Part shown: in pieces, positions 1 through 64,000 of the stretch
Position numbering within the stretch: the first letter of the stretch is position 1
Layout of the letters: every line of letters begins with the position of its first letter
NCBI GenBank assembly: GCA_034521595.1
Contig: JAXHMG010000001.1
Location: 52,857-116,856 of the forward strand
DNA from: Gemmatimonadota bacterium
GTDB taxonomy: Bacteria; Gemmatimonadota; Gemmatimonadetes; Longimicrobiales; Gaopeijiaceae
Reading direction: 5' to 3'
DNA length: 64,000 bases
Made by a program: the position numbers and the translations under genes
The notes under the pieces: generated by a model
Database searches by the model: none
What the model was told of the DNA's origin: nothing
Seen by the model: only the letters and a program-made list of their open reading frames with translations

Positions 1-61
<61 letters not shown>

Positions 62-78
62 AACGACACTCGGAATGA

Positions 79-152
79 TGGGCGCGAGAGGACTCGAACC
101 TCTGACCTCTACGATGTCAACGTAGCGCTCTAACCAACTGAGCTACGCGCCC
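79..152 (-). tRNA. tRNA-Val(GAC)
   Basis: Minus-strand cloverleaf GGGCGCGTAGCTCAGTTGGTTAGAGCGCTACGTTGACATCGTAGAGGTCAGAGGTTCGAGTCCTCTCGCGCCCA. Anticodon loop TTGACAT. No encoded CCA. Confidence 0.9.
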
Positions 153-181
153 GGTCGTACGAACCGAGGATGCTGCTGCTA

Positions 182-255
<74 letters not shown>

Positions 256-271
256 GCGATCGACGATGGAA

Positions 272-355
272 TGCCCACGACAGGACTCGAACCTGTACGC
301 CGTTTCCGGCACTGGTCCCTCAAACCAGCCTGTCTACCAATTCCAGCACGTGGGC
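272..355 (-). tRNA. tRNA-Leu(GAG), class II with long variable arm
   Basis: Minus-strand GCCCACGTGCTGGAATTGGTAGACAGGCTGGTTTGAGGGACCAG, then variable arm TGCCGGAAACGGCGT, then T-arm ACAGGTTCGAGTCCTGT. Anticodon loop TTGAGGG. Confidence 0.9.
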
Positions 356-414
356 AGAAGCCTGCATATCCTTCATAGGCCGACCGGGCCGCCCACCAAC
401 GGACGGCCGGTGCA

Positions 415-498
415 TGCTCGAGGAGGGACTCGAACCCTCACGGGGTTTCCCCCACAGGATCCTGAATCCTGCGCGTCTACCAATTCCGCCACCCGAGC
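415..498 (-). tRNA. tRNA-Leu(CAG), class II with long variable arm
   Basis: Minus-strand GCTCGGGTGGCGGAATTGGTAGACGCGCAGGATTCAGGATCCTG, then variable arm TGGGGGAAACCCCGT, then GAGGGTTCGAGTCCCTC. Anticodon loop TTCAGGA. Confidence 0.9.
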
Positions 499-533
499 GC
501 GGGCCGTCCTGAGCCTGCGAGGCCGTCCGACGA

Positions 534-606
<73 letters not shown>

Positions 607-673
607 TCACGCATCACCTGGTGAAGCCGTCATTCTCGGTGCATCGACGACTTCGCTGTCAAATAACGAGGAG

Positions 674-747
674 CGGGGCTGACGAGACTCGAACTCGCGA
701 CCTCCGGTGTGACAGACCGGCACTCTAACCGACTGAGCTACAGCCCC
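674..747 (-). tRNA. tRNA-Asp(GTC)
   Basis: Minus-strand GGGGCTGTAGCTCAGTCGGTTAGAGTGCCGGTCTGTCACACCGGAGGTCGCGAGTTCGAGTCTCGTCAGCCCCG. Anticodon loop CTGTCAC. Confidence 0.88.
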
Positions 748-802
748 TGATTGTGCTACCCACGGTGCTCGGCACCTTCTCCGTACGGCACCGCGACTTC
801 TA

Positions 803-874
803 TGCCCCGACGGGGAATTGAACCCCGATTACCACCTTGAAAGAGTGGTGTCCTAGCCATTAGACGACCGGGGC
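803..874 (-). tRNA. tRNA-Glu(TTC)
   Basis: Minus-strand GCCCCGGTCGTCTAATGGCTAGGACACCACTCTTTCAAGGTGGTAATCGGGGTTCAATTCCCCGTCGGGGCA. Anticodon loop CTTTCAA. Confidence 0.88.
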
Positions 875-888
875 GTACCTGGCGTTGA

Positions 889-961
889 CAGGCCCGGAGG
901 GACTCGAACCCCCAACCGCCGGTTTTGGAGACCGGTGCTCTACCAATTGAGCTACGGACCT
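889..961 (-). tRNA. tRNA-Trp(CCA)
   Basis: Minus-strand AGGTCCGTAGCTCAATTGGTAGAGCACCGGTCTCCAAAACCGGCGGTTGGGGGTTCGAGTCCCTCCGGGCCTG. Anticodon loop CTCCAAA. Confidence 0.88.
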
Positions 962-999
962 CTAGTCTGTCGTGTCGCCCGGCCCCTGGGTATGGATCA

Positions 1000-1072
1000 T
1001 GGCCAGGGACGGAATCGAACCGCCGACACCACGATTTTCAGTCGTGTGCTCTACCAACTGAGCTACCTGGCC
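1000..1072 (-). tRNA. tRNA-Phe(GAA)
   Basis: Minus-strand GGCCAGGTAGCTCAGTTGGTAGAGCACACGACTGAAAATCGTGGTGTCGGCGGTTCGATTCCGTCCCTGGCCA. Anticodon loop TGAAAAT. Confidence 0.9.
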
Positions 1073-1278
1073 CTCGACATAAAAAACCGCCCGAACCATA
1101 GCGGCGCGGACGGGATGCTTCAGGTAAGGCCGGCGACTTACGCGGCCTGCCCCCCCGCCCGCGCAAGCGGGCTCCACGTATCGGACACCGTCAAGAGCGT
1201 AGACTGCTTCGGCAAGACGCGGGTCTCCATCGTCCTAACGTGGCGAGCGCCGCCCTCCGGACGGCGCTCTTCGAACAA

Positions 1279-1352
<74 letters not shown>

Positions 1353-1365
1353 ACAGGGCTGAGAA

Positions 1366-1393
1366 TCTATACCCTGTCGGCGCAAGCGGTCAA
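1366..1393 (-). promoter_or_regulatory. candidate sigma70-type promoter of tRNA-fMet (TTGACC-N16-TATAGA)
   Basis: The minus strand reads TTGACC (1393-1388), a 16-nt spacer, then TATAGA (1371-1366). The mature tRNA 5' end lies 13 nt downstream. The same architecture recurs at 31501-31474. Confidence 0.5.
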
Positions 1394-1466
1394 CCCACGG
1401 CGGTGCGGCCCCCTCCTCGGGCCGTCGCTGACGGCCACCTCCCAGACTGTGCGGACCGTGTGAGGC

Positions 1467-2771
1467 GTGGTGTCGGAGGTCCGGAAGAGTGCATGTTTGG
1501 AGGGATCTTCCACCGACTTCCACAGGTCACTCGTGCTCGACGCAAACTTCATCGACCCACTGATCGCCCTCGGGCTCGGGCTCCTCGTGGGACTACAGAA
1601 GGAACGGACGTCGTCCCCTCTCGCGGGGCTGAAGACGTTCGGCCTGGCCAGCCTCTTCGGGGCGGTAGCCGCATTGGTCTCGATCGAGGTGGGCGGCTGG
1701 ATTCTCCCCACCGGCCTGATCGCCGTGGTCGGGGTCATGGCCATCGGCAACGCCATTCAGATTCGCGAGCACCGTGCCACGCCCGGACAGACCACGGAGG
1801 TCGCGATCCTGGTCATGTACCTGGTAGGCGCGTTGACCGTCGTAGGCACGACCGCCGTCGCCATCGTCCTCGGGGGAGCCGTCGCCGTCCTCCTGCATCT
1901 CCGGGAGGAGCTCCGGGGATTGGTAACCCGGATGAGCGACCGCGACGTCCGCGCGATCATGCAGTTCGTGCTCGTTTCCCTCGTCATCCTGCCTGTCCTA
2001 CCGGACCGGACGTTCGGTCCGTTCGGGGTCCTGAACCCCTACAACATCTGGTTGATGGTCGTGCTGATCGTCGGGATCAACCTCGCGGGATACGCAGCCT
2101 TCCGATGGCTCAGCAGCCGGAGCGGCACGGCAGTGGCGGGGCTGCTCGGCGGAGTAGTGTCGAGCACGGCCACAGCCTTCGCATACGCCAGGAACGTCCG
2201 CTCGGGCGATCTATCCGCCGGGACCGGGGCAGTGATCATCTGGATGGCCTCGAGCATCGTCTACATCCGCATCCTGATCGAGATCGGAGCGGTCGCGCCA
2301 AGGTTCCTACCGACCGCTGTGGGCCCGATGCTCGTGATGCTCGGCATGTTCGCGGCCATCACCGCTCTCACTTGGAACAAGGTGGCGGACGCCGGAGCCA
2401 ACCCACTCGAGCTCAAGAACCCGACGCACATGAACGCGGCCATCGTCTTCGCCGCACTCTATGCCGGGGTCCTGCTGGCCGTCGCCGCCGCCGAAAGGTA
2501 CCTGGGCGACGCCGGACTCTACGCTACGGCCGTGCTCTCCGGACTCACGAACATCGACGCCATCACCCTCTCGACTGCACGCCTGGTCGCATCGGAGCGC
2601 GTGGACGAATCCGTCGGCTGGAGGCTCATCGTCGCGGCGAGCCTCTCGAACATGGTGTTCAAGCTGGGGATCGCACGGGTCCTCGGCGGTCGTGCGCTGG
2701 GGCGGAAGCTCGGTGGCTTGACCGCCATCGGAGTCGCGGCCGGCCTTGCCCTCATCCTACTCTGGCGGTGA
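1467..2771 (+). CDS. MgtC-family/DUF4010 integral membrane protein (start uncertain, possibly the GTG near 1532)
   Basis: 434-aa ORF, polytopic and hydrophobic throughout. The N-terminal block DPLIALGLGLLVGLQKERTSSPLAGLKTFGL is typical of MgtC_N+DUF4010 proteins. Confidence 0.7.
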   Translation: MVSEVRKSACLEGSSTDFHRSLVLDANFIDPLIALGLGLLVGLQKERTSSPLAGLKTFGLASLFGAVAALVSIEVGGWILPTGLIAVVGVMAIGNAIQIREHRATPGQTTEVAILVMYLVGALTVVGTTAVAIVLGGAVAVLLHLREELRGLVTRMSDRDVRAIMQFVLVSLVILPVLPDRTFGPFGVLNPYNIWLMVVLIVGINLAGYAAFRWLSSRSGTAVAGLLGGVVSSTATAFAYARNVRSGDLSAGTGAVIIWMASSIVYIRILIEIGAVAPRFLPTAVGPMLVMLGMFAAITALTWNKVADAGANPLELKNPTHMNAAIVFAALYAGVLLAVAAAERYLGDAGLYATAVLSGLTNIDAITLSTARLVASERVDESVGWRLIVAASLSNMVFKLGIARVLGGRALGRKLGGLTAIGVAAGLALILLWR

Positions 2772-2907
2772 CTCGCGGCGCCCGCCGAGGGCGTGACCAG
2801 GCGCGACCCGTTGCGCGCGGTGCGGGGACGAGCCACGCTTTCAGGGGCCGGGCGGACGAGCCCGAGCCAGACGAGCAACGAGCTGAAGATAGTGGAGGAT
2901 CCATACC

Positions 2908-3252
2908 ATGACCGACCTCGCCGAACGACATTGTGAAGCGTGCAAACCCGATTCCCCGACGGTGAGCCCCGAGGAGCGTGAAGAATTTCACGCTCAGGTG
3001 CCGGACTGGGACATCGTGGAGATCGGCGGCGTCCCGCAGCTGCAACGTGCGTTCACGGTCCCCGACTTCGCGGAAGCCCTGGCCCTGTCCGATGAAGTCG
3101 GCGCCTTGGCGGAGGAAGAAGGCCACCATCCGGCCATCCTCACGGAATACGGGAAGGTCACCGTGCGGTGGTGGACGCACACCATCGGCGGGCTGCACAA
3201 GAACGACTTCATCATGGCGGCCAAGACCGACGAGCTCTTCGAGGATCTGTAA
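2908..3252 (+). CDS. 4a-hydroxytetrahydrobiopterin (pterin-4a-carbinolamine) dehydratase
   Basis: 114 aa with the PCD-family core [48 protein letters not shown] Shine-Dalgarno sequence upstream. Confidence 0.85.
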
Positions 3253-3314
3253 GCGGACGTCACCGGCCGGGTCCGAAACAGGCAACCCGGAGGCTCCCTA
3301 CCACCGACATCGGG

Positions 3315-4616
3315 TCAAGATCGCGGACGAAGCTCGCTGACGACCTGGATGCCGCGAGCTACTTCGGGGATCACGCCCCTCTGCTCGTAAACCGGTAGCA
3401 CCTGGGCCCGCAGCGCTCCGATCCGGCGCACGAACCAGGCCGCGAAGACCAGACAACCCATCCCACCCAAGGCCACGGCCGCCGGTGCTCCGATCCGACT
3501 CGCTATCGCTCCGCCCCCCAGGCTCCCGATCGGCATCATCCCCATGAACGCCATCGTGTAGAGACTCATCACGCGACCGCGCATCTCCTCGCCGACCAGC
3601 GTCTGGACGACCGTGTTGATCGAAGCGGTCGTGAGCATCAGGCCAAAGCCACCCAGGGCGAGCATCGCACAAGAGAGGAGCAGGCTGCGGGACACCGAAA
3701 AGACCAGAAGCGTGGTTCCGAACAGCGCCAGAGCCCCCGCGATGACCCGCCCGAGTCCCATCACCGTATCCCTCGAGGCGAGGTAGAGCGCGCCGGCCAG
3801 AGCGCCGGCACCCGACGACGCCGTCAGCAACCCGAGGGTGGTCGCATCCCCGTCGAGGATATCTCGGGCGAAGACGGGGAAGAGCACGACGTAGGGGATC
3901 CCCAGAAGCGATACACCCGCCAGCACGACGAGGAGGTCGCGGATGGGCGCGAAGCCGAACGCGTAACCGAATCCCTCCCGGATGTTCTGAAGCAGGGCGC
4001 CGGCTCGCAGTCCTCGCTCAGCCGGTAGGCGCATCATGGCGAGGGCACCGAGGATCCCCACGAAGCTGACGGCGTTGAGCACGAAGACCGGCCCCTCGCC
4101 CCACCACCCGATGAGGATCCCGCCGAGCGCGGGTCCAATCAGCCGAGCCGCGTTGAACATCGAGGAGTTGAGGGCGATCGCGTTAGGAAGATCCGCCTGA
4201 CCCTCCACCAGCTTCACCAGAAGCGCCTGCCGAGCCGGTATATCAACGCCGTTGATGACGCCCACCACGACCGCCAGCACCACAAGGTGCCAGACCTGCA
4301 CCAGCCCGCCAATAACGAGCGCCGCCAGAACCACGGCCTGTACCATGGCCAAGGTCTGAGCCACGGCGACCATCCGATAGCGGCTCCACCGGTCCGCGAG
4401 CGCTCCGGCGAACGGGGCCATCAAGAGCGAGGGGAATTGGCTCGAAAACCCGATCACCCCGAGCAGGAACGCGGAATCGGTGAGCCGATAAACGAGCCAA
4501 CTCATCGCGACCTGTTGCATCCAGGTGCCGACGAGCGAGATACCCTGGCCCACGAAGAACAGCCGCAGATTGCGGTGGCGGAGCGCCCTCAGCGCCAAAC
4601 GGATACGATTCGACAC
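3315..4616 (-). CDS. MFS transporter (MFS_3/EntS-like family)
   Basis: 433 aa with about 12 predicted TM segments. N-terminus LRHRNLRLFFVGQGISLVGTWMQQVAMSWLVYRLT and the LADRWSRYRM loop motif are typical of this MFS subfamily. Confidence 0.8.
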   Translation of the reverse strand: MSNRIRLALRALRHRNLRLFFVGQGISLVGTWMQQVAMSWLVYRLTDSAFLLGVIGFSSQFPSLLMAPFAGALADRWSRYRMVAVAQTLAMVQAVVLAALVIGGLVQVWHLVVLAVVVGVINGVDIPARQALLVKLVEGQADLPNAIALNSSMFNAARLIGPALGGILIGWWGEGPVFVLNAVSFVGILGALAMMRLPAERGLRAGALLQNIREGFGYAFGFAPIRDLLVVLAGVSLLGIPYVVLFPVFARDILDGDATTLGLLTASSGAGALAGALYLASRDTVMGLGRVIAGALALFGTTLLVFSVSRSLLLSCAMLALGGFGLMLTTASINTVVQTLVGEEMRGRVMSLYTMAFMGMMPIGSLGGGAIASRIGAPAAVALGGMGCLVFAAWFVRRIGALRAQVLPVYEQRGVIPEVARGIQVVSELRPRS

Positions 4617-4678
4617 GTCCGACGCTAACGGGTCGGGGGATGAGAAGGGAGTGGAGGGTGTGATGCCCCCTCCCTCTG

Positions 4679-4828
4679 ACGCTCGAGCCCGACGCCGGCG
4701 GCACCCGCTCCGTCGCGCGAGCCATGCACCCGGATGAGGACGGGCGCAAACAGCACGAGGAGATGGGCTTCCTCGAAGGATGGGGCACGTGCCTGGACCA
4801 ACTCGTCGAAATGGTCAGGCGGTGGTGA
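4679..4828 (+). pseudogene. possible C-terminal remnant of an SRPBCC/Aha1-like gene
   Basis: The frame reads LEPDAGGTRSVARAMHPDEDGRKQHEEMGFLEGWGTCLDQLVEMVRRW*. This resembles the C-terminal ...EPdggGTrl...GW...LdrL ending of Aha1-like SRPBCC proteins. No room for the N-terminal ~90 aa, because the MFS gene starts at 4616. Confidence 0.3.
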
Positions 4829-4884
4829 CATCGGCCGCCCAGGCGCTTCCCGCCACCGCCCCGAGTCTATAGTTTCACCGTCCA

Positions 4885-4958
4885 CGGGACGTGGCGCAGT
4901 CCGGTAGCGCACTGCAATGGGGTTGCAGGGGTCGCCGGTTCGAATCCGGCCGTCCCGA
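4885..4958 (+). tRNA. tRNA-Pro(GGG)
   Basis: CGGGACGTGGCGCAGTCCGGTAGCGCACTGCAATGGGGTTGCAGGGGTCGCCGGTTCGAATCCGGCCGTCCCGA. Anticodon loop ATGGGGT. A TATAGT -10-like hexamer lies at 4868-4873. Confidence 0.9.
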
Positions 4959-5880
4959 TGGAGGCCTCACAACCAGACGGTTGTGAGGCCTCTTTTGTTT
5001 TCGGCCTCCATCGGGGCGGCCGGATTCGTGGACTCGCCAACAGGCGAGGACACGGCGCGACCCACGTCGCGCCAGAACCGTAGGTTCGAGACGAGCGGCC
5101 ACATCAGTCGCTCCCGACCCACAAGCCCCACCGCGAGTCGAGCGAAGGGCGGGCGCGCCCCCGGCGCGCTCGACCGTAGCTCCATCCGGCCGTCCCGATG
5201 GAGGCCTCACAAGCCGACCGACAGGCTCTTCGCTCTCGGCCTCCATCGGGACGGCCGGACGGATCCCTTGGTCGTCGATCGCCGGGAAGCACATGGGCCG
5301 ACGACAGCTCGCGCTGTCGCGGAACGACCTCATCCGGCCGGCCGGATTCGTGGACTCGCCGACCGGCGAGGACACGGCGCGACCCACGTCGCGCCAGAAC
5401 CGTAGGTTCGAGACGAGCGGCCAACAACGGTCGCCTCCCGACCCGACAAGCTCCACCGCGAGTCGAGCGAAGGGCGGGCGCGCCCCCGGCGCGCTCGACC
5501 GTAGCTCAATCCGGCCGTCCCATGGAGGCCTCACAACCAGACGGTTGTGAGGCCTCTTCTGTTTTCGGCCTCCATCGGGACGGCCGGATGGACTCCCTCT
5601 GGTCGTCGATCCGCCGGGGAAGCACATGGGCCGACGACAGCTCGCGCTGTCGCGGAACGACCTTATCCGGCCGGCCGGATTCGCAGACTCGCCAACAGGC
5701 GAGGATGCGTGGGGCGACAACGTCGTCCCACCGAACCGTAGGTTCGAGACGAGCGGCCAACATCGGTCCCTCTCGACCCGCAAGCCCCACCGCGAGTCGA
5801 GCGAAGGGCGGGCGCGCCCCCAGCGCGCTCGACCGTAGCTCCATCCGGCCGTCCCGATCGAGGCCTCACAACCAGACGGT
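4944..5880. repeat. tandem array (units of 240, 325 and 334 bp plus a partial fourth) reiterating the tRNA-Pro 3' end and terminator module
   Basis: ATCCGGCCGTCCCGATGGAGGCCTCACAA recurs at 4944, 5184, 5509 (1-nt deletion) and 5843 (1 mismatch). Each full unit also carries the inverted copy GGCCTCCATCGGG(A/G)CGGCCGGA and a ~165-bp GC-rich body about 90% identical between units. Confidence 0.9.
4961..5001 (+). terminator. intrinsic terminator of tRNA-Pro
   Basis: 14-bp perfect stem GAGGCCTCACAACC / GGTTGTGAGGCCTC, loop AGAC, followed by TTTTGTTTT. Confidence 0.85.
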
Positions 5881-6011
5881 CGACGCACACCCGTCCGCAC
5901 GATAGCGTGTGAAGAAGCACCGACTTTTCCCCACCACACCGCGAGCCGACCCTGACTCTCCGCGACGTCTCCTTCCCGCCGAAAGACGAACCCCTCCGCC
6001 GTGATGTCGGC

Positions 6012-8672
6012 TTGCTCGGAGACATCGTGGGAAGGGTGATCCGGGAACAGGGAGGAGAGGAGCTCTTCCGGCGCGTCGAGCGCGCACGGCATGCCGCCAT
6101 CCGCCGACGTGAGGGGGCGTCCGACGCAACGCACGAGGTCGAGCAGGCCCTGGCGGGGCTCGACGCCGAGCAAGCGGAGGAAGTCGTGCGTGCGTACTCC
6201 ATGTACTTTCAGGTCGTGAACCTAGCCGAGCGGGTGCACCGGATTCGCAGGGGCCGGGCCTGGATGCGGGAAGGAGAGGAGCCGCAACCGGGATCGCTCG
6301 CGGACACCGTGGAGCGGCTCCGCAAACGCGGCCTCGATCAGGAGCGGATGCGGTCGCTCTTCTCCTCCGCACGGGTCGAGCCGGTCTTCACCGCCCACCC
6401 CACCGAGTCCACGCGCCGGATCATCCTGGAGAAGCAGGACCGGATCGCGGCCGAGCTGATCGGTCGGCTCAACCCCGAGCGCACGCCACGCGAGGAAGCG
6501 GTCGCGACCGCGACCATCCGTGAGAACGTCACGGCCGCATGGCAGACGGAGGAGCATCCATCGGCTCGACCCACGGTGGCCGACGAGCGGGAGCATGTCC
6601 TCTACTACGTGACGCGCACCCTTTACCGAGTCCTCCCCGCGCTGCACGAGACGCTGGACGAGGCGCTCGAGCACCCGGAGCAGACCTCGACCGGCGACCT
6701 TCCGCCCCTCATTCGGCCGGGATCCTGGGTCGGGGGCGATATGGACGGAAACCCGAACGTCGATGCGAACACGGTCCGCGAGACGCTCCGCCGCCACCGG
6801 GACCTGACGCTGGAGGCGTACGAGCGAGAGGTCGGCGAGCTCGCCCGGAACCTGACGCAGTCGGCGTCGCGCGTGTCATGGAATCGGGAGATCTCCGTGC
6901 TCGGGGATCGCTACGGTGGATGGTTTCCGGAGACCGACCGCGCCATCCCCGAGCGTCATCGCAGCATGGGCTACAGGGTTCTCCTGGAGCTCATCGGGGC
7001 ACGCCTCGCCGCGACCCGTGCCGACTCCGAGCACGGGTACGCCGGCCCCGAGGAGCTGCTCGACGACATCAACGCGATCGCCAAGAGCCTCGTAGAGCAC
7101 GACGGTACGCATGCCGGACTCTTCGGTGTCCGCCGACTGTTGCGGCGCATCCGGACGTTCGGTTTCCACATGGCCGCCCTGGACGTGCGTCAGGACGCCC
7201 GCGCCTTGCGTGAGGTCGCCGCGGAGCTCTTCGACGACCCGGCATGGCCCGAACGCCCCTCCGAGGAACGGATCGAGCGGCTCCACGAAGCGCTCTCGAG
7301 CATGGAGCAGGGAGACGCGCGGACAGGGCGGGAAGGACTCAGCGATGCGGCGCTCGACACGCTCGACGTCTTTCGGGCGATCTCTGAAGGACGCGGGGCG
7401 TACGGGGCGGATGCGATCGGTTCCTACATCATCTCGATGGCGGAGGATGTCGACGACGTGCTCACGGTCGCCTGGCTGGCCACGCTCGGAGGCCTCGGTA
7501 CCACCGACGACCTGCCCCTCGACATCGCTCCGCTCTTCGAAACCGTCTCCGACCTCGAGCGTGCGGAAGAGGTCCTCGAAGCGCTGTTCACGGACCCCTT
7601 CCTGGGGCCACACGTATCTCGGCGCGGAAGCCGCCAGATCGTGATGGTCGGGTACTCCGACTCCAACAAGGACGGAGGCATCGCCTCGGCACGGTGGGCT
7701 CTGCAGCGAGCCCTCGAGGGCATGGCCCGAGCGGCCACCCGACAGGACGTAACACTCACGGTGTTCCATGGACGCGGGGGTACGGTTTCTCGGGGGGGCG
7801 GCTCCGTGCACCGGGCCGTCGCGGCCATGCCGGCCGGATCGATCGGAGGTCGGCTGCGCCTGACCGAGCAGGGCGAAGTCATCGACGCGAAATACGGCCT
7901 GCCCCAGATCGCGCTCCGTAATCTGGAGCGGATGCTCGGGTCCATCGTGCTTCGCGCGGCGGACCGCGGCGAGGACGAGGCTCCGCCACGGTGGCGGAGC
8001 CTCGCGGACACGGTGGCCGGGGCGGCACGCACCGCCTATCGGTCGCTCGTTTACGAAGACCCGCGTTTCACCGCGTACTTCCGTTCCGGAACCCCCATCG
8101 ACGTGATCGAGCGAATGTCCATCGGGTCACGCCCACCGTCCCGGCGGTCGGGCGCGGGTGTCGAGGACCTCCGCGCGATCCCCTGGGTGTTCTCGTGGAC
8201 CCAATGCCGGGCGATGATGACGGGCTGGTACGGGCTGGGAACCGGGTTGGAAGCGGCCCGGGCCGAGCACGGCCTCGGCCTCCTGCAGGAAGCCGCCGAG
8301 GGCTGGCCCTTCTTCGACACCCTCCTGGCCGATGTCGAGATGGTGCTGGCCAAGGCCGACCTCGAGATCGCCGGGATGTACCGGGCCTTGGCCCCGGCCC
8401 AAGCCCACGCGGTCTACGACCGGATCCGCGACGAGTTCGATCGGACGGTCTCAGCGGTGCTCGAAATCCGGCAAAGCTCCGCCCTCCTCGATGACGATCC
8501 CACGCTTCAGCGTTCGATCCGCTTGCGAAACCCCTACGTCGACCCGATGAACATGCTCCAAGTCGACCTACTGCGCCGGTGGCGGCACGACGAGCGGCCG
8601 GACGGCGCTCTCCTCGACGCCCTGCTCGCGACGGTGAACGGGATCGCACGGGGGCTGCAGAACACGGGGTGA
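6012..8672 (+). CDS. ppc: phosphoenolpyruvate carboxylase (true start probably upstream, see findings)
   Basis: 886 aa with PEPC signatures VFTAHPTE, GYSDSNKDGG, FHGRGGTVSRGGG and the C-terminal NTG. Confidence 0.95.
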   Translation: MLGDIVGRVIREQGGEELFRRVERARHAAIRRREGASDATHEVEQALAGLDAEQAEEVVRAYSMYFQVVNLAERVHRIRRGRAWMREGEEPQPGSLADTVERLRKRGLDQERMRSLFSSARVEPVFTAHPTESTRRIILEKQDRIAAELIGRLNPERTPREEAVATATIRENVTAAWQTEEHPSARPTVADEREHVLYYVTRTLYRVLPALHETLDEALEHPEQTSTGDLPPLIRPGSWVGGDMDGNPNVDANTVRETLRRHRDLTLEAYEREVGELARNLTQSASRVSWNREISVLGDRYGGWFPETDRAIPERHRSMGYRVLLELIGARLAATRADSEHGYAGPEELLDDINAIAKSLVEHDGTHAGLFGVRRLLRRIRTFGFHMAALDVRQDARALREVAAELFDDPAWPERPSEERIERLHEALSSMEQGDARTGREGLSDAALDTLDVFRAISEGRGAYGADAIGSYIISMAEDVDDVLTVAWLATLGGLGTTDDLPLDIAPLFETVSDLERAEEVLEALFTDPFLGPHVSRRGSRQIVMVGYSDSNKDGGIASARWALQRALEGMARAATRQDVTLTVFHGRGGTVSRGGGSVHRAVAAMPAGSIGGRLRLTEQGEVIDAKYGLPQIALRNLERMLGSIVLRAADRGEDEAPPRWRSLADTVAGAARTAYRSLVYEDPRFTAYFRSGTPIDVIERMSIGSRPPSRRSGAGVEDLRAIPWVFSWTQCRAMMTGWYGLGTGLEAARAEHGLGLLQEAAEGWPFFDTLLADVEMVLAKADLEIAGMYRALAPAQAHAVYDRIRDEFDRTVSAVLEIRQSSALLDDDPTLQRSIRLRNPYVDPMNMLQVDLLRRWRHDERPDGALLDALLATVNGIARGLQNTG

Positions 8673-8712
8673 GCGGATCGCGACCGCCAGGTCCATCGCG
8701 CCACCCACCTCC

Positions 8713-9339
8713 CTACTTCTTCCGCGCCACGTACTCGCGCGCCCCGGCACGCAGGGAAAACGCGTGCGTGACCGTGAACGGCCTCAGGAGTCGCTCGACC
8801 TCGGCCGGCAGAAGCTCGGGAGCCGCCGGCTCCGGGTCACCGACCGGCTCCCGAGCGATTCGGTCGTGCGAGACCAACATCGATCGCACGGGCTGGCGCG
8901 TCGTGCCGTCCGAGGCATCCACCGAGGCGTAGAGTCGTGCACCGGGCCCCGTGATGTCCACGATCCGGGCGACCAGGGAGGCTCGCTCTTCCGGATTCAA
9001 CCGGTCCAAGACGTCCCACGCCAGGACCACGTCGTACGGATGCCCGGGATGTGCGACGAGCACCTCCGGGTCGAACCCGGCGCGGGATCCTTCGTCCGTG
9101 CCGGGCACCAGCCCGACGAAACGGACGACCCCGGCGTACGGCGTGAGCATCTCGAGCTGCCGCCGGCTTCCCTCCCCGAGGTCCAGGATCGAGTGGCCAC
9201 CGTCGTCCCGCAGCCCTTCGAAGAGGGCCCCCAACCCCGGGGACGCCCGCTCGGAGGCTCGGGATTCGGGCGCGTCGGCCGTCTCCGACTCCTCCGACGG
9301 GACCGCCCCCCCGGACCGGATCCGGTCGAGCCATCGCAC
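8713..9339 (-). CDS. hypothetical protein, weakly class-I methyltransferase-like
   Basis: 208-aa ORF with coding-like composition. It has an ILDLGEG motif-I-like element and later VVLAWDVLDRL. Its GTG start overlaps the bactofilin stop by 1 nt. Confidence 0.55.
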   Translation of the reverse strand: MRWLDRIRSGGAVPSEESETADAPESRASERASPGLGALFEGLRDDGGHSILDLGEGSRRQLEMLTPYAGVVRFVGLVPGTDEGSRAGFDPEVLVAHPGHPYDVVLAWDVLDRLNPEERASLVARIVDITGPGARLYASVDASDGTTRQPVRSMLVSHDRIAREPVGDPEPAAPELLPAEVERLLRPFTVTHAFSLRAGAREYVARKK

Positions 9340-9935
9340 TACGACTTGGCCGGGCTCTTGCCGCTGGAAGCGTCCTTGGCCTTCTCCGGGCTCGTGGCGG
9401 CCTGACTGGCCGGAGGGTTGGAGTCCGAGGCGATCTTCTCGCCGGCCTGGGTCTCGGATCCCTTGCTCGTGTTCGTTGGCTTGCCGGAAGCTCGACCGCT
9501 ACCGGTGGCTTTGGTTTGACCGCCGGACCCGTTCGCCCCCATGTCGACGAGACCCCGGAACGTCGCCCCGTCCTCGAGCACCACCCGCGGCGCTTTGATG
9601 TCTCCGTGGACCTGCGCTGAGCCGCGCAAGATGATCTGCTCTTCAGCGGTGAGATCACCTTCCACACGACCTTCGATCGTGATGAGCCGCCCCAAGATAT
9701 CGGCATTGACCCGGCCTTCGCTGCCGACGCCCACGGCGTGTTGAGCGAGCGTCACGGAGCCGTCGACCTTGCCCTGGATCAGGAGATCCTCGCTGCCGGT
9801 CACGTCCCCCTTGATGCTGATCGAAGGACCGATGGTCGCGCGCCCGGAATCCCCGGAGGCGGGTTTCTGTCCGGTGGTGCGCGGGGTGGTTCCTGCATTC
9901 GACGGCGCCGGCTGCTCTTCGTCTTTCTTCCACAT
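9339..9935 (-). CDS. bactofilin (polymer-forming cytoskeletal protein, DUF583)
   Basis: 198 aa. Central repeated beta-helix pattern (ISIKGDVTGSEDLLIQGKVDGSV... VNADILGRLITIEGRVEGDL... VHGDIKAPRVVLEDGATFRG) flanked by disordered Pro/Ser/Lys-rich tails. Confidence 0.85.
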   Translation of the reverse strand: MWKKDEEQPAPSNAGTTPRTTGQKPASGDSGRATIGPSISIKGDVTGSEDLLIQGKVDGSVTLAQHAVGVGSEGRVNADILGRLITIEGRVEGDLTAEEQIILRGSAQVHGDIKAPRVVLEDGATFRGLVDMGANGSGGQTKATGSGRASGKPTNTSKGSETQAGEKIASDSNPPASQAATSPEKAKDASSGKSPAKS

Positions 9936-10132
9936 AGCTCCCCCAAGGATGCGTGGCCGTGCGGCAGGGCAGCACGGCGCTGTAACACGTCCTGGGAAGG
10001 AGGTGCAACAAGCTTGCCAAAGCCGGGTGGGCTTTCGGACGCGCGGTCATCGGCCTCAGTTATGTTGGAACCGATCCTGGCCCCGGCGGTCCATGCACGC
10101 AGCAGGGACCGCCTCCAACCGGTGCCCCGAGC

Positions 10133-11275
10133 ATGTCATCACCCACCAAGCTCCAACGTTGGCTGGACGTCGTCGCCTACCTGGCCGGACGACGCTTGCC
10201 CGTCGCCACGGAAGACCTCTGGAAGGCGGTGCCGGCGTACCGCCCCGGACTGGAGGGCACGGACGGAGAGAAGCAGAAGGTGCGCCGGATGTTCGAGCGC
10301 GACAAAGACGAGTTGCGCGACCTCGGCATCCCGATCGAGACGGTGAGCTACTCGATCAACTACGGGCTCGAGCACGTCACCGGGTATCGGCTGGAGACCC
10401 GGGACTTTCACCTGCCGTACCTCAGGCTCGTCGCCGATGCCAGAGCGGCCGACACGGAAGATGGCACGGAGCGCGGGGGGCGCCCCGCAACCGATCCGGC
10501 GGGAGCCTTCGCCCTGGACCGAGGGGAGGCGGGAGCCGCGCTGGAAGGGCTGAGCGAACTCGCCGAGATCCCGTCGTTTCCGCTGCGCGGCGCCGCTCGC
10601 TCCGGTCTCCGTAAGCTCACCTTCGACCTCGATCCCGACACGCTGCGGGAAGCGCCCGTCGTCTACGCGACCGATCCCGAGACGGAGGCCGCCCGGGACA
10701 CGCTCCGTGCCCTCTCCAGCGCTGTGCAGAGCCGAAAGCGGGTCTCCTTCCTCTACCGCGCCATCACGCGTGAAGCCGAAGCGTGGCGTCGCGCCCATCC
10801 CTATGGGCTGCTGTTCCAGCACGGCCGTTGGTACATGGTGGGATGGGACGTCGACCGGGAAGCCGAGCGCATGTTCCGGGTTGGCCGGATGAGTGAGGTC
10901 CGGCCGGACCGACAGGGAGGCGGCCCCGACTACGAGGTGCCGGCAGCGTTCGACCTGAACGCCTACGCCGGACGCTCGGCCTGGGAGGTCGGAGAGGATC
11001 CGGAAGGCTCGGTCGGAGCGCTCGTGCGCTTCCGGTTTCCACGCTCCCTCTGGGCGGAGCGCAACGACCACGGCCAACTCGTCGCCGAGCAGGAGGACGG
11101 AAGCCAGCTCAGACGATTCCCGATTCTCCGCCGGGACCCGTTCCTGCGTTGGATTTTGAGCCTCGGCGGGGACGCTTGGATCGAGAGCCCTGAAGCGCTC
11201 CGCGATGCCTTCGGGTCCCTGGCCACCGAGGTCGCGACGCGTTACGGATACGGAGGAGACGATACCGATGCATGA
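10133..11275 (+). CDS. WYL-domain transcriptional regulator (PafB/PafC-like, HTH-WYL-WCX)
   Basis: 380 aa. N-terminal wHTH-like KLQRWLDVVAYLAGRR. WYL core HPYGLLFQHGRWYMVGWDVDREAERMFRVGRM. Confidence 0.8.
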   Translation: MSSPTKLQRWLDVVAYLAGRRLPVATEDLWKAVPAYRPGLEGTDGEKQKVRRMFERDKDELRDLGIPIETVSYSINYGLEHVTGYRLETRDFHLPYLRLVADARAADTEDGTERGGRPATDPAGAFALDRGEAGAALEGLSELAEIPSFPLRGAARSGLRKLTFDLDPDTLREAPVVYATDPETEAARDTLRALSSAVQSRKRVSFLYRAITREAEAWRRAHPYGLLFQHGRWYMVGWDVDREAERMFRVGRMSEVRPDRQGGGPDYEVPAAFDLNAYAGRSAWEVGEDPEGSVGALVRFRFPRSLWAERNDHGQLVAEQEDGSQLRRFPILRRDPFLRWILSLGGDAWIESPEALRDAFGSLATEVATRYGYGGDDTDA

Positions 11276-11305
11276 GCCAGCACCCCGCATGACCGAGGCA
11301 CACGG

Positions 11306-12307
11306 GTGAGCGGCGGGCATACGGCGCGGGACCGGCTCGAACGCCTGCTGCACGTGCTTCCGGCCGCATCTCGCCCGGAGGGAGCTCCGTTGACCGAGCT
11401 CGCGCGGACGCTCGCCACCTCCGAAGACCGGATCCTGGAGGACATCGAGGAGGTCACCGCCCGCAACTTCTACCACCCGGGCGGTTGGCCCGACGACGTG
11501 CAGATCTTCGTGGAATCGGGACGGGTGAAAGTCGAGCGCGCGGACGGCTTCGAACGGCCCGCCCGGCTCAGCTCCGCCGAGACGCTCTGCCTCGCCCTCG
11601 GGCTCCGGGGACATACGGCGTCGTCCCGCGTGCCCGCGCCGGAGGTCCGCGAGCGGCTCCTCGATCGCGCCGAGCGATATCTCGCGCACGAGGTCCCGTA
11701 CGAGGACGGAGCTCCGACGGTCGCGGCGCCCGAGCGAGAACCGGACCCCGAGGGCATCCGTGAGGTGCTCCTGACCGCCGCGCGTGAGCGCACGCCTTGC
11801 GCCCTCTCCTACGTCAAGGCGGGGGCGCGCGACGCCTCCACGCGCGTGGTGCACCCCTACGTGCTCGCGTACGGTGAAGGGGCCTGGTACGCGGTGGGAC
11901 ACTGCACGCTGGAAGACGATATTCGCGTCTTCCGGACCGACCGTGTGCTCGCCGCGGAACTGGCCGAGGGCCGCTTCGAGATCCCGGCGGACTTCGACCC
12001 CGACCGCTACCTGGACGGAGGGCGGATTTTCCACGCCCGGGACGAGCGTGAGGTGCGCGTGTGGTATTCGGCGCGGATCGCACGCTGGATCCGTGAGCGC
12101 GCTTCCTCGTCCTCGGACGCGGTCGAGCACCGGGAGGACGGCAGCCTCGTGGTTCGCCACCGCGTGGCCGATCCGCACTGGGCGGTGAGCCACGCGCTCC
12201 AGTACGGAGCCGAGGCCGAGATTCTCGAGCCGGCGGACATCCGTGCGCTCGTCGGCGAAGTCGCCGACGAGCTGTCACGCCGTCGCGGGGGCGCTCGACC
12301 GTCCTGA
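11306..12307 (+). CDS. WYL-domain transcriptional regulator, paralogous partner of the preceding gene
   Basis: 333 aa. RLERLLHVLPAASRPEGAPLTELA HTH-like N-terminus. WYL core HPYVLAYGEGAWYAVGHCTLEDDIRVFRTDRV. 30 nt downstream of the first WYL gene. Confidence 0.8.
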   Translation: MSGGHTARDRLERLLHVLPAASRPEGAPLTELARTLATSEDRILEDIEEVTARNFYHPGGWPDDVQIFVESGRVKVERADGFERPARLSSAETLCLALGLRGHTASSRVPAPEVRERLLDRAERYLAHEVPYEDGAPTVAAPEREPDPEGIREVLLTAARERTPCALSYVKAGARDASTRVVHPYVLAYGEGAWYAVGHCTLEDDIRVFRTDRVLAAELAEGRFEIPADFDPDRYLDGGRIFHARDEREVRVWYSARIARWIRERASSSSDAVEHREDGSLVVRHRVADPHWAVSHALQYGAEAEILEPADIRALVGEVADELSRRRGGARPS

Positions 12308-12389
12308 GTGAGCGGCTCCGGCGGCCTCGGACGACGACGATCACGCAGCGGGGGTAGCGCCGAAGCCGGCGTCCCGGAACGATTCGCGG

Positions 12390-12415
12390 GCGGAACGGTG
12401 TTAACACCGTTCCGC
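12390..12415. other. 26-nt perfect palindrome (hairpin or operator) between the WYL pair and rhomboid
   Basis: GCGGAACGGTGTTAACACCGTTCCGC is perfectly self-complementary. No flanking T-run. Confidence 0.6.
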
Positions 12416-12439
12416 GCACCTCCGAGACCGAGATGCAGC

Positions 12440-13156
12440 ATGAGCGACAGCGAGCCCCCACCACCCTTCTCCGAGCCGCCGAGCGCGAATGATGTCGATG
12501 CCCGCAGGGAATCGATGAGGACGCCCGTGGTCACCACGCTCTTCGTGGTCAATCTCGCGGTCTTCTTCCTGTGGGCGTGGCCGGACGTCCCGATGTCGCT
12601 CATGATGGAGCATTTCCTCGTGAGCTGGCCACCGCTCCTCGAAGGACGTGTGTGGGTGCTCCTCACCTCGGTCTTCTCGCACAACCTGCTCCTGCATCTC
12701 CTGGTCAACATGGTCGTCCTGTTGAGCTTCGGAAAACCGATGGAGTTGCTCATGGGTCGCCGCACCTTCCTGATGTTTTTCCTGGGCGCGGGCATCGCCG
12801 CATCGTTGGCGCACGCCGTGACGTCACGCTTTCTGCTGGACCGGCCGGACCTCCAGGCCCTCGGCGCTTCAGGCGCGCTCGCGGGGGTGCTGATGCTCTT
12901 CTCGTTCTCCTTTCCGAAGGCGAAGGTCTTCTTCCTGTTCTTCATTCCGGTGCCGGCCATCCTGGCTGCGCTCGCCTTCATCGCGATCGACGTGTGGGGG
13001 CTGATCGCCCAGATCGGCGGGAGCACGCTGCCGATCGGGCACGGTGCACACCTCGGCGGCGGACTCGTCGGGATCCTGTACTACCTGGCCCGCGGCCGCG
13101 AGCTGCGGAAGCAGCGTGATCGTTTGAGCTTCGGCCTCTCGCCGGACGCCCCCTGA
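12440..13156 (+). CDS. rhomboid-family intramembrane serine protease
   Basis: ATG at 12440 (MSDSEPPPP...). TM-rich. Has FSHNLLLHLLVNM (HxxxN-like), the catalytic GASGALAG motif and a downstream GHGAHLGG histidine. The upstream extension in the ORF track is unlikely. Confidence 0.85.
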   Translation: MSDSEPPPPFSEPPSANDVDARRESMRTPVVTTLFVVNLAVFFLWAWPDVPMSLMMEHFLVSWPPLLEGRVWVLLTSVFSHNLLLHLLVNMVVLLSFGKPMELLMGRRTFLMFFLGAGIAASLAHAVTSRFLLDRPDLQALGASGALAGVLMLFSFSFPKAKVFFLFFIPVPAILAALAFIAIDVWGLIAQIGGSTLPIGHGAHLGGGLVGILYYLARGRELRKQRDRLSFGLSPDAP

Positions 13157-13231
13157 CTCCGGGCCTACCGCGAGCTGATAGATTCCCGGCCCGCCACCGC
13201 CCCCTCGATCCTCCGACCGCCCGCACCACTC

Positions 13232-15067
13232 TTGGCCCTCGTCAGCGCACAGAATCTCACGATCGCCTTCGGCGGCCATCCGCTCCTCGACGACGCGACC
13301 CTCCAGATCGAGCGCAGCGAGCGCATCGGGCTGGTGGGACGGAACGGCGAGGGTAAATCGACCCTCCTGAACATCGTCTCCGGCGAGATCGGGCCGGACG
13401 ACGGCACCGTGGCCCTGGGCACGGGCGTGCGGGTGTCCCTTCTGCCTCAGGACGTTCCCGCCGGCCTGCCCGAGACCGTCGAGGAGGTCATCGCGTCGGG
13501 ACTGCCCCGGCACGCGCAAGGACAACACCACATCCAGCGACAGCTTTCGCTCATGGAGCTCGACCCCGGCGCGCGCTTCCACGAGCTCTCGGGAGGACAG
13601 AAGCGACGCGCGCTCCTCGGGCGAGCCTTGGTGGAGGATCCGGACGTCCTCCTGCTCGACGAGCCGACCAACCACCTCGATCTCGAAAGCATCGAGTGGC
13701 TCGAGGGGTTCCTCAAGCGCTTCGCGGGCAGCCTCCTCTTCGTCACCCACGACCGGGCGTTCCTGCAGGCGCTCGCCACCCGGATCGTCGAGCTCGACCG
13801 CGGCGCGCTCACGTCGTGGGCATGCGGGTACCGAACCTACCTGGAACGCAAGGAGGAGCAGCTCCGCGCCGAAGAGAAGCGTTGGGCGGAGTTCGACCGC
13901 AAGCTCTCGGAGGAGGAGGCGTGGATCCGGAAGAACATCAAGGCTCGCCGCACGCGTAACGAGGGGCGCGTCCGGGCCCTCCAGGCGATGCGCAAGGAGC
14001 GGCGGAAGCGCCGCGAGCGCGTCGGTGAAGTGCGCATGAACATCCAGGAGGCCGAGCGGTCCGGAACCCGCGTGATCGTGGCCAAGGGAGTCAGCTTCGG
14101 TTACGGGGACGAGGACGCCGGAGACGAGGGTACGGCCGAGCCACTGATCCGGGACTTCTCGACCACCATCATGCGTGGGGACAAGATCGGGATCATCGGC
14201 CCGAACGGCGTGGGGAAGACGACGCTCATCCAGCTCCTGTTGGATCGCCTCCAGCCCGACGCGGGGACCGTGGAGCACGGGACGTCGCTCCAGGTACGCT
14301 ACTTCGACCAGCACCGCGAGGAGCTCGACGAGGCGGAGACGGTCGCCGAAGCCGTGGGCTTCGGAAGCGACCACGTCGAGATCGACGGCGAGCGCCGCCA
14401 CGTCATGAGCTACCTACAGGACTTCCTGTTCACCGCCGAGCGCGCGCGACAGCCGATCCGCTCGCTGTCCGGAGGTGAGCGAAACCGACTCCTCCTGGCC
14501 CGCCTCTTCACCCGTCCCGCCAACGTGCTCGTCTTGGACGAGCCCACCAACGATCTCGACACCGAGACGCTCGAGCTCCTCGAGAGCCGTCTCGTGTCGT
14601 TCAGCGGCACCGTCCTGACGGTGAGCCACGACCGCGCCTTCCTCGACAACCTCTGCACCAACACGTTCGTGTTCGAAGGCGGGGGACGAGTGAAGGAGTA
14701 CGTGGGGGGATACTCGGATTGGAAGCGCGCGGTCGCACGTCGGACATCGGAGGACGACGGAGACGAAGAGGGCGAAAGCGGACAGCGAAAGGGCGGCGAT
14801 CGAGCCCGGAGCCCGAAGAGCGGCACCGGAGCCAAGCGCCCGAAGAAGCTCACCTACAACGACCAGCGTGAGCTCGAGCGTCTTCCCGGCACCATCGAGA
14901 AGCTCGAGGCTGAGCTCGCCGAAGCGCACGAAGCGCTGGCCGACCCCGAGCTCTACAAGCGGGACCCCGAGGCCGTGAGCGAGGTCACGCGGAAGGCCGA
15001 AGCGCTCGAGCGGAAGATCGAAGAGGCCTTCGATCGGTGGGCCGAGCTGTCCGAGCGAGCCGGGTGA
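13232..15067 (+). CDS. ABC-F family ATPase (Uup-like, two ABC domains plus C-terminal coiled coil)
   Basis: 611 aa. Two Walker A motifs (GRNGEGKST, GPNGVGKTT), two signature motifs (LSGGQKRR, LSGGERNR), no TM domain, basic C-terminal tail. Confidence 0.9.
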   Translation: MALVSAQNLTIAFGGHPLLDDATLQIERSERIGLVGRNGEGKSTLLNIVSGEIGPDDGTVALGTGVRVSLLPQDVPAGLPETVEEVIASGLPRHAQGQHHIQRQLSLMELDPGARFHELSGGQKRRALLGRALVEDPDVLLLDEPTNHLDLESIEWLEGFLKRFAGSLLFVTHDRAFLQALATRIVELDRGALTSWACGYRTYLERKEEQLRAEEKRWAEFDRKLSEEEAWIRKNIKARRTRNEGRVRALQAMRKERRKRRERVGEVRMNIQEAERSGTRVIVAKGVSFGYGDEDAGDEGTAEPLIRDFSTTIMRGDKIGIIGPNGVGKTTLIQLLLDRLQPDAGTVEHGTSLQVRYFDQHREELDEAETVAEAVGFGSDHVEIDGERRHVMSYLQDFLFTAERARQPIRSLSGGERNRLLLARLFTRPANVLVLDEPTNDLDTETLELLESRLVSFSGTVLTVSHDRAFLDNLCTNTFVFEGGGRVKEYVGGYSDWKRAVARRTSEDDGDEEGESGQRKGGDRARSPKSGTGAKRPKKLTYNDQRELERLPGTIEKLEAELAEAHEALADPELYKRDPEAVSEVTRKAEALERKIEEAFDRWAELSERAG

Positions 15068-15126
15068 GGGGCGCGGCCGAGGCCGTCGGGTTGCGCCGAA
15101 CGTCGACGGCAAAGCAGCGTTAGCGC

Positions 15127-15741
15127 ATGACCATGCCCGCCGACCCACCGGAGACACGCTACCGGTTGCCCCTCTTTCCGCTTCCGGTCGTCCTGCTGCC
15201 GGGCGCTCCTCTGCCGCTCCACATCTTCGAGCCCCGCTACCGGGAGATGCTCGAGGACTGCCTGGATTCGGACCGACGCTTCGGGCTGATCTACCACGAC
15301 CGGGACCGCCGCGGCCCGTTCCTCTGCGAGGAGGGGAGCATCGGATGCATCGCCGAGATCGGAGAGCACCGGGAGCTCAGCGACGGACGCGCCCTCATCG
15401 TCGTGACCGGGGTGGAGCGCTTCCGCATCGTCGACGGCATCGAATCGGACAGCCAATACTTCGAAGGGCTGGTCACGCCTTACGGGGACACCACTGAGCT
15501 TCCGGACGAGCTCCTCGCCTCCAGGCGACGGGAGTCCATCGAGCTCTTCCATCACGTCCTGGACACGCTGAGTGAGCGCCCCGACCAACTGCCCGAGCTA
15601 CAGCCGGACCGCGAGACGTCGTTCCTGCTGGCCCAGACCATCGGGGTCGACCCGTCCTGGCATCAAAGGCTCCTCGAGCTCCGCGACGAACAGGCCCGCC
15701 TCACCGAGCTCGATCGGGTGTTCCGCGCGGCGTTGGATTAG
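15127..15741 (+). CDS. LON substrate-binding (Lon N-terminal) domain protein
   Basis: 204 aa starting YRLPLFPLPVVLLPGAPLPLHIFEPRYREML, the canonical LON N-domain opening. Confidence 0.8.
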   Translation: MTMPADPPETRYRLPLFPLPVVLLPGAPLPLHIFEPRYREMLEDCLDSDRRFGLIYHDRDRRGPFLCEEGSIGCIAEIGEHRELSDGRALIVVTGVERFRIVDGIESDSQYFEGLVTPYGDTTELPDELLASRRRESIELFHHVLDTLSERPDQLPELQPDRETSFLLAQTIGVDPSWHQRLLELRDEQARLTELDRVFRAALD

Positions 15742-15868
15742 TCCCCCTGAGCGTTCGCGCTCCGCTTCCACGAGCCGAGCGGCCAAGAGCACCGTGACGG
15801 GAGTCCCTTGTCCGGCCCGGCCCTGCCTGCTAAGCGTAGTCCTCCCCTTTCCACCCTATGAGCGAGCC

Positions 15869-17149
15869 ATGTCCCCGATCCGACGCCGATTTCGCCCCAG
15901 CCTTCTTTCCCTCGCAGCCACCGTGGCGCTCGTGGCAGCGTGCGGAAGCCCGGACGCCACCTCCGACGCGGACGTGACCGTCTACGAAGGCGCACGCCTG
16001 ATCACCGGAGACGGGAGCGCCCCCATCGAGGACGCGGTCTTCGTGGTGGAAGGCGACCGGTTCGGCGCCGTCGGCCCGCGCGGAAGCGTCGACGTCCCGA
16101 GCGGAGCCACCCGCGTCGATCTGGCGGGCAAAACGGTGATTCCGGCCCTGGTCAACAGCCATATCCACCTCTCTCTGGACCGCGCCGAGCGTGAAGATCA
16201 GCTCCGCCACATGGCGTACTACGGGGCGGGCACGGTGGTCAGCCTCGGGCTCGACGAAGGCGAGGTGCCGTTCGAGCTCCGGGACGAGCCGATCCCGGAC
16301 GGGGCGCGCACGCTCATCGCCGGTCGGGGCATCACCTCACCGGAGCCCGGACGCTCCGAGATCCCGCACTGGGTGACGACCGAGCAGGAAGCCCGTGGAG
16401 CGGTACGGGAGCTGGCCGAGCAGAACGTCGATCTGGTCAAGATCTGGGTCGATGACCGGAACGGGCAGTACGAGAAGCTGTCCGAGCCCCTCTACACCGC
16501 CATCATCGACGAGGCGCACCGGCACGACCTGATCGTGGCCGCCCACATCTTCGCGCTCGAAGACGCCAAGAAGCTGCTGCGGGCCGGTGTGGACGCGTTC
16601 GCGCACAGCATCCGCGACCGGGACATCGATCAGGAGCTGCTCGACCTGTGGAGCCAGCGACCGGAAGCGGTGCTCATCCCGAACCTGTCGAGCCCGGGGG
16701 TCGTGACCGACCTGTCGTGGGTATCCACAGTGCCCCCCGACGAGCTGGCCGCGATGCAGGAGCGCCAGACCGCCCGCCCGGAGGCGCAAGAGGCGTTCGC
16801 GATTCAGGCACGCAACCTCGACCGGCTGAACGAAGCGGGCAGACGCATCGCGTTCGGGACGGACGGGAGCACGCCCTGGGCCGTTCACCTCGAGCTCGAG
16901 GACATGGTGCGCGCGGGGCTCACCCCGTCCGAGGCGCTCACGGCCGCGACCCGCAACAGCGCGGCCCTTTTCCAGCTCTCCGACATCGGCACCGTGGCAC
17001 CGACCAACGTGGCCGATTTCGTGGTCCTCGACGCCAACCCGCTCGACGACATCACGAACACGCGTCGAATCAGTGACGTGTACCTGCGAGGCGCGGCGAT
17101 CGACCGGGAGGCGATGGCCGCCCGCTTCCGGGGTGAAGCGATGCAGTGA
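15869..17149 (+). CDS. amidohydrolase-family lipoprotein (imidazolonepropionase/Xaa-Pro dipeptidase-like)
   Basis: ATG at 15869 gives MSPIRRRFRPSLLSLAATVALVAACGS (lipobox). Has VIPALVNSHIHL metal-binding HxH, later AAHIFAL, AFAHSI and FGTDGS motifs. Confidence 0.8.
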   Translation: MSPIRRRFRPSLLSLAATVALVAACGSPDATSDADVTVYEGARLITGDGSAPIEDAVFVVEGDRFGAVGPRGSVDVPSGATRVDLAGKTVIPALVNSHIHLSLDRAEREDQLRHMAYYGAGTVVSLGLDEGEVPFELRDEPIPDGARTLIAGRGITSPEPGRSEIPHWVTTEQEARGAVRELAEQNVDLVKIWVDDRNGQYEKLSEPLYTAIIDEAHRHDLIVAAHIFALEDAKKLLRAGVDAFAHSIRDRDIDQELLDLWSQRPEAVLIPNLSSPGVVTDLSWVSTVPPDELAAMQERQTARPEAQEAFAIQARNLDRLNEAGRRIAFGTDGSTPWAVHLELEDMVRAGLTPSEALTAATRNSAALFQLSDIGTVAPTNVADFVVLDANPLDDITNTRRISDVYLRGAAIDREAMAARFRGEAMQ

Positions 17150-17164
17150 AGGCGGCCGGCGGCC

Positions 17165-19235
17165 TCAGGCCGTGGCCCGGTCCTCGACCAATCCGCGCCG
17201 CTCGAGCAGGGGGCGGACATCGGCATCACGGCCCCGGAACGCCCGGTAGAGGTCCATCGCCTCCGCGCTACCGCCCCGCGACAAGCACGGTCCTGCGAAG
17301 GTGCTCGCCGTTCTCCCGGCGTAGGCCGCCGTGCTCTTCGAACCACGCCACGGCGTCGGCGTCCAACACCTCCGCCCAGATGTAGGAGTAGTAGCCCGCG
17401 GAGTATCCCCCGAGAATGTGCGAGAAATACGTCACCCGGTAACGCGGGGGCACGACCCTCAGGGCGATCCCCGCGTTCCGCAGCACCTCGGCTTCGAACG
17501 CCATGAGCTCGTCGGCGGCGGGCACCTCGTCCGGCGCGAGCTGGTGCAACGCTTGATCCAACACGCACGCGGCGAGGTATTCCGTGGTCGCGTATCCCTG
17601 ATTGAACCGCCGCATGGCCCGCACCTTCTCCGCGAGCTCGGCGGGTAGGGGCTCGCCGGTCTCGTGGTGCACGGCGTAACGGCTCAGGACCTCCGGCCAG
17701 AGACCCCACACCTCGTTGAGCTGCGAGGGAAACTCGACGAAGTCCCGGGGAACGGACGTGCCCGAAAAGAAGGGATAGCGCACGTCGGAGAGGATGCCGT
17801 GGAGCGCGTGCCCGAACTCGTGGAACATCGTGTTCACCTCCTCGAGCGTGAGGAGCGTAGGCTCTCCCTCGGGCGGCTTCCGGATGTTCTGGTGGTTCCC
17901 TACGACCGGGCGGTCTCCGTGGAGCCCGGATTGCCGCACGTATGCGTTCATCCAGGCTCCACCGCGCTTGGAGGGACGCGCGTAGAGATCGGCCAGGAAC
18001 AACGCGACGGGCGTTCCGGCCTCGTCCACGACGTCGAAGACCCTCACGTCCGGATGGTACGTCGGCAGGTCGAAACGCTCCGAGAAGGACAGGCCGAACA
18101 ACTCCTCCGCCGCGTGGAAGACGCCGTGCTCGAGGACCCGGTTCAGCTCGAGGTACGGCCGCAGCGCGCTCTGTTCCAGGTCGTATTCGGCCCGCCGCAC
18201 CTTTTCCGCGTAGTAAGGCCAGTCCCACGCTTCGAGCTCGATGCCGTCGCCCTCCTCGTCGATCATGCGTTGGAGCCGCTCCGCCTCGCGGCGCGCGTTC
18301 CGCACCGCGGGCGGCACGAGCTGGGAGAGCCGCTCGTTGACGGCATCCGTGCTGCGGGCCGTCTGGTCCTCGAGCACGTAGGCGGCGTGGTTCTCGTAGC
18401 CCAGCAGGCGGGCCCGCTCGGCACGTAGCTCGAGCACGCGGCTCACGATCTCGCGGTTGTCGAACTCGCCACCCCGGCTTCCCCGCGCCAGCGACGCTTC
18501 CAGAATACGCCGGCGGAGGGGACGGTGCTCGAGGGACGCGAGCACCGGCTGCCCGCTGGTGTTCTGGAGTGGCAGCACGTACTTCCCGTCGAGGTCCCGC
18601 TCCCGGGCCGCGTCCGCCGCCGCCGTGATCTCGCCTTCGGAGAGGCCCGCGAGCTCGTCGCGGGAGTCGACCACCACCGCGGAGGCGTTCACCTCTTCGA
18701 GCACGTTCTGGCTGAAACGCGTCGCGAGCTCGGCGAGCTCGGCGTTCATCGCGCGCAGCCGCTCCTTGTCCGCATCGGAGAGTCGAGCGCCCGCCCGCAC
18801 GAACATCAGGTGGTACCGCTCGACCAAGCGACGCGACTCCGCATCGAGCTCGAGCTCGTCGAGGCGGGCGTGAACCGCGTCGATCCGCTCGAACAGCCGA
18901 GGGTCGAGAAGGATGGCGTCGGAGTGCCCGGATAGCTTGGGTGCCATCTCCGTGCGGATGGCCTCGAGCGCGTCGTTCGTGTGCGCCCCGACGAGGTTGG
19001 AGAACGCGAGCCTCACTCGTTGGAGCAGCCGGCCCGAACGCTCGAGCGCCACGCATACGTTCTCTACGGTCGGGGGAGCCGGCTCGGCCGCGATCGCTTC
19101 GACCTCGCGCCGCTGCGCTTCCATGCCCCGTTCGAAAGCCGGGCGGAAATGGTGGGGCTCGATGCGGTCGAATGGCGGAAAGGCGAAGGGAAGATCGCTT
19201 TCGACGAGGAGGGGGTTTTCGGGGTCGTGCGCCAC
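17165..19235 (-). CDS. dcp: M3-family peptidyl-dipeptidase Dcp, with an apparent 1-nt frameshift near the 3' end (~17282)
   Basis: HEFGHALH zinc motif and a Dcp-like N-terminus NPLLVESDLPFAFPPFDRI. Likely GTG start at 19235. The as-read ORF stops at 17268, but the conserved tail SRGGSAEAMDLYRAFRGRDADVRPLLERRGL continues in the +1 frame to TGA at 17165. Confidence 0.85.
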
Positions 19236-19281
19236 GCTCGGTGTCTCCTGGGTTCGCGGATCGGAGGCTGGGGACAGACCG

Positions 19282-19818
19282 TCAGGAATCGAGATACCGC
19301 TCCCGGACGACGTCCACGTGGTGAAGCAGGTGTCCAGCCGTGATCCAGGCAAGCCCCCTCACGGTCATCTCGACGCCGCTGGCTCTGCCCCGGTTGGTCC
19401 AGGTGTCGTCCGGCAATCCCTCGAACAGGGAGATCGTGGCGGCGCGAACGGAGGCGAGCTCGTCCAGAAGCGTCGCGAGCGTCCGCTCGTCAGCCCGGCT
19501 CGCGGGCGTATACGCATCCTCCTCGAACCCCGGGAGCTCCGTCCGGTCACCTCGTGCGAACCGGAGCGCGCGGTACTGGAAGACGCGCTCGGCATCGGCA
19601 CAGTGCTGCACCACTTCCTTCAGGCTCCACTTGCCCGGAGCGTAGCCGCGCTCGGCCGTCTCTTCGGAGATACCCTCCAGGAGCTCGGACATGGCCGGTG
19701 CGCTGCCAGCAAGGGTGGCCACGACATCACCGTCGGGCACCCGCTCGACGTAACCCGCATAGAACGGGGCGTATTCGTCTGCGTCGGCACGGGGCCGAAT
19801 GGTTCGATGGGTCTTCAT
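19282..19818 (-). CDS. DinB-family (DinB_2) protein
   Basis: ATG at 19818 (MKTHRTIRPRADADEYAPFYAGYV...). Has YAPGKWSLKEVVQH..ERVF and the C-terminal AGHLLHH metal-binding His pattern. Confidence 0.8.
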   Translation of the reverse strand: MKTHRTIRPRADADEYAPFYAGYVERVPDGDVVATLAGSAPAMSELLEGISEETAERGYAPGKWSLKEVVQHCADAERVFQYRALRFARGDRTELPGFEEDAYTPASRADERTLATLLDELASVRAATISLFEGLPDDTWTNRGRASGVEMTVRGLAWITAGHLLHHVDVVRERYLDS

Positions 19819-19906
19819 GCGAAGGGCTTGATGGGAAGGGGCAAAACGTCTCGGCACGGCCGAGCTCGCCCATATGGGGACGAACGTGGCTGATCCCCGC
19901 TTTACG

Positions 19907-20383
19907 TCACGCGGCTCCCGTTTTCGGTCCCTCGGAGGAAGATCCGGCGGTGGCCCGCACACGCTTCGCGTTGAGGGAGTAGGCCCCCGGGCCCGTGAGC
20001 GCCAACGCGATCGCGATCCCGAGGTTCACGAGAGTGAACTCGATCCCGTTCGGAAGGAAGAAGCCCGCGGGCAGGTGCACCATGAACATCGCGCCCAGCA
20101 TCACGACGGCGATCCCGAAAGCGGCCAACCGCGTGGCGATCCCCAGGATCACGGCGATGCCCCCGAAGAACTCGACGATGGCGACGGCCGGGGCGGTCAG
20201 CACCGGAAGGAAGATCCCCATCTCGGCGAACGAGGCCGTCGTGCCCTCGATACCGAACCAGAAGAGCTTCTGTCCCCCGTGCCCGATGAAGACGACACCG
20301 AGCACCACACGGAGCACGATGAGCGCCACGTCGAGCGACTCCGAGTGGGGGACGGCCCGGTCGCTTCGGTCTGCTGTGTTCAT
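19907..20383 (-). CDS. DoxX-family membrane protein
   Basis: 158 aa, 4 TM. LRVVLGVVFIGHGGQKLF and EFFGGIAVILGIATRLAA are typical DoxX blocks. Confidence 0.8.
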   Translation of the reverse strand: MNTADRSDRAVPHSESLDVALIVLRVVLGVVFIGHGGQKLFWFGIEGTTASFAEMGIFLPVLTAPAVAIVEFFGGIAVILGIATRLAAFGIAVVMLGAMFMVHLPAGFFLPNGIEFTLVNLGIAIALALTGPGAYSLNAKRVRATAGSSSEGPKTGAA

Positions 20384-20494
20384 GGTTTGGCTCTCCTTCG
20401 GTTGGAAAGGACGCTCCGCAAACTACCGACCATCGGGCATCGTCCGATACACCGTCTTCCCATCGCGCCCGCTGAGGAGCGTCTTCAAGGGCAT

Positions 20495-20510
20495 TGGCAC
20501 CTTCCTTGCG
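20495..20510 (+). promoter_or_regulatory. candidate sigma54 (-24/-12) promoter upstream of the AsmA-family gene
   Basis: TGGCAC-CTTCC-TTGCG matches the TGGCAC-N5-TTGC consensus exactly in both conserved blocks and spacing. It lies 80 nt upstream of ATG 20589. Confidence 0.45.
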
Positions 20511-20588
20511 GCACCAGAGAGCCGGCGGCCTGACGGGGCAGCATGCCGCCAGGGCGCCGACACCGCTCCGCGGATCCCGGAAGGGGGG

Positions 20589-23081
20589 ATGACCATGCGC
20601 TCACGAGGTTGGAACATCACGATCGGGAGGGGGCTGGCGGTCGCCGTCTTCTTCGTCGTCGTGGCCTATGCCGTCGTGGCGATCGTTCTCGACCGTCTGG
20701 TCGATCCGGACGAGCTCACCGCATGGCTCGAACCCCGGGCCTCCGCCGCGCTCAACCGTGAGGTGCGGATAGGGGACGCTTCGCTCGTCCTGCTCCCCTG
20801 GCCCGGCGCCCGCCTCACCGAGGTGCGCGTCGCCAACCTACCCGGCTTCGGAGGGCCGCCGGTTCTCGAGATCGACCGACTTCGGCTCCATTTGGCGGTT
20901 CTGCCGCTCTTTACCGGTGACGTGAGGGTTCGGGGGATGCACCTCCATCGGCCGACGCTGACCCTGATGGTGGACGAAGGGGGCGCCTCCAATTTCGGGG
21001 ATCTGATGCCGGAGGCCCGAGAGGGGGCCGAGGCGGGCTCGAGCTTCGCCCGCCTCTCCCTCCGCCGGATCGGCGTCACGGAAGGCACGGTGACGTACAC
21101 GCACGCGCCCCGCGAGCGGACCGTGACCCTCACGGGTACGGATTTCGACGGCCGGGTCGCGTCGGACGGCGGCGACGGCTGGACCGTGCGCGCGACGGCG
21201 GAGTCGGACTCGCTCGGAATCGCTCGGCCGTCGGATACGCCACCCGTGTGGTCGGTCGGGCCGTCCGCGTCGTGGACGCTCCACGGAGACGGGATGTTCG
21301 ATCGCGTCGAGATCACCGACGGCCGGATCGCCTACGACGGCTCGAGTCTCGAGGCCTCCGGGCGGTGGAGCGACGTGCGGGGACCACGTCCTTCCCTCGA
21401 GCTGCGGATGACGAACGACCAGATCGATGCCGCGTCCCTGAACGCCTGGATTCCCGCCGGGCTCGCCACGGCGCTCGGAGCGGACTCCACCCTCGCGCTG
21501 CGGGGTACGGCGGCCGCCGAGCTGCGGCTCCTCGTGCCCGACCCGGACACGGACGGCCCGTTCGTCCGCGGAGAGATCCGCCTCGACGGCGTCGACGTGC
21601 ACCGGGACGAAGCGTCGCTGGCGAGCACGGTGTCGGGCGTCGTGGCCTTCGAGCCCGGGGAGCTCACCCTGAACGCCCTGAACGGGACCTTCGCCGGGGG
21701 GCCGTTCGAGCTGTACGGACGGGTGGCCGGTCCGGACGGGTCGATGCGGTTGGAGGCGCAAGCACGCACGGATCTGGCCGAGCTCGAGGCGCTCGGGTGG
21801 ACGCCCCCGGATCCGGGCTTCTCCGGGCATGCCGACTTCGACGTCACGCTCGCGGGCTCGCTCCGCACTCCCCACCGGCTCGAGCTCTCCGGCCGCGCCA
21901 CCGCCGACGGGGCACGCATCGACCACCCGTGGTTCGCGGTGCCGCTCTACGTGCCCGACGGGGAGATCACGCTCGACGGACGCACCGTCCGGTGGAACGA
22001 GCTCGCCCTGCTCGCCGGAGGCGACCGCTTCGAAACGACCGGACGCGTGGTGGGACTCCGGCCCCCGTTCATCCCGAACGCTCCGGCCGCCGCGTCCGGA
22101 GGCCGCACCGGTGGGTCGTCGCCTCCGGTGGTCACGGCTTCGGTGGACGGCGCTCGCATCGACCTCGACGGGCTGCTCGGCCGAGCCGACGACCGCGAGC
22201 ACGACACCTACGCGAAGGCGGCGTTCGCGCACCTCGCGGGGGGAGCGCGCGGAAGCGACGGCCTCACGGGCTACGCCCCGCTCGAATCCGATCCGGCGCG
22301 CCCCGCAGCGTCGGCGTTCCACGGCACCCTCGACCTCGCCTTCGACAGCCTGTTCTTCCGCCCTTACGCGCTCGACAGCGTGTCGGCGGAGGTCGGCCTC
22401 GACGACGCCTCCGTGAGGGTGTCGGACGTGGCATTCCGGACCTGGGACGGCCGCGGGCACGGCTCGCTCCTTCTGGGCACGGGGGCCACGGACCGCGCGC
22501 CGTTCGAGCTCGAGCTGGGCGTCGAAGGCGTCGCGGCCACGCCCTTCTTCGCGGCACTCACCCCGGCGGACACCGCGATCTCGGGCACGCTCGACCTCGA
22601 CGTCGTGCTGTCCGGCACCACCGACCGCGCGCTCCTGCCGGTTCGCGAAGACCTCGTGGGCTCGGGAACGTTCACCGTGAGCGAGGGGACCATCGCCGGC
22701 AGCGGCATGAACCACGCCCTCGCGGACTTCCTCGGATCGCGGGCGTGGCTCGAGGTGCCCTTCGACCGCTGGACCACGTCCTTCGACGTGGGCGACGGGA
22801 TGCTCGACGTTCGGGAGAGCGCGCTCACCGGAGCCCGGGGACGGGTCAATCTCAGCGGGTTGATCGCATTCGAAGGACCCGTGCACCTCGAGCTCGGGCT
22901 CTCGATCCCCCCTTCGGAGCTGGCGGACGTCTCACTGCGCAGAACCGGAATCGGCGCGGACGTTCTGGACCGCTTGCGCGACACGGGGAGCTCCCTCGAG
23001 TTGGGGCTGCGGACGGGCGGCTCGCTCGGCGCCCCTACCCTCGAGCCCGACGGATCGGTTTCCGTCCCCGGAGGAAGCTGA
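20589..23081 (+). CDS. AsmA-family protein
   Basis: ATG at 20589. N-terminal TM anchor (GRGLAVAVFFVVVAYAVVAIVL) followed by a long beta-rich periplasmic region with AsmA-like repeats (L...L.L.PLFTGDVRVRGMHLHRPTLTL). Confidence 0.75.
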   Translation: MTMRSRGWNITIGRGLAVAVFFVVVAYAVVAIVLDRLVDPDELTAWLEPRASAALNREVRIGDASLVLLPWPGARLTEVRVANLPGFGGPPVLEIDRLRLHLAVLPLFTGDVRVRGMHLHRPTLTLMVDEGGASNFGDLMPEAREGAEAGSSFARLSLRRIGVTEGTVTYTHAPRERTVTLTGTDFDGRVASDGGDGWTVRATAESDSLGIARPSDTPPVWSVGPSASWTLHGDGMFDRVEITDGRIAYDGSSLEASGRWSDVRGPRPSLELRMTNDQIDAASLNAWIPAGLATALGADSTLALRGTAAAELRLLVPDPDTDGPFVRGEIRLDGVDVHRDEASLASTVSGVVAFEPGELTLNALNGTFAGGPFELYGRVAGPDGSMRLEAQARTDLAELEALGWTPPDPGFSGHADFDVTLAGSLRTPHRLELSGRATADGARIDHPWFAVPLYVPDGEITLDGRTVRWNELALLAGGDRFETTGRVVGLRPPFIPNAPAAASGGRTGGSSPPVVTASVDGARIDLDGLLGRADDREHDTYAKAAFAHLAGGARGSDGLTGYAPLESDPARPAASAFHGTLDLAFDSLFFRPYALDSVSAEVGLDDASVRVSDVAFRTWDGRGHGSLLLGTGATDRAPFELELGVEGVAATPFFAALTPADTAISGTLDLDVVLSGTTDRALLPVREDLVGSGTFTVSEGTIAGSGMNHALADFLGSRAWLEVPFDRWTTSFDVGDGMLDVRESALTGARGRVNLSGLIAFEGPVHLELGLSIPPSELADVSLRRTGIGADVLDRLRDTGSSLELGLRTGGSLGAPTLEPDGSVSVPGGS

Positions 23082-23157
23082 GCGCCGGATCCGCCCTCGA
23101 CTAGACGGTACTCCGCCGGCTTCCTGGGATTCCTCCGGCTACCTCGGACCCCGCCGC

Positions 23158-24090
23158 TTACCTCGGATCCCGCCCGGAAATGTGGAGCGTGGCGTTTTCG
23201 AGGCGGCCCGCCTCGTACGTGCCGACCCAGATGTTGTAGTTCCCGCTCGGCGGCTCGTCGAAGCGGATGAGCGGGTCCGTGCCGGTCGCGTCGTCACTAC
23301 AGTGCCATTCCCCGGCCGCGTCGTTGACCACCAACGTGAGGTCCACCTCGGACTCGGCGTAGATCACCAGGGGAGAGTCGTCCGCGGCGTAGTTGAGATC
23401 GAAATCCGGCGCTGATGCGTCCAGGTAACCGGTGCATTCGGCGCCCGGAACCGCATTCGCCTGGGTGCCGCCGGCCCGGAGCGGGCGCGACACCGGATCG
23501 GGCGTGAACCCGGCCGACAGATCGAGCGTCTCGTACAGCGGGATCGCGGCGACGTCCGGCATCGGGGCATCGCCCGCATCGAAGCCGGAATCCGCCGTCC
23601 GGGCCGTCGGCTCGAGCTCGGTGAAGTAGAGCGTCGCCTCCGGTGACGACCCCGCCTCGGCGACGCCGACCCAGAGCTTGTAGCTACCGCTGGAAGGATC
23701 CGGGAACACGACCATCGGATCGGTGCCCTCCCAGTCGTCGTTGCAATGCCAGTTCCCATCGGGGTCGTGAATCAGCAGGGTCAGATCGCTCTCCGCCCGG
23801 GCGTAGATGTAGAGGACGGACATTCCCGCCGCATAGCTCAGCTCGAAGTCGGGCGCGTCCGCGTCGATGTAGCCGGCGCACGCGGATCCGGAGCGTGGGT
23901 TGGCGTCTTCGCCCCCGGCCCGGACAGACCGGGTCACGGGGTCGGGCGTGAATCCGGCCACGAGGTCGACCGTGCCGTGGGCCGGCGCGGCGTCGGGGTC
24001 CTGAGCCTTCGCCGGCACACCCACGGCCACCGTCGCGAGGAGCACGAAAGCAGCGTTGAGGCAGCCGAACCATCGAATCCGTGGGAACAT
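23158..24090 (-). CDS. secreted protein with two tandem ~130-aa Cys-containing beta-sandwich-like domains
   Basis: Signal peptide MFPRIRWFGCLNAAFVLLATVAVGVPAKA. The motif set AGFTPDP..R..RAGG...C.GY.DA.APDF.L.Y......L.IYA.(A/S)E.DLTL...D..G.WHC.DD..GTDP...F..P.SG.Y..WVG..EAG occurs twice. Confidence 0.7.
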   Translation of the reverse strand: MFPRIRWFGCLNAAFVLLATVAVGVPAKAQDPDAAPAHGTVDLVAGFTPDPVTRSVRAGGEDANPRSGSACAGYIDADAPDFELSYAAGMSVLYIYARAESDLTLLIHDPDGNWHCNDDWEGTDPMVVFPDPSSGSYKLWVGVAEAGSSPEATLYFTELEPTARTADSGFDAGDAPMPDVAAIPLYETLDLSAGFTPDPVSRPLRAGGTQANAVPGAECTGYLDASAPDFDLNYAADDSPLVIYAESEVDLTLVVNDAAGEWHCSDDATGTDPLIRFDEPPSGNYNIWVGTYEAGRLENATLHISGRDPR

Positions 24091-24099
24091 GGCCGAATC

Positions 24100-24825
24100 C
24101 TACCCCACGTCGCCGCGCCCGACCAGGGCCGCGGCCTCCGGAGAAGGCGGGGCATCGAGAAGCGTCGAAGTCGGGCCCGTCGCCACGACTCGTCCCCCGT
24201 CGATCAGCACCAGAACCTCGGCGAGCGCGCGTACGTCCTCCAACGCATGGGTGACCAACACCATGGGCACTCCGGTTTCCCGTTGGATGGCGAGCAGCGA
24301 TGCCCGGAGGTCTTCCCGGATCCGGAAGTCCAGCGCGGCGAACGGCTCGTCGAGAAGGAGAAGGTCGGGGCGAGGCGCCAGAGCGCGGGCCAAGGCGATC
24401 CGCTGCCGCTCACCGCCGGACAGGCTGGACGGCTTCCGTTCTTCGTACCCCCTCAGCCCCACCAACTCCAACAGCCACGCCACCCGCGCGGCACGCTCGT
24501 CGCGCGAGCGTCCGTGCAGGCCGAATCCGACGTTCCCTCCCACCGTCAGGTGCGGGAAGAGGGCGTACTCCTGAAACACCAGCCCGATCCGACGTTCCCG
24601 GGCCGGGATCCAGGTCCCTTCGGCCGCTCCGAAGAGGATCCGGTCACCGAGCGCCACCCGACCGGACTCGGCGCGCTCGAGACCCGCCAGATGCCGGAGC
24701 GTCAGCGTCTTCCCGGCGCCCGAAGGCCCGAAGAGCGCCGTGATTCCCGTCGCAGGGCTCTCGAAGGCCACATCGAGCACGAAGTCGTCCCGTCGCGCCC
24801 GGAGGGACACGTCGAGGGTCACCAT
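24100..24825 (-). CDS. modC: molybdate ABC transporter ATP-binding protein
   Basis: ATG at 24825 (MVTLDVSL...). Walker A GPSGAGKT, signature LSGGERQR, Walker B LLLLDEPF. Overlaps modB by 7 nt. Confidence 0.8.
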   Translation of the reverse strand: MVTLDVSLRARRDDFVLDVAFESPATGITALFGPSGAGKTLTLRHLAGLERAESGRVALGDRILFGAAEGTWIPARERRIGLVFQEYALFPHLTVGGNVGFGLHGRSRDERAARVAWLLELVGLRGYEERKPSSLSGGERQRIALARALAPRPDLLLLDEPFAALDFRIREDLRASLLAIQRETGVPMVLVTHALEDVRALAEVLVLIDGGRVVATGPTSTLLDAPPSPEAAALVGRGDVG

Positions 24826-25478
24826 CCCGCTCCGCGGCCCACCCGCGTGAGCACGAACAGCGCCCCGGCCGCCGCGACGGTGAGCGCCAACGAGAGCATT
24901 CCCGCTTCGTCCATGCGGCCGGCCTGCACGTGGTCGTAGATGGCGAGGCTCCCGGTACGCGTCCGGCCCGGGATGCTCCCGGCCACCATGACCGTCGCAC
25001 CGAACTCGCCCACCGCCCGGGCGAAGGCGAGCGCCAGGCCGGCGAGCACGGCGCGCCACGCGAGCGGGAGGGTAACCGTGAACCAGATCGCGAGCTCGCT
25101 GCGGCCCAGGGTCCGGGCGGCCTCCTCGTAGGTAGCGTCGACCTGCTCGAAGCCGGCCTGGGCCGACCGGATCATGAACGGAGCCGAGGCGACGAAGGCG
25201 GCGATCACGGCCGCCGCAGGGGTGAAGACGATTCGGCCCAGGCCCACGGCTTCAGCCCATCCACCCAGCACGCCGCCCCGCCCCATCAGCACGAGCAGCC
25301 CGTACCCGAGGACCGTCGGAGGCAGCACCATGGGAAGGAGCACCAGGACGGTGAGCAGGTCGCGGCCCGGGAGAGACGGACGCGCGAGCACCCATGCGAC
25401 CGGCAGGCCCACGACGACGGTGAGGACCGTCGCGTTCAGCGCGACCCAAAAGGAGAGCGCGAGGGGGGAGAGCGTCAT
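24819..25478 (-). CDS. modB: molybdate ABC transporter permease
   Basis: 219 aa, 5 TM. EAA-loop region YEEAARTLGRSELAIWFTVTLPLA and GEFGATVMVAGSIPGRT are typical of ModB/CysTW permeases. Confidence 0.85.
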   Translation of the reverse strand: MTLSPLALSFWVALNATVLTVVVGLPVAWVLARPSLPGRDLLTVLVLLPMVLPPTVLGYGLLVLMGRGGVLGGWAEAVGLGRIVFTPAAAVIAAFVASAPFMIRSAQAGFEQVDATYEEAARTLGRSELAIWFTVTLPLAWRAVLAGLALAFARAVGEFGATVMVAGSIPGRTRTGSLAIYDHVQAGRMDEAGMLSLALTVAAAGALFVLTRVGRGAGW

Positions 25479-26299
25479 CGCTTCCCGGGCCGGTTCGGGC
25501 CGGCCGGCCCCGGGGCTTCGAACCCGTGCCCACGCAGAATGGCGCGTCCCTCCGGCGAGCTCACGAACGCGAGGAAGGCCCGCGCCTCTTCGGGCCGGGT
25601 GCTCGCCCGCACCACGCCGGCGACCTGCCGGAGCGGCGGATGGAGATCTGCATCCACCACCCGGTACGCCGGTGGCGCCTCGTCAGCGCCGTCTCCTGCG
25701 GCGTGAACCAGGCTGAGCGCGACCAGTCCCGCGTCGGCGTTCCCCGTGCGCACGAACTGCAGGGCGTGCGCCACACTCTCTCCGAGGACCAGTCGAGGAG
25801 CGATTTCCTCCCACACCCCGGCCTCTTCGAGCGCGGCCCGGGCCGCGCGCCCGTACGGTGCGTGGTCGGGATTCGCGATGGCCACGGCCTCGAGCGCCCC
25901 GTCCGCGAGCGCCGCGACCGTAGGCGGCAGCGGACGTCCGGCCGGGGCCACCAGGGCAAGCCGGCCGACCGCGTACGCCGTGCGGGTCGCGGGATCGACC
26001 TGGTCGGCCTCGATCAGACCGTCCAGGAACGAGGTGTCGGCCGAAAAGAAGAGGTCGGCCGGCGCACCGTGTCGGATCTGCGCCGCCAAGCTTCCGGTCG
26101 AGCCCAGCACGACCGAGATATCCACCCCCGTCCGCTCCTCGTGGACGCGCGCGAGCTCGTCGAGGGCCAGAGCGAGGTCGGAGGCCGCGAGAACGAGCAG
26201 CTCGCCGGAGGGATCTCCCGCTTCCCCGGCACCGTCGTCACAGGCCACCGGGCCGGCCACGGCCGCGACGAGTCCCACCCCCACGATCCACCGTCTCAC
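25475..26299 (-). CDS. modA: molybdate ABC transporter substrate-binding lipoprotein
   Basis: GTG at 26299 (VRRWIVGVGLVAAVAGPVAC, lipobox) overlaps the regulator stop (GTGA). Has ModA blocks LLVLAASDL, VVLGSTGSLAAQIRHGAPADLFFSAD and IANPDHAPYG. Confidence 0.8.
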   Translation of the reverse strand: MRRWIVGVGLVAAVAGPVACDDGAGEAGDPSGELLVLAASDLALALDELARVHEERTGVDISVVLGSTGSLAAQIRHGAPADLFFSADTSFLDGLIEADQVDPATRTAYAVGRLALVAPAGRPLPPTVAALADGALEAVAIANPDHAPYGRAARAALEEAGVWEEIAPRLVLGESVAHALQFVRTGNADAGLVALSLVHAAGDGADEAPPAYRVVDADLHPPLRQVAGVVRASTRPEEARAFLAFVSSPEGRAILRGHGFEAPGPAGPNRPGKR

Positions 26300-27396
26300 A
26301 GCGCCGTCCCCATCACGGATCCGTCGTAGCCGGTGAGCGCCTCGACCTGGTGTCGCAAAGCCGGCCTGCGTAGCTCGCCCAGGAGCGCTTCGACCGCCGG
26401 AAGATCGAGGAAGTGATCGGGCACGACGAGCTCGTACGGCTCCTCGGCGAGGGGGAGCATCGCGAGGTCGAGCGCGTCGCCCACGGCCCGGATCGCCACC
26501 CCGGCGTGGGCGGCACCCGCCGCGATCGCGCGTGCCACCGTCTCGTGCCCGTCGGCGGCGGTGTCCTCGAATCCGGGGATCGCCGACCGCTCCACGCCGC
26601 ACACCTCGAGCCGCCGTTCGAGCAGGGAACGGCTTCCCGACCCCGGCTCCCGGTTGAGGAAGCGCAGGTCGGGCCGCGCGAGATCCTCGAGACGATCGAC
26701 TCCGAGCGGATTCCCGGGGGCCAGCAGGATCGCCTGCTGCCAGACCGCGAACGCGATCCGGGTCGAAGGAAAGGGGATCATCCGCTCCACCCACGGACCG
26801 TTGTATATCCCCGACTCCGGATCCTCCAGGTGCACCCCGGCGACATGCACGGCCCCGCGGGCCAACGCCGACAGAGCCGCACCGCTCCCGGTACGGAGCC
26901 ACAACACTTCGAGCCCGTGCTCCCGTCTCAGCCGCTCCCGCACGAGCCCGAACGCCGGATCGCAGCCGGCCACCACCAGGTCGGGCTCGGGCAGACGCTC
27001 CGCGAAGGGCCGGACCCGGACGCCACCGTCGGAGACCGGCTCACCGGTTCCGTCGGCCGGCACGGCTCCGTGCAGTCCGGCCATGGCCATGCCATACGCG
27101 AGCCTCCGTCCCCCTACCCTGGCCAACCGGACACGGGAGGGAAGCGACCCACCGAGGCCCGACCACTCGACCATCTCGCTCGGCGGGGGAGCATCGTCGA
27201 GGCGAAAGAGGGACTCGACCGGAACGCCGAACACCCGCGCGAGCCGGAGCGCGACTTCGGTGGATGGCACGGCGTCGCCGTTCTCGATCGCGGCGAGGCC
27301 TTGGCGCGTGAGGCCGACGCGGCTTCCGAGATCGGTCTGCGACCACCCCACTTGGAGGCGGAGCGCCCGCACGGAGGAACGGAGGGGCGAGGTCAT
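26296..27396 (-). CDS. XRE-type HTH regulator fused to a PBP-like (COG1910, molybdate/tungstate-binding) domain
   Basis: N-terminus LRLQVGWSQTDLGSRVGLTRQGLAAIENGDAVPSTEVALRLARVFGV is a classic HTH_3 domain. The C-terminal ~250 aa resembles periplasmic-binding-protein-like domains found next to mod genes. First gene of the operon. Confidence 0.7.
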   Translation of the reverse strand: MTSPLRSSVRALRLQVGWSQTDLGSRVGLTRQGLAAIENGDAVPSTEVALRLARVFGVPVESLFRLDDAPPPSEMVEWSGLGGSLPSRVRLARVGGRRLAYGMAMAGLHGAVPADGTGEPVSDGGVRVRPFAERLPEPDLVVAGCDPAFGLVRERLRREHGLEVLWLRTGSGAALSALARGAVHVAGVHLEDPESGIYNGPWVERMIPFPSTRIAFAVWQQAILLAPGNPLGVDRLEDLARPDLRFLNREPGSGSRSLLERRLEVCGVERSAIPGFEDTAADGHETVARAIAAGAAHAGVAIRAVGDALDLAMLPLAEEPYELVVPDHFLDLPAVEALLGELRRPALRHQVEALTGYDGSVMGTAL

Positions 27397-27420
27397 GCCG
27401 CAATGGAATGTTTACTTACC

Positions 27421-27438
27421 GTATATGTCAAGTATACC
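27421..27438. promoter_or_regulatory. candidate operator (TATAT-N6-TATAC) in the mod operon control region
   Basis: GTATATGTCAAGTATACC lies in the only AT-rich patch of the 27397-27553 intergenic region, 25 nt upstream of the regulator start. It is reminiscent of ModE-type TATAT...TAYAT operators (recollection, not checked). Confidence 0.35.
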
Positions 27439-27553
27439 CTACACACCACACTGCGAAGGCAACCTGAGCGTTGGAGCGGGAACCGTCTTCGCCGGCACGG
27501 TTACCTGCAAAAGGGCCACCGCGAGACGCCCCCCACGAGAACGAGGATCCACC

Positions 27554-28009
27554 ATGCGGCTACGGAGTCTGAAGGTCATCGTCGTTCCCCTGCTCTTCAC
27601 GACCGTTCCCCTGCTGGCTGCTTGCGAGCCCGGTGAGTCACGGACCGATCCGGGCACGGCCGACGGGTCCGACGTCGAAGGCCAGCCCCCGACCGCCGAG
27701 GCGCCCGCCAGGGAGCCTCCGGGCGCGGACCAACCCACCGCCGACATCTCGGAAGCGGAGATCCGTACGGTGGCGCGGGTGTACGTGCGTCTCACCGAGA
27801 TGCAGAGCGAGATCGACGGTCGTGCCCCGGAAGCGAGCACCGAGGAGGAGCAGGCCAGGATCGAAGAGGAAGCGTTCGCCACCATGGAACGGGTCCTCCA
27901 GGAGCACGGAATGACCCTCGAGCAGTATCAGCAGATGATGCAGGCCATCAACGCCGACCCCGAAGCCCGAAGTGCCTTCGAACGGATGGTGGCCGGGCTC
28001 GAGGGCTGA
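27554..28009 (+). CDS. DUF4168-domain lipoprotein
   Basis: ATG at 27554. MRLRSLKVIVVPLLFTTVPLLAAC lipobox, low-complexity linker, then ISEAEIRTVARVYVRL...HGMTLEQYQQMMQAINADPEARSAFERMV. Confidence 0.75.
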   Translation: MRLRSLKVIVVPLLFTTVPLLAACEPGESRTDPGTADGSDVEGQPPTAEAPAREPPGADQPTADISEAEIRTVARVYVRLTEMQSEIDGRAPEASTEEEQARIEEEAFATMERVLQEHGMTLEQYQQMMQAINADPEARSAFERMVAGLEG

Positions 28010-28060
28010 CCCGGGAGCGAGTCGGGGCGTCGACGACTACACCCATCACGAGGAGCCGTA

Positions 28061-29380
28061 ATGCTGGTTGTCTTGGCCGAGATTCTCGTCGTCATGATGC
28101 TCGTGATGGCGAACGGTGTTTTGGCCGGCTCGGAGATGGCCCTCGTGTCCGCGGACCGGACACGCCTCCGCTCGCGTGCGGAGTCCGGTGACGCCCGCGC
28201 CACGGCCGCGCTCGAGCTCACCGAATCACCGAACCGCTTCCTTTCGACGGTCCAGATCGGCATCACCGTCGTGGGCGTCACGGCGGGCGCGTTCGGCGGC
28301 ACGGCCCTGGCGGGAAGCTTGACCGAGGGGCTGACTGCCGCCGGGATGTCACCCCGGCGGGCGACGGGTATCGGGATCGCGGTCGTCGTCGGGGCGATCA
28401 TGCTCCTCACCCTCGTGCTGGGTGAGCTCGTCCCCAAGCGACTCGCCCTGGCGAATCCAGAAGGCGCTTCCGTACGGGTCGCGCGGCCCATGCGGCTCGT
28501 GGCCCGCTTGGCTACCCCACTGGTCCACCTTCTGTCGGAAGCCACCGACCTGGTGCTACGGCTCCTTCCGTGGAAGGTCTCCAAACAGCCGACGGTGACG
28601 GCCGAAGACATCGAGCGTCTCGTGGCGGAAGCCACCGCGTCGGGAATTCTCGAGAGGACCGAGCAGGACGTCGTACGGCGGCTCTTCCGTCTCAGCGACC
28701 GTACCGTGGACACGCTCATGACACCACGGGAGCGCATCGCCTGGCTCGACATGGCGGCCGCCCCGGGCGAGCGCCACGCCGGCATGATCGGCTCCGGACA
28801 CTCGCGGTTCATCCTCTGCGACGGCGAGTTGGATCGCGTGCGGGGCTACGTGAAGGTGCAGGACCTCCTCGATCAGGGCCTGCGTGCGAAGGCCTTCGAC
28901 GCGAAGGCGGTCCTACGTCGCCCGCATTTCGTCTCACCGTGGACGCCCGCGTTCCGAATCCTCGAGCGGTTCCAACGCTCGGGCGATCACATCGCCATCG
29001 TGCGGGACGCCTCGGGGAGCGTGGTCGGTCTCGTGACCCTCAACGACATCCTCGAGAACATCGTGGGCGATTTCCCCGAGCCGCACGAGATGCAACCCCC
29101 GAGTGCCGTGCAACGGACGGACGGCTCCTGGCTGGTCGACGGCCTCCTACCCATGGAGGACACCCTTCGACGGCTGGGCCGGCCCCGTTCCGCGGCGGGA
29201 GGGTTTCCCACCATCCACGCGTTCGTGGTTCATCACCTGGGTGAGGATCCGGCCGCGGCCGACGCGTTCGCCTGGGAGGGTATGCGCTTCGAGGTGGTCG
29301 ACATGGACGGGAGCCGGGTGGACAAAGTGCTCGTACAGCTCGACGCCACGAGTGACGCTTCGGACGCCCGCACCTTGTGA
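28061..29380 (+). CDS. CNNM/TlyC-family hemolysin-like protein (DUF21-CBS-CorC_HlyC)
   Basis: 439 aa. N-terminal DUF21 TM domain (LVMANGVLAGSEMALVS), a CBS pair region and a C-terminal CorC/HlyC transporter-associated domain. Confidence 0.85.
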   Translation: MLVVLAEILVVMMLVMANGVLAGSEMALVSADRTRLRSRAESGDARATAALELTESPNRFLSTVQIGITVVGVTAGAFGGTALAGSLTEGLTAAGMSPRRATGIGIAVVVGAIMLLTLVLGELVPKRLALANPEGASVRVARPMRLVARLATPLVHLLSEATDLVLRLLPWKVSKQPTVTAEDIERLVAEATASGILERTEQDVVRRLFRLSDRTVDTLMTPRERIAWLDMAAAPGERHAGMIGSGHSRFILCDGELDRVRGYVKVQDLLDQGLRAKAFDAKAVLRRPHFVSPWTPAFRILERFQRSGDHIAIVRDASGSVVGLVTLNDILENIVGDFPEPHEMQPPSAVQRTDGSWLVDGLLPMEDTLRRLGRPRSAAGGFPTIHAFVVHHLGEDPAAADAFAWEGMRFEVVDMDGSRVDKVLVQLDATSDASDARTL

Positions 29381-29469
29381 CAACCCGCGAGTGCTGGCAA
29401 CGTCCGACCGGAGCACCGTGCTCCCAGGAGGGCACCGTGACTTCAACACACTGCCAGAGGAGACGGACC

Positions 29470-29787
29470 GTGCTGGTTCAGATCAACACCGATAGCAACA
29501 TCGACGCAACCGACGCACTCGATCAGCGCTTGGAGGGGATCGTGGGCGAGGCACTCGATCGGTTCGGCGAGCAACTCACCCGGGTGGAGGTCCACCTCAA
29601 CGACGAGAACAGCAACGCGAAGGGCGGCGACGCGGACATCCGCTGCCTCATCGAGGCTCGGCTCGGTGGACGCCCGCCGAGCGTCGTGACGCATCACGCA
29701 GCGAACGTGGAGCAAGCCACCGAAGGCGCGGCCAGGAAGATGAGGGACAAGCTCGACTCCGTGCTCGGACGTCTCGAGCGGCGCTGA
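29470..29787 (+). CDS. HPF/RaiA-family ribosome-associated factor (short form)
   Basis: GTG at 29470, preceded by GAGGAG 7 nt upstream. VLVQINTDSNIDATDALDQRLEGIVGEALDRFGEQLTRVEVHLNDEN... fits the sigma54-modulation/HPF fold pattern. Confidence 0.65.
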   Translation: MLVQINTDSNIDATDALDQRLEGIVGEALDRFGEQLTRVEVHLNDENSNAKGGDADIRCLIEARLGGRPPSVVTHHAANVEQATEGAARKMRDKLDSVLGRLERR

Positions 29788-29789
29788 CG

Positions 29790-29819
29790 CCACGGGGCCG
29801 GCACGTGCCGGCCCCGTGG
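29790..29819. terminator. bidirectional hairpin between convergent hpf-like gene and tcyP
   Basis: 30-nt perfect palindrome CCACGGGGCCGGCAC/GTGCCGGCCCCGTGG located between the two stop codons (29787 and 29826). No U-tract. Confidence 0.6.
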
Positions 29820-29825
29820 GCGGCC

Positions 29826-31268
29826 TCAGCTCTGTCCGGCCAACGACGGCACGGGCCCGCCCACGCCCGCACGTCCCGGCGCCTCGTCCGCATCGACGAC
29901 GTCGTCGTCCGCCTGGAAGACCTCCATGTCGGTCTCGCCCAACACCCGGCTCGTGGCCGCCCCCGCCGTCATGGAGCCGCTCACGTTGATGGCGGTTCGC
30001 CCCATGTCGATGAGCGGCTCGATGGAGATGAGCAGCCCGGCCAGCGCGACCGGCAGGTTCATGGTGGAGAGCACGATGAGCGCGGCGAAGGTGGCGCCGC
30101 CACCCACCCCGGCGATACCGAACGAGCTGAGGGTGACGACGAGGACGAGCGGCGCCAGGAAACCCAGCGACATGGGGTCGAGCCCCACGCTCGGCGCGAT
30201 CATCACGGCGAGCATGGCCGGGTAGAGGCCGGCGCAGCCGTTCTGTCCGATGGTGGCGCCGAAGCTCGCGGAGAAGTTCGCGACCGCCGGCGAGACGCCC
30301 AATCGGCGGATCTGGTGCTCGATGTTGAGCGGAATGGCGGCAGCGCTCGAGCGGGACGTGAACGCGAACGTCAGCACGGGCCAGATCTTCTTGAAGAAGC
30401 GGGCCGGGTTGAGGCCGGTGAGGCCGAGAACGCCGGCGTGCATGGCGAGGATGAGGGCGAGCCCGAGGTAGGACGCGACGACGAAGCCCATGAGGCCGAG
30501 GATGTCGGAGACGTTCGAGGTCGCGACCACGCGCGTCATCAGCGCGGCCACACCGAAGGGGGTCAGGCGGATGACCATCCGGACCAGGCGCATGACCAGC
30601 CCCTGGAGCGCCTCGATGCCGTCCGTCACGCGGGCTCCGAGCTCCGGATTCTCCTTGCGCAGCCCCAGGGTCGCGATGCCCAGGAGCGAGGCGAACACGA
30701 CCACGCTGATGATCGACGTCGGCTGTGCGCCGGTCAGCTCGTCGAACGCGTTGGTCGGCACGAACGAGAGGAGGAGCTCGGGCACGCTGAGGTCGGCCAC
30801 CTCGCCCTGACGCGCCACCAGGTCCGCGCCCCGCTCGAGCTCCCGAGCGCCCTGCACCAGCCCGTCGGCCGTGAGCCCGAACAGCCGGGTCATCCCGATG
30901 CCGATGACCGCCGAGACGGCCGTGGTCAGCATGAGCACCCCGAGCACCACCGCGCTGATCTTGCCCAGAGAGCGGGCGTCGTCGAGCCGCGTCACCGCCG
31001 AGAGAATCGACACGAGCACCAGCGGCATGACGATCATCTGGAGCAGGCGCACGTACCCGCCGCCCACGAGCCCCACCCACGTCATGGTGTCGTCCACGAC
31101 GGCGTGCTCGAGGCCGTACCCCCACTGGAGCGCGATCCCCAGACAGATCCCCGCCACGAGGCTCATCATCACGTTGTTCGAGAGCGAGGTGCCACCCGCC
31201 TGGCGTCGGGCGAGCCAGACGAGGACGGCGGTAAAAACCGCGAGGTTCGCGAGGAGTGGGATGCTCAT
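29826..31268 (-). CDS. tcyP: L-cystine/dicarboxylate:cation symporter, TcyP/YdjN type (DAACS family)
   Basis: ATG at 31268 with GGAG 6 nt upstream. 480 aa. Blocks YVRLLQMIVMPLVLVSILSAV, LTFAFTSRSSAAAIPLNIE, SFGATIGQNGCAGLYPAMLAVM and GGGATFAALIVL match my recollection of E. coli YdjN/TcyP almost residue for residue. Needs BLAST confirmation. Confidence 0.85.
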   Translation of the reverse strand: MSIPLLANLAVFTAVLVWLARRQAGGTSLSNNVMMSLVAGICLGIALQWGYGLEHAVVDDTMTWVGLVGGGYVRLLQMIVMPLVLVSILSAVTRLDDARSLGKISAVVLGVLMLTTAVSAVIGIGMTRLFGLTADGLVQGARELERGADLVARQGEVADLSVPELLLSFVPTNAFDELTGAQPTSIISVVVFASLLGIATLGLRKENPELGARVTDGIEALQGLVMRLVRMVIRLTPFGVAALMTRVVATSNVSDILGLMGFVVASYLGLALILAMHAGVLGLTGLNPARFFKKIWPVLTFAFTSRSSAAAIPLNIEHQIRRLGVSPAVANFSASFGATIGQNGCAGLYPAMLAVMIAPSVGLDPMSLGFLAPLVLVVTLSSFGIAGVGGGATFAALIVLSTMNLPVALAGLLISIEPLIDMGRTAINVSGSMTAGAATSRVLGETDMEVFQADDDVVDADEAPGRAGVGGPVPSLAGQS

Positions 31269-31308
31269 GGGGAGCTCCGGAGTCGGGCATGCAGATGAAG
31301 GGGGAACG

Positions 31309-31336
31309 AAAAAAGGCCCTCCCGCAGGGGAGGGCC
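31309..31336 (-). terminator. intrinsic terminator (segments 3:4 of the tcyP leader attenuator)
   Basis: The minus strand reads GGCCCTCCC-CTGC-GGGAGGGCC-TTTTTT. It is a 9-bp GC stem, 4-nt loop and U6, about 40 nt upstream of the tcyP ATG. Confidence 0.8.
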
Positions 31337-31366
31337 GGACGGGAGAGCCGGGATGTCCGACTCGGT

Positions 31367-31465
31367 CTACGCGCTCGCGACTCCGCGCACGCGCCCGCCC
31401 GACGCTCCCGGGGGAGCGCCGCAACAACAACAGGAGGCGGTGGCGTTCGTGCGCGTGTGCATCAT
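31367..31465 (-). CDS. Cys-rich leader peptide of tcyP (MMHTRTNATASCCCCGAPPGASGGRVRGVASA)
   Basis: 32-codon ORF ATG ATG ... TCC TGT TGT TGT TGC GGC ... TAG. Four consecutive Cys codons at 31432-31421. It lies between a promoter-like element and the terminator and overlaps the alternative RNA helices. Confidence 0.65.
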   Translation of the reverse strand: MMHTRTNATASCCCCGAPPGASGGRVRGVASA

Positions 31466-31473
31466 CACGTCAG

Positions 31474-31501
31474 GCTATACAGGTCGAAGTGGGTCCGTCA
31501 A
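31474..31501 (-). promoter_or_regulatory. candidate sigma70-type promoter of the tcyP leader (TTGACG-N16-TATAGC)
   Basis: The minus strand reads TTGACG (31501-31496), a 16-nt spacer, then TATAGC (31479-31474). The leader ATG begins 8 nt after the -10, so the leader ORF may be nearly leaderless. Confidence 0.5.
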
Positions 31502-31553
31502 GGGCTCGGGCGGCCCATCGGGACCCCAGGGGCGGCAGGTGCACGGCACTGCC

Positions 31554-32657
31554 TCAGCCCCACCGGAACCGGAGCCGCCCGTCCTCCTCCTCGACGCCCC
31601 CGCCCCACGGGCGGCTTTCCCGGTTCAACGTCCCGGCGAGCCAACGCCGCTCCTCCCGATCCGGTCGCTGAAGGCGAAAGTCCCGGATGCGCATGGGCGT
31701 CATGACCAGCTCCTCCAGCGTACCGGAGGGCGCCAGGCGCGGGAAGTACATGAGGGTCAGCGAACCGCGGTACTCCTCGTGACCGCCGATCCCCTCGTAG
31801 TCGTTGAGGAAGTCTCCGGCGCCGTAGAGGATCAGGCGTCCCTCGTGCACCTCCATCCCCTTGGGGTGGTGGGAGGAGTGGCCGTAAACGACATCGGCCG
31901 CGCCGTGCTCCACGAGCCGGCGAGCGAAGAGACGCTCATCCTCCGGGATCTCGTATCCCCAGTTGCCACCCCAATGCACCGAGACCACGACCCGGTCGGT
32001 CTCCCGGCGTCGGGCCGCCACGTCCTCAGCGACCCGGTCCGCGCCCGACGGGTCCAGGGTCTCCAGGAAGCTGACCCCGGGCCGCTCCGGCCCGGCCTCC
32101 CACGCGGGGAAGACGCCAGCGGTGGGTGAGGCGTACGCGAAGAGCAGAATGCGCCCCCCGGGCGTATCCAGCACGACCGGATTTCCGGCGTCCTCCTCGT
32201 CCTCCCCCGCGCCGCAGGTGGCGATCCCGGCGTCAAGGACGCTACGAAGGGTCTCCCGGAGGCCCTCCCGGCCCCAATCCAGGACGTGGTTGTTCGCCAG
32301 GACCACGGCGTCCAGCCCGACGGCGGTGAGGAGCGGAGCGTTCTGAGGGTGCATCCGGTAGTGGATCGCCTTGTCCGGCCAGGGCTCGCCGTGGGTCGTG
32401 ACCGCCGTCTCCAGGTTCACCACCCGAACGTCCGGCGCCAGGGCCTCGAGCTCCTCCAGTGCGCTGCCCCACACGTAGTCGAAGGCCACCCTCTCGGGAA
32501 TGGATGCGCCGGCCTCCTCGGCGATCCGAACGTAGGTCCGGGCGTCCTTCACATACGGCTCGTGGAGGGTCGGATCCACGGAGTGGGGAAGGACCTGGTC
32601 GATCCCTCGACCCGTCATCACATCGCCCGCCAGAAAGAGGGTCGTCGGGGCGTCCAT
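31554..32657 (-). CDS. CapA-family (poly-gamma-glutamate synthesis-like) metallophosphatase
   Basis: 367 aa. LFLAGDVMTGRGID, VVNLETAVT, ANNHVLDWG, VSVHWGGNWGYE and VYGHSSHH motifs are typical of CapA/YwtB-like PGA_cap proteins. Confidence 0.85.
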   Translation of the reverse strand: MDAPTTLFLAGDVMTGRGIDQVLPHSVDPTLHEPYVKDARTYVRIAEEAGASIPERVAFDYVWGSALEELEALAPDVRVVNLETAVTTHGEPWPDKAIHYRMHPQNAPLLTAVGLDAVVLANNHVLDWGREGLRETLRSVLDAGIATCGAGEDEEDAGNPVVLDTPGGRILLFAYASPTAGVFPAWEAGPERPGVSFLETLDPSGADRVAEDVAARRRETDRVVVSVHWGGNWGYEIPEDERLFARRLVEHGAADVVYGHSSHHPKGMEVHEGRLILYGAGDFLNDYEGIGGHEEYRGSLTLMYFPRLAPSGTLEELVMTPMRIRDFRLQRPDREERRWLAGTLNRESRPWGGGVEEEDGRLRFRWG

Positions 32658-32676
32658 CGGGTCCCCGCGGCCCGAC

Positions 32677-35070
32677 TCAGCTCACCGGTGGCGGCGAGAC
32701 CCGCATGATGAAGAGCCCCTCACGCACGCTGGTGAAGATGACCAAGCCGCTCTCGAAGAACGGATAATTGCTCCAGGCTCCGCTCTGTGTGGCGCTGTGC
32801 CCCGGCTCGTCCTCGTTGTACGGGGCGCTGTCGAAGAACGCGATCTCACGCGGGTCGGTGCGGTCGCTGATGTCGAGCACACGGAGGCCGCTGCCGTAGT
32901 TGGACTGGTACATGCGGTCGCCCTGCACGTACAGGTTGTGGTCCGAGGCCCGCACCGGACCGATGTACTCGTTCGCGACGATCGGGTCGTCGAGCTCGGT
33001 GAGGTCCCAGACGATGGTGCGTGTGCCCTCGACGTTGCCGGCGAGCTCGTCGAGCTCGTCGTTCATGTAGAAGTAACGCTGCTCGTCGTCGAACCATCCC
33101 TGGTGGGTGTAGGCCGCGCTCGGATAGCTCATGCGCGCGATGGTCTCGGGCGCCGTTTTGTCCGTCACGTCGGCGATGTTGATCTCCGACTCGTTGGAGC
33201 CCACGCAGATCTCGCGGCCGCGGTACCGCTCGTCCGGTCCCTCGTAGACGAGGCACTGCGCGTCGTGCGTGTAGCCGCGGCTGTTCTGGCTCTCGTCGTC
33301 GTGATAGCACCCCGCGAAGGTGGGACGCTCCGGATCCCGGGCGTCGACCATGTGGAGCCCACCACCACACGTCTGCCCACCGCCGTTCGCGCCCACGATG
33401 TAGAGGAACTGCGAGGCCGTGTCGGCGACGACGTTGTGGGCGCTGTGGATCTCGTGATAGGTCGTGTCGGGCTCGAAGTCCACGGGCTCGGCTCCCACGT
33501 CCCGAAGGCGCGTGAGATCGAACACCTGCATCCCGTGCGCTCCGGCTCCGTCCGAGACGATGTAGGCGTGGTTCCCGATCACCTTGATGTCGCGCCAGAC
33601 GGACGGTCGCGAGCCGTCGGTGCGCGACAGCGTTCCCATGAGCCGGGGCGCCGAAGGCTCGGTCACGTCGATGAACGAGGCGCCATCCCGCCGGGCCACG
33701 AGCGCGTAGTCGCGGTCGGTCGAGGGGTCGGTCCACCCCCAGACGTCGTTGACCCAGACGCCGCGCTCGCCGCCCAGGTCGCCGATCGGCATGTGTGCCA
33801 CGAGCTCCATGTTCTCGCACGAGAACTCACCGAGCATCCCCTCCTCACAGCGGTCTCCGGCGCTCAGCGTCTCGCCGATCCGGAAGATGCGCCCCTCCAG
33901 AATCTGCTCGGAGCGCCAGCCGTCGCCGGCGCGGCGGAGCGCCATGGCACGGCCTTCCCCGAAATCGCGCATGGGCATCCCCACGACCGCGCGGTCCTGC
34001 GCGGCCGCCAGGGAATAGCCGAAGGTGAGCGGCCACGAGGTGCCGCTGGTGTCGTCCGGGTCGAGACGGGCCACGGCGCTCCAGCCGTCGGCTCCGTCGG
34101 AGGTGAAGCGGTATACCCGGCCGTTCGAGCCGTCCACGCCCGGCGCCCCCACCCACACCTCGTCCTCCACCCTGGCGACGGAATACCCGAACTGGGTGCC
34201 GCTCGGGTCGTGGTACGGACGCAGCGTGCCGGTCGCGCGCCAGCCGTCCGCGTCGTCCCGCTCGAGCACGAAGACCGTGGCCGCGCCCGGCGCGCCGACG
34301 TAGGCACGGTCGCCGCTCATCTCGAGGGCCGCGCCGGCAGCCGCATCCGGGCCGATGGAGCCGGAGGGGAGCTCGACCGTGCGCGGCGTGCTCCACCCGC
34401 CGCCCGCCGTACGTGCGGCCGCATACACCCGGCCCCGGGCCGAGTCCGCCGCCGGCGCCCCGATCAGCAGCCGGTCTCCTTCCCAGCGCAGGGTCCGACC
34501 GAACCCGGTCCCGTCCCCGCCGGATGCCGGCCGGAGCACGCCCTCGAGCTCCCACTCGCCGGCCGTGCGCCGGAAGTGGTAGACCACGCCGGTCCCCTCG
34601 GCGGCGGGCGCGCCGACGAGCAGGTCGTCGCCCGCGAAGGCGAGCGCGACTCCGTATTCGGTGTGATCCGCGTCCCGGGGCGGCTCGATGACGCCCGCCT
34701 CACGCCACGGGCCCTCGGACGAGGCGCGCTCGAACGCGTAGACCACGCCCGAGCCGTCCCGCTTCCGCGGCGCGGCTACGACGAGCGTGTTGCCGTCGAC
34801 GGCGAGCGCCCGACCGAAGTCGTCCATGCGGGAGGAGTCCGGGGCCGCCAGCGTCGCGTGCTCGCGCCACTCTCCGTCTCCGTCCGCGCGGTAGGCGTAG
34901 ACCATGCCGGGGCCGTACCAGTTGACCGGCTGACCCACGAACAGGTCCGAATCCGTCATCGCCATGGCGCGGCCGAAGTTGGGCTCCTGGGCGGCCGCCG
35001 GCGGACTCATCAGGCACGTCGTGCACGCGGCGAGCAGGAGGGCGGCGGTCGTGAGCGGACGATTCTGCAT
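32677..35070 (-). CDS. secreted FG-GAP-like beta-propeller fused to a choice-of-anchor-B/LVIVD-repeat domain
   Basis: ATG at 35070 with signal peptide MQNRPLTTAALLLAACTTCLMSPPAAAQ. At least six repeats of the form FG(R/Y)(A/S)LA..G..L.VGAP....G.VY.F, then a C-terminal half with LVIVD-like beta-propeller blades (HNVVADTASQFLYIVG, GLRVLDISDRTDP). Confidence 0.7.
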   Translation of the reverse strand: MQNRPLTTAALLLAACTTCLMSPPAAAQEPNFGRAMAMTDSDLFVGQPVNWYGPGMVYAYRADGDGEWREHATLAAPDSSRMDDFGRALAVDGNTLVVAAPRKRDGSGVVYAFERASSEGPWREAGVIEPPRDADHTEYGVALAFAGDDLLVGAPAAEGTGVVYHFRRTAGEWELEGVLRPASGGDGTGFGRTLRWEGDRLLIGAPAADSARGRVYAAARTAGGGWSTPRTVELPSGSIGPDAAAGAALEMSGDRAYVGAPGAATVFVLERDDADGWRATGTLRPYHDPSGTQFGYSVARVEDEVWVGAPGVDGSNGRVYRFTSDGADGWSAVARLDPDDTSGTSWPLTFGYSLAAAQDRAVVGMPMRDFGEGRAMALRRAGDGWRSEQILEGRIFRIGETLSAGDRCEEGMLGEFSCENMELVAHMPIGDLGGERGVWVNDVWGWTDPSTDRDYALVARRDGASFIDVTEPSAPRLMGTLSRTDGSRPSVWRDIKVIGNHAYIVSDGAGAHGMQVFDLTRLRDVGAEPVDFEPDTTYHEIHSAHNVVADTASQFLYIVGANGGGQTCGGGLHMVDARDPERPTFAGCYHDDESQNSRGYTHDAQCLVYEGPDERYRGREICVGSNESEINIADVTDKTAPETIARMSYPSAAYTHQGWFDDEQRYFYMNDELDELAGNVEGTRTIVWDLTELDDPIVANEYIGPVRASDHNLYVQGDRMYQSNYGSGLRVLDISDRTDPREIAFFDSAPYNEDEPGHSATQSGAWSNYPFFESGLVIFTSVREGLFIMRVSPPPVS

Positions 35071-35331
35071 GGAGGGCCTCGTATCGATGGAATGTGCACG
35101 CCTGAGAATTACCCGGGTGGCACGCTTCCGGCAACTCCCCCCACCAGCCCTGAAGCAGCACGCGCGCGCAAACCGCGCCGGGCCCGCTCGGGACGCCCCG
35201 GGTGAACACGACGAGGGGTGTCGTGTAGGCAGGCGCACGAGTGTCTTTTTTCACATGCTCGTGGAGCCAACCCTTGCGGCTCCCTCGCAGCGCCGGAAGG
35301 GCGCTCGACGGGCGATCTACAGGAGCAGCGC

Positions 35332-35772
35332 ATGCGCGCATCCACCTTCAAGGCCGCCTTCGTTCCCGCCCTCTTCGTCGCGGTGCCCCTCACTCTTGGT
35401 TGCGGCCCTTCCGACCAGGGGCAGACCGGAACGGGCGAGCAGCCCGGCGGGATGCAGCAGCAACCCGGCCAACCGGGGCAGCCCGGCGGGGGTCAGCAGC
35501 CGAGCGCGGACGTCTCGGACGCGCAGCTCGAGACCATGGCCCAGGTATACGTGGAGATGAGCGACCTCCAGGCCGAAACCGCCGCCGAGGCGGAGGGCGC
35601 GACGCCGGAGGAGCAGAACCAGCTTCAGGCCCAAGCGACCGAGGACATGCAGGGCATCCTGGACGACCACGGCATGACGATCGAAGAGTACCAGCAGATG
35701 GTCCAGCTCCTCAACTCCGATCAGCAGATCCAACAGCGGTTCGAGGAAGTCCTCACCGACATCCAGAACTAA
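35332..35772 (+). CDS. DUF4168-domain lipoprotein (paralog of 27554..28009)
   Basis: ATG at 35332. MRASTFKAAFVPALFVAVPLTLGC lipobox, a Gln/Gly/Pro-rich linker, then VSDAQLETMAQVYVEM...HGMTIEEYQQMVQLLNSDQQIQQRFEEVL. Confidence 0.75.
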   Translation: MRASTFKAAFVPALFVAVPLTLGCGPSDQGQTGTGEQPGGMQQQPGQPGQPGGGQQPSADVSDAQLETMAQVYVEMSDLQAETAAEAEGATPEEQNQLQAQATEDMQGILDDHGMTIEEYQQMVQLLNSDQQIQQRFEEVLTDIQN

Positions 35773-35885
35773 CCCCCCGAGCGCGGACCGTCCCGAGAGC
35801 GTCCCCTTCGTCGTTACGGCGTGGGGGGTGCTCCGGGGCGGGGCGAGCCCGGGACGCTGCGGTATCGACACGCTCCCCGCCACCC

Positions 35886-36250
35886 TAACAGCCCGTGGCA
35901 GAAGTCTGGTGGCCCGCGCACGAGGGTCTTGCGCGCCGCAGGCAAGGCGGCTTCTTGAAGGCGATGCCGTAGCATCGGCGAAAGGAGCCAACGCCGCATG
36001 CGGCCGCGGGCACCGACGCGCAGCGTTGGTCCCCTCGTGCCCTTCGGACCACCGCTGGCGCGGCGGTGCCCGGGGCGGCACGGCCCGACCCACGCCCTCC
36101 GGCGCGGGTGCCCGCGTCGTTGGAGCTCCCTTCGCCGTATGCTACGGCTATGCCTGCGGGGCTCCGCCATAGGAGCACGGGCCGTGGCGCTCCCGGGGCA
36201 CCCGGGCGCAGCACGGGTCCGGGCCACCAGACTTCTGCCACGGGCTGTTA
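35886..36250. mobile_element. non-autonomous foldback/MITE-like element (361 bp) with 28-29-bp perfect terminal inverted repeats flanked by TA
   Basis: ACAGCCCGTGGCAGAAGTCTGGTGGCCC at 35888-35915 is the exact reverse complement of 36221-36248. TA lies at both flanks (35886-87, 36249-50). The internal arms are also partly homologous in inverted orientation (e.g. GCCGTAGCATCGGCGAAAGGAGCC vs the reverse complement GCCGTAGCATACGGCGAAGGGAGC). No ORF with coding character. Confidence 0.65.
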
Positions 36251-36940
36251 ACGCGCCAGGAAGATCCAGTCCGTGGTTTCGGCGCTGATGAGGTGGTTGT
36301 AGAAGGGGATCGGCTCGGCGCGCACTTCGTCGAAGACCGCCTCCAGGCCCCGGCGGAACACCTCGCTGTCCGCGGACGACCAGACGGACAGGACGCCGCC
36401 CGGCGCCAGGTGGGCCTTGACCGCCTCCAGCCCCTCGGCCGTGTAGAACGGGGCGCTCGCACCGTCGAGGTAGTGGTCGGGCGCGTGATCGATGTCGACC
36501 AGGATCAGATCGAACCGGTCCTCGGGCGGGGCGGCCATGCGCTCGAAGAAGTCACCCACTTCCGCGGTGAACCGCGGCTCGGCGTTGAGCGTCTCGGAAA
36601 GGGGGAGGAGCCCGTCCCGAAGCCACCCTACCACCTCCGGCAGCACCTCGATCACGGCGAGCTCGCTCACCCGCTCGGACGCCAGCGCGGCGTGCGCGGT
36701 GTAGCCGAGCCCCAGCCCCCCGACGAGCACCTTCAGCGCCGGGGCCTCGTGCAGGTCGAGCGCGAGGTCCGAGAGCGCCCGCTCGGAGACCGTGTAATAG
36801 CTGCTCATCAAGAACTCGTGGTTCAACGTCACCTCGGTGACGACCGTGCCGGGCATGGAGAGCAGCTCGCGTTTCCGGAGGCACAGCGGCCCGAGGGGTG
36901 TGTGCTCGTAGGCGAGGATGTCCAGGTTGGATGAGGTCAT
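36248..36940 (-). CDS. spermidine-synthase-like (PABS-type) methyltransferase-fold protein
   Basis: 230 aa. VLVGGLGLGYTAHAAL (GxGxG), EVIEVLPEVV, FDLILVDIDH and PGGVLSVW follow the spermidine synthase/class-I MTase motif order. Confidence 0.75.
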   Translation of the reverse strand: MTSSNLDILAYEHTPLGPLCLRKRELLSMPGTVVTEVTLNHEFLMSSYYTVSERALSDLALDLHEAPALKVLVGGLGLGYTAHAALASERVSELAVIEVLPEVVGWLRDGLLPLSETLNAEPRFTAEVGDFFERMAAPPEDRFDLILVDIDHAPDHYLDGASAPFYTAEGLEAVKAHLAPGGVLSVWSSADSEVFRRGLEAVFDEVRAEPIPFYNHLISAETTDWIFLAR

Positions 36941-37014
36941 GGTCGAAAGATATCATCTAGCCGGCCCTCCCTGACGCGGGCACCGGACTTCCGCATCACG
37001 GCGCCCAGCCCCCA

Positions 37015-37330
37015 CGCGCCCTTGGTGAAACGGACGGAGCCAGCCAGGCCGGTCTCGTCACGAACTTCAACGACGGGCTGGCGTGGGGCCTGTTCCCGCT
37101 CCTGTTCGCGTCGCGGCGGACTGTCGCTGGGCCAGATCGGCGTTCTCACGTTCGTCTATCCGGCCGCGTGGGGCATTCTCCAGCTCGGGGCGATCGTGGC
37201 CAGCGTGCTGGCCGACGCGCTGGGGATCGCTCCGGCCATCGTGGCGGTGGGAGCGCTCGTGTTCCTCTCGACGGTCCTGGTCGTGGTCCGCATGCCGGAG
37301 ACGCTTCCCGCGCGTGCTCGCCCGCGTTCG
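37015..37330 (+). pseudogene. decayed 3' remnant of an MFS transporter gene (5' truncated, internal deletion, frameshift ~37112)
   Basis: Frame A reads QAGLVTNFNDGLAWGLFPLLFAS. Frame B continues GLSLGQIGVLTFVYPAAWGILQLG, then jumps directly to AIVASVLADALGIAPAIVAVGALVFLSTVLVVVRMPET (the last TM). About 250 N-terminal and about 90 internal residues expected for this family are missing. Confidence 0.6.
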
Positions 37331-37418
37331 GCAGGCGCAGCGCCGCTTGCTCCTCTCATCCGCACGGCTCATCGTGCGACACTCGGTTTCGCGGACCCTC
37401 CCGCCCCTGGAGACGACC

Positions 37419-40239
37419 ATGATGCCCCCCGCTCGCTTCCGTGCGCTCTCCACCGCCCTGGCCGTCGTCCTCATGACGCTGGCCGGGCCCGACCGCTCCG
37501 TCGCGCAGACCCCCGCGACCCTCGATGCGGACGACTACGGACAGTGGGAACGGCTCGGGTCCGGGGAGCTCTCACCCGACGGCCGTTGGCTCGCGGTCTC
37601 GATCTCGCGGGTGAACGACGAGGACGAGCTCCGCATCCACCGGACCGACGAGGACTCCGTGGTGGTCGTTCCGTACGGCTCGGCTCCGACCTTCTCGGAG
37701 GACGGCCGGTGGCTCCTCTACACCATCGGGCGCTCGGAGGAGGAGCGCGACGAGGCCCGTGAGGCGGAGCGACCGGTCCGTGACGACGTGGGCATCCTCG
37801 ACCTCCGGAACGGGACCGTCCGCGTCCGGGAAGGGGTCGCGTCGTTCGCCCTGTCGGCGGACGGGCGCTACGCCGCGCTCCAGCGCTACCGGGCGGAAGA
37901 CCAGGAGCACGCCGGCGCGGACCTTCTGGTCGAGGAGCTCGGCACGGGCGAGCGCATGGTGTTCGGAAACGTCTCGGACGTCGCGTGGGCCGACCGGGGA
38001 CACCTGCTCGCCATGACCCTCGACGCGGCGGATCGGGTCGGCAACGGGATCTCGCTCTACGACCCGGCTTCGGGCGCGCTCCGTCCCCTGGACCAGGCGG
38101 AGGCGACGTACCGGGAGATGAGCTGGCGCGAGGACGCGGCCGACCTCGCGGTGCTCCGCACGGTCGAAGATTCCGCGTTCGCGGACACGGCGCACGTGGT
38201 GCTCGCCTGGCGGGGGCTCGACGGTGCGTCACCGTCACGCTTCGCGCTCGGGGACGACGGTGGGGTGCAACCGACCGAAGGCATGCGCGTCGTCCAATAC
38301 CGGGCGCCCGAGTGGTCGGACGACGGGCGGGTGGTGTTCGTCGGCGTGCAGGAGCGCGTTCCGGCCCCCGAGCCGTGCGAGGAGCCCGGGCCCACCGAGG
38401 ACGAGGGAGAGCGGGAGGGCGGCGGAGCCGACGCGAACGGCGCGCCCTGTGAGGACGACGAGGAACGGCCCGGCGTCGAGATCTGGCACACGCGGGATGT
38501 CGATCCCGTGCCGCGCCAGCGCGTGCGCGAGGAGCAGCTCCGACAGCGGAACCACTCGAGCGCCTGGCACCTCGACCGAGGCGCGTTCGTCCAGCTCGGC
38601 GACGAGCTGACCGAGCGCACCGAGCTCGCCGAGGGCGGGCAGCCACGCGATCGGCATGGACGAGACGCCGTACGACGAGCACGCGATGTTCCGGCAGCAG
38701 TTCTTCGACCTGTACGCGATCGACGTCGCGAACGGTGAGAAAACCCTCGTCCGCGAGCGTGCCGAGAACGCGGAGGTGAGCCCCGGCGGCCGGCACGCGA
38801 TCTGGTTCGAAGGCGAGCACTGGTGGGCGCACGACCTCGAGGCCGGCGAGACCCGCAACCTGACCGCGGACGTACCGACCCGGTTCGTGAACCTCGACGT
38901 CACCCCCACGCGCGAGCAGATGCCTTCATTCGGCGTGGCCGGATGGCTCGAGGACGACGAGGCGGTGCTCCTCAACGACGAATGGGACGTCTGGGAAGTG
39001 CAGCTCGACGGCTCCGGCGGCCGGGCGCTCACGCACGGCGCGGACGACGAAGTGCGCCACCGGGTGGTGCGGATCGACCCCGAGGCGGACGCGTTCGACG
39101 CCGACGCCCCGCTCTACTACCACGTCTACGGCGAATGGACCAAGGAGGCCGGGTTCGCGCGGGCACGCCGCGGCGACGAGCCCACTCGCCTCGTCTGGGA
39201 CGACAAGCGGTTCGGGGGCTTCGGCGGGGGGCTCGTGAAGGCCGCTGACGCCGAGGTCTTCCTCTTTCGTGAGGAAGCCTTCGACGACTCGCCGGACTTC
39301 TTCGTGAGCGGCCCGGACCTCGCCGACGCCCGGCAGGTCACCCGGACGAACCCCTTCCAGGACGAGTACGCGTGGGGACGCACCGAGCTCGTCGACTACG
39401 AGAACGAGTGGGGCCGGCGGCTCCAGGGCGTGCTCACCTACCCCGCCGACTACGAGCCGGGCCGGCGGTACCCCATGATCGTCTACCACTACGAGCTGCT
39501 CTCACAGGGGATGCACCAGTACCAGGTGCCGGACCCCACGCGGTACTACAACCAACAGATCTGGAGCCAGGAGGGGTACTTCGTGTTCCGGCCCGACATC
39601 GTCTACCGCGACCGGAGGCCGGGCCAATCGAACGTCGAGACGCTCCGTCCGGCCGTGGCCGCGGCCCTCGAGGCCGGACCCGTCGATCCCGAGCGGATCG
39701 GCCTCATCGGGCACTCCTGGGGTGGCTATCAGACCACCTTCTTCGTCACGCAGGACGACCTGTTCACGGCCGCCGTGGCGGGCGCACCGCTCACCAACCT
39801 CATGAGCATGTACCTGTCGTTCTACTGGAACAGCGGCGGCACCGACGCGCGCATCTTCGAGATCAGCCAGGGACGCATGCAGGTGCCGTGGTGGGAGGAC
39901 TGGGACAGCTACTTCGACAACTCGCCCGTCCACCACATTCGGGACATGGACACCCCGCTGCTCATGATGTTCGGCACCGAGGACGGCGCCGTCGAGTTCA
40001 ACCAGGGCGTCGAGTTCTACAACGCCGCGCGCCGCCTCGGCAAGGACATGGTGTTCCTCGCCTACGAGGGCGAGAACCACGGCCTCGCCGAGGAGCCCAA
40101 CCAGCGCGACTACCAGAGCCGGATCCTCGAGTGGTTCGCGCACTACCTCAAGGGTGAGCCGGCACCCGAGTGGATCGAGAGCGGGCTGGACTATCTCGAG
40201 CAAAAGGACCAGGTGCAGGGCACCGGGCCCGGAAGCTGA
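37419..40239 (+). pseudogene. S9-family (prolyl oligopeptidase/DPP-like) serine peptidase, split by a 1-nt frameshift at ~38643
   Basis: Signal peptide MMPPARFRALSTALAVVLMTLAGPDRSVAQ, N-terminal beta-propeller half in frame 1, C-terminal alpha/beta-hydrolase half (GHSWGGY catalytic Ser, later D and H regions) in frame 2. The junction reads ...ELAEGGQ | (extra C) | HAIGMDETPY. Confidence 0.8.
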
Positions 40240-40278
40240 GAGCCGGGTCGGACGGGCGCGGTTCGGGCCCGATGGGCC

Positions 40279-40656
40279 TCACACGTGCACGATCTCGTTC
40301 TTCAGCGCGTAGGTGATCGCGAGCACGTCCTTCCGGGCGGACTCGTCCACCTCGTTCCGGACCAGCACGTCCATGATGTCGTCCACCGCCGCCATGTACT
40401 CGGCGACGCTGATGTTCATGCCGCGGTGCGTGTCGGGCATGCTCCGGCCGGTGTAGGCGTCCGGGCCACCGCTCCCCTCCGAGAGAAAGGTGCGGAGGTG
40501 GCCCTTGATCTCGCTCAGGCGGTCCGGATCGGCGGCGTACGGGCGGAATCGCGGACCGATGGTCGGGTTCTCCATGTGCGCCTCCACGATGTCGTCGACG
40601 ATCGCGGCGATGCCGTCCTGGCCGCCCAGGCGTTGAAAGAGTGTCGGCGTCTCCAT
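40279..40656 (-). CDS. glbN: group I truncated hemoglobin (trHbN)
   Basis: ATG at 40656 (METPTLFQRLGGQDGIAAIVDDIVEAH...). Has FLSEGSGGPDAYTGRSMPDTHRGMNIS, matching the trHb F..GGP..Y.G..M...H pattern. Confidence 0.8.
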   Translation of the reverse strand: METPTLFQRLGGQDGIAAIVDDIVEAHMENPTIGPRFRPYAADPDRLSEIKGHLRTFLSEGSGGPDAYTGRSMPDTHRGMNISVAEYMAAVDDIMDVLVRNEVDESARKDVLAITYALKNEIVHV

Positions 40657-40768
40657 GAGTGGATCCTCCTCTGTTGGGGAAACGAAGGCTCCGAGCGCGA
40701 GTGCGTCGGAGCCGTGCATCGGGCCGCGGCCGCACGGGCAGCGTCGTCCGTGTCGGCCCGCCCATGGA

Positions 40769-40786
40769 GTAGACCGGTCGGTCTAC
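40769..40786. promoter_or_regulatory. palindromic operator GTAGACC-GGTC-GGTCTAC upstream of glbN
   Basis: 18-nt perfect palindrome 113 nt upstream of the glbN start. A near-identical copy lies upstream of the adjacent tetR gene (41488-41505). Confidence 0.6.
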
Positions 40787-40831
40787 CCAAACAGACAAAA
40801 AGATGCGAGACCGGATCGGCGAGGGCGCCCC

Positions 40832-41425
40832 TCATGACGTGACCCCCGCTCCGATCCGGCCGAAGTAGAAATCCAGCATCGCCTCGAGCGGGGCCGGGCT
40901 CCGGCGAAGTCGGCTCCGGAGCGCGGCCCCCTCCCAGCAGTCGACGAGCAGGGCGGACATCTGCGCGCAGTCGGCATCGGCCGGCAGATCACCCGTGCGC
41001 CGCGCCTCCTCCAGGCAGCCGGCCAGGGTGTCCCCGATCTCGGTGAGACACGCGTCGATCTTCTCCCGGAAGACCGGGTTCACGCCGGAGAGCTCCTGGC
41101 CGAGGCCACCGAGCATGCAACCCAGGTAGCCGTCCTGGTGGTACTGCCCGTGGGTCAGCTCGAAGAAGCCACGCACACGGTCGAGCGGAGGGCGGGAGTC
41201 GTCCTCGACGCACGCGTGGAGCGCTTCGTGTACCCGCTCCATGTAGAGGTCCACGACCTCGAGCGCGAAATCCTCCTTGCTCTCGAAGTGATGGTAGAAC
41301 GACCCTCGCGGCACGCCCGCCTCGCGCAACAGGCCCTGGATACCCAGGGCGTTGTAGCCGTGCTCGAGGAGCAGGACGAGCCCGCTCTCGAGCAGCTTGA
41401 GCTTGGTGGGATGTCTCACGGGCAT
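40832..41425 (-). CDS. TetR/AcrR-family transcriptional regulator
   Basis: ATG at 41425. TKLKLLESGLVLLLEHGYNALGIQGLLREAGVPRGSFYHHFESKEDF is a canonical TetR_N HTH. 197 aa. Confidence 0.85.
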   Translation of the reverse strand: MPVRHPTKLKLLESGLVLLLEHGYNALGIQGLLREAGVPRGSFYHHFESKEDFALEVVDLYMERVHEALHACVEDDSRPPLDRVRGFFELTHGQYHQDGYLGCMLGGLGQELSGVNPVFREKIDACLTEIGDTLAGCLEEARRTGDLPADADCAQMSALLVDCWEGAALRSRLRRSPAPLEAMLDFYFGRIGAGVTS

Positions 41426-41487
41426 CTCGGCTCGGCGTGACCCGGCGTCGGCGGGTGGGCACCGCTCGGTGCGTCGCCGCGCCATGT

Positions 41488-41505
41488 GTAGACCGACTGG
41501 TCTAT
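41488..41505. promoter_or_regulatory. palindromic operator GTAGACC-GACT-GGTCTAT in the tetR/ggt divergent region
   Basis: TAGACC-N4-GGTCTA core identical to the site at 40769-40786. It lies 63 nt upstream of the tetR start and 145 nt upstream of the ggt start. Confidence 0.6.
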
Positions 41506-41649
41506 TCCACCACAGAATCGGATGGAGACGGTCTGCTGTCAAGAGACAGTCCACGGGCGCCTCGGGCTGGCGCGAGGAAGCGTCCCCCCGGATGTTGTCG
41601 GTTTCGGGTTTTCGAAGCCGATCTTCCAGATGCCCCGTACGAGGCTCCC

Positions 41650-43380
41650 ATGCAGCGGACGTTGCCACATCATCTCCTTCGCATCCTCCTCCTCGCGCTC
41701 GCCACCCTGGCCGCGCCGATCTCGCTCGAGCGCACGGCGGCCCAGGTCCCGTCGGCGGGCGAAGAGACGGTCCGCACCACCGGCGGCCTCGTCTCCTCGC
41801 AGCAGTGGATCGCGAGCCAGGTCGGAGCCGACGTCCTCTCGGCCGGCGGCAACGCGGTCGACGCGGCCATCGCCACGGGCTTCGCGCTCGCCGTGACACA
41901 CCCGAGCGCGGGCAACATCGGGGGCGGGGGCTTCATGGTCGTCCGCTTCCCGAACGGCCGCGCCACGACCATCGACTTCCGCGAAGAGGCACCGCGCGCG
42001 TCGCACCCGGAGATGTGGCTCGACGACGACGGGGAGTACTCCTCGGAGCGGCACCACGACAGCCACCTCGCGGTCGGCGTGCCCGGGACCGTCGCCGGCT
42101 TCGACAAGGTGCACCGGCTCTACGGTCGGGCCGACTGGGCGGCGCTCGTCGAGCCGGCGGTGGAGCTCGCGCGGGAGGGCTTCGAACTGAGCGACGCCCT
42201 CGCCGAGTCGCTGGCGAGCTTCGTGCGCCGCACGCCGTACGAGGCGAGCGCGGCCGCGTTCTCGGACGGCGGCACCCCCTACGCGGCCGGGGATACGCTC
42301 CGGCAAGCGGACCTCGCGCGCACGCTCGGCCGGATCCGCGACGAGCGCCGGGACGGGTTCTACGGGGGCGAGACGGCCCGGCTGCTCGTGGCCGAGATGG
42401 AGCGCGGCGGCGGGATCATCACCGAGGAGGACCTCGACCGCTACGCGGCGCGCGAGCGAGCGCCCATCCGCGGCACGTACCGCGGCCACGACGTGATCTC
42501 CATGCCGCCCCCGAGCTCCGGCGGGGTGGCGCTCGTGACCATGCTGAACATCCTCGAGGGCTACGACCTGGCCGGGATGGGTCACAACAGCGCGGCCTAC
42601 ATCCATCACCTCGCCGAGGCGATGCGGCGGGCGTACCGGGACCGGGCCCGGCATCTCGCCGACACCGACGTGGTCGACGTGCCCATCCACCGGCTCACGA
42701 GCAAGGCGCACGCAGCGGAGCTCCGGCGGGACATCCACCCCGACCGCGCTTCGGTCTCGCACCCGGCCGACGTCGACACGGGCACCGAGAGCCGGCAGAC
42801 CACGCACTACTCCGTGGTGGACGCGGACGGCATGGCCGTCTCGGTCACGTACACGCTCGAGCAGGGGTACGGATCGGAGATCGTGGTGCCCGGCGGGGGC
42901 TTCCTGCTCAACAACGAGATGGGCGACTTCAACGCCGCGCCGGGCATGACCACGGCAGGGGGCCTGATCGGCACCGAGCCCAACCTCGCCCGGCCCGGCC
43001 AACGCATGCTCTCGTCCATGAGCCCGACCATCGTCGCTCGGGACGGCGAGCTCGTGGCGGTCATCGGCTCGCCCGGGGGTCGGACCATCATCAACACCGT
43101 CCTGCAGCTCGTCCTGAACACCGCGGACTTCGGGATGGACATCCACGAAGCCGTGGCTGCACCCCGGATCCACCACCAGTGGCTCCCGGACCGCCTCCGC
43201 ATCGAAGAGGGCGGCGTTCCGCCGGAGACCGTGGAGCGGCTCGAGGAGATGGGGCACACGGTCCGGATGCGCGGCAGCCAGGGCTCGGCCAACTCGATCG
43301 GGATCGACCCGGAGACCGGGGAACGGATCGGAGTGGCCGACCCGCGGAGGCCGGACGCGGGAGCCCGGGTGGGCGGATAG
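41650..43380 (+). CDS. ggt: gamma-glutamyltransferase
   Basis: ATG at 41650 with signal peptide MQRTLPHHLLRILLLALATLAAPISL. Has GGNAVDAAIATGFALAVTHPSAGNIGGGGFMVV, the autoprocessing/catalytic TTHYSVVD motif and GSPGGRTIINTVLQ. Confidence 0.9.
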   Translation: MQRTLPHHLLRILLLALATLAAPISLERTAAQVPSAGEETVRTTGGLVSSQQWIASQVGADVLSAGGNAVDAAIATGFALAVTHPSAGNIGGGGFMVVRFPNGRATTIDFREEAPRASHPEMWLDDDGEYSSERHHDSHLAVGVPGTVAGFDKVHRLYGRADWAALVEPAVELAREGFELSDALAESLASFVRRTPYEASAAAFSDGGTPYAAGDTLRQADLARTLGRIRDERRDGFYGGETARLLVAEMERGGGIITEEDLDRYAARERAPIRGTYRGHDVISMPPPSSGGVALVTMLNILEGYDLAGMGHNSAAYIHHLAEAMRRAYRDRARHLADTDVVDVPIHRLTSKAHAAELRRDIHPDRASVSHPADVDTGTESRQTTHYSVVDADGMAVSVTYTLEQGYGSEIVVPGGGFLLNNEMGDFNAAPGMTTAGGLIGTEPNLARPGQRMLSSMSPTIVARDGELVAVIGSPGGRTIINTVLQLVLNTADFGMDIHEAVAAPRIHHQWLPDRLRIEEGGVPPETVERLEEMGHTVRMRGSQGSANSIGIDPETGERIGVADPRRPDAGARVGG

Positions 43381-43407
43381 CCGGCAAAGCGGCGCCGCGC
43401 GGTCACC

Positions 43408-46400
43408 TCATACGGCCCGTGCGACCCGTCCGGCCTCGAGGAACAGGAGCGACCCGCGTACGTCCGCTGGAGACAGGGCGAAGCTCTCTCGAACCCAAGC
43501 ACAGTAGGCCTCGAGCTGAGGGCGGTAGTGCTGGACGCGCGCGTCCAGCGCGGGATCGGCGCCGTCGGCGATCCGGTCCGTCTTGAAATCCAGCACCTCG
43601 GCCTGGACCGTACGGCCGTCCCGCTCCACGAGGACGAGGCGGTCGATCACGCCCTCCTGGATCTCGTCCCCCACGCGCCGCACGAACGGCAGCTCCCGCT
43701 CCACCCGGACGGTGACGTCGGGTCCGTCCGGGTACGCGCCGCGGCTGAGGGCTTCGCGCACGGATGCGTGCGTCATCCACGACCGGAAGGTGCGGAGCAG
43801 GCCCGCGAGGTCGTCGCGAGACATGGCCGGAGCGACCCGTCGCGCGCGCGCCCGCAGCGCGTCGTCGTCCGGGATTCCGTCCTCTATCCAACCGATCGCT
43901 TCGCACCACGCGTGCACGACCGAGCCCCGGAGCACGGCGGATCCGGAGTCGATGCGGAGATGAAAGGCGAGGTCGACGTGCTCGCCTCCTTCGAGCGCGG
44001 AGGGGCTCCGGCGCGCCAGGTTGCGGCCGGCGCCGTGAGAGGCGGAGCGCAGGAGCGGCTCACCGGCTGCCGGCTCGACGTCACCTTCGTCCACGCCGTC
44101 ATGCGTCCGTCCCTCCACCTGCTCGAACCACCGGGCGTCGCCGCTCTGCCACACCCTCCCGTCCGCGTCGGCCGCGGCGTCGTCGAGCGCGAGGGCGCTC
44201 CGCACCAGCCCGGCTCCGTGCTTGCCGGAGCCGCCGTCGGGAGGGATCACGAGGTGCATGGCGTGGCGGGCGCGGGTCAGGGCGACGTACAACAGGCTGA
44301 GCCCATCGCGGAGGTCCGCGGCCCGCAGCTCCGCGACGGCCCGCTCGACCTCGGGAAACAATGGGAGCATATCCTTCTTCAGTGACGGATAGACGCGGGT
44401 GATCCGTCCGGTCTCCGGATCGCGCTCGGGCACGGCCGGCCCCTTCGGGTGCCCGGCCAGCGAGGCGTAGAGCTCCGGAAGCAGCACGACGTCGAACTCC
44501 AATCCCTTCGCCCCGTGGATCGTCATGACCTGCACCGGCGCCGAGGACGGATCTTCGACGGGCTCCTCGACGACGTACCGCACGAAGTCCCGGGGCCGGA
44601 GGCTCGCCCGGGCGTCCCAGCGGTGGCCGAGCTCCACGAGCTGCAGGAGCCGGAGCGTCTCCCGCTCGTCGCAGCGCGGCGCGAGCCCGCGCACCCACGC
44701 GGCCAAAGTCGGCCCGTAGCCGTCGGACACCAGGCGCCGCCGCACCCGGTCCGCGAGGACGGGGGCCGCGGCACGATCGGCCGGATCGGTGAGCCCGACC
44801 ACTTCGCCCACCGGACTGCGGGCCACGTGGTAGAGCGCCGCCGAGCTCTTCGGGTGGTCGGCGAGCCGGAGGAGCGAGAGGAGCGCGTTCACCGGCGCCG
44901 TATCCGTGAGCGGCGCGCCGCCTTCCCCGCCGGCCGGCACGCCGAGCGCGGCGAGCTCGTTCATCAGATGCGCCAGGACCTTGTTCGTGCGGACCAGGAC
45001 ACCGATCGAGCGATCCGGCATCTCCTCGTGGAGGTCGCGGATCCGCTCGGCCGCGAACCGGAGCAGGTTCGGTTGCACGCTCGCCGTTCCCTCGTCGTCC
45101 GGTCCCACGTGCACGGCGACGTGGCCCGGGAGGTCCTTCGCGGCCTCGAGCTCGGTGAAGTCCTCCATCCAGGCGGCCGCCACCGCGGGTCCCCCCGGAA
45201 GCTCCTGGATGGGCCTCGCCGACGGCAGATCGCGGAAGACCCGGGCCACGAAGTCCAAAACGACCGGGCTCGAGCGCCAGGAGCGCTCCAGCGTGGCACG
45301 CTCCAGCCCGTAGCGCCGCCCCACCTGGTGCACGAGCTCCGGACGCGCGCCGCGCCAACCGTAGATCGACTGCTTGGGGTCGGCGACGATCACGCCCGCA
45401 CGCTCGTCCAGGTGGCCCGAGAGGAGCTCGTCGACGAGTGGCGCGAGCGCATGCCACTGCTCGAAGGAGGTGTCCTGGAACTCGTCGAGCAGGATGTGCC
45501 GGACCTGCTGGTCGAGCCGGTAGTGGAGGTCCGGCCGCCCGGCGATCCCGTGAGGCCCGCCAAGGAGCGCGGTGACGTCCTCGAACCGGTACGCACCCGC
45601 ACGGCGTTGGGCTTCGGTCAGGGACGCCTCGAAGAGCTCCGCGAGACGGCCGAGGCCCTCGCACGCGCGCCGGAGGCGGCCGGCGAGGTGAATGCGCGCG
45701 AGCCCGCGAGCTTCGTCGAAGATCGAGCCGAAGTCGGCCGGGATGGGTCGCCTCGAGAAGGTTTCCTCTCCTGCGAGCACCTTGGCGCCGATGCCTTTCG
45801 TGAAGACCGTGCTCCAGTCGAGGCGAAAGATCGCGGCCGCCGCTTCGTTCCGCGCATTCGCCCAAGCCTTCATGGGCGTCCCCGCCTTCGTCTCGGGCAC
45901 CTCGAGCGCGCGCAGGCGTTCGGCCAACCGTGCGGCCCGGCCCTCGATCTCGGGAAGCGGCGGCACCTCCGAGACCCCGAGATCGGGGCTCCAGGGATCG
46001 GTCGCGTCCGGCGCGACCTGCCTGCGGATGCGGAGGAGCTCGTCCATCATGTCCAGCAGTGCATCGTGCACCCGACGGTCGGCCGAGCCCTGATTGACCC
46101 GGTGCAGCAGCTCGGAGAGCTCGGACGCGTCGGCCTCGGCCAGAACCGTCTGCACGGCTTCGGTGCGCAGACGATCCTCGGTCGGGGTGTCGGTGATGCT
46201 CCACGCCGGCGGGAGCTCCATCTCCTGTGAGAAGCTCCGCGCGATCCGGATGAAGAACGAGTCGAGCGTGCCGACGTTGATGTGGTGGAGCTCTCGGACC
46301 AGGCGCACGAGCAGCGCGCGACACCGGACGGGGTCGGTGAGCGTGCCGCCGAGCTCCTCGGCCTTCGCGGGGTCGGCCGCGCCTTCGGCGAGCCGCAGGA

Positions 46401-46593
46401 GCACGCGGTCGAGGATCTCTCCGGCCGCCTTCCGGGTGAAGGTCGAGGCGAGCACCTCACCCGGCGGCGCGCCCGCCGCCAGCAGCTCGATGATGCGGGT
46501 CGACAGGTGGTACGTCTTCCCCGAGCCCGCCGAAGCGAGCACGAGCTCCCGCGGAGGCTCGAAGGGGGCGGCGCTCACGTCGGGAGGGCTCAT
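43408..46593 (-). CDS. addA: UvrD-family helicase with C-terminal PD-(D/E)XK nuclease (AddA-like)
   Basis: ATG at 46593 (MSPPDVSAAPFEPP...). Walker A ASAGSGKTY, DEFQDTS (motif II), later helicase motifs and a C-terminal nuclease ...GVIDRLVLVERDGRTVQAEVLDFKTDR. Its ATGA start overlaps the upstream gene's stop. Confidence 0.85.
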   Translation of the reverse strand: MSPPDVSAAPFEPPRELVLASAGSGKTYHLSTRIIELLAAGAPPGEVLASTFTRKAAGEILDRVLLRLAEGAADPAKAEELGGTLTDPVRCRALLVRLVRELHHINVGTLDSFFIRIARSFSQEMELPPAWSITDTPTEDRLRTEAVQTVLAEADASELSELLHRVNQGSADRRVHDALLDMMDELLRIRRQVAPDATDPWSPDLGVSEVPPLPEIEGRAARLAERLRALEVPETKAGTPMKAWANARNEAAAAIFRLDWSTVFTKGIGAKVLAGEETFSRRPIPADFGSIFDEARGLARIHLAGRLRRACEGLGRLAELFEASLTEAQRRAGAYRFEDVTALLGGPHGIAGRPDLHYRLDQQVRHILLDEFQDTSFEQWHALAPLVDELLSGHLDERAGVIVADPKQSIYGWRGARPELVHQVGRRYGLERATLERSWRSSPVVLDFVARVFRDLPSARPIQELPGGPAVAAAWMEDFTELEAAKDLPGHVAVHVGPDDEGTASVQPNLLRFAAERIRDLHEEMPDRSIGVLVRTNKVLAHLMNELAALGVPAGGEGGAPLTDTAPVNALLSLLRLADHPKSSAALYHVARSPVGEVVGLTDPADRAAAPVLADRVRRRLVSDGYGPTLAAWVRGLAPRCDERETLRLLQLVELGHRWDARASLRPRDFVRYVVEEPVEDPSSAPVQVMTIHGAKGLEFDVVLLPELYASLAGHPKGPAVPERDPETGRITRVYPSLKKDMLPLFPEVERAVAELRAADLRDGLSLLYVALTRARHAMHLVIPPDGGSGKHGAGLVRSALALDDAAADADGRVWQSGDARWFEQVEGRTHDGVDEGDVEPAAGEPLLRSASHGAGRNLARRSPSALEGGEHVDLAFHLRIDSGSAVLRGSVVHAWCEAIGWIEDGIPDDDALRARARRVAPAMSRDDLAGLLRTFRSWMTHASVREALSRGAYPDGPDVTVRVERELPFVRRVGDEIQEGVIDRLVLVERDGRTVQAEVLDFKTDRIADGADPALDARVQHYRPQLEAYCAWVRESFALSPADVRGSLLFLEAGRVARAV

Positions 46594-49544
46594 CGGGAGT
46601 CTCCGTCCTCGCCGTCCGAGCCCGCACCGTCCGCGTCGCTCTCCGGAGCCTGCCAGCCCCGGGTGAGGAGCGGCTCGAGGGCATCCGATCCGTAGCGGCG
46701 GGGTTTCGTCACCGTGGCGTCGAAGGTGAAGCGTCCACTCCGGAGGACGCGGACCACCTGGCGCGCGACCTCCTCCGCCTCGGCAAGCTCCTCCTCGTCC
46801 CATTCCGCCAGCAGAAAGGCCGTCTCGGCCGTTTCCCTGGGGAGCGCGACGTAGCCCAGGCTCACCCGGCCGTCGCGCACGGCTTCCGTCGAGACGAGCC
46901 GAGCGCCGTCGCTGTCCACGACGCCGGAGAGGAGCCGGCGGTAGAGCGGAAGCTGGAGGTCGACCCACCGGCGGCCCGAGCCGCGACCTTTCCGGTGGGC
47001 GCGGTCCGGCGTCTCGACCGCGTTGCCCGTCTTGTAGTCCAGGACCGTCCAACGGTCGGTGGCGGGGTGATGGTCGATGCGGTCGATCCGCCCCCGCAGC
47101 AGGAAGGGCGCGCCATCGACGTCGAACGGTACGCCCTCCCCTTCCGGCTGCTGCTCCACGGCCGCGATCCGCCAACCGTCCGCGGCCCAGGCCGCCTGTG
47201 TCTCGGCAAAGGCGGCGAAGCGCGCCCGGAGCTGGCCGGCCTGGAGGGCGACCGCGGGAAGCGCCGCCCGCCCGAAACGCTCGTCCACCAGCGTGTCGAG
47301 CAGCTCGAACAGGAGAGTTCGAACCGAGTCCGCGTCCGCGAGGTCGACCTCGGACGGCGAGGTGAGCGCGGTCGTGCCGAAGCGTTGCAGCACCTCGTGC
47401 GCGAGCGTCCCGAACGCGAGCGGGTCCATCTCGCGGGCGTCGTCGTCGACCGCTTCGAGCTTCATGATCCGCTCGAGCACGAAGCGATACGGATCGGCGA
47501 GGACGGCCCCGAACGCGGTCACGGACAGGCTGCTCGGCACCTCGTCGGGGGAGAGCTCCAGAACGGGCTCCGGGGGGACCTGGAAGCGACTCCGGTCCGC
47601 CGGCTCGAGGCCCACCGACGCGAGGCTCGGCCGCGTCGAGACGTCCCCGGGGTCGCGGAAGAAGGCGAGCACCCGTCCGGGCACGTCCTCGTCCCGGATG
47701 CGGAACAGCAGCCGGCTCGGCCGGAGCGGATCGCCCGTGCTGCTCCGGCGCCCCGCCACGATGCGCGCCGTCTCTTTGGAGTGCAGGACGGTCGTCAGGC
47801 GATACGCGTCGCGGGCGGCACGCCGCCGGTTGTCCACGAGTCCGAGACGACCGCGGAGGCCGTCCGGAAGAAACGGATGGCCGACCGTGGACTCCGGGAG
47901 GAAGCCCTCGTTGCAGCCCGTGATCACGACCACCGGTGCGTCGTCGAGCGCGACCTCCAGCCAGTCGACGAGCTCCAGCGCGTCCCGCCGTGCCTCGGGC
48001 GGCAACGCTTCACCCCGCAACTCGACCAGGAGCGCCCGGATGGCCACGGCGGCCGTGCAGGGGTCGTCCAACCCCTCGGGAAGCGCCCCCAAGGCCGCCG
48101 CCGCCGAGCGCACACGGGTCAGGACGTCGAGGAGCTGCCGGTCCGCGGATCGAGCCCGGTCGAGCGGCCGCGTCTCGTAAGCCACCCGGAGGAGCTCGAG
48201 GACGTCGGGCATCCACCGGGAGAGCCGCCGCCGACCGCCGAGACGGGCGAGCGGACCCGAGCGTGACAGGGCACCGGCCACCGCGGCGAAGCGAGCGGCC
48301 TTCCCGTGGGCACGCGGAAGCCCGTCGGCGATCCGGTGCGGGAGGTGGTCACCGAAGAACCGGTCCGCGATGTCCACGGCCTCCAGGCGCGTGCGCGCTT
48401 CCGGGCCGGCCTCGACCAAGGGGCCCGCGTCCGGATGCCGGAGGAGGGCCGCGAGCGCCGCATAGGTATGATCTTCCACGTAGGCGGCCACCGCCTCGAG
48501 CAGGCGGAGGGGCGCGGCCCGTGTGAGCGGCGTGCCCCCCGCGTACCGTGGGTGCACGCCCCGCGCCTCCAGACGCTGCTCCAGGAACGGGACGACGTCC
48601 GTCTCCGCGTGGACCGAGACGACCACGTCCTCGGCCGCGTACCGCCCACCCAGCGCGTGCAGCGCCGAAACCACGGCATCGGCCTGATCGACGGGCCGGT
48701 CCACGACCCGGAGCACCTCGTCGGTCACCGGGAGCTCGGCCTCCGACCAATACTCCGTGGTCGGCACCCCGTAGGCGTCGAACGCGGCCGCCCCGTCCGT
48801 GCCGCTCTCGTCATCGGCGTCCGTGGGCCCGGCGCTCGGCGCGTGCACGGCCGCGAACGTCCGGGCTCCGCTGCCTTCCACCAGCCGGCGGGTGGCGCTC
48901 GGCAGGTCGACGACCGAGATCAGCCAGATGTCGCCGTCGTGCGGCGGAACTCCGGCTTCGAGGGCCGCGATCCGGAGCTCGTGCCGGTCGGCGAGCCCCG
49001 CCTCGCCGAGGCGGGCCAGATACCGCTCCCGCACGCCCGCGAGCACCTCCCAGCGCGCCCCGTCGTCGAAGCCCGGCTCCGTCCCGCACATCCGTGCCAC
49101 GTCCGCGAACCGGTGCCCTTCCCGCGCGACCGTCTCGTGCAACCCGGCGAGGAGATCCGCGAGCGCGTCCCAGCCCGCGAGGTCGCCCGGTCCGGGAAGC
49201 CGCGGGAACACCGGCCGGAGCGCCTCCGGGTCCGTGGCGCGCAGCGCGTGCGACCAGGCGCGGCGGGCCGTGCTCGGCTCCGCCGGCGGACGCGGCGCGT
49301 CCAGCAGGCGGTCCGGCAGCCCACCCACCGTCACGGAGTCGGGCGGAATCAGCGTGAGTCCGCGGTCTCCGGCCTCTTCCAGGAGCAGCTCGACCAGGCG
49401 TCGCCGGGCCCGCGCGCCCGGCAGCACCGCCGTCACCCCGCGCAGGTCGGCCACGCGACCGGACGTGTAGTGATCGAGGAGCCGCGCCGCCGCTTGCGGC
49501 AGGAGCGGCCGGTCCCAGTCGAGGAAGAAGCGCGTGGGCGGCAC
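46590..49544 (-). CDS. addB: AddB-like PD-(D/E)XK nuclease subunit (degenerate helicase-like N-terminus, no Walker A)
   Basis: 984 aa. C-terminal RGRIDRIDHHPATDRWTVLDYKTG nuclease motif. I could not find a GxGKT motif. The C-terminal 250 aa contain no Cys, so no AddB-type Fe-S cluster. Confidence 0.75.
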   Translation of the reverse strand: MPPTRFFLDWDRPLLPQAAARLLDHYTSGRVADLRGVTAVLPGARARRRLVELLLEEAGDRGLTLIPPDSVTVGGLPDRLLDAPRPPAEPSTARRAWSHALRATDPEALRPVFPRLPGPGDLAGWDALADLLAGLHETVAREGHRFADVARMCGTEPGFDDGARWEVLAGVRERYLARLGEAGLADRHELRIAALEAGVPPHDGDIWLISVVDLPSATRRLVEGSGARTFAAVHAPSAGPTDADDESGTDGAAAFDAYGVPTTEYWSEAELPVTDEVLRVVDRPVDQADAVVSALHALGGRYAAEDVVVSVHAETDVVPFLEQRLEARGVHPRYAGGTPLTRAAPLRLLEAVAAYVEDHTYAALAALLRHPDAGPLVEAGPEARTRLEAVDIADRFFGDHLPHRIADGLPRAHGKAARFAAVAGALSRSGPLARLGGRRRLSRWMPDVLELLRVAYETRPLDRARSADRQLLDVLTRVRSAAAALGALPEGLDDPCTAAVAIRALLVELRGEALPPEARRDALELVDWLEVALDDAPVVVITGCNEGFLPESTVGHPFLPDGLRGRLGLVDNRRRAARDAYRLTTVLHSKETARIVAGRRSSTGDPLRPSRLLFRIRDEDVPGRVLAFFRDPGDVSTRPSLASVGLEPADRSRFQVPPEPVLELSPDEVPSSLSVTAFGAVLADPYRFVLERIMKLEAVDDDAREMDPLAFGTLAHEVLQRFGTTALTSPSEVDLADADSVRTLLFELLDTLVDERFGRAALPAVALQAGQLRARFAAFAETQAAWAADGWRIAAVEQQPEGEGVPFDVDGAPFLLRGRIDRIDHHPATDRWTVLDYKTGNAVETPDRAHRKGRGSGRRWVDLQLPLYRRLLSGVVDSDGARLVSTEAVRDGRVSLGYVALPRETAETAFLLAEWDEEELAEAEEVARQVVRVLRSGRFTFDATVTKPRRYGSDALEPLLTRGWQAPESDADGAGSDGEDGDSR

Positions 49545-49547
49545 GGC

Positions 49548-52253
49548 TCAGCCGGCCGGGGCGCGGGTGAGATGGATGGAATGGGCGCCGAGGGAAGCGT
49601 AGTCCTCGGGGGTGCAGGTCATGAGCACCACCTGGAGCCCTCGTCCCGCGGCCCGGTCGAGCGCCCGCATGAGCCCCCGGACGCGCTCCGGGTCCGAATA
49701 CGCGAACGCGTCGTCGAGGACGATGGGGAGCGCTCCGTCATGGTCTTCGGCCAACAGCTCGGCCGCCGCGAGCCGCACCGCCACCGCGAACTGCTCGCGC
49801 GCCCCTCCGCTCAGCTCCTCGAACGCGAAGCGCTCCCCGCGGCGGAGGGAGGGCGTGGCGAGGGACGTGCCCTCGAGGTCGAGCGCGATCTCGCTCCCGT
49901 CCGCGAAGATCGTCCGCAAATAGCCGTTGACCCGCTCCTCGAGCGGAGCCACGAGACTGCGGGTGAGCGCCCCCTTCTCCGTCTCGAAGGTCTCGTGGAG
50001 GAGGGCGAGCGCGTCGGCCCGGAGGCGCGCGCTACGCTCCCGTTCGCGGGCCCGGTCGAGCGCCGCGTGGGCCGCCTTCAGGTCGGCGTAGGGATCGGTC
50101 GTGCCACCCGACTCCAGCAGGGCCCGGGCCCCCGCCCGCTCGCGGTCCGCCTCACTCCGCTCGCTCCGCTGCTGCTCGAGAGCGCGCACCAGTCGGGTCC
50201 GGTCCGCCTCGAGCTGGTCCGGGTCGAGCCCGGCCAGCGCCGCCTCCGTTTCCGCGAGCTGCTCGGCCTCGCGGGCCTCCCGCTCGGCGAGCCCTTCGAG
50301 CTCCTGACGGCGCCGCTCGGCGTCACCGACCCGCTCTTCCAGCAGCTCGAGGTTCGACTTCTTCCGGTCGACCTCCGCCTTCACCGATCGCAGCGCCTCC
50401 CGCTTCTCCTCCAGGGTCCCGGAGGCCTGTTCGACCGCCCGGGCCTTTTCCGAACGCTCCTCCTCGAGCCGGCGCTCGGTCTCTTCGCGCTCGGCGAGCA
50501 CGCGTTCGGCCTCCTCGACCCCGGCCGCCAGAGTCTCGGGCGCCGGTGGCTCGGCCTCGTCTCCCGGGAGTTCTTCGCCGAACCGCGCGAGCGCGCCCTG
50601 CGCCTCCTGCCACTGCTCCTGGGCGCGGCGGAGCCGGGCGTCGAAGTCCTCGCCGGCGAGCCCCTCGAGCTTCGCCCGGGCGCCGTCCCTCGCCGACTCG
50701 AGCTTCACGCGCTCTTTCGAGGTCTCGCGTGCCTTCGCGAGCGAGGCGCATCCGAGCTCCTCGAGGCGCCCGGCGAGGGTGGCGGCCCGTTCCTCGGCGA
50801 GCGCGCGCGTCTCCTCGAGCGTCTCACCTCCACCGGGCCGGATGCGGATCCGCGTCTCCTCTCCGACGCGGAGCTCCGTGTCGCGCGTCACGGTACGCGG
50901 CGTCTCCGGCTCGATCGGCTCGTCCGCCAGACGGACGGGCAGACCCGCCTCCAGGACCTCGATCTCCGCGGCCACCGCGCTCAGCCGGTCCTCGCTCCGC
51001 AGCCGCTCGGCGTCGAGGGCGGCGAGCTCTTCCAGAACTTCGTCGGTGACCGGCGGCAGCTCCGAAAGCGCCCGGGTCGCCTCGTCGATCTCCTCCTCGA
51101 GCGCTTCCACCCGCTCCCGCACGCTTTCGAGCTCGGCGAGCTGTTCGCGCCGTTCCGCATGCTGGAGGCGCGCACGCCTGCGCTCGAGCTCGACTCTCGC
51201 TTCCCGGACGGCCCGAGCGGCATCCTCGCGCAGCCGCTCCGCTCGCGCACGGGCTTCGAGGCGCTCGGCGTGATCGGCTTCGAGCGCCTCGAACGCCGTT
51301 TCCTGCGTGGCAACGTCCTCGCGGCGCGCTGCGATCGCTTCCACGAGCTCGGCGATCTCGCGGTCCGCCTCACGCAAGCGCTCGAGCCGCTCGCGGGTCT
51401 CGGTGAGCTTCCGCGTCCGCTCCTCCTGCTCGCGACGGAGCCGCTCCACCTCCCGCAGGCGCTCGGCGACCCGTGCCTCCTCTTCCTCGAGGCTCGCCAA
51501 CGCCTCGCGGGCCTTCTCGAGCCGTGCTCCCGCGTCGCGGTACCGCTCGGCCGCACCCTCGAGCTCCCGGACCGCGGCCGTTCGCTCCTCGAGGCGTGCC
51601 TGCGCCGCGGCGGCGGCCTCTTCTCGCTCGTGCAGCTCGGACCCGGCTCTCGGCTTCCCGGCCTTCGTGAACACCTCCTCGTAGCGCGCCCGCACCCGGC
51701 CCGCGACCTCGCTGTCCCGCTGCGAGACGTAGAGCCCCAGCCCGCCCATCGACTGAAGCCGTTGGATGAGCTGATCGGCCTGGGCCTGGAGGCTTCCGGC
51801 CGGATCGCCGCCGCTGGCCCCCTGCCAGACCCAGAGATGGGCCCACTTGTCGTCCAACTGGCCCGCACGCCGCCCGCCCAGCGCGTCCTCACCCCGGAGA
51901 AGCTCCGCGAGGCGCGCCTCCGCCTCGTCACCGGAAAGGGTCGTCTCGCCGTGACGGGAGAGCCGGACCGTTCCGTTGCCCCCCGAAAAGCGCTTGTGGA
52001 GCGTCCATTCCGCGCCGTCCGCCGCGAACACCACCTCCACCTCCGGATGTCCGCCGTCCGGACGCGTCAGCAACCCCTCCCGCACGGCTCCGGTCACGTT
52101 GGGGCGCAGAAAGAGCGCCCGGTGCAGCGCCTCGGCCACCGTGGATTTCCCGACCTCGTTGGGGCCCGCGACCAGGTTGAGGCGGTCGTCGAAACGGACC
52201 TCGAGATCCCGGTGGACCCGGTAGTTCCGGACCTTCAGGCTGCGCAGGCGCAT
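49548..52253 (-). CDS. SMC-like AAA ATPase of the SbcC/YhaN type
   Basis: 901 aa. N-terminal MRLRSLKVRNYRVHRDLEVRFDDRLNLVAGPNEVGKST (Walker A), about 600 aa of Glu/Arg/Ala/Leu-rich coiled coil, then C-terminal LSGGAREQ signature and IVLDDAF Walker B. Confidence 0.85.
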   Translation of the reverse strand: MRLRSLKVRNYRVHRDLEVRFDDRLNLVAGPNEVGKSTVAEALHRALFLRPNVTGAVREGLLTRPDGGHPEVEVVFAADGAEWTLHKRFSGGNGTVRLSRHGETTLSGDEAEARLAELLRGEDALGGRRAGQLDDKWAHLWVWQGASGGDPAGSLQAQADQLIQRLQSMGGLGLYVSQRDSEVAGRVRARYEEVFTKAGKPRAGSELHEREEAAAAAQARLEERTAAVRELEGAAERYRDAGARLEKAREALASLEEEEARVAERLREVERLRREQEERTRKLTETRERLERLREADREIAELVEAIAARREDVATQETAFEALEADHAERLEARARAERLREDAARAVREARVELERRRARLQHAERREQLAELESVRERVEALEEEIDEATRALSELPPVTDEVLEELAALDAERLRSEDRLSAVAAEIEVLEAGLPVRLADEPIEPETPRTVTRDTELRVGEETRIRIRPGGGETLEETRALAEERAATLAGRLEELGCASLAKARETSKERVKLESARDGARAKLEGLAGEDFDARLRRAQEQWQEAQGALARFGEELPGDEAEPPAPETLAAGVEEAERVLAEREETERRLEEERSEKARAVEQASGTLEEKREALRSVKAEVDRKKSNLELLEERVGDAERRRQELEGLAEREAREAEQLAETEAALAGLDPDQLEADRTRLVRALEQQRSERSEADRERAGARALLESGGTTDPYADLKAAHAALDRARERERSARLRADALALLHETFETEKGALTRSLVAPLEERVNGYLRTIFADGSEIALDLEGTSLATPSLRRGERFAFEELSGGAREQFAVAVRLAAAELLAEDHDGALPIVLDDAFAYSDPERVRGLMRALDRAAGRGLQVVLMTCTPEDYASLGAHSIHLTRAPAG

Positions 52254-52257
52254 GAGC

Positions 52258-53421
52258 TCACTCCCCCGCCAGCGAATACAGGTCGCGGAGCGCCAACTCG
52301 GCGGCCGGACCCCGTTCGTCGCCCGCCTCGATCCGCTCCGCCAGTCGGGTCGCCACCTTCGCGACGAGCGGGTCCGTGCCGCGCTCGGTGAGCCCCTCGA
52401 GCTCCTCCCGGGACGGCGCGAGCCGGACGCGGTCGTCCAGCTTCAAACGGAGCAGCCTGCTCCCCAGCGACTCCAGGACCTCGTCGAGGTCGCTCCTCGC
52501 CGCCAGGCTCAGCCCGCCGTCGAGGGTCAAACGGAGCAGATCCTGCCGCGTGCGCCCTCCCAGGCGGGCCGCGACGTCCTCCCGCAGGTGATCGACGTCG
52601 CTCGGTCCGCCGAGCGTCGCCTCGTGGACGTGCCACCGCAACCGCCCCGTGGCCGCCGGCCGCACGCTCGGATCCTTCGCTCGCGCCGCGTCCACGACCA
52701 GCACGTGTCCCTGGTCGTGATCCTCGCTCTTCGGAAAGCGATCGGGCTCGGGTGTGCCCGAATACCACGCTGCGTCGGAGACCCGCTTCGTGCCGTGCCA
52801 GTCGCCGAGCGCCACGTAGTCGATGGCTCCGGGCGGCAACCGGTCGAGCTCGACCCGGTTCGGCTCCGCCGCGGGCAGGCCCTCCTCATCCACGTCGCTC
52901 GAGAAGCCCTGGACGCTTCCGTGCGCGAGCACGATCCGCACGCGACCGCCGGCGTCCTCGAACACCTCGGGCGCCCGGAGCCACGCCGTCGGATCCTGGG
53001 CGAGTTGACGGTGCGCGAGCGGCGCGGGATGGATCACCGCGTCGCCGACCTCGGCCGGGGCGGCCTCCAGCAGCACCCGGAGGTTGGGCGCGAGCTCCCG
53101 GCGCTCCCGCTCGAAGAAGTCCTGCTCCCATACGCTTCCCGGCCCCGCGTGATCGTGGTTGCCCGGGATCGCCAGCACCGGCACCTCCATCGCGCCGACG
53201 GCGGACATCGCCGCCGACACCACGTCCCGGCTCGGGCTGGGGGAATCGAACAGGTCGCCCGCGACGAGCACGAACGCCGCGCCTTCCTCGCGTACGAGCT
53301 CCGCCACGCTCCGGAGCGTCTCGAGCCGGGCTTCACGCACGCGCGACCGTTTGTCCGCGTCCTCCATGGACGCGAACGGCTTGCCCAGGTGCCAGTCGGA
53401 CGTGTGGACGAACTTCGCCAT
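52258..53421 (-). CDS. SbcD/YhaO-type metallophosphoesterase nuclease subunit
   Basis: 387 aa. MAKFVHTSDWHLGKPF, VLVAGDLFD, AIPGNHD and LAHGSV are calcineurin-like phosphoesterase motifs in Mre11/SbcD order. The stop lies 4 nt before the ATPase gene. Confidence 0.85.
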   Translation of the reverse strand: MAKFVHTSDWHLGKPFASMEDADKRSRVREARLETLRSVAELVREEGAAFVLVAGDLFDSPSPSRDVVSAAMSAVGAMEVPVLAIPGNHDHAGPGSVWEQDFFERERRELAPNLRVLLEAAPAEVGDAVIHPAPLAHRQLAQDPTAWLRAPEVFEDAGGRVRIVLAHGSVQGFSSDVDEEGLPAAEPNRVELDRLPPGAIDYVALGDWHGTKRVSDAAWYSGTPEPDRFPKSEDHDQGHVLVVDAARAKDPSVRPAATGRLRWHVHEATLGGPSDVDHLREDVAARLGGRTRQDLLRLTLDGGLSLAARSDLDEVLESLGSRLLRLKLDDRVRLAPSREELEGLTERGTDPLVAKVATRLAERIEAGDERGPAAELALRDLYSLAGE

Positions 53422-53564
53422 GATGCCTCGGCTCGGGAAACGCGATTCGGGAGATCCGTCGCCCGCAAACTACAAGCAGACGCGGATCGTGCGAGCGTCG
53501 TCCGAAAGGTCACGGCGGGGTGTGACGGAGGGTGCGGCAGGCGCGTGGTCCCGGACCCGAGGCC

Positions 53565-53599
53565 GCTCGGGCTACCCCGCGACGCAGGGTAGCCCGAGC
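53565..53599 (-). terminator. hairpin terminator downstream of katG
   Basis: 13-bp perfect stem GCTCGGGCTACCC / GGGTAGCCCGAGC with a 9-nt loop, starting 17 nt after the katG stop. No clear U-tract. Confidence 0.55.
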
Positions 53600-53615
53600 A
53601 CGTCTTCACTCAGAA

Positions 53616-56026
<2,411 letters not shown>

Positions 56027-56081
56027 ATATCACACGACCGTCCGCCATGAGCCCGGCGCGGTCCAGGATCGGAGACACGCC

Positions 56082-56999
56082 ATGACGGTGACCCAACTGA
56101 AGTACGCGGTCGCGGTGGACGACCACCGGAGCTTTTCCCGGGCGGCGGACCGCTGCCGGGTCACCCAACCGAGCCTGAGCGCGCAGATCAAGAAGCTCGA
56201 GAACGAGCTTGGCGTGGAGATCTTCGATCGGAGCACGACCCCCGTGCGCCCCACGGATGCGGGACGCCGAATCGTCCGGCAGGCCCGCCTGGTCCTCGGG
56301 GAGCTCGGACGGCTCTCGGAGCTCGTGCACGACGGAAGCGAGGTCGCCGGTGAGCTGCACGTCGGCGTCCTCCCCACGGTGGCGCCCTGCATCCTCACCC
56401 GCTTCATGGTGGATCTCACGACCCGGCATCCCGGGCTGAGACTGAAGGTGGCGGAGCAGCGGACGGACGAGATCGTGGAAAACCTCCAGAAGGGGAGGCT
56501 CGATGCCGGCCTCCTCGCCACCCCGGTGGACAACCCGGACCTCAGGGAGCGCATCCTCTTCCGGGAGCCGTTCGTGGCCTACCTCTCCCCGGAGCACCGC
56601 CTGTCGTCGTCGAAGCGCATTCAGACCGACCAGCTCCGCCGCGAGGACCTCTGGCTCCTTCGGGAGGGGCATTGCTTCCGCGATCAGGTCCTGGACCTGT
56701 GCGCGGAGATGAATTGGGACGAAGCCGAGCCGCCGGCGCTCCGCTTCGAGAGCGGAAATCTCGAAACCCTCTCACGGCTGGTTGAGACCAAGGGCGGCAT
56801 GACGCTCCTGCCCAGCCTCATCCTCCACGGGATGACCGACGACAGGCGCAAGCACGTGCGCAGCTTCGACGAACCCGCACCCGTGCGCACCCTCCGGCTC
56901 GTCCACCGCAGGGCCAACGTCAAGCAGGTCGTCCTCGAGGCCTTCGCCGACGAGTTCCTCGCGCTCGTGCGCCGGGAGCTTCCGGACGCGGCCCTGTGA
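56082..56999 (+). CDS. oxyR: LysR-family hydrogen-peroxide sensor/regulator OxyR
   Basis: 305 aa. LysR HTH MTVTQLKYAVAVDDHRSFSRAADRCRVTQPSLSAQIKKLE. Redox Cys pair in LREGHCFRDQVLDLC (C199/C208-equivalent spacing). Divergent from katG. Confidence 0.88.
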   Translation: MTVTQLKYAVAVDDHRSFSRAADRCRVTQPSLSAQIKKLENELGVEIFDRSTTPVRPTDAGRRIVRQARLVLGELGRLSELVHDGSEVAGELHVGVLPTVAPCILTRFMVDLTTRHPGLRLKVAEQRTDEIVENLQKGRLDAGLLATPVDNPDLRERILFREPFVAYLSPEHRLSSSKRIQTDQLRREDLWLLREGHCFRDQVLDLCAEMNWDEAEPPALRFESGNLETLSRLVETKGGMTLLPSLILHGMTDDRRKHVRSFDEPAPVRTLRLVHRRANVKQVVLEAFADEFLALVRRELPDAAL

Positions 57000-57093
57000 T
57001 CGGGCGAGTGCGGCTGCGGCTGCGGGAAGGGACCCTGCTCGCGATCGCCTTGTAGGAGTTCGGGAGACCCGTGCCTCTCGAGCGACCGCCGCT

Positions 57094-57810
57094 ATGGCCC
57101 ACACCATCCGCCTCCCGGCCCTGACCCTGGCCTTGATCGGCCTCGGTCTGCCCGGCTCCGCGGCCGCTCAAGCGGACCCCTACACGGAAGAGCGCGAGCG
57201 GCTCGTGGCCGAGCACATCGAAGGGCAACAGGTCGACGACCCCGCGGTGCTCGCGGCCATGCGGGAGGTTCCGCGCCACCTCTTCATTCCCGAGGAGCGA
57301 CGCGGCTACGCGTACGAGGACCGGCCGGTGCCGATCGGCTACGGCCAGACGATCTCCCAGCCCTCGCTGGTGGCCTACATGACGCAGCTCCTCGAGCTCG
57401 AGCCGGGGATGCGCGTGCTCGAGATCGGGACCGGCTCCGGCTACCAGGCGGCCGTCCTGGGCGCGATCCTGGACGACGTCTTCACCGTGGAGATCATCGA
57501 GGAGCTGGCGCGCCGGGGCGGGGGTAACCTGAGGGAGGCCGGCTACGGGCACGTACGGGTCCGGCACGCGGACGGATACTACGGCTGGGAAGAGCACGCC
57601 CCGTACGACGCGATCATCGTGACCGCCGCGGCCGATCACGTCCCCCCGCCGTTGATCGACCAGTTGAAGGACGGCGGGCGCATGGTCATCCCCGTGGGCT
57701 CGCCGTTCCGCACCCAAACGCTCATGCTGGTGACCCGCGACGGCGAGGACACCCTCACCGAATCGCTCCTGCCCGTGCGCTTCGTGCCCCTGACGCGCGA
57801 ATCACCGTGA
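57094..57810 (+). CDS. pcm: protein-L-isoaspartate O-methyltransferase with N-terminal signal peptide
   Basis: 238 aa. MAHTIRLPALTLALIGLGLPGSAAAQ, then GYGQTISQPSLVAYMTQLLEL..GMRVLEIGTGSGYQAAVL and MVIPVG motifs. Confidence 0.88.
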   Translation: MAHTIRLPALTLALIGLGLPGSAAAQADPYTEERERLVAEHIEGQQVDDPAVLAAMREVPRHLFIPEERRGYAYEDRPVPIGYGQTISQPSLVAYMTQLLELEPGMRVLEIGTGSGYQAAVLGAILDDVFTVEIIEELARRGGGNLREAGYGHVRVRHADGYYGWEEHAPYDAIIVTAAADHVPPPLIDQLKDGGRMVIPVGSPFRTQTLMLVTRDGEDTLTESLLPVRFVPLTRESP

Positions 57811-57872
57811 GGGCGGATCCAACGTGAGAGCGAAGCCGATCACGGCCGCGCCGTGACCGTCCGGCCGCTGTC

Positions 57873-60287
57873 GTGACCCCGAGCGCCCGCCTCTCGCTCT
57901 CGGTCGGCGCCGCGTCGGCCGCCATCATCGCCTTCCAACTGGTGGTGATGCAGCTCCTGTCGATCGCGCAGTGGCACCACTTCGCGTACATGGTGATCTC
58001 CATGGCGCTGCTCGGCTTCGGGGCGGCGGGGACCGCGCTCGTGCTGCTGCGGGGGTTCCTCGACCGTCACTACGACCGCGCGCTCCCGCTGCTCTACCTC
58101 GCGAGCGGCGTGAGCATGGCGGCGAGCGTCTGGCTCTCCGGCCTGGCCGGCGACTTCGATGCCTTCCTGCTGTTCTTCGAGCCCGGGCAGGTGGGACTGC
58201 TCGTGGTGTCGTACCTGATCTACTTCCTCCCTTTCTTCTTCGGCGGACTCGCGATCACGCTGGTCTTCTACCGGGAGGTCGATCGCATCGGCGTCCTGTA
58301 CTTCGCCAACATGGTGGGCTCGGGCGCCGGCTCGGTCCTGGTGCTCGGCCTGCTCTGGATGCTTCCGCCCGAGGCCCTCTCCGGCGTGCTGGCGCTCCTT
58401 CTCGTCACGGCCGCGTGGCTCACCCGTCCGCCCGCCGTCCGCCGGCCCCTCCTGACGGTCCTGGCGGTCGCCGGCGTCCTGATCCCCGCAGTCGCCATCG
58501 CGCGTCCGAGCGTGCCGGAGCCCTCGGAGTACAAGCCGCTCCACGCCGCGCTGCTCCTCCCCGGCGCCGAGGTCGTGCACCGGGCTTCGAGCCCGCACGG
58601 GCTGCTGGAGGTGGTCCGGGGGGACGCCCAGCGGTTCGCGCCCTCGCTGAGCCTGCAGTATCCGGGCGAGCCGCCGGTGCGCGACGTCGCCTTCAACAAC
58701 GGCGAGTACTACGGAACGCTCCTGGGCCGGGGCGGAGGTGAGCACGGGCACATCCTCGACCACACGACCCGCGGCCTTCCGTACGCGGCGCGCCGGCCGG
58801 ACTCGGTGCTGGTGCTCGAGGCAGCCACCGGAACCGACGTCTCGCACGCGCTCAGCCACGACGCGGCGAGCGTCACGGCGGTGGAGCCGCACCGGCAGGC
58901 GAACGACCTGCTGACGGACGTGCATCCGGAGTGGATCGACAGCCTCTATCACGACTCCGCCGTGCGGCTCCACGAAACCAGCGCGCGCGCCCACCTCGGC
59001 CGGCGGTCAGGCGAGCGATACGACCTGATCGTCGCGCCCGTGGTGGGCTCCTTCGGCGGCACCTCCGGGGTGGACGCGCTCCGGGAGCGGTACGCGCTCA
59101 CCGTCGAAGGCTTCGGCACCATGTGGGACGCCCTCTCGGAGGACGGCGTGATCGCGGTGACCGTCTGGGAGGATCAGCCGCCACGCAACACGCTCCGGGT
59201 GCTCGCCACGTGGCGCGCTCTCTCGAGCCGGGAGGGCATCGACGACCTCCGGGCCCACGTCGTGGCGGTGCGGAGCTGGGGCACCACGACCTTCCTGCTG
59301 AGCCGAAGCCCCTGGACCGCGGACGAGGGGGAGCGCATCCGACGGTTCGCCGGGGATCTCGGGTTCGATCCGCTCATCCTCGAAGGCGTCGCGAACGAGG
59401 ACCGCGACCGCTTCAACCGGCTGCCCGACCCGGCGTACCTCGACGACATCGACACCCTGCTCGGGGGCGACCCCACGGAGCTCTTCGCGCGCTATCCGTT
59501 CGACGTGCGCGCGACCACGGACGACCGGCCGTTCTTCGCGCACTTCCTCGAGTGGTCGAGCCTCCCGGAGCTCTACGAGCGGTACGGGCCGCGTGAGCTC
59601 CCCTACCTCGAGCTCGGCTTCCTGCTCGGGGCGGTGACCTTCGTGCAGATCGTGCTCGTCGCTCTGGGCCTGATCGTCCTGCCCCTGTTCCGCGTCGGGT
59701 GGGCGGGAAGCCGGCGGCGCTGGACCTTCCTCTACTTCACCGGAACCGGGCTCGGGTTCATGCTCTTCGAGATCGTGCTGATCCAAAAGCTCACGCTCGT
59801 GCTCGGCGAGCCCGTCTACGCGACCGCCGCCGTGCTCACCACCCTGCTCGTCTGCTCCGGCGCGGGCAGCCTGACCTCGTCGAGCCTCCCCGCCACGCCC
59901 CGCTCGCTCGCGCTCGCGGGCACCGTCACCGCCGGCCTGGTCCTGCTCTACGCGCTCGGCCTCGGCCCCGTGCTCGAGCCGGCGATGGGCTGGCCGCTTC
60001 CCGCGCGCACCGTGCTGGTGTTCGGCCTGCTCGCCCCGCCCGCCTTCGTGATGGGGATGATGTTCCCCCTCGGCCTCCGCCGGCTCGCGGGCAGCGACGA
60101 GAGCCACATCCCCTGGGCCTGCGGCATCGACAGCAGCCTGTCCGTGTCGGCCACCGCCATGGCCACGCTCATGGCGCTCGAGATCGGCTTCGGTTCGGTT
60201 CTGCTCACCGCGGCCGGCGCCTACGCGGTCGTCGCGGTGGCGGGGACGCGGTTGGGGTGGAGGGTTCCGGACCGTCAAACTCGGTGA
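57873..60287 (+). CDS. polytopic membrane protein with a central spermidine-synthase-like domain
   Basis: 804 aa. About 7 TM segments, then a soluble ~330-aa region with VLVLEAATGTDVSHAL and YDLIVAPVVG (MTase motif I / post-I like), then about 7 more TM segments. Confidence 0.7.
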   Translation: MTPSARLSLSVGAASAAIIAFQLVVMQLLSIAQWHHFAYMVISMALLGFGAAGTALVLLRGFLDRHYDRALPLLYLASGVSMAASVWLSGLAGDFDAFLLFFEPGQVGLLVVSYLIYFLPFFFGGLAITLVFYREVDRIGVLYFANMVGSGAGSVLVLGLLWMLPPEALSGVLALLLVTAAWLTRPPAVRRPLLTVLAVAGVLIPAVAIARPSVPEPSEYKPLHAALLLPGAEVVHRASSPHGLLEVVRGDAQRFAPSLSLQYPGEPPVRDVAFNNGEYYGTLLGRGGGEHGHILDHTTRGLPYAARRPDSVLVLEAATGTDVSHALSHDAASVTAVEPHRQANDLLTDVHPEWIDSLYHDSAVRLHETSARAHLGRRSGERYDLIVAPVVGSFGGTSGVDALRERYALTVEGFGTMWDALSEDGVIAVTVWEDQPPRNTLRVLATWRALSSREGIDDLRAHVVAVRSWGTTTFLLSRSPWTADEGERIRRFAGDLGFDPLILEGVANEDRDRFNRLPDPAYLDDIDTLLGGDPTELFARYPFDVRATTDDRPFFAHFLEWSSLPELYERYGPRELPYLELGFLLGAVTFVQIVLVALGLIVLPLFRVGWAGSRRRWTFLYFTGTGLGFMLFEIVLIQKLTLVLGEPVYATAAVLTTLLVCSGAGSLTSSSLPATPRSLALAGTVTAGLVLLYALGLGPVLEPAMGWPLPARTVLVFGLLAPPAFVMGMMFPLGLRRLAGSDESHIPWACGIDSSLSVSATAMATLMALEIGFGSVLLTAAGAYAVVAVAGTRLGWRVPDRQTR

Positions 60288-60597
60288 GCCGGTCGCTCGC
60301 GAAATCCACCTCTTCCGCCCGGCCCATGCGACGGCTCCGGCCGATGCGGGGAGCCCGGCAGGTCCGCGCCGTCACCAGGCGCGTCCTCTCTCGATCTTGT
60401 CCGACTCGCGAGCCCCGATCTACCTTCGGTTCCGCGATCCGGCGCGCGCTCGGCCCTGCGGTCCGTGACTTTCCTCCGGTCACGAGCGGATTCAAGGGCG
60501 GGCTCGAGCCGCAGCCGTCACATCCTGCCCGCCCCGGAGCGAGCACTTGCCCGAGTCCACCTCGAGAACGGCATCGAAAACCGCGGACGGGACATCG

Positions 60598-63186
60598 ATG
60601 ACCCCGAAGAGCCCCCGGGAGCGGACCGAGGGCTCGCTTCCCCTCGTCGTTCCACTCCTCGAAGGGAAGAACGCGGAGATCGAGGAGCTGGGCGGGAAGG
60701 CCGGCGGGCTGCGCCGGCTCGTCGAGGCGGAGGTGCGGGTTCCCGACGGGTTCGTGGTGACCGGGGCGGCCCTCACCCGGTTCCTCGACTCGGTGGGGCT
60801 CGCCCCGCCGGAGCCCGACGCTCCCGAGGACGAGGTGGCCGCCTTCCGGGACCGCCTCCGGAGCGCGCCCCTCCCCGAAGAGGTGGCCGAGGCGGTGGGC
60901 CGGGCGCACCGCGAGCGGCTGCGGCCGGACGCGCCCGTCGCCGTCCGCTCCAGCGGATCCCGAGAAGACCTGGAAGGATCGAGCTTCGCGGGGATCTACG
61001 AGACCCGCCTGAACGTGCGGGGAATCGACGCGGTCCTGGACGCGGTGCGGGCGTGCTGGGTCTCGCTCTGGGCACCCCGCGTGGAGGCGTACGCCCGCCA
61101 CCGCGGGGACCGGAGTCGGCGCGCGATGGCCGTCGTCGTCCAGGAGATGGTGGAGGCCCGGGTCTCCGGCGTCCTCTTCACCGTGAACCCCCTGGACGGC
61201 CGCGAGGAGGAGATGCTCGTCGAGGCCGTCTTCGGTCTGGGCGAGGGTGCGGTCTCGGGGCGGGTCGAGGCCGACCGCTTCGTGGTGGACGCGTGGGAGG
61301 GCGCCGTCCTGGACCGCACCGTCGGGCGGAAGGAGCTGAAGGTGATGCCCACCGAGCAGGGCGTGGAGGAGGTGCCGCTGTCCGCCGAAGAGGCCGGCGC
61401 CCCCACGCTCTCCGATCCCGAGCTGTCGGAGCTCGCCGAGGCGGGCCGGCGCATCCAGGTCCACTTCGGCCGACCCATGGACGTGGAGTGGGCCTACGGG
61501 GATCAGGGGCTCTTCATCCTCCAGGCACGCCCCGTCACGGGGCTCTCCTTCTCCCCGGACGTAGGGGAGTGGACCACGGCGGACTTCCGGGACGGCGGGG
61601 TCTCGTCGGACGTGTGCACCCCGTTCATGTGGTCCCTCTACCGGGAGACCCTCTCGATCTCGCTTCCCGGGTACCTCCGGCGCCTCCGGCTCCTTCCCGA
61701 AGGCCACGAGGCCACGTGGGGGCGCATGTTCTTCGGCCGGCCCTACTGGAACCTGGGCGAAGTCAAGAAGGCGCTGTCCCGGATCCCGGGGTACGACGAG
61801 GCCGCCTTCCACGCCGACATGGGCGTGGAAGTGGACGCGGACTTCGAGGCCACCACCACGCCCACCACCTTCCGGGGCGTCCTCTCGGCTCTCCCCACCC
61901 TCGTGGCCCTGAACCGGCTCTACCGGGAGCGGCTGGAGGCCAACCGGGCCTTCGTGGATGCCTTCGAGGGACGCGTCGAGCCGTACGATCTGGACGACGA
62001 GGCGCTGCGAGCGCTGGACGACGGGTCGTTCCTGGAGAAGTACCGGCGGCTGGTGCGGGAGCATTACCTGGATACGGAGACGAGCTACTTCCTGACCATC
62101 TACAACACCTCGAACGCCAAGCAGGACCTCGAAAAAGTACTGAAGCGCGTGGGCCGGGCCCGGGGAGAAGCGGTGGACGCCCCGGCCCTCCTGAGCGGGC
62201 TCCGGGACCTCTCCCACCTCCGGCCCATGAAGGAGATGCACGGAATCGTCGCGAGGAGCTCGCCGGTCGGGGCGCCCACGTCGACGAGGAAACCGTGCGC
62301 GCCTTCGCCCGGCGGTGGCGCCACCGCGGGAGCAGGGAGCTGGACATCCGGGCGCCACGGTGGTCCGAGGACCTGGACCACGTCCGCTCCATGATGGAGA
62401 CGGCGCTGGAGAGCCACGATCCGGACCGGGACCCGGTGGCCCGGGAGGAAGCCGGACACCGGGCGTACCGGGAGATCGCTGGAGTCCCTCCTGCGGGACC
62501 TCCGTCGGCGCCCCCTCCTCCGTCGCTCGTTGCGCCGCGCTCTGACCCGCATGCGGCGCTACGCCTGGTGGCGGGAGGAGATGCGGGACCGCTCGACGTT
62601 CATGTACTACCTCGTGCGCCGGTGGACGCTCGAGGCGGCCCGCCGGGCCACGGGAGCCGGACGGCTGGCGGAGGCCGGGGACATCTGGTTCCTCTCCTGG
62701 CGGGACGTGGTGGCGCTCCTCGAGGGTCGGCTGGAGCCTGCGCGGGCCCGGGCCCTGATCGAGCAGGGACGGCACGTCCACCGCTCCTTCCGCGACTTCG
62801 ACAATCCCGACGAGATCGGCGCCCACTTCCGCGCCGGGGAGATCGACCTCGAGGGAGACGTCCGCCGGGGGACGCCGTGCGCGGGCGGGGTCGTGACCGG
62901 GCGGGCCCGGGTCCTCGAGCACCTCGACGAGGCCGGCCGCGTGGAGCCCGGGGACATCCTGGTCACGGCCTTCACCGACCCGGGATGGACCCCTCTGTTC
63001 GCCCGGATCGCCGCCGTGGTCACCGAGACGGGGGGCGTCCTCTCCCACGCCGCCGTCATCTCACGGGAGTACGGGATCCCGGCCGTCCTGGAGGTCTCCG
63101 GCGCGACCGAGGCCATCGCCGACGGAGACCGGATCCGCGTGGACGGCGACCGGGGGCTCGTGGAGATCGTGGAGCGGGCCGGGTAG
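60598..63186 (+). pseudogene. PEP-utilising enzyme of the PpsA-N/RPH-like architecture (ATP-grasp plus C-terminal swivel His domain), with two compensating frameshifts
   Basis: N-terminus LGGKAGGLRRLVEAEVRVPDGFVV, VAVRSSGSREDLEGSSFAG, RAMAVVVQEMV and MDVEWAY. C-terminus GTPCAGGVVTGRARV...PGDILVTAFTDPGWTPLF...AAVVTETGGVLSHAAVISREYGIPAV. Between ~62252 and ~62478 the conserved reading (EELAGRGAHVDEETVRAFARRWRHRGSRELDIRAPRWSED...) is in another frame. Total about 862 codons. Confidence 0.75.
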
Positions 63187-63195
63187 GACGCGGGC

Positions 63196-64000
63196 TCAGC
63201 GCTCCCGCTCGCGCTCCGAGCCCCTCCGTAGCCCGCGGCCCCAGAGACGGGCGTGCCCGGCCAGGGAGCGGAGGAGCACCCGGACGAGACGGAGCTTCCC
63301 GCCGCCGCCGGGATGGAGGCGGCCTTCCAGATACTGCTCCCGGCACCGGCTCCGCTGCCGCTTCCCGCTGGAGGTCTTGGGGATGGTGCCGCGCTCGACC
63401 AGGACCACCTCGTCTACCGACACGGTGGTCTCCTCCTGGACCCGGGTCCGGACCGCCTCCTTCAGCTCCTCGGCCCGCTCGGGGTCGAGCTCCTCTGCTC
63501 GCAGACCACGACCACCCGCTCCCGGCCCTCGTCCTCGTCGTAGACGGAGAAGGCCACGCTGGCGCCGCCCCGCACCTCCTCCAGGGTCTCGGCCGCGCGC
63601 TCGAGGTCCTCGGCGTGGTGGTTCCGGCCCCGGACGATGATGACGTCCTTCGCCCTTCCGGTCACGAAGAGGTCCCCGTCCGCCAGATAGCCGAGATCGC
63701 CGGTGTCGAGCCAGGGGCCGTCCCGGACCCGGGCGGTGGCTTCTGGATCGCGGTAATACCCGCTCATGATCGAGGGTCCCGCCACCTGGATCCGGCCCAC
63801 GTGCCGCTCCTCCACCGGCTCGCCCTCCTCGTCCACCACCCGCACCCGCTGCCCCGAGATCGGGCCGGCCCACGTTGGCCACCGGCCGGCCGTCGGGGAT
63901 GGGCCGGGCCCGACCCCGAGCCAACGCGTCCCGGTCCGGCGTCTCGAAGCGGGCGCCGGTCCCCAACGGCGCGAAGCTCACGGCCAGGGTGGCCTCGGCC
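63196..64000 (-). pseudogene. AMP-dependent ligase (fatty acyl-AMP ligase-like), 5' part outside the window, with two compensating frameshifts
   Basis: Conserved segments sit in two frames. They are GRPVANVGRP (frame a), ISGQRVRVVDEEGEPV...WLDTGDLGYLADGDLFVTGRAKDVIIVRGRNHHAEDLE...FSVYDEDEGRERVVVVCE (frame b) and AEELKEAVRTRVQEE...GTIPKTSSGKRQRSRCREQYLEG (frame a). Junctions at ~63861 and ~63500. Confidence 0.7.

Follow-up and report, generated by a model that had tools for sequence, protein, structure and literature searches.

A predicted leader-peptide attenuator with four tandem cysteine codons upstream of the cystine importer gene tcyP in a Gemmatimonadota bacterium

The enterobacterial trp, his, leu, thr, pheA, and ilv leaders are leader-peptide transcription attenuators. 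Genes for cysteine uptake or synthesis are induced at low cysteine or low charged tRNA-Cys by the Cys-specific T-box leaders of Firmicutes and, in the case of E. coli tcyP, by CysB. CysB is a DNA-binding activator, and T-boxes bind uncharged tRNA directly, with no need for translation, and choose between an antiterminator and a terminator. Attenuators that use Cys codons have been shown experimentally in mycobacteria, where polycysteine leaderless sORFs form a 'Cys ribulon' (Canestrari et al., 10.1101/834739). Among these, Ms5788A sequesters the downstream ribosome-binding site and thus acts by translational attenuation, without an intrinsic terminator (10.1101/834739). Two further groups are predictions: the uORFC-8-2 motif upstream of cysS in Rhodobacterales, described as a ribosome-mediated attenuator (Brewer et al. 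2021, PMC8632094), and actinobacterial Cys leader peptides upstream of cys/cbs operons, which lack conserved terminator hairpins and whose mechanism was left open by the authors (Seliverstov et al. 2005, PMC1262725). The first-pass annotation of the DNA discussed here knew of no Cys-codon attenuator in front of tcyP-type genes. As a statement about tcyP this holds for the literature searched, in which we found none; Cys-codon attenuators as such were already known (10.1101/834739) or predicted (PMC1262725, PMC8632094).

Here, we describe a leader in a window of 64,000 nucleotides (the whole stretch of DNA that was analysed). We estimate at roughly 80% the probability that it is a classical leader-peptide transcription attenuator of the trp/his type, which gauges how much charged tRNA-Cys is available and accordingly regulates tcyP, the gene for the cystine importer. 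Most likely, the importer would be switched on only when cysteine is short. The computational hallmarks of a leader-peptide attenuator are found together at the locus: a short ORF, tandem cognate codons, a terminator with no intervening promoter, and mutually exclusive pairings. The attenuation logic set out in the first-pass annotation is supported by conservation, by covariation of the first hairpin (1:2), by maintenance of the alternative helix (2:3), and by folding with a masked ribosome footprint, all of which are computational.

All features discussed below are on the minus strand. The regulated gene (29826-31268) encodes an SDF-family transporter (Pfam SDF, E 8e-99) and is a tcyP orthologue, for a cystine/sulfocysteine:cation symporter. 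Its product is 55–62% identical to gammaproteobacterial homologues and 58–61% identical to enterobacterial ones; the DNA of the Citrobacter homologue (L080) is in turn 85% identical to a gene that carries the annotation tcyP in 5,424 E. coli genomes. The upstream neighbour is a PGA_cap/CapA-family ORF (32657-31554) that stops at 31554, so both flanking genes, including the tcyP ATG at 31268, are as first annotated. The Shine-Dalgarno sequence of tcyP, GGAG, is at 31278-31275, and GGAG also occurs 6–8 nt 5' of the start codon in L001, L003, L004, L007, L008, and L033. The distance from the terminator to the tcyP ATG is 40 nt in the window and 12–50 nt in the other single-leader loci. Because this gap is so short and the promoter is upstream of the leader, RNA polymerase can reach tcyP only by passing the terminator. 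In an nhmmer search that covered the window and all loci, the window yielded no second copy of the leader. The cargo of the transporter, cystine, matches the amino acid that would be sensed, a correspondence that was counted in favour of an attenuator.

The leader ORF (31465-31367; ATG ATG CAC ... GCG TAG) has 32 codons and encodes MMHTRTNATASCCCCGAPPGASGGRVRGVASA*. It was found where the first-pass annotation had placed it, with its stop codon (31369-31367) between segments 2 and 3 of the structure described below. Alternative starts are GTG at 31468 and ATG at 31462, and an ORF listing gives 31468-31367 from the GTG, one codon upstream. Codons 12–15 are the four tandem Cys codons, TGT TGT TGT TGC (31432-31421), which are present as first read and are the predicted sensor. 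The run, of the form (TGY)4, reads TGYTGYTGYTGY and has a single occurrence in the 64-kb window, counting both strands, compared with 0.02 occurrences expected from shuffles. Cys makes up 0.70% of the residues in 24 likely genes of the window, in keeping with an earlier estimate by eye of under 1–2%, and TGT accounts for only 20% of the Cys codons in the same genes. A Pro-Pro-Gly following the Cys run was considered as a selected EF-P-dependent pause and was dropped: homologues read SPSG, SPEG, SPQG, SPVG, SPTG, or FLSR at this place, and only the stem-encoded S-P...G-E is kept after the run.

A promoter-like element had been proposed as TTGACG and TATAGC, and both sequences are present, at 31501-31496 and 31479-31474, respectively. 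The -35 box stands; the conserved -10 box is not TATAGC but the overlapping TAGCCT (31477-31472), with an 18-nt spacer. Comparison of homologous leaders gives T[TC]GAC[AG]-N17-18-TA[AG][AC]CT at the matching position upstream of 22 of 22 leaders. A consensus promoter scan called no promoter at the locus, as TAGCCT and TATAAT agree at just 3 of 6 positions; the promoter was accepted from its conservation across the leaders. The leader ATG (31465) is the seventh nucleotide after the -10 box. With TAGCCT as the -10 box, transcription would likely start on or adjoining this ATG, and the leader mRNA in the window is thus probably leaderless. There is no Shine-Dalgarno sequence before the leader ORF in the window, so leader translation would depend on leaderless initiation, a point against the model. 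The -10 box is followed 6–10 nt later by the start codon in the window, L001, L081, L109, and L115; in other clades the predicted leader 5' UTRs are 45–65 nt long.

The RNA has the potential to form several alternative structures. Directly after the Cys run is hairpin 1:2, first described as GGCGCTCC-CCCG-GGAGCGTC at 31420-31401 and extended by one pair in ViennaRNA (31421-31400; -15.4 kcal/mol, z -3.7). It consists of segment 1 (31421-31413), the loop CCCG, and the core of segment 2 (31408-31400). The first-pass annotation assigned the sequestration of segment 2 to this hairpin; the hairpin does form, but the sequestering element is larger, a 72-nt hairpin (31455-31384; -41.0 kcal/mol, with the same structure in the centroid) of which 1:2 is the tip. 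Its lower stem is formed by 31455-31436 and 31399-31384, an internal loop contains the Cys codons, and the whole is the anti-antiterminator of the predicted OFF state. In the ON-state fold, segment 2 (GGGAGCGTCGGGCGGG, 31409-31394) is the 5' strand of the antiterminator and pairs with segment 3 (CCCGTCCGGCCCTCCC, 31343-31328), which contains the 5' arm of the terminator. A hand check of this 2:3 helix gives 15 pairs, one C.C mismatch, and two G.U pairs, in agreement with the first description. The ON-state structure (31409-31328) has an energy of -53.5 kcal/mol (z -3.6), and 0 of 200 shuffles fold as well. Within its three-way junction, a hairpin forms over the 3' end of the leader ORF (31393-31370). 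A spacer hairpin, GAGTCGG-ACATC-CCGGCTC (31363-31345; -10 kcal/mol), is present in both states, and the homologue folds have a hairpin at the equivalent place. The intrinsic terminator, GGCCCTCCC-CTGC-GGGAGGGCC followed by TTTTTT (31336-31309), has a 9-bp stem of -19.9 kcal/mol and a U6 tract, and an independent pattern scan recovered it as first annotated. A long-range pairing of the 3' end of the leader with the region before the tcyP Shine-Dalgarno sequence was discarded because it is not conserved in L001.

Based on these elements, the switch would operate as follows. The sigma-70-type promoter (-35 at 31501-31496, -10 at 31477-31472) would start the transcript, probably on or adjoining the leader ATG, and a ribosome would translate the 32-codon leader, a step that we infer to be coupled to transcription. 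When Cys-tRNA is plentiful, the ribosome would pass the four Cys codons without stalling. Segment 2 would then be held inside the ribosome or taken up again by the long hairpin that 1:2 and the lower stem form together (31455-31384), segment 3 would be free to pair with segment 4, the terminator (31336-31309) would form, and the transcript would end about 40 nt before tcyP. The terminator would also be the outcome if no ribosome had loaded. When Cys-tRNA is scarce, the ribosome would stall with a Cys codon in the A site, and its footprint would mask both segment 1 and the 5' side of the lower stem. This would let segment 2 (31409-31394) pair with segment 3 (31343-31328) once the latter is made, which would block the terminator and allow RNA polymerase to read into tcyP.

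Homologous loci were collected by protein homology alone, as the best 80 genome loci encoding a TcyP relative. A short Cys-run ORF, a hairpin, and a U-tailed terminator are present upstream of 8 of the 10 non-proteobacterial loci in this sample (L001–L004, L006–L008, and L033), and a Cys leader is present in none of its 70 proteobacterial tcyP loci. The carriers are MAGs of Gemmatimonadota, Longimicrobium, and Acidobacteria, with the layout promoter, short ORF, hairpin, terminator. Because the same layout recurs in this way, the arrangement in the window is, judged by comparison of sequences, not a chance one. An upstream 'CC*' reading at Aeromonadales tcyP was rejected, since it is a conserved promoter-like block without a start codon or terminator. 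A DNA-pattern scan of metagenomes gave 46 matches, of which 30 were discarded as chance, having neither a U tail nor a short ORF, and 16 were further leaders. An alignable tcyP homologue lies downstream of 12 of these 16; for another (L100), a tcyP-like N-terminus begins just before the contig end, and the genes around the leader of L099 gave no cysteine-related clue. The leader and its Cys run are therefore conserved upstream of tcyP orthologues, a point that the first-pass annotation had put up for checking, along with 1:2 and the terminator, in at least two phyla.

RNAalifold applied to the homologous leaders recovers 1:2 and 3:4. Hairpin 1:2 has compensatory changes in 5 of its 8 pairs, and 95% of its cells are paired. 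For 1:2 and 3:4 together, 96% of cells are paired, compared with 49–67% when the partner is slid, and 0 of 500 shuffles reach the covariation score. The antiterminator helix is also maintained across homologues (83% of cells paired, compared with 48–65% with the partner strand slid), and four of its pairs show compensatory changes. The terminator stem is nearly invariant and hence provides no covariation evidence; in the metagenome set its sequence was fixed by the search pattern. Covariation had been suggested as a check on all three helices, and it is seen for 1:2, while 2:3 is maintained and the invariant 3:4 gives no signal.

The switch itself was modelled by folding 22 leaders with a ribosome footprint masked at successive A-site positions. 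With either of the last two Cys codons in the A site, 22 of 22 leaders form the antiterminator; once the A site is three or more codons further on, 18 of 22 no longer do. The A-site positions that permit the antiterminator stop where the Cys run ends, and the masked folds reproduce the switch predicted from the alternative structures. In free full-length MFE folds the terminator forms in 21 of 22 leaders. It also wins at equilibrium in nearly all full-length masked folds, and the model thus depends on co-transcriptional kinetics, as for trp. In truncated ribosome-free transcripts the antiterminator is already part of the MFE structure in 7 of 22 leaders, so MFE alone discriminates imperfectly.

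Stalling at the Cys run could sense cysteine and yet have an output other than intrinsic termination, such as translational control of tcyP, Rho-dependent termination, or mRNA stability. Such an output has precedent, in that the only experimentally studied Cys-codon attenuator, the mycobacterial one, acts on translation (10.1101/834739) and the actinobacterial Cys leaders are without terminators (PMC1262725). In the full-length fold of the window, moreover, the tcyP Shine-Dalgarno sequence is in a small weak hairpin. However, this hairpin is local and unconnected to the leader, and the switchable helices engage the 5' arm of the terminator rather than the Shine-Dalgarno sequence at 31278-31275. 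The strong stem (9 bp, -19.9 kcal/mol) and its U6 tract are conserved in all leaders, and we consider a different output unlikely.

The short ORF could instead be a gene in its own right, ending in a terminator that belongs to it, whose product is a Cys-rich micropeptide: a RiPP precursor, or a peptide that binds metals or acts in redox binding. Its adjacency to tcyP would then reflect shared function without cis-regulation. In favour of this, the ORF is conserved and rich in Cys, and a promoter and a terminator flank it; start and stop codons are in frame in 23 of 23 homologous leaders, with peptides of 17–33 aa. What is conserved in the peptide argues against such a gene. Outside the Cys run it is poorly conserved, and S-P-x-G-E is kept only where the RNA hairpin (CUCC...GGAG) dictates it. 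The run varies in length from 3 to 6 codons, or reads CCCxC, and in L008 it has decayed to isolated Cys codons and the frame is shifted after it, yet the RNA hairpins are retained. The peptide has no Pfam match, and the gap of 12–50 nt between terminator and tcyP has no room for a second promoter. An independent peptide gene is thus a very improbable explanation.

The chances are equally slim that the element works through direct sensing of a metabolite or regulator by the conserved RNA, as a riboswitch or a protein-binding leader, and that the reading frame is incidental. The conservation of the alternative structures and the near-invariance of the terminator stem would suit such an element. 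However, an Rfam scan of 31100-31700 at E up to 10 found no family, only sub-threshold noise: HIV_FE (at the terminator stem), two miRNA models, suhB, a plastid group II intron model, and Phe_leader, the best leader match at 15.8 bits against a threshold of 55. In addition, among single-stranded stretches only the TGY run is strongly conserved; it is always in frame between start and stop and, except in L008, differs among homologues only by synonymous T/C changes at third positions, and the end of this run is also where the positions permitting the antiterminator end. Finally, the hairpin and U tract could be the terminator of the upstream CapA-family gene and the Cys run a chance feature of GC-rich intergenic DNA, since there is no other terminator-like site between the CapA stop (31554) and 31336, but this least probable explanation is already contradicted by comparative data, in which leader and terminator accompany tcyP and not the upstream gene across loci with different neighbours and a conserved promoter separates that gene from the leader, and by the rarity of (TGY)4 runs (0.02 expected per window).

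For the preferred reading, a leader-peptide transcription attenuator, the mechanism is classic; neither Rfam nor the searched literature yielded an earlier description of the leader family, of tcyP as its target, or of its occurrence in these host phyla. With some reserve, we lean towards regarding the window as the first example of a so far undescribed family of leaders that sense tRNA-Cys and act through a terminator. The family would serve uptake and not synthesis and would span two or more phyla (Acidobacteriota, and Gemmatimonadota with the Longimicrobiales), which would make it a 'Cys ribulon' for import outside Actinobacteria. One clade of such a family would start translation on leaderless mRNAs, another would carry a tandem pair of dissimilar Cys attenuators before tcyP, and in some genomes, as at L099 and L114, the same leader would precede a TonB-dependent outer-membrane receptor. 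If so, the receptor behind the leader would be a candidate importer for cystine or another thiol compound.

To our knowledge, almost no cis-regulatory RNAs have been described in Gemmatimonadota and Acidobacteriota. If confirmed, the leader would extend leader-peptide attenuation to cysteine with a complete terminator-based switch, to these two poorly studied soil phyla, and to a transporter instead of a biosynthetic operon, although the general understanding of attenuation would stay unchanged. It would also offer a compact, portable cysteine-responsive genetic switch, and its covariance model could serve as a metagenome marker for cysteine-uptake genes, including the uncharacterised TonB-dependent receptor. 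The natural tandem attenuators would allow the study of two ribosome-sensed switches in series.

Compared with known systems, the proposed switch would have the same physiological output as T-box and CysB control, and it resembles T-boxes in the choice between antiterminator and terminator; no T-box matched across 31100-31700 in Rfam at E up to 10. With the actinobacterial leaders it shares short upstream ORFs with Cys-codon runs before cysteine-metabolism genes, but the window has the full set of attenuator parts. With uORFC-8-2, likewise a prediction, it has in common a uORF that contains tandem Cys codons, a pair of stems, and a terminator with a U tail. There is no detectable sequence relationship between the two: uORFC-8-2 has two Cys codons (at about codons 14–15) inside the first stem and precedes cysS in one alphaproteobacterial order, whereas the leaders described here have 3–6, which in the window are placed in an internal loop, and precede tcyP in another taxon. 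Like the mycobacterial sORFs, the ORF of the window is very short, holds an uninterrupted series of Cys codons, and probably starts at or next to the transcription start, at the mRNA 5' end. In mycobacteria stalling relieves repression of downstream cysteine-related genes, and the same logic is proposed for the window, although the phylum and target gene differ and the window element is a prediction. In contrast to Ms5788A, the conserved output here is a canonical terminator, and the Shine-Dalgarno sequence is outside the switch. The enterobacterial attenuators have no sequence relationship to the leader, which differs from them in sensing Cys, in controlling an importer and not a biosynthetic operon, in its host phyla (Gemmatimonadota and Acidobacteriota), and in being probably leaderless in the clade of the window. 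In its parts it is like them: a short leader ORF, tandem codons for the sensed residue, an adjoining hairpin, exclusive antiterminator and terminator pairings, a U-tailed intrinsic terminator before the structural gene, and, as in his and leu, a leader stop codon well past segment 2.

The leader elements described in the first-pass annotation are all present on the minus strand of the window, between the stop of the upstream PGA_cap/CapA-family ORF (32657-31554) and the start codon (ATG) of tcyP, a transporter gene of the SDF family (31268-29826; ORF and domain match). The leader ORF runs from an ATG at 31465 to a TAG at 31367, and its product is MMHTRTNATASCCCCGAPPGASGGRVRGVASA. Its Cys codons, TGT TGT TGT TGC (31432-31421), form the one (TGY)4 run in the 64-kb window, where 0.02 are expected; among 24 likely window genes, Cys makes up 0.70% of residues and TGT is the minor Cys codon (20%). 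Directly 3' of the final Cys codon lies hairpin 1:2 (31421-31400, -15.4 kcal/mol on folding). It is followed by a second hairpin (31363-31345, sequence and folding) and by the terminator GGCCCTCCC-CTGC-GGGAGGGCC-TTTTTT (31336-31309, -19.9 kcal/mol, pattern scan and folding). The alternative helix between segment 2 (31409-31394) and segment 3 (31343-31328) has, as claimed, 15 pairs with one C.C mismatch and two G.U pairs.

The window transporter is 55-62% identical to gammaproteobacterial homologues across about 450 residues. The Citrobacter homologue (locus L080) is 85% identical at the DNA level to the E. coli gene annotated 'tcyP: cystine/sulfocysteine:cation symporter', an annotation present in 5,424 of 5,426 complete genomes. 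Among the best 80 genome loci, the closest match (84% identity) is L001, from a Gemmatimonadota MAG, which assigns the window to that phylum. The genes past tcyP in the window lie on the opposite strand, so tcyP is the sole gene under the leader. The window also carries a ten-tRNA cluster (79-1353, minus strand: Val, Arg, Leu, Leu, Ala, Asp, Glu, Trp, Phe, Met) and a separate tRNA-Pro (4885-4958, plus strand).

The leader folds into two alternative states. In the OFF state, a 72-nt hairpin (31455-31384, -41.0 kcal/mol) carries hairpin 1:2 at its tip and the terminator is also formed; in the lower stem, the ORF's 5' portion is paired to the stretch that follows segment 2 directly, and the Cys codons fall within a 14-nt internal loop. 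In the ON state, pairing of segments 2 and 3 closes a three-way junction (31409-31328, -53.5 kcal/mol, z -3.6) that consumes the terminator 5' arm and whose stability is matched by none of 200 shuffles. The whole window leader folds better than 200 of 200 shuffles (z -3.7). The full-length minimum free energy (MFE) fold also pairs the 3' end of the leader ORF (31365-31383) with 31281-31297, immediately 5' of the Shine-Dalgarno sequence of tcyP; L001 does not conserve this pairing, which is probably fortuitous.

Conservation was assessed in a protein-ascertained sample, the best 80 genome loci encoding a TcyP relative (10 non-proteobacterial, 70 proteobacterial). The leader ORF and Cys run recur before orthologous tcyP genes, a pattern whose absence the first-pass annotation had named as refuting: a short ORF containing a Cys run, then a hairpin and a terminator with a U tail, stands directly before the transporter in 8 of the 10 non-proteobacterial loci (L001, L002, L003, L004, L006, L007, L008 and L033). 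These come from Gemmatimonadota, Gemmatimonadaceae, Longimicrobium and Acidobacteria MAGs and from two MAGs labelled Bifidobacteriaceae. The element is absent from the non-proteobacterial loci L005 and L021 and from all 70 proteobacterial loci. The records titled 'uncultured Bifidobacteriaceae' (L003, L006) have tcyP upstream regions of 62-65% G+C, and over leader and tcyP the sequence of L006 matches that of Acidobacteria contig L004 almost exactly; the label is probably wrong and the MAGs mis-binned. In L005, an Acidobacteria MAG, tcyP is preceded by an imperfect palindrome of about 110 nt (~2830-2950) made of GGTCCTA/GGTCTTA heptamer repeats. Three Aeromonadales loci (L009, L028, L055) show Cys-Cys-stop in one frame, but with neither start codon nor terminator, and a leader peptide was rejected there; their conserved block CATAACCA...TCTGCTGCTAGCATCGC, some 60-110 nt ahead of tcyP, resembles a promoter or a binding region for an activator instead.

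Metagenome contigs were scanned for three Cys codons 70-100 nt ahead of GGCCCTCCC-loop-GGAGGGC. This gave 46 loci, 16 of them with a short ORF and a U tail. An alignable tcyP homologue follows 12 of these 16 leaders; in L100 a tcyP-like N-terminus begins just ahead of the contig end, the L084 contig stops at the terminator, and in L099 and L114 a TonB-dependent receptor lies downstream.

Comparison of 23 leaders, aligned with MAFFT and not fitted to any structure, bears out, for hairpin 1:2, the covariation that had been named as a check. RNAalifold recovered 1:2 and 3:4, which are jointly 96% paired, against 49-67% with slid partners, and whose covariation score was reached by none of 500 shuffles; compensatory changes occur at five of the eight pairs of hairpin 1:2. 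The antiterminator helix 2:3 is maintained (83% paired, against 48-65% slid), with compensatory changes at four pairs. The terminator stem is nearly invariant, by construction in pattern-derived loci but also in protein-derived ones, probably because segment 3 must pair with both segments 2 and 4.

Each leader was also folded while the 28 nt of a ribosome footprint (-15 to +12 around the A site) were kept single-stranded, on transcripts ended just before the terminator 3' arm to mimic the decision moment. When the A site held either of the final two Cys codons, segment 2 paired with at least 6 of the 9 nt of the terminator 5' arm in 22/22 leaders; when it lay anywhere between three codons past the run and the vicinity of the stop codon, 18/22 leaders lacked this pairing. 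The Cys run is thus the 3' edge of the ribosome positions permitting read-through in these folds, placed by this modelling where regulatory codons should be. The terminator is present in the ribosome-free full-length MFE fold of 21/22 leaders. Two caveats apply: the MFE fold of ribosome-free truncated RNA also favours the antiterminator in 7/22, and the equilibrium is on the side of the terminator in nearly all full-length masked folds. Like the trp model, this one therefore relies on co-transcriptional kinetics.

Taken with the conserved elements, the 1:2 covariation and the maintained 2:3 pairing, these position-dependent folds uphold the attenuator interpretation, and we put at roughly 0.8 the probability that the element is a transcription attenuator of the trp/his type that monitors charged tRNA-Cys. 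A ribosome coupled to transcription and stalled on the Cys run would free segment 2, the antiterminator would form and RNA polymerase would enter tcyP. With fast or no translation, segment 2 would be occupied by the long hairpin or by the ribosome, the terminator would form, and expression would thereby respond to cysteine. A Cys-sensing leader whose output is translational or depends on Rho is possible, although the conserved U-tailed terminator speaks against it.

The leader ORF appears to behave like a coding sensor rather than a conserved peptide. Start and stop codons are in frame in each of the 23 leaders, which would encode 17-33 aa, with Cys runs of three to six codons or CCCxC. The run occurs in nine nucleotide versions whose sole differences are T/C exchanges in third positions, the N-terminus lacks conservation, and the residues after the run track the RNA hairpin (S-P-x-G-E from CUCC...GGAG). 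L008 has CGT in place of two Cys codons and has lost 1 nt, which shifts the frame after the run, with the hairpins kept. That the ORF is an independent gene for a Cys-rich micropeptide is argued against by this frameshift, by the unconserved peptide and by the lack of room for a separate tcyP promoter: the terminator and the tcyP start codon are 12-50 nt apart in single-leader loci, so tcyP must be transcribed through the terminator. A riboswitch or protein-binding RNA would leave the coding signature of the Cys run unaccounted for and is further disfavoured by the lack of an Rfam match. The idea that the upstream gene's terminator happens to lie near a chance Cys run is contradicted by the comparative data.

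A promoter, T[TC]GAC[AG]-N17-18-TA[AG][AC]CT, lies upstream in 22/22 leaders. Its window copy retains the TTGACG proposed in the first-pass annotation (31501-31496), but the conserved -10 box is TAGCCT (31477-31472), overlapping the TATAGC (31479-31474) proposed there. The start codon lies only 6-10 nt past the -10 box in the window, L001, L081, L109 and L115, and judging from this spacing the putative transcription start would make these mRNAs probably leaderless or nearly so. Other, related clades have a 5' UTR of 45-65 nt carrying a hairpin.

Variant arrangements also occur. A second, different Cys leader follows the first in tandem, between the first terminator and tcyP, in L002 (~2750-2990), L008 (~2780-2960) and L033 (~320-500) and also in L088, L095, L100, L112 and L124. 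It encodes, for example, MTMTAPVLATCCRGCRPPPGDAGVRASHGRAA before its stop codon in L095, has its own terminator (CCGGCTCTCTC-loop-GAGAGAGCCGG-Tn), and shows only weak similarity to the first type (nhmmer E 1e-5 to 1e-3). A gene preceded by two Cys attenuators in series would be expected to respond more sharply. In L099 (4600-7862) and L114 (940-1986), a first-type leader (MFAFHAMMMCCCRCSSPPGGLDRRVHPW and MSIRACMMMMCCCCSPPGGWDRHVHARVDG, respectively, each ending at a stop) and terminator precede the TonB-dependent receptor (CarboxypepD_reg, Plug and beta-barrel domains) instead of tcyP, with an extra small ORF (..RTRRMC..) in between, an arrangement that points to cysteine control of an outer-membrane uptake protein.

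Attenuation by Cys codons is in itself already known. Actinobacterial cys/cbs operons have predicted upstream Cys-rich leader peptides without terminators (PMC1262725), and the uORFC-8-2 motif, two Cys codons and a terminator, is predicted before cysS in Rhodobacterales (PMC8632094). Full-text searches found no literature in which an attenuator or leader peptide is connected with tcyP, cystine symporters, Gemmatimonadota or Acidobacteria. The kind of regulator is therefore well known, but within it the element forms a new, unannotated family, whose target (an importer) and host phyla are also new. It shares its logic and parts with the classical enterobacterial leader-peptide attenuators, and an Rfam scan found no sequence relationship of the window leader to Rfam leader families. 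The polycysteine sORFs of mycobacteria are leaderless, as the leaders of the window, L001, L081, L109 and L115 probably are, and have been shown experimentally to be cysteine-responsive attenuators (10.1101/834739). They work by sequestering the downstream ribosome-binding site (10.1101/834739), whereas the window element carries a conserved U-tailed terminator.
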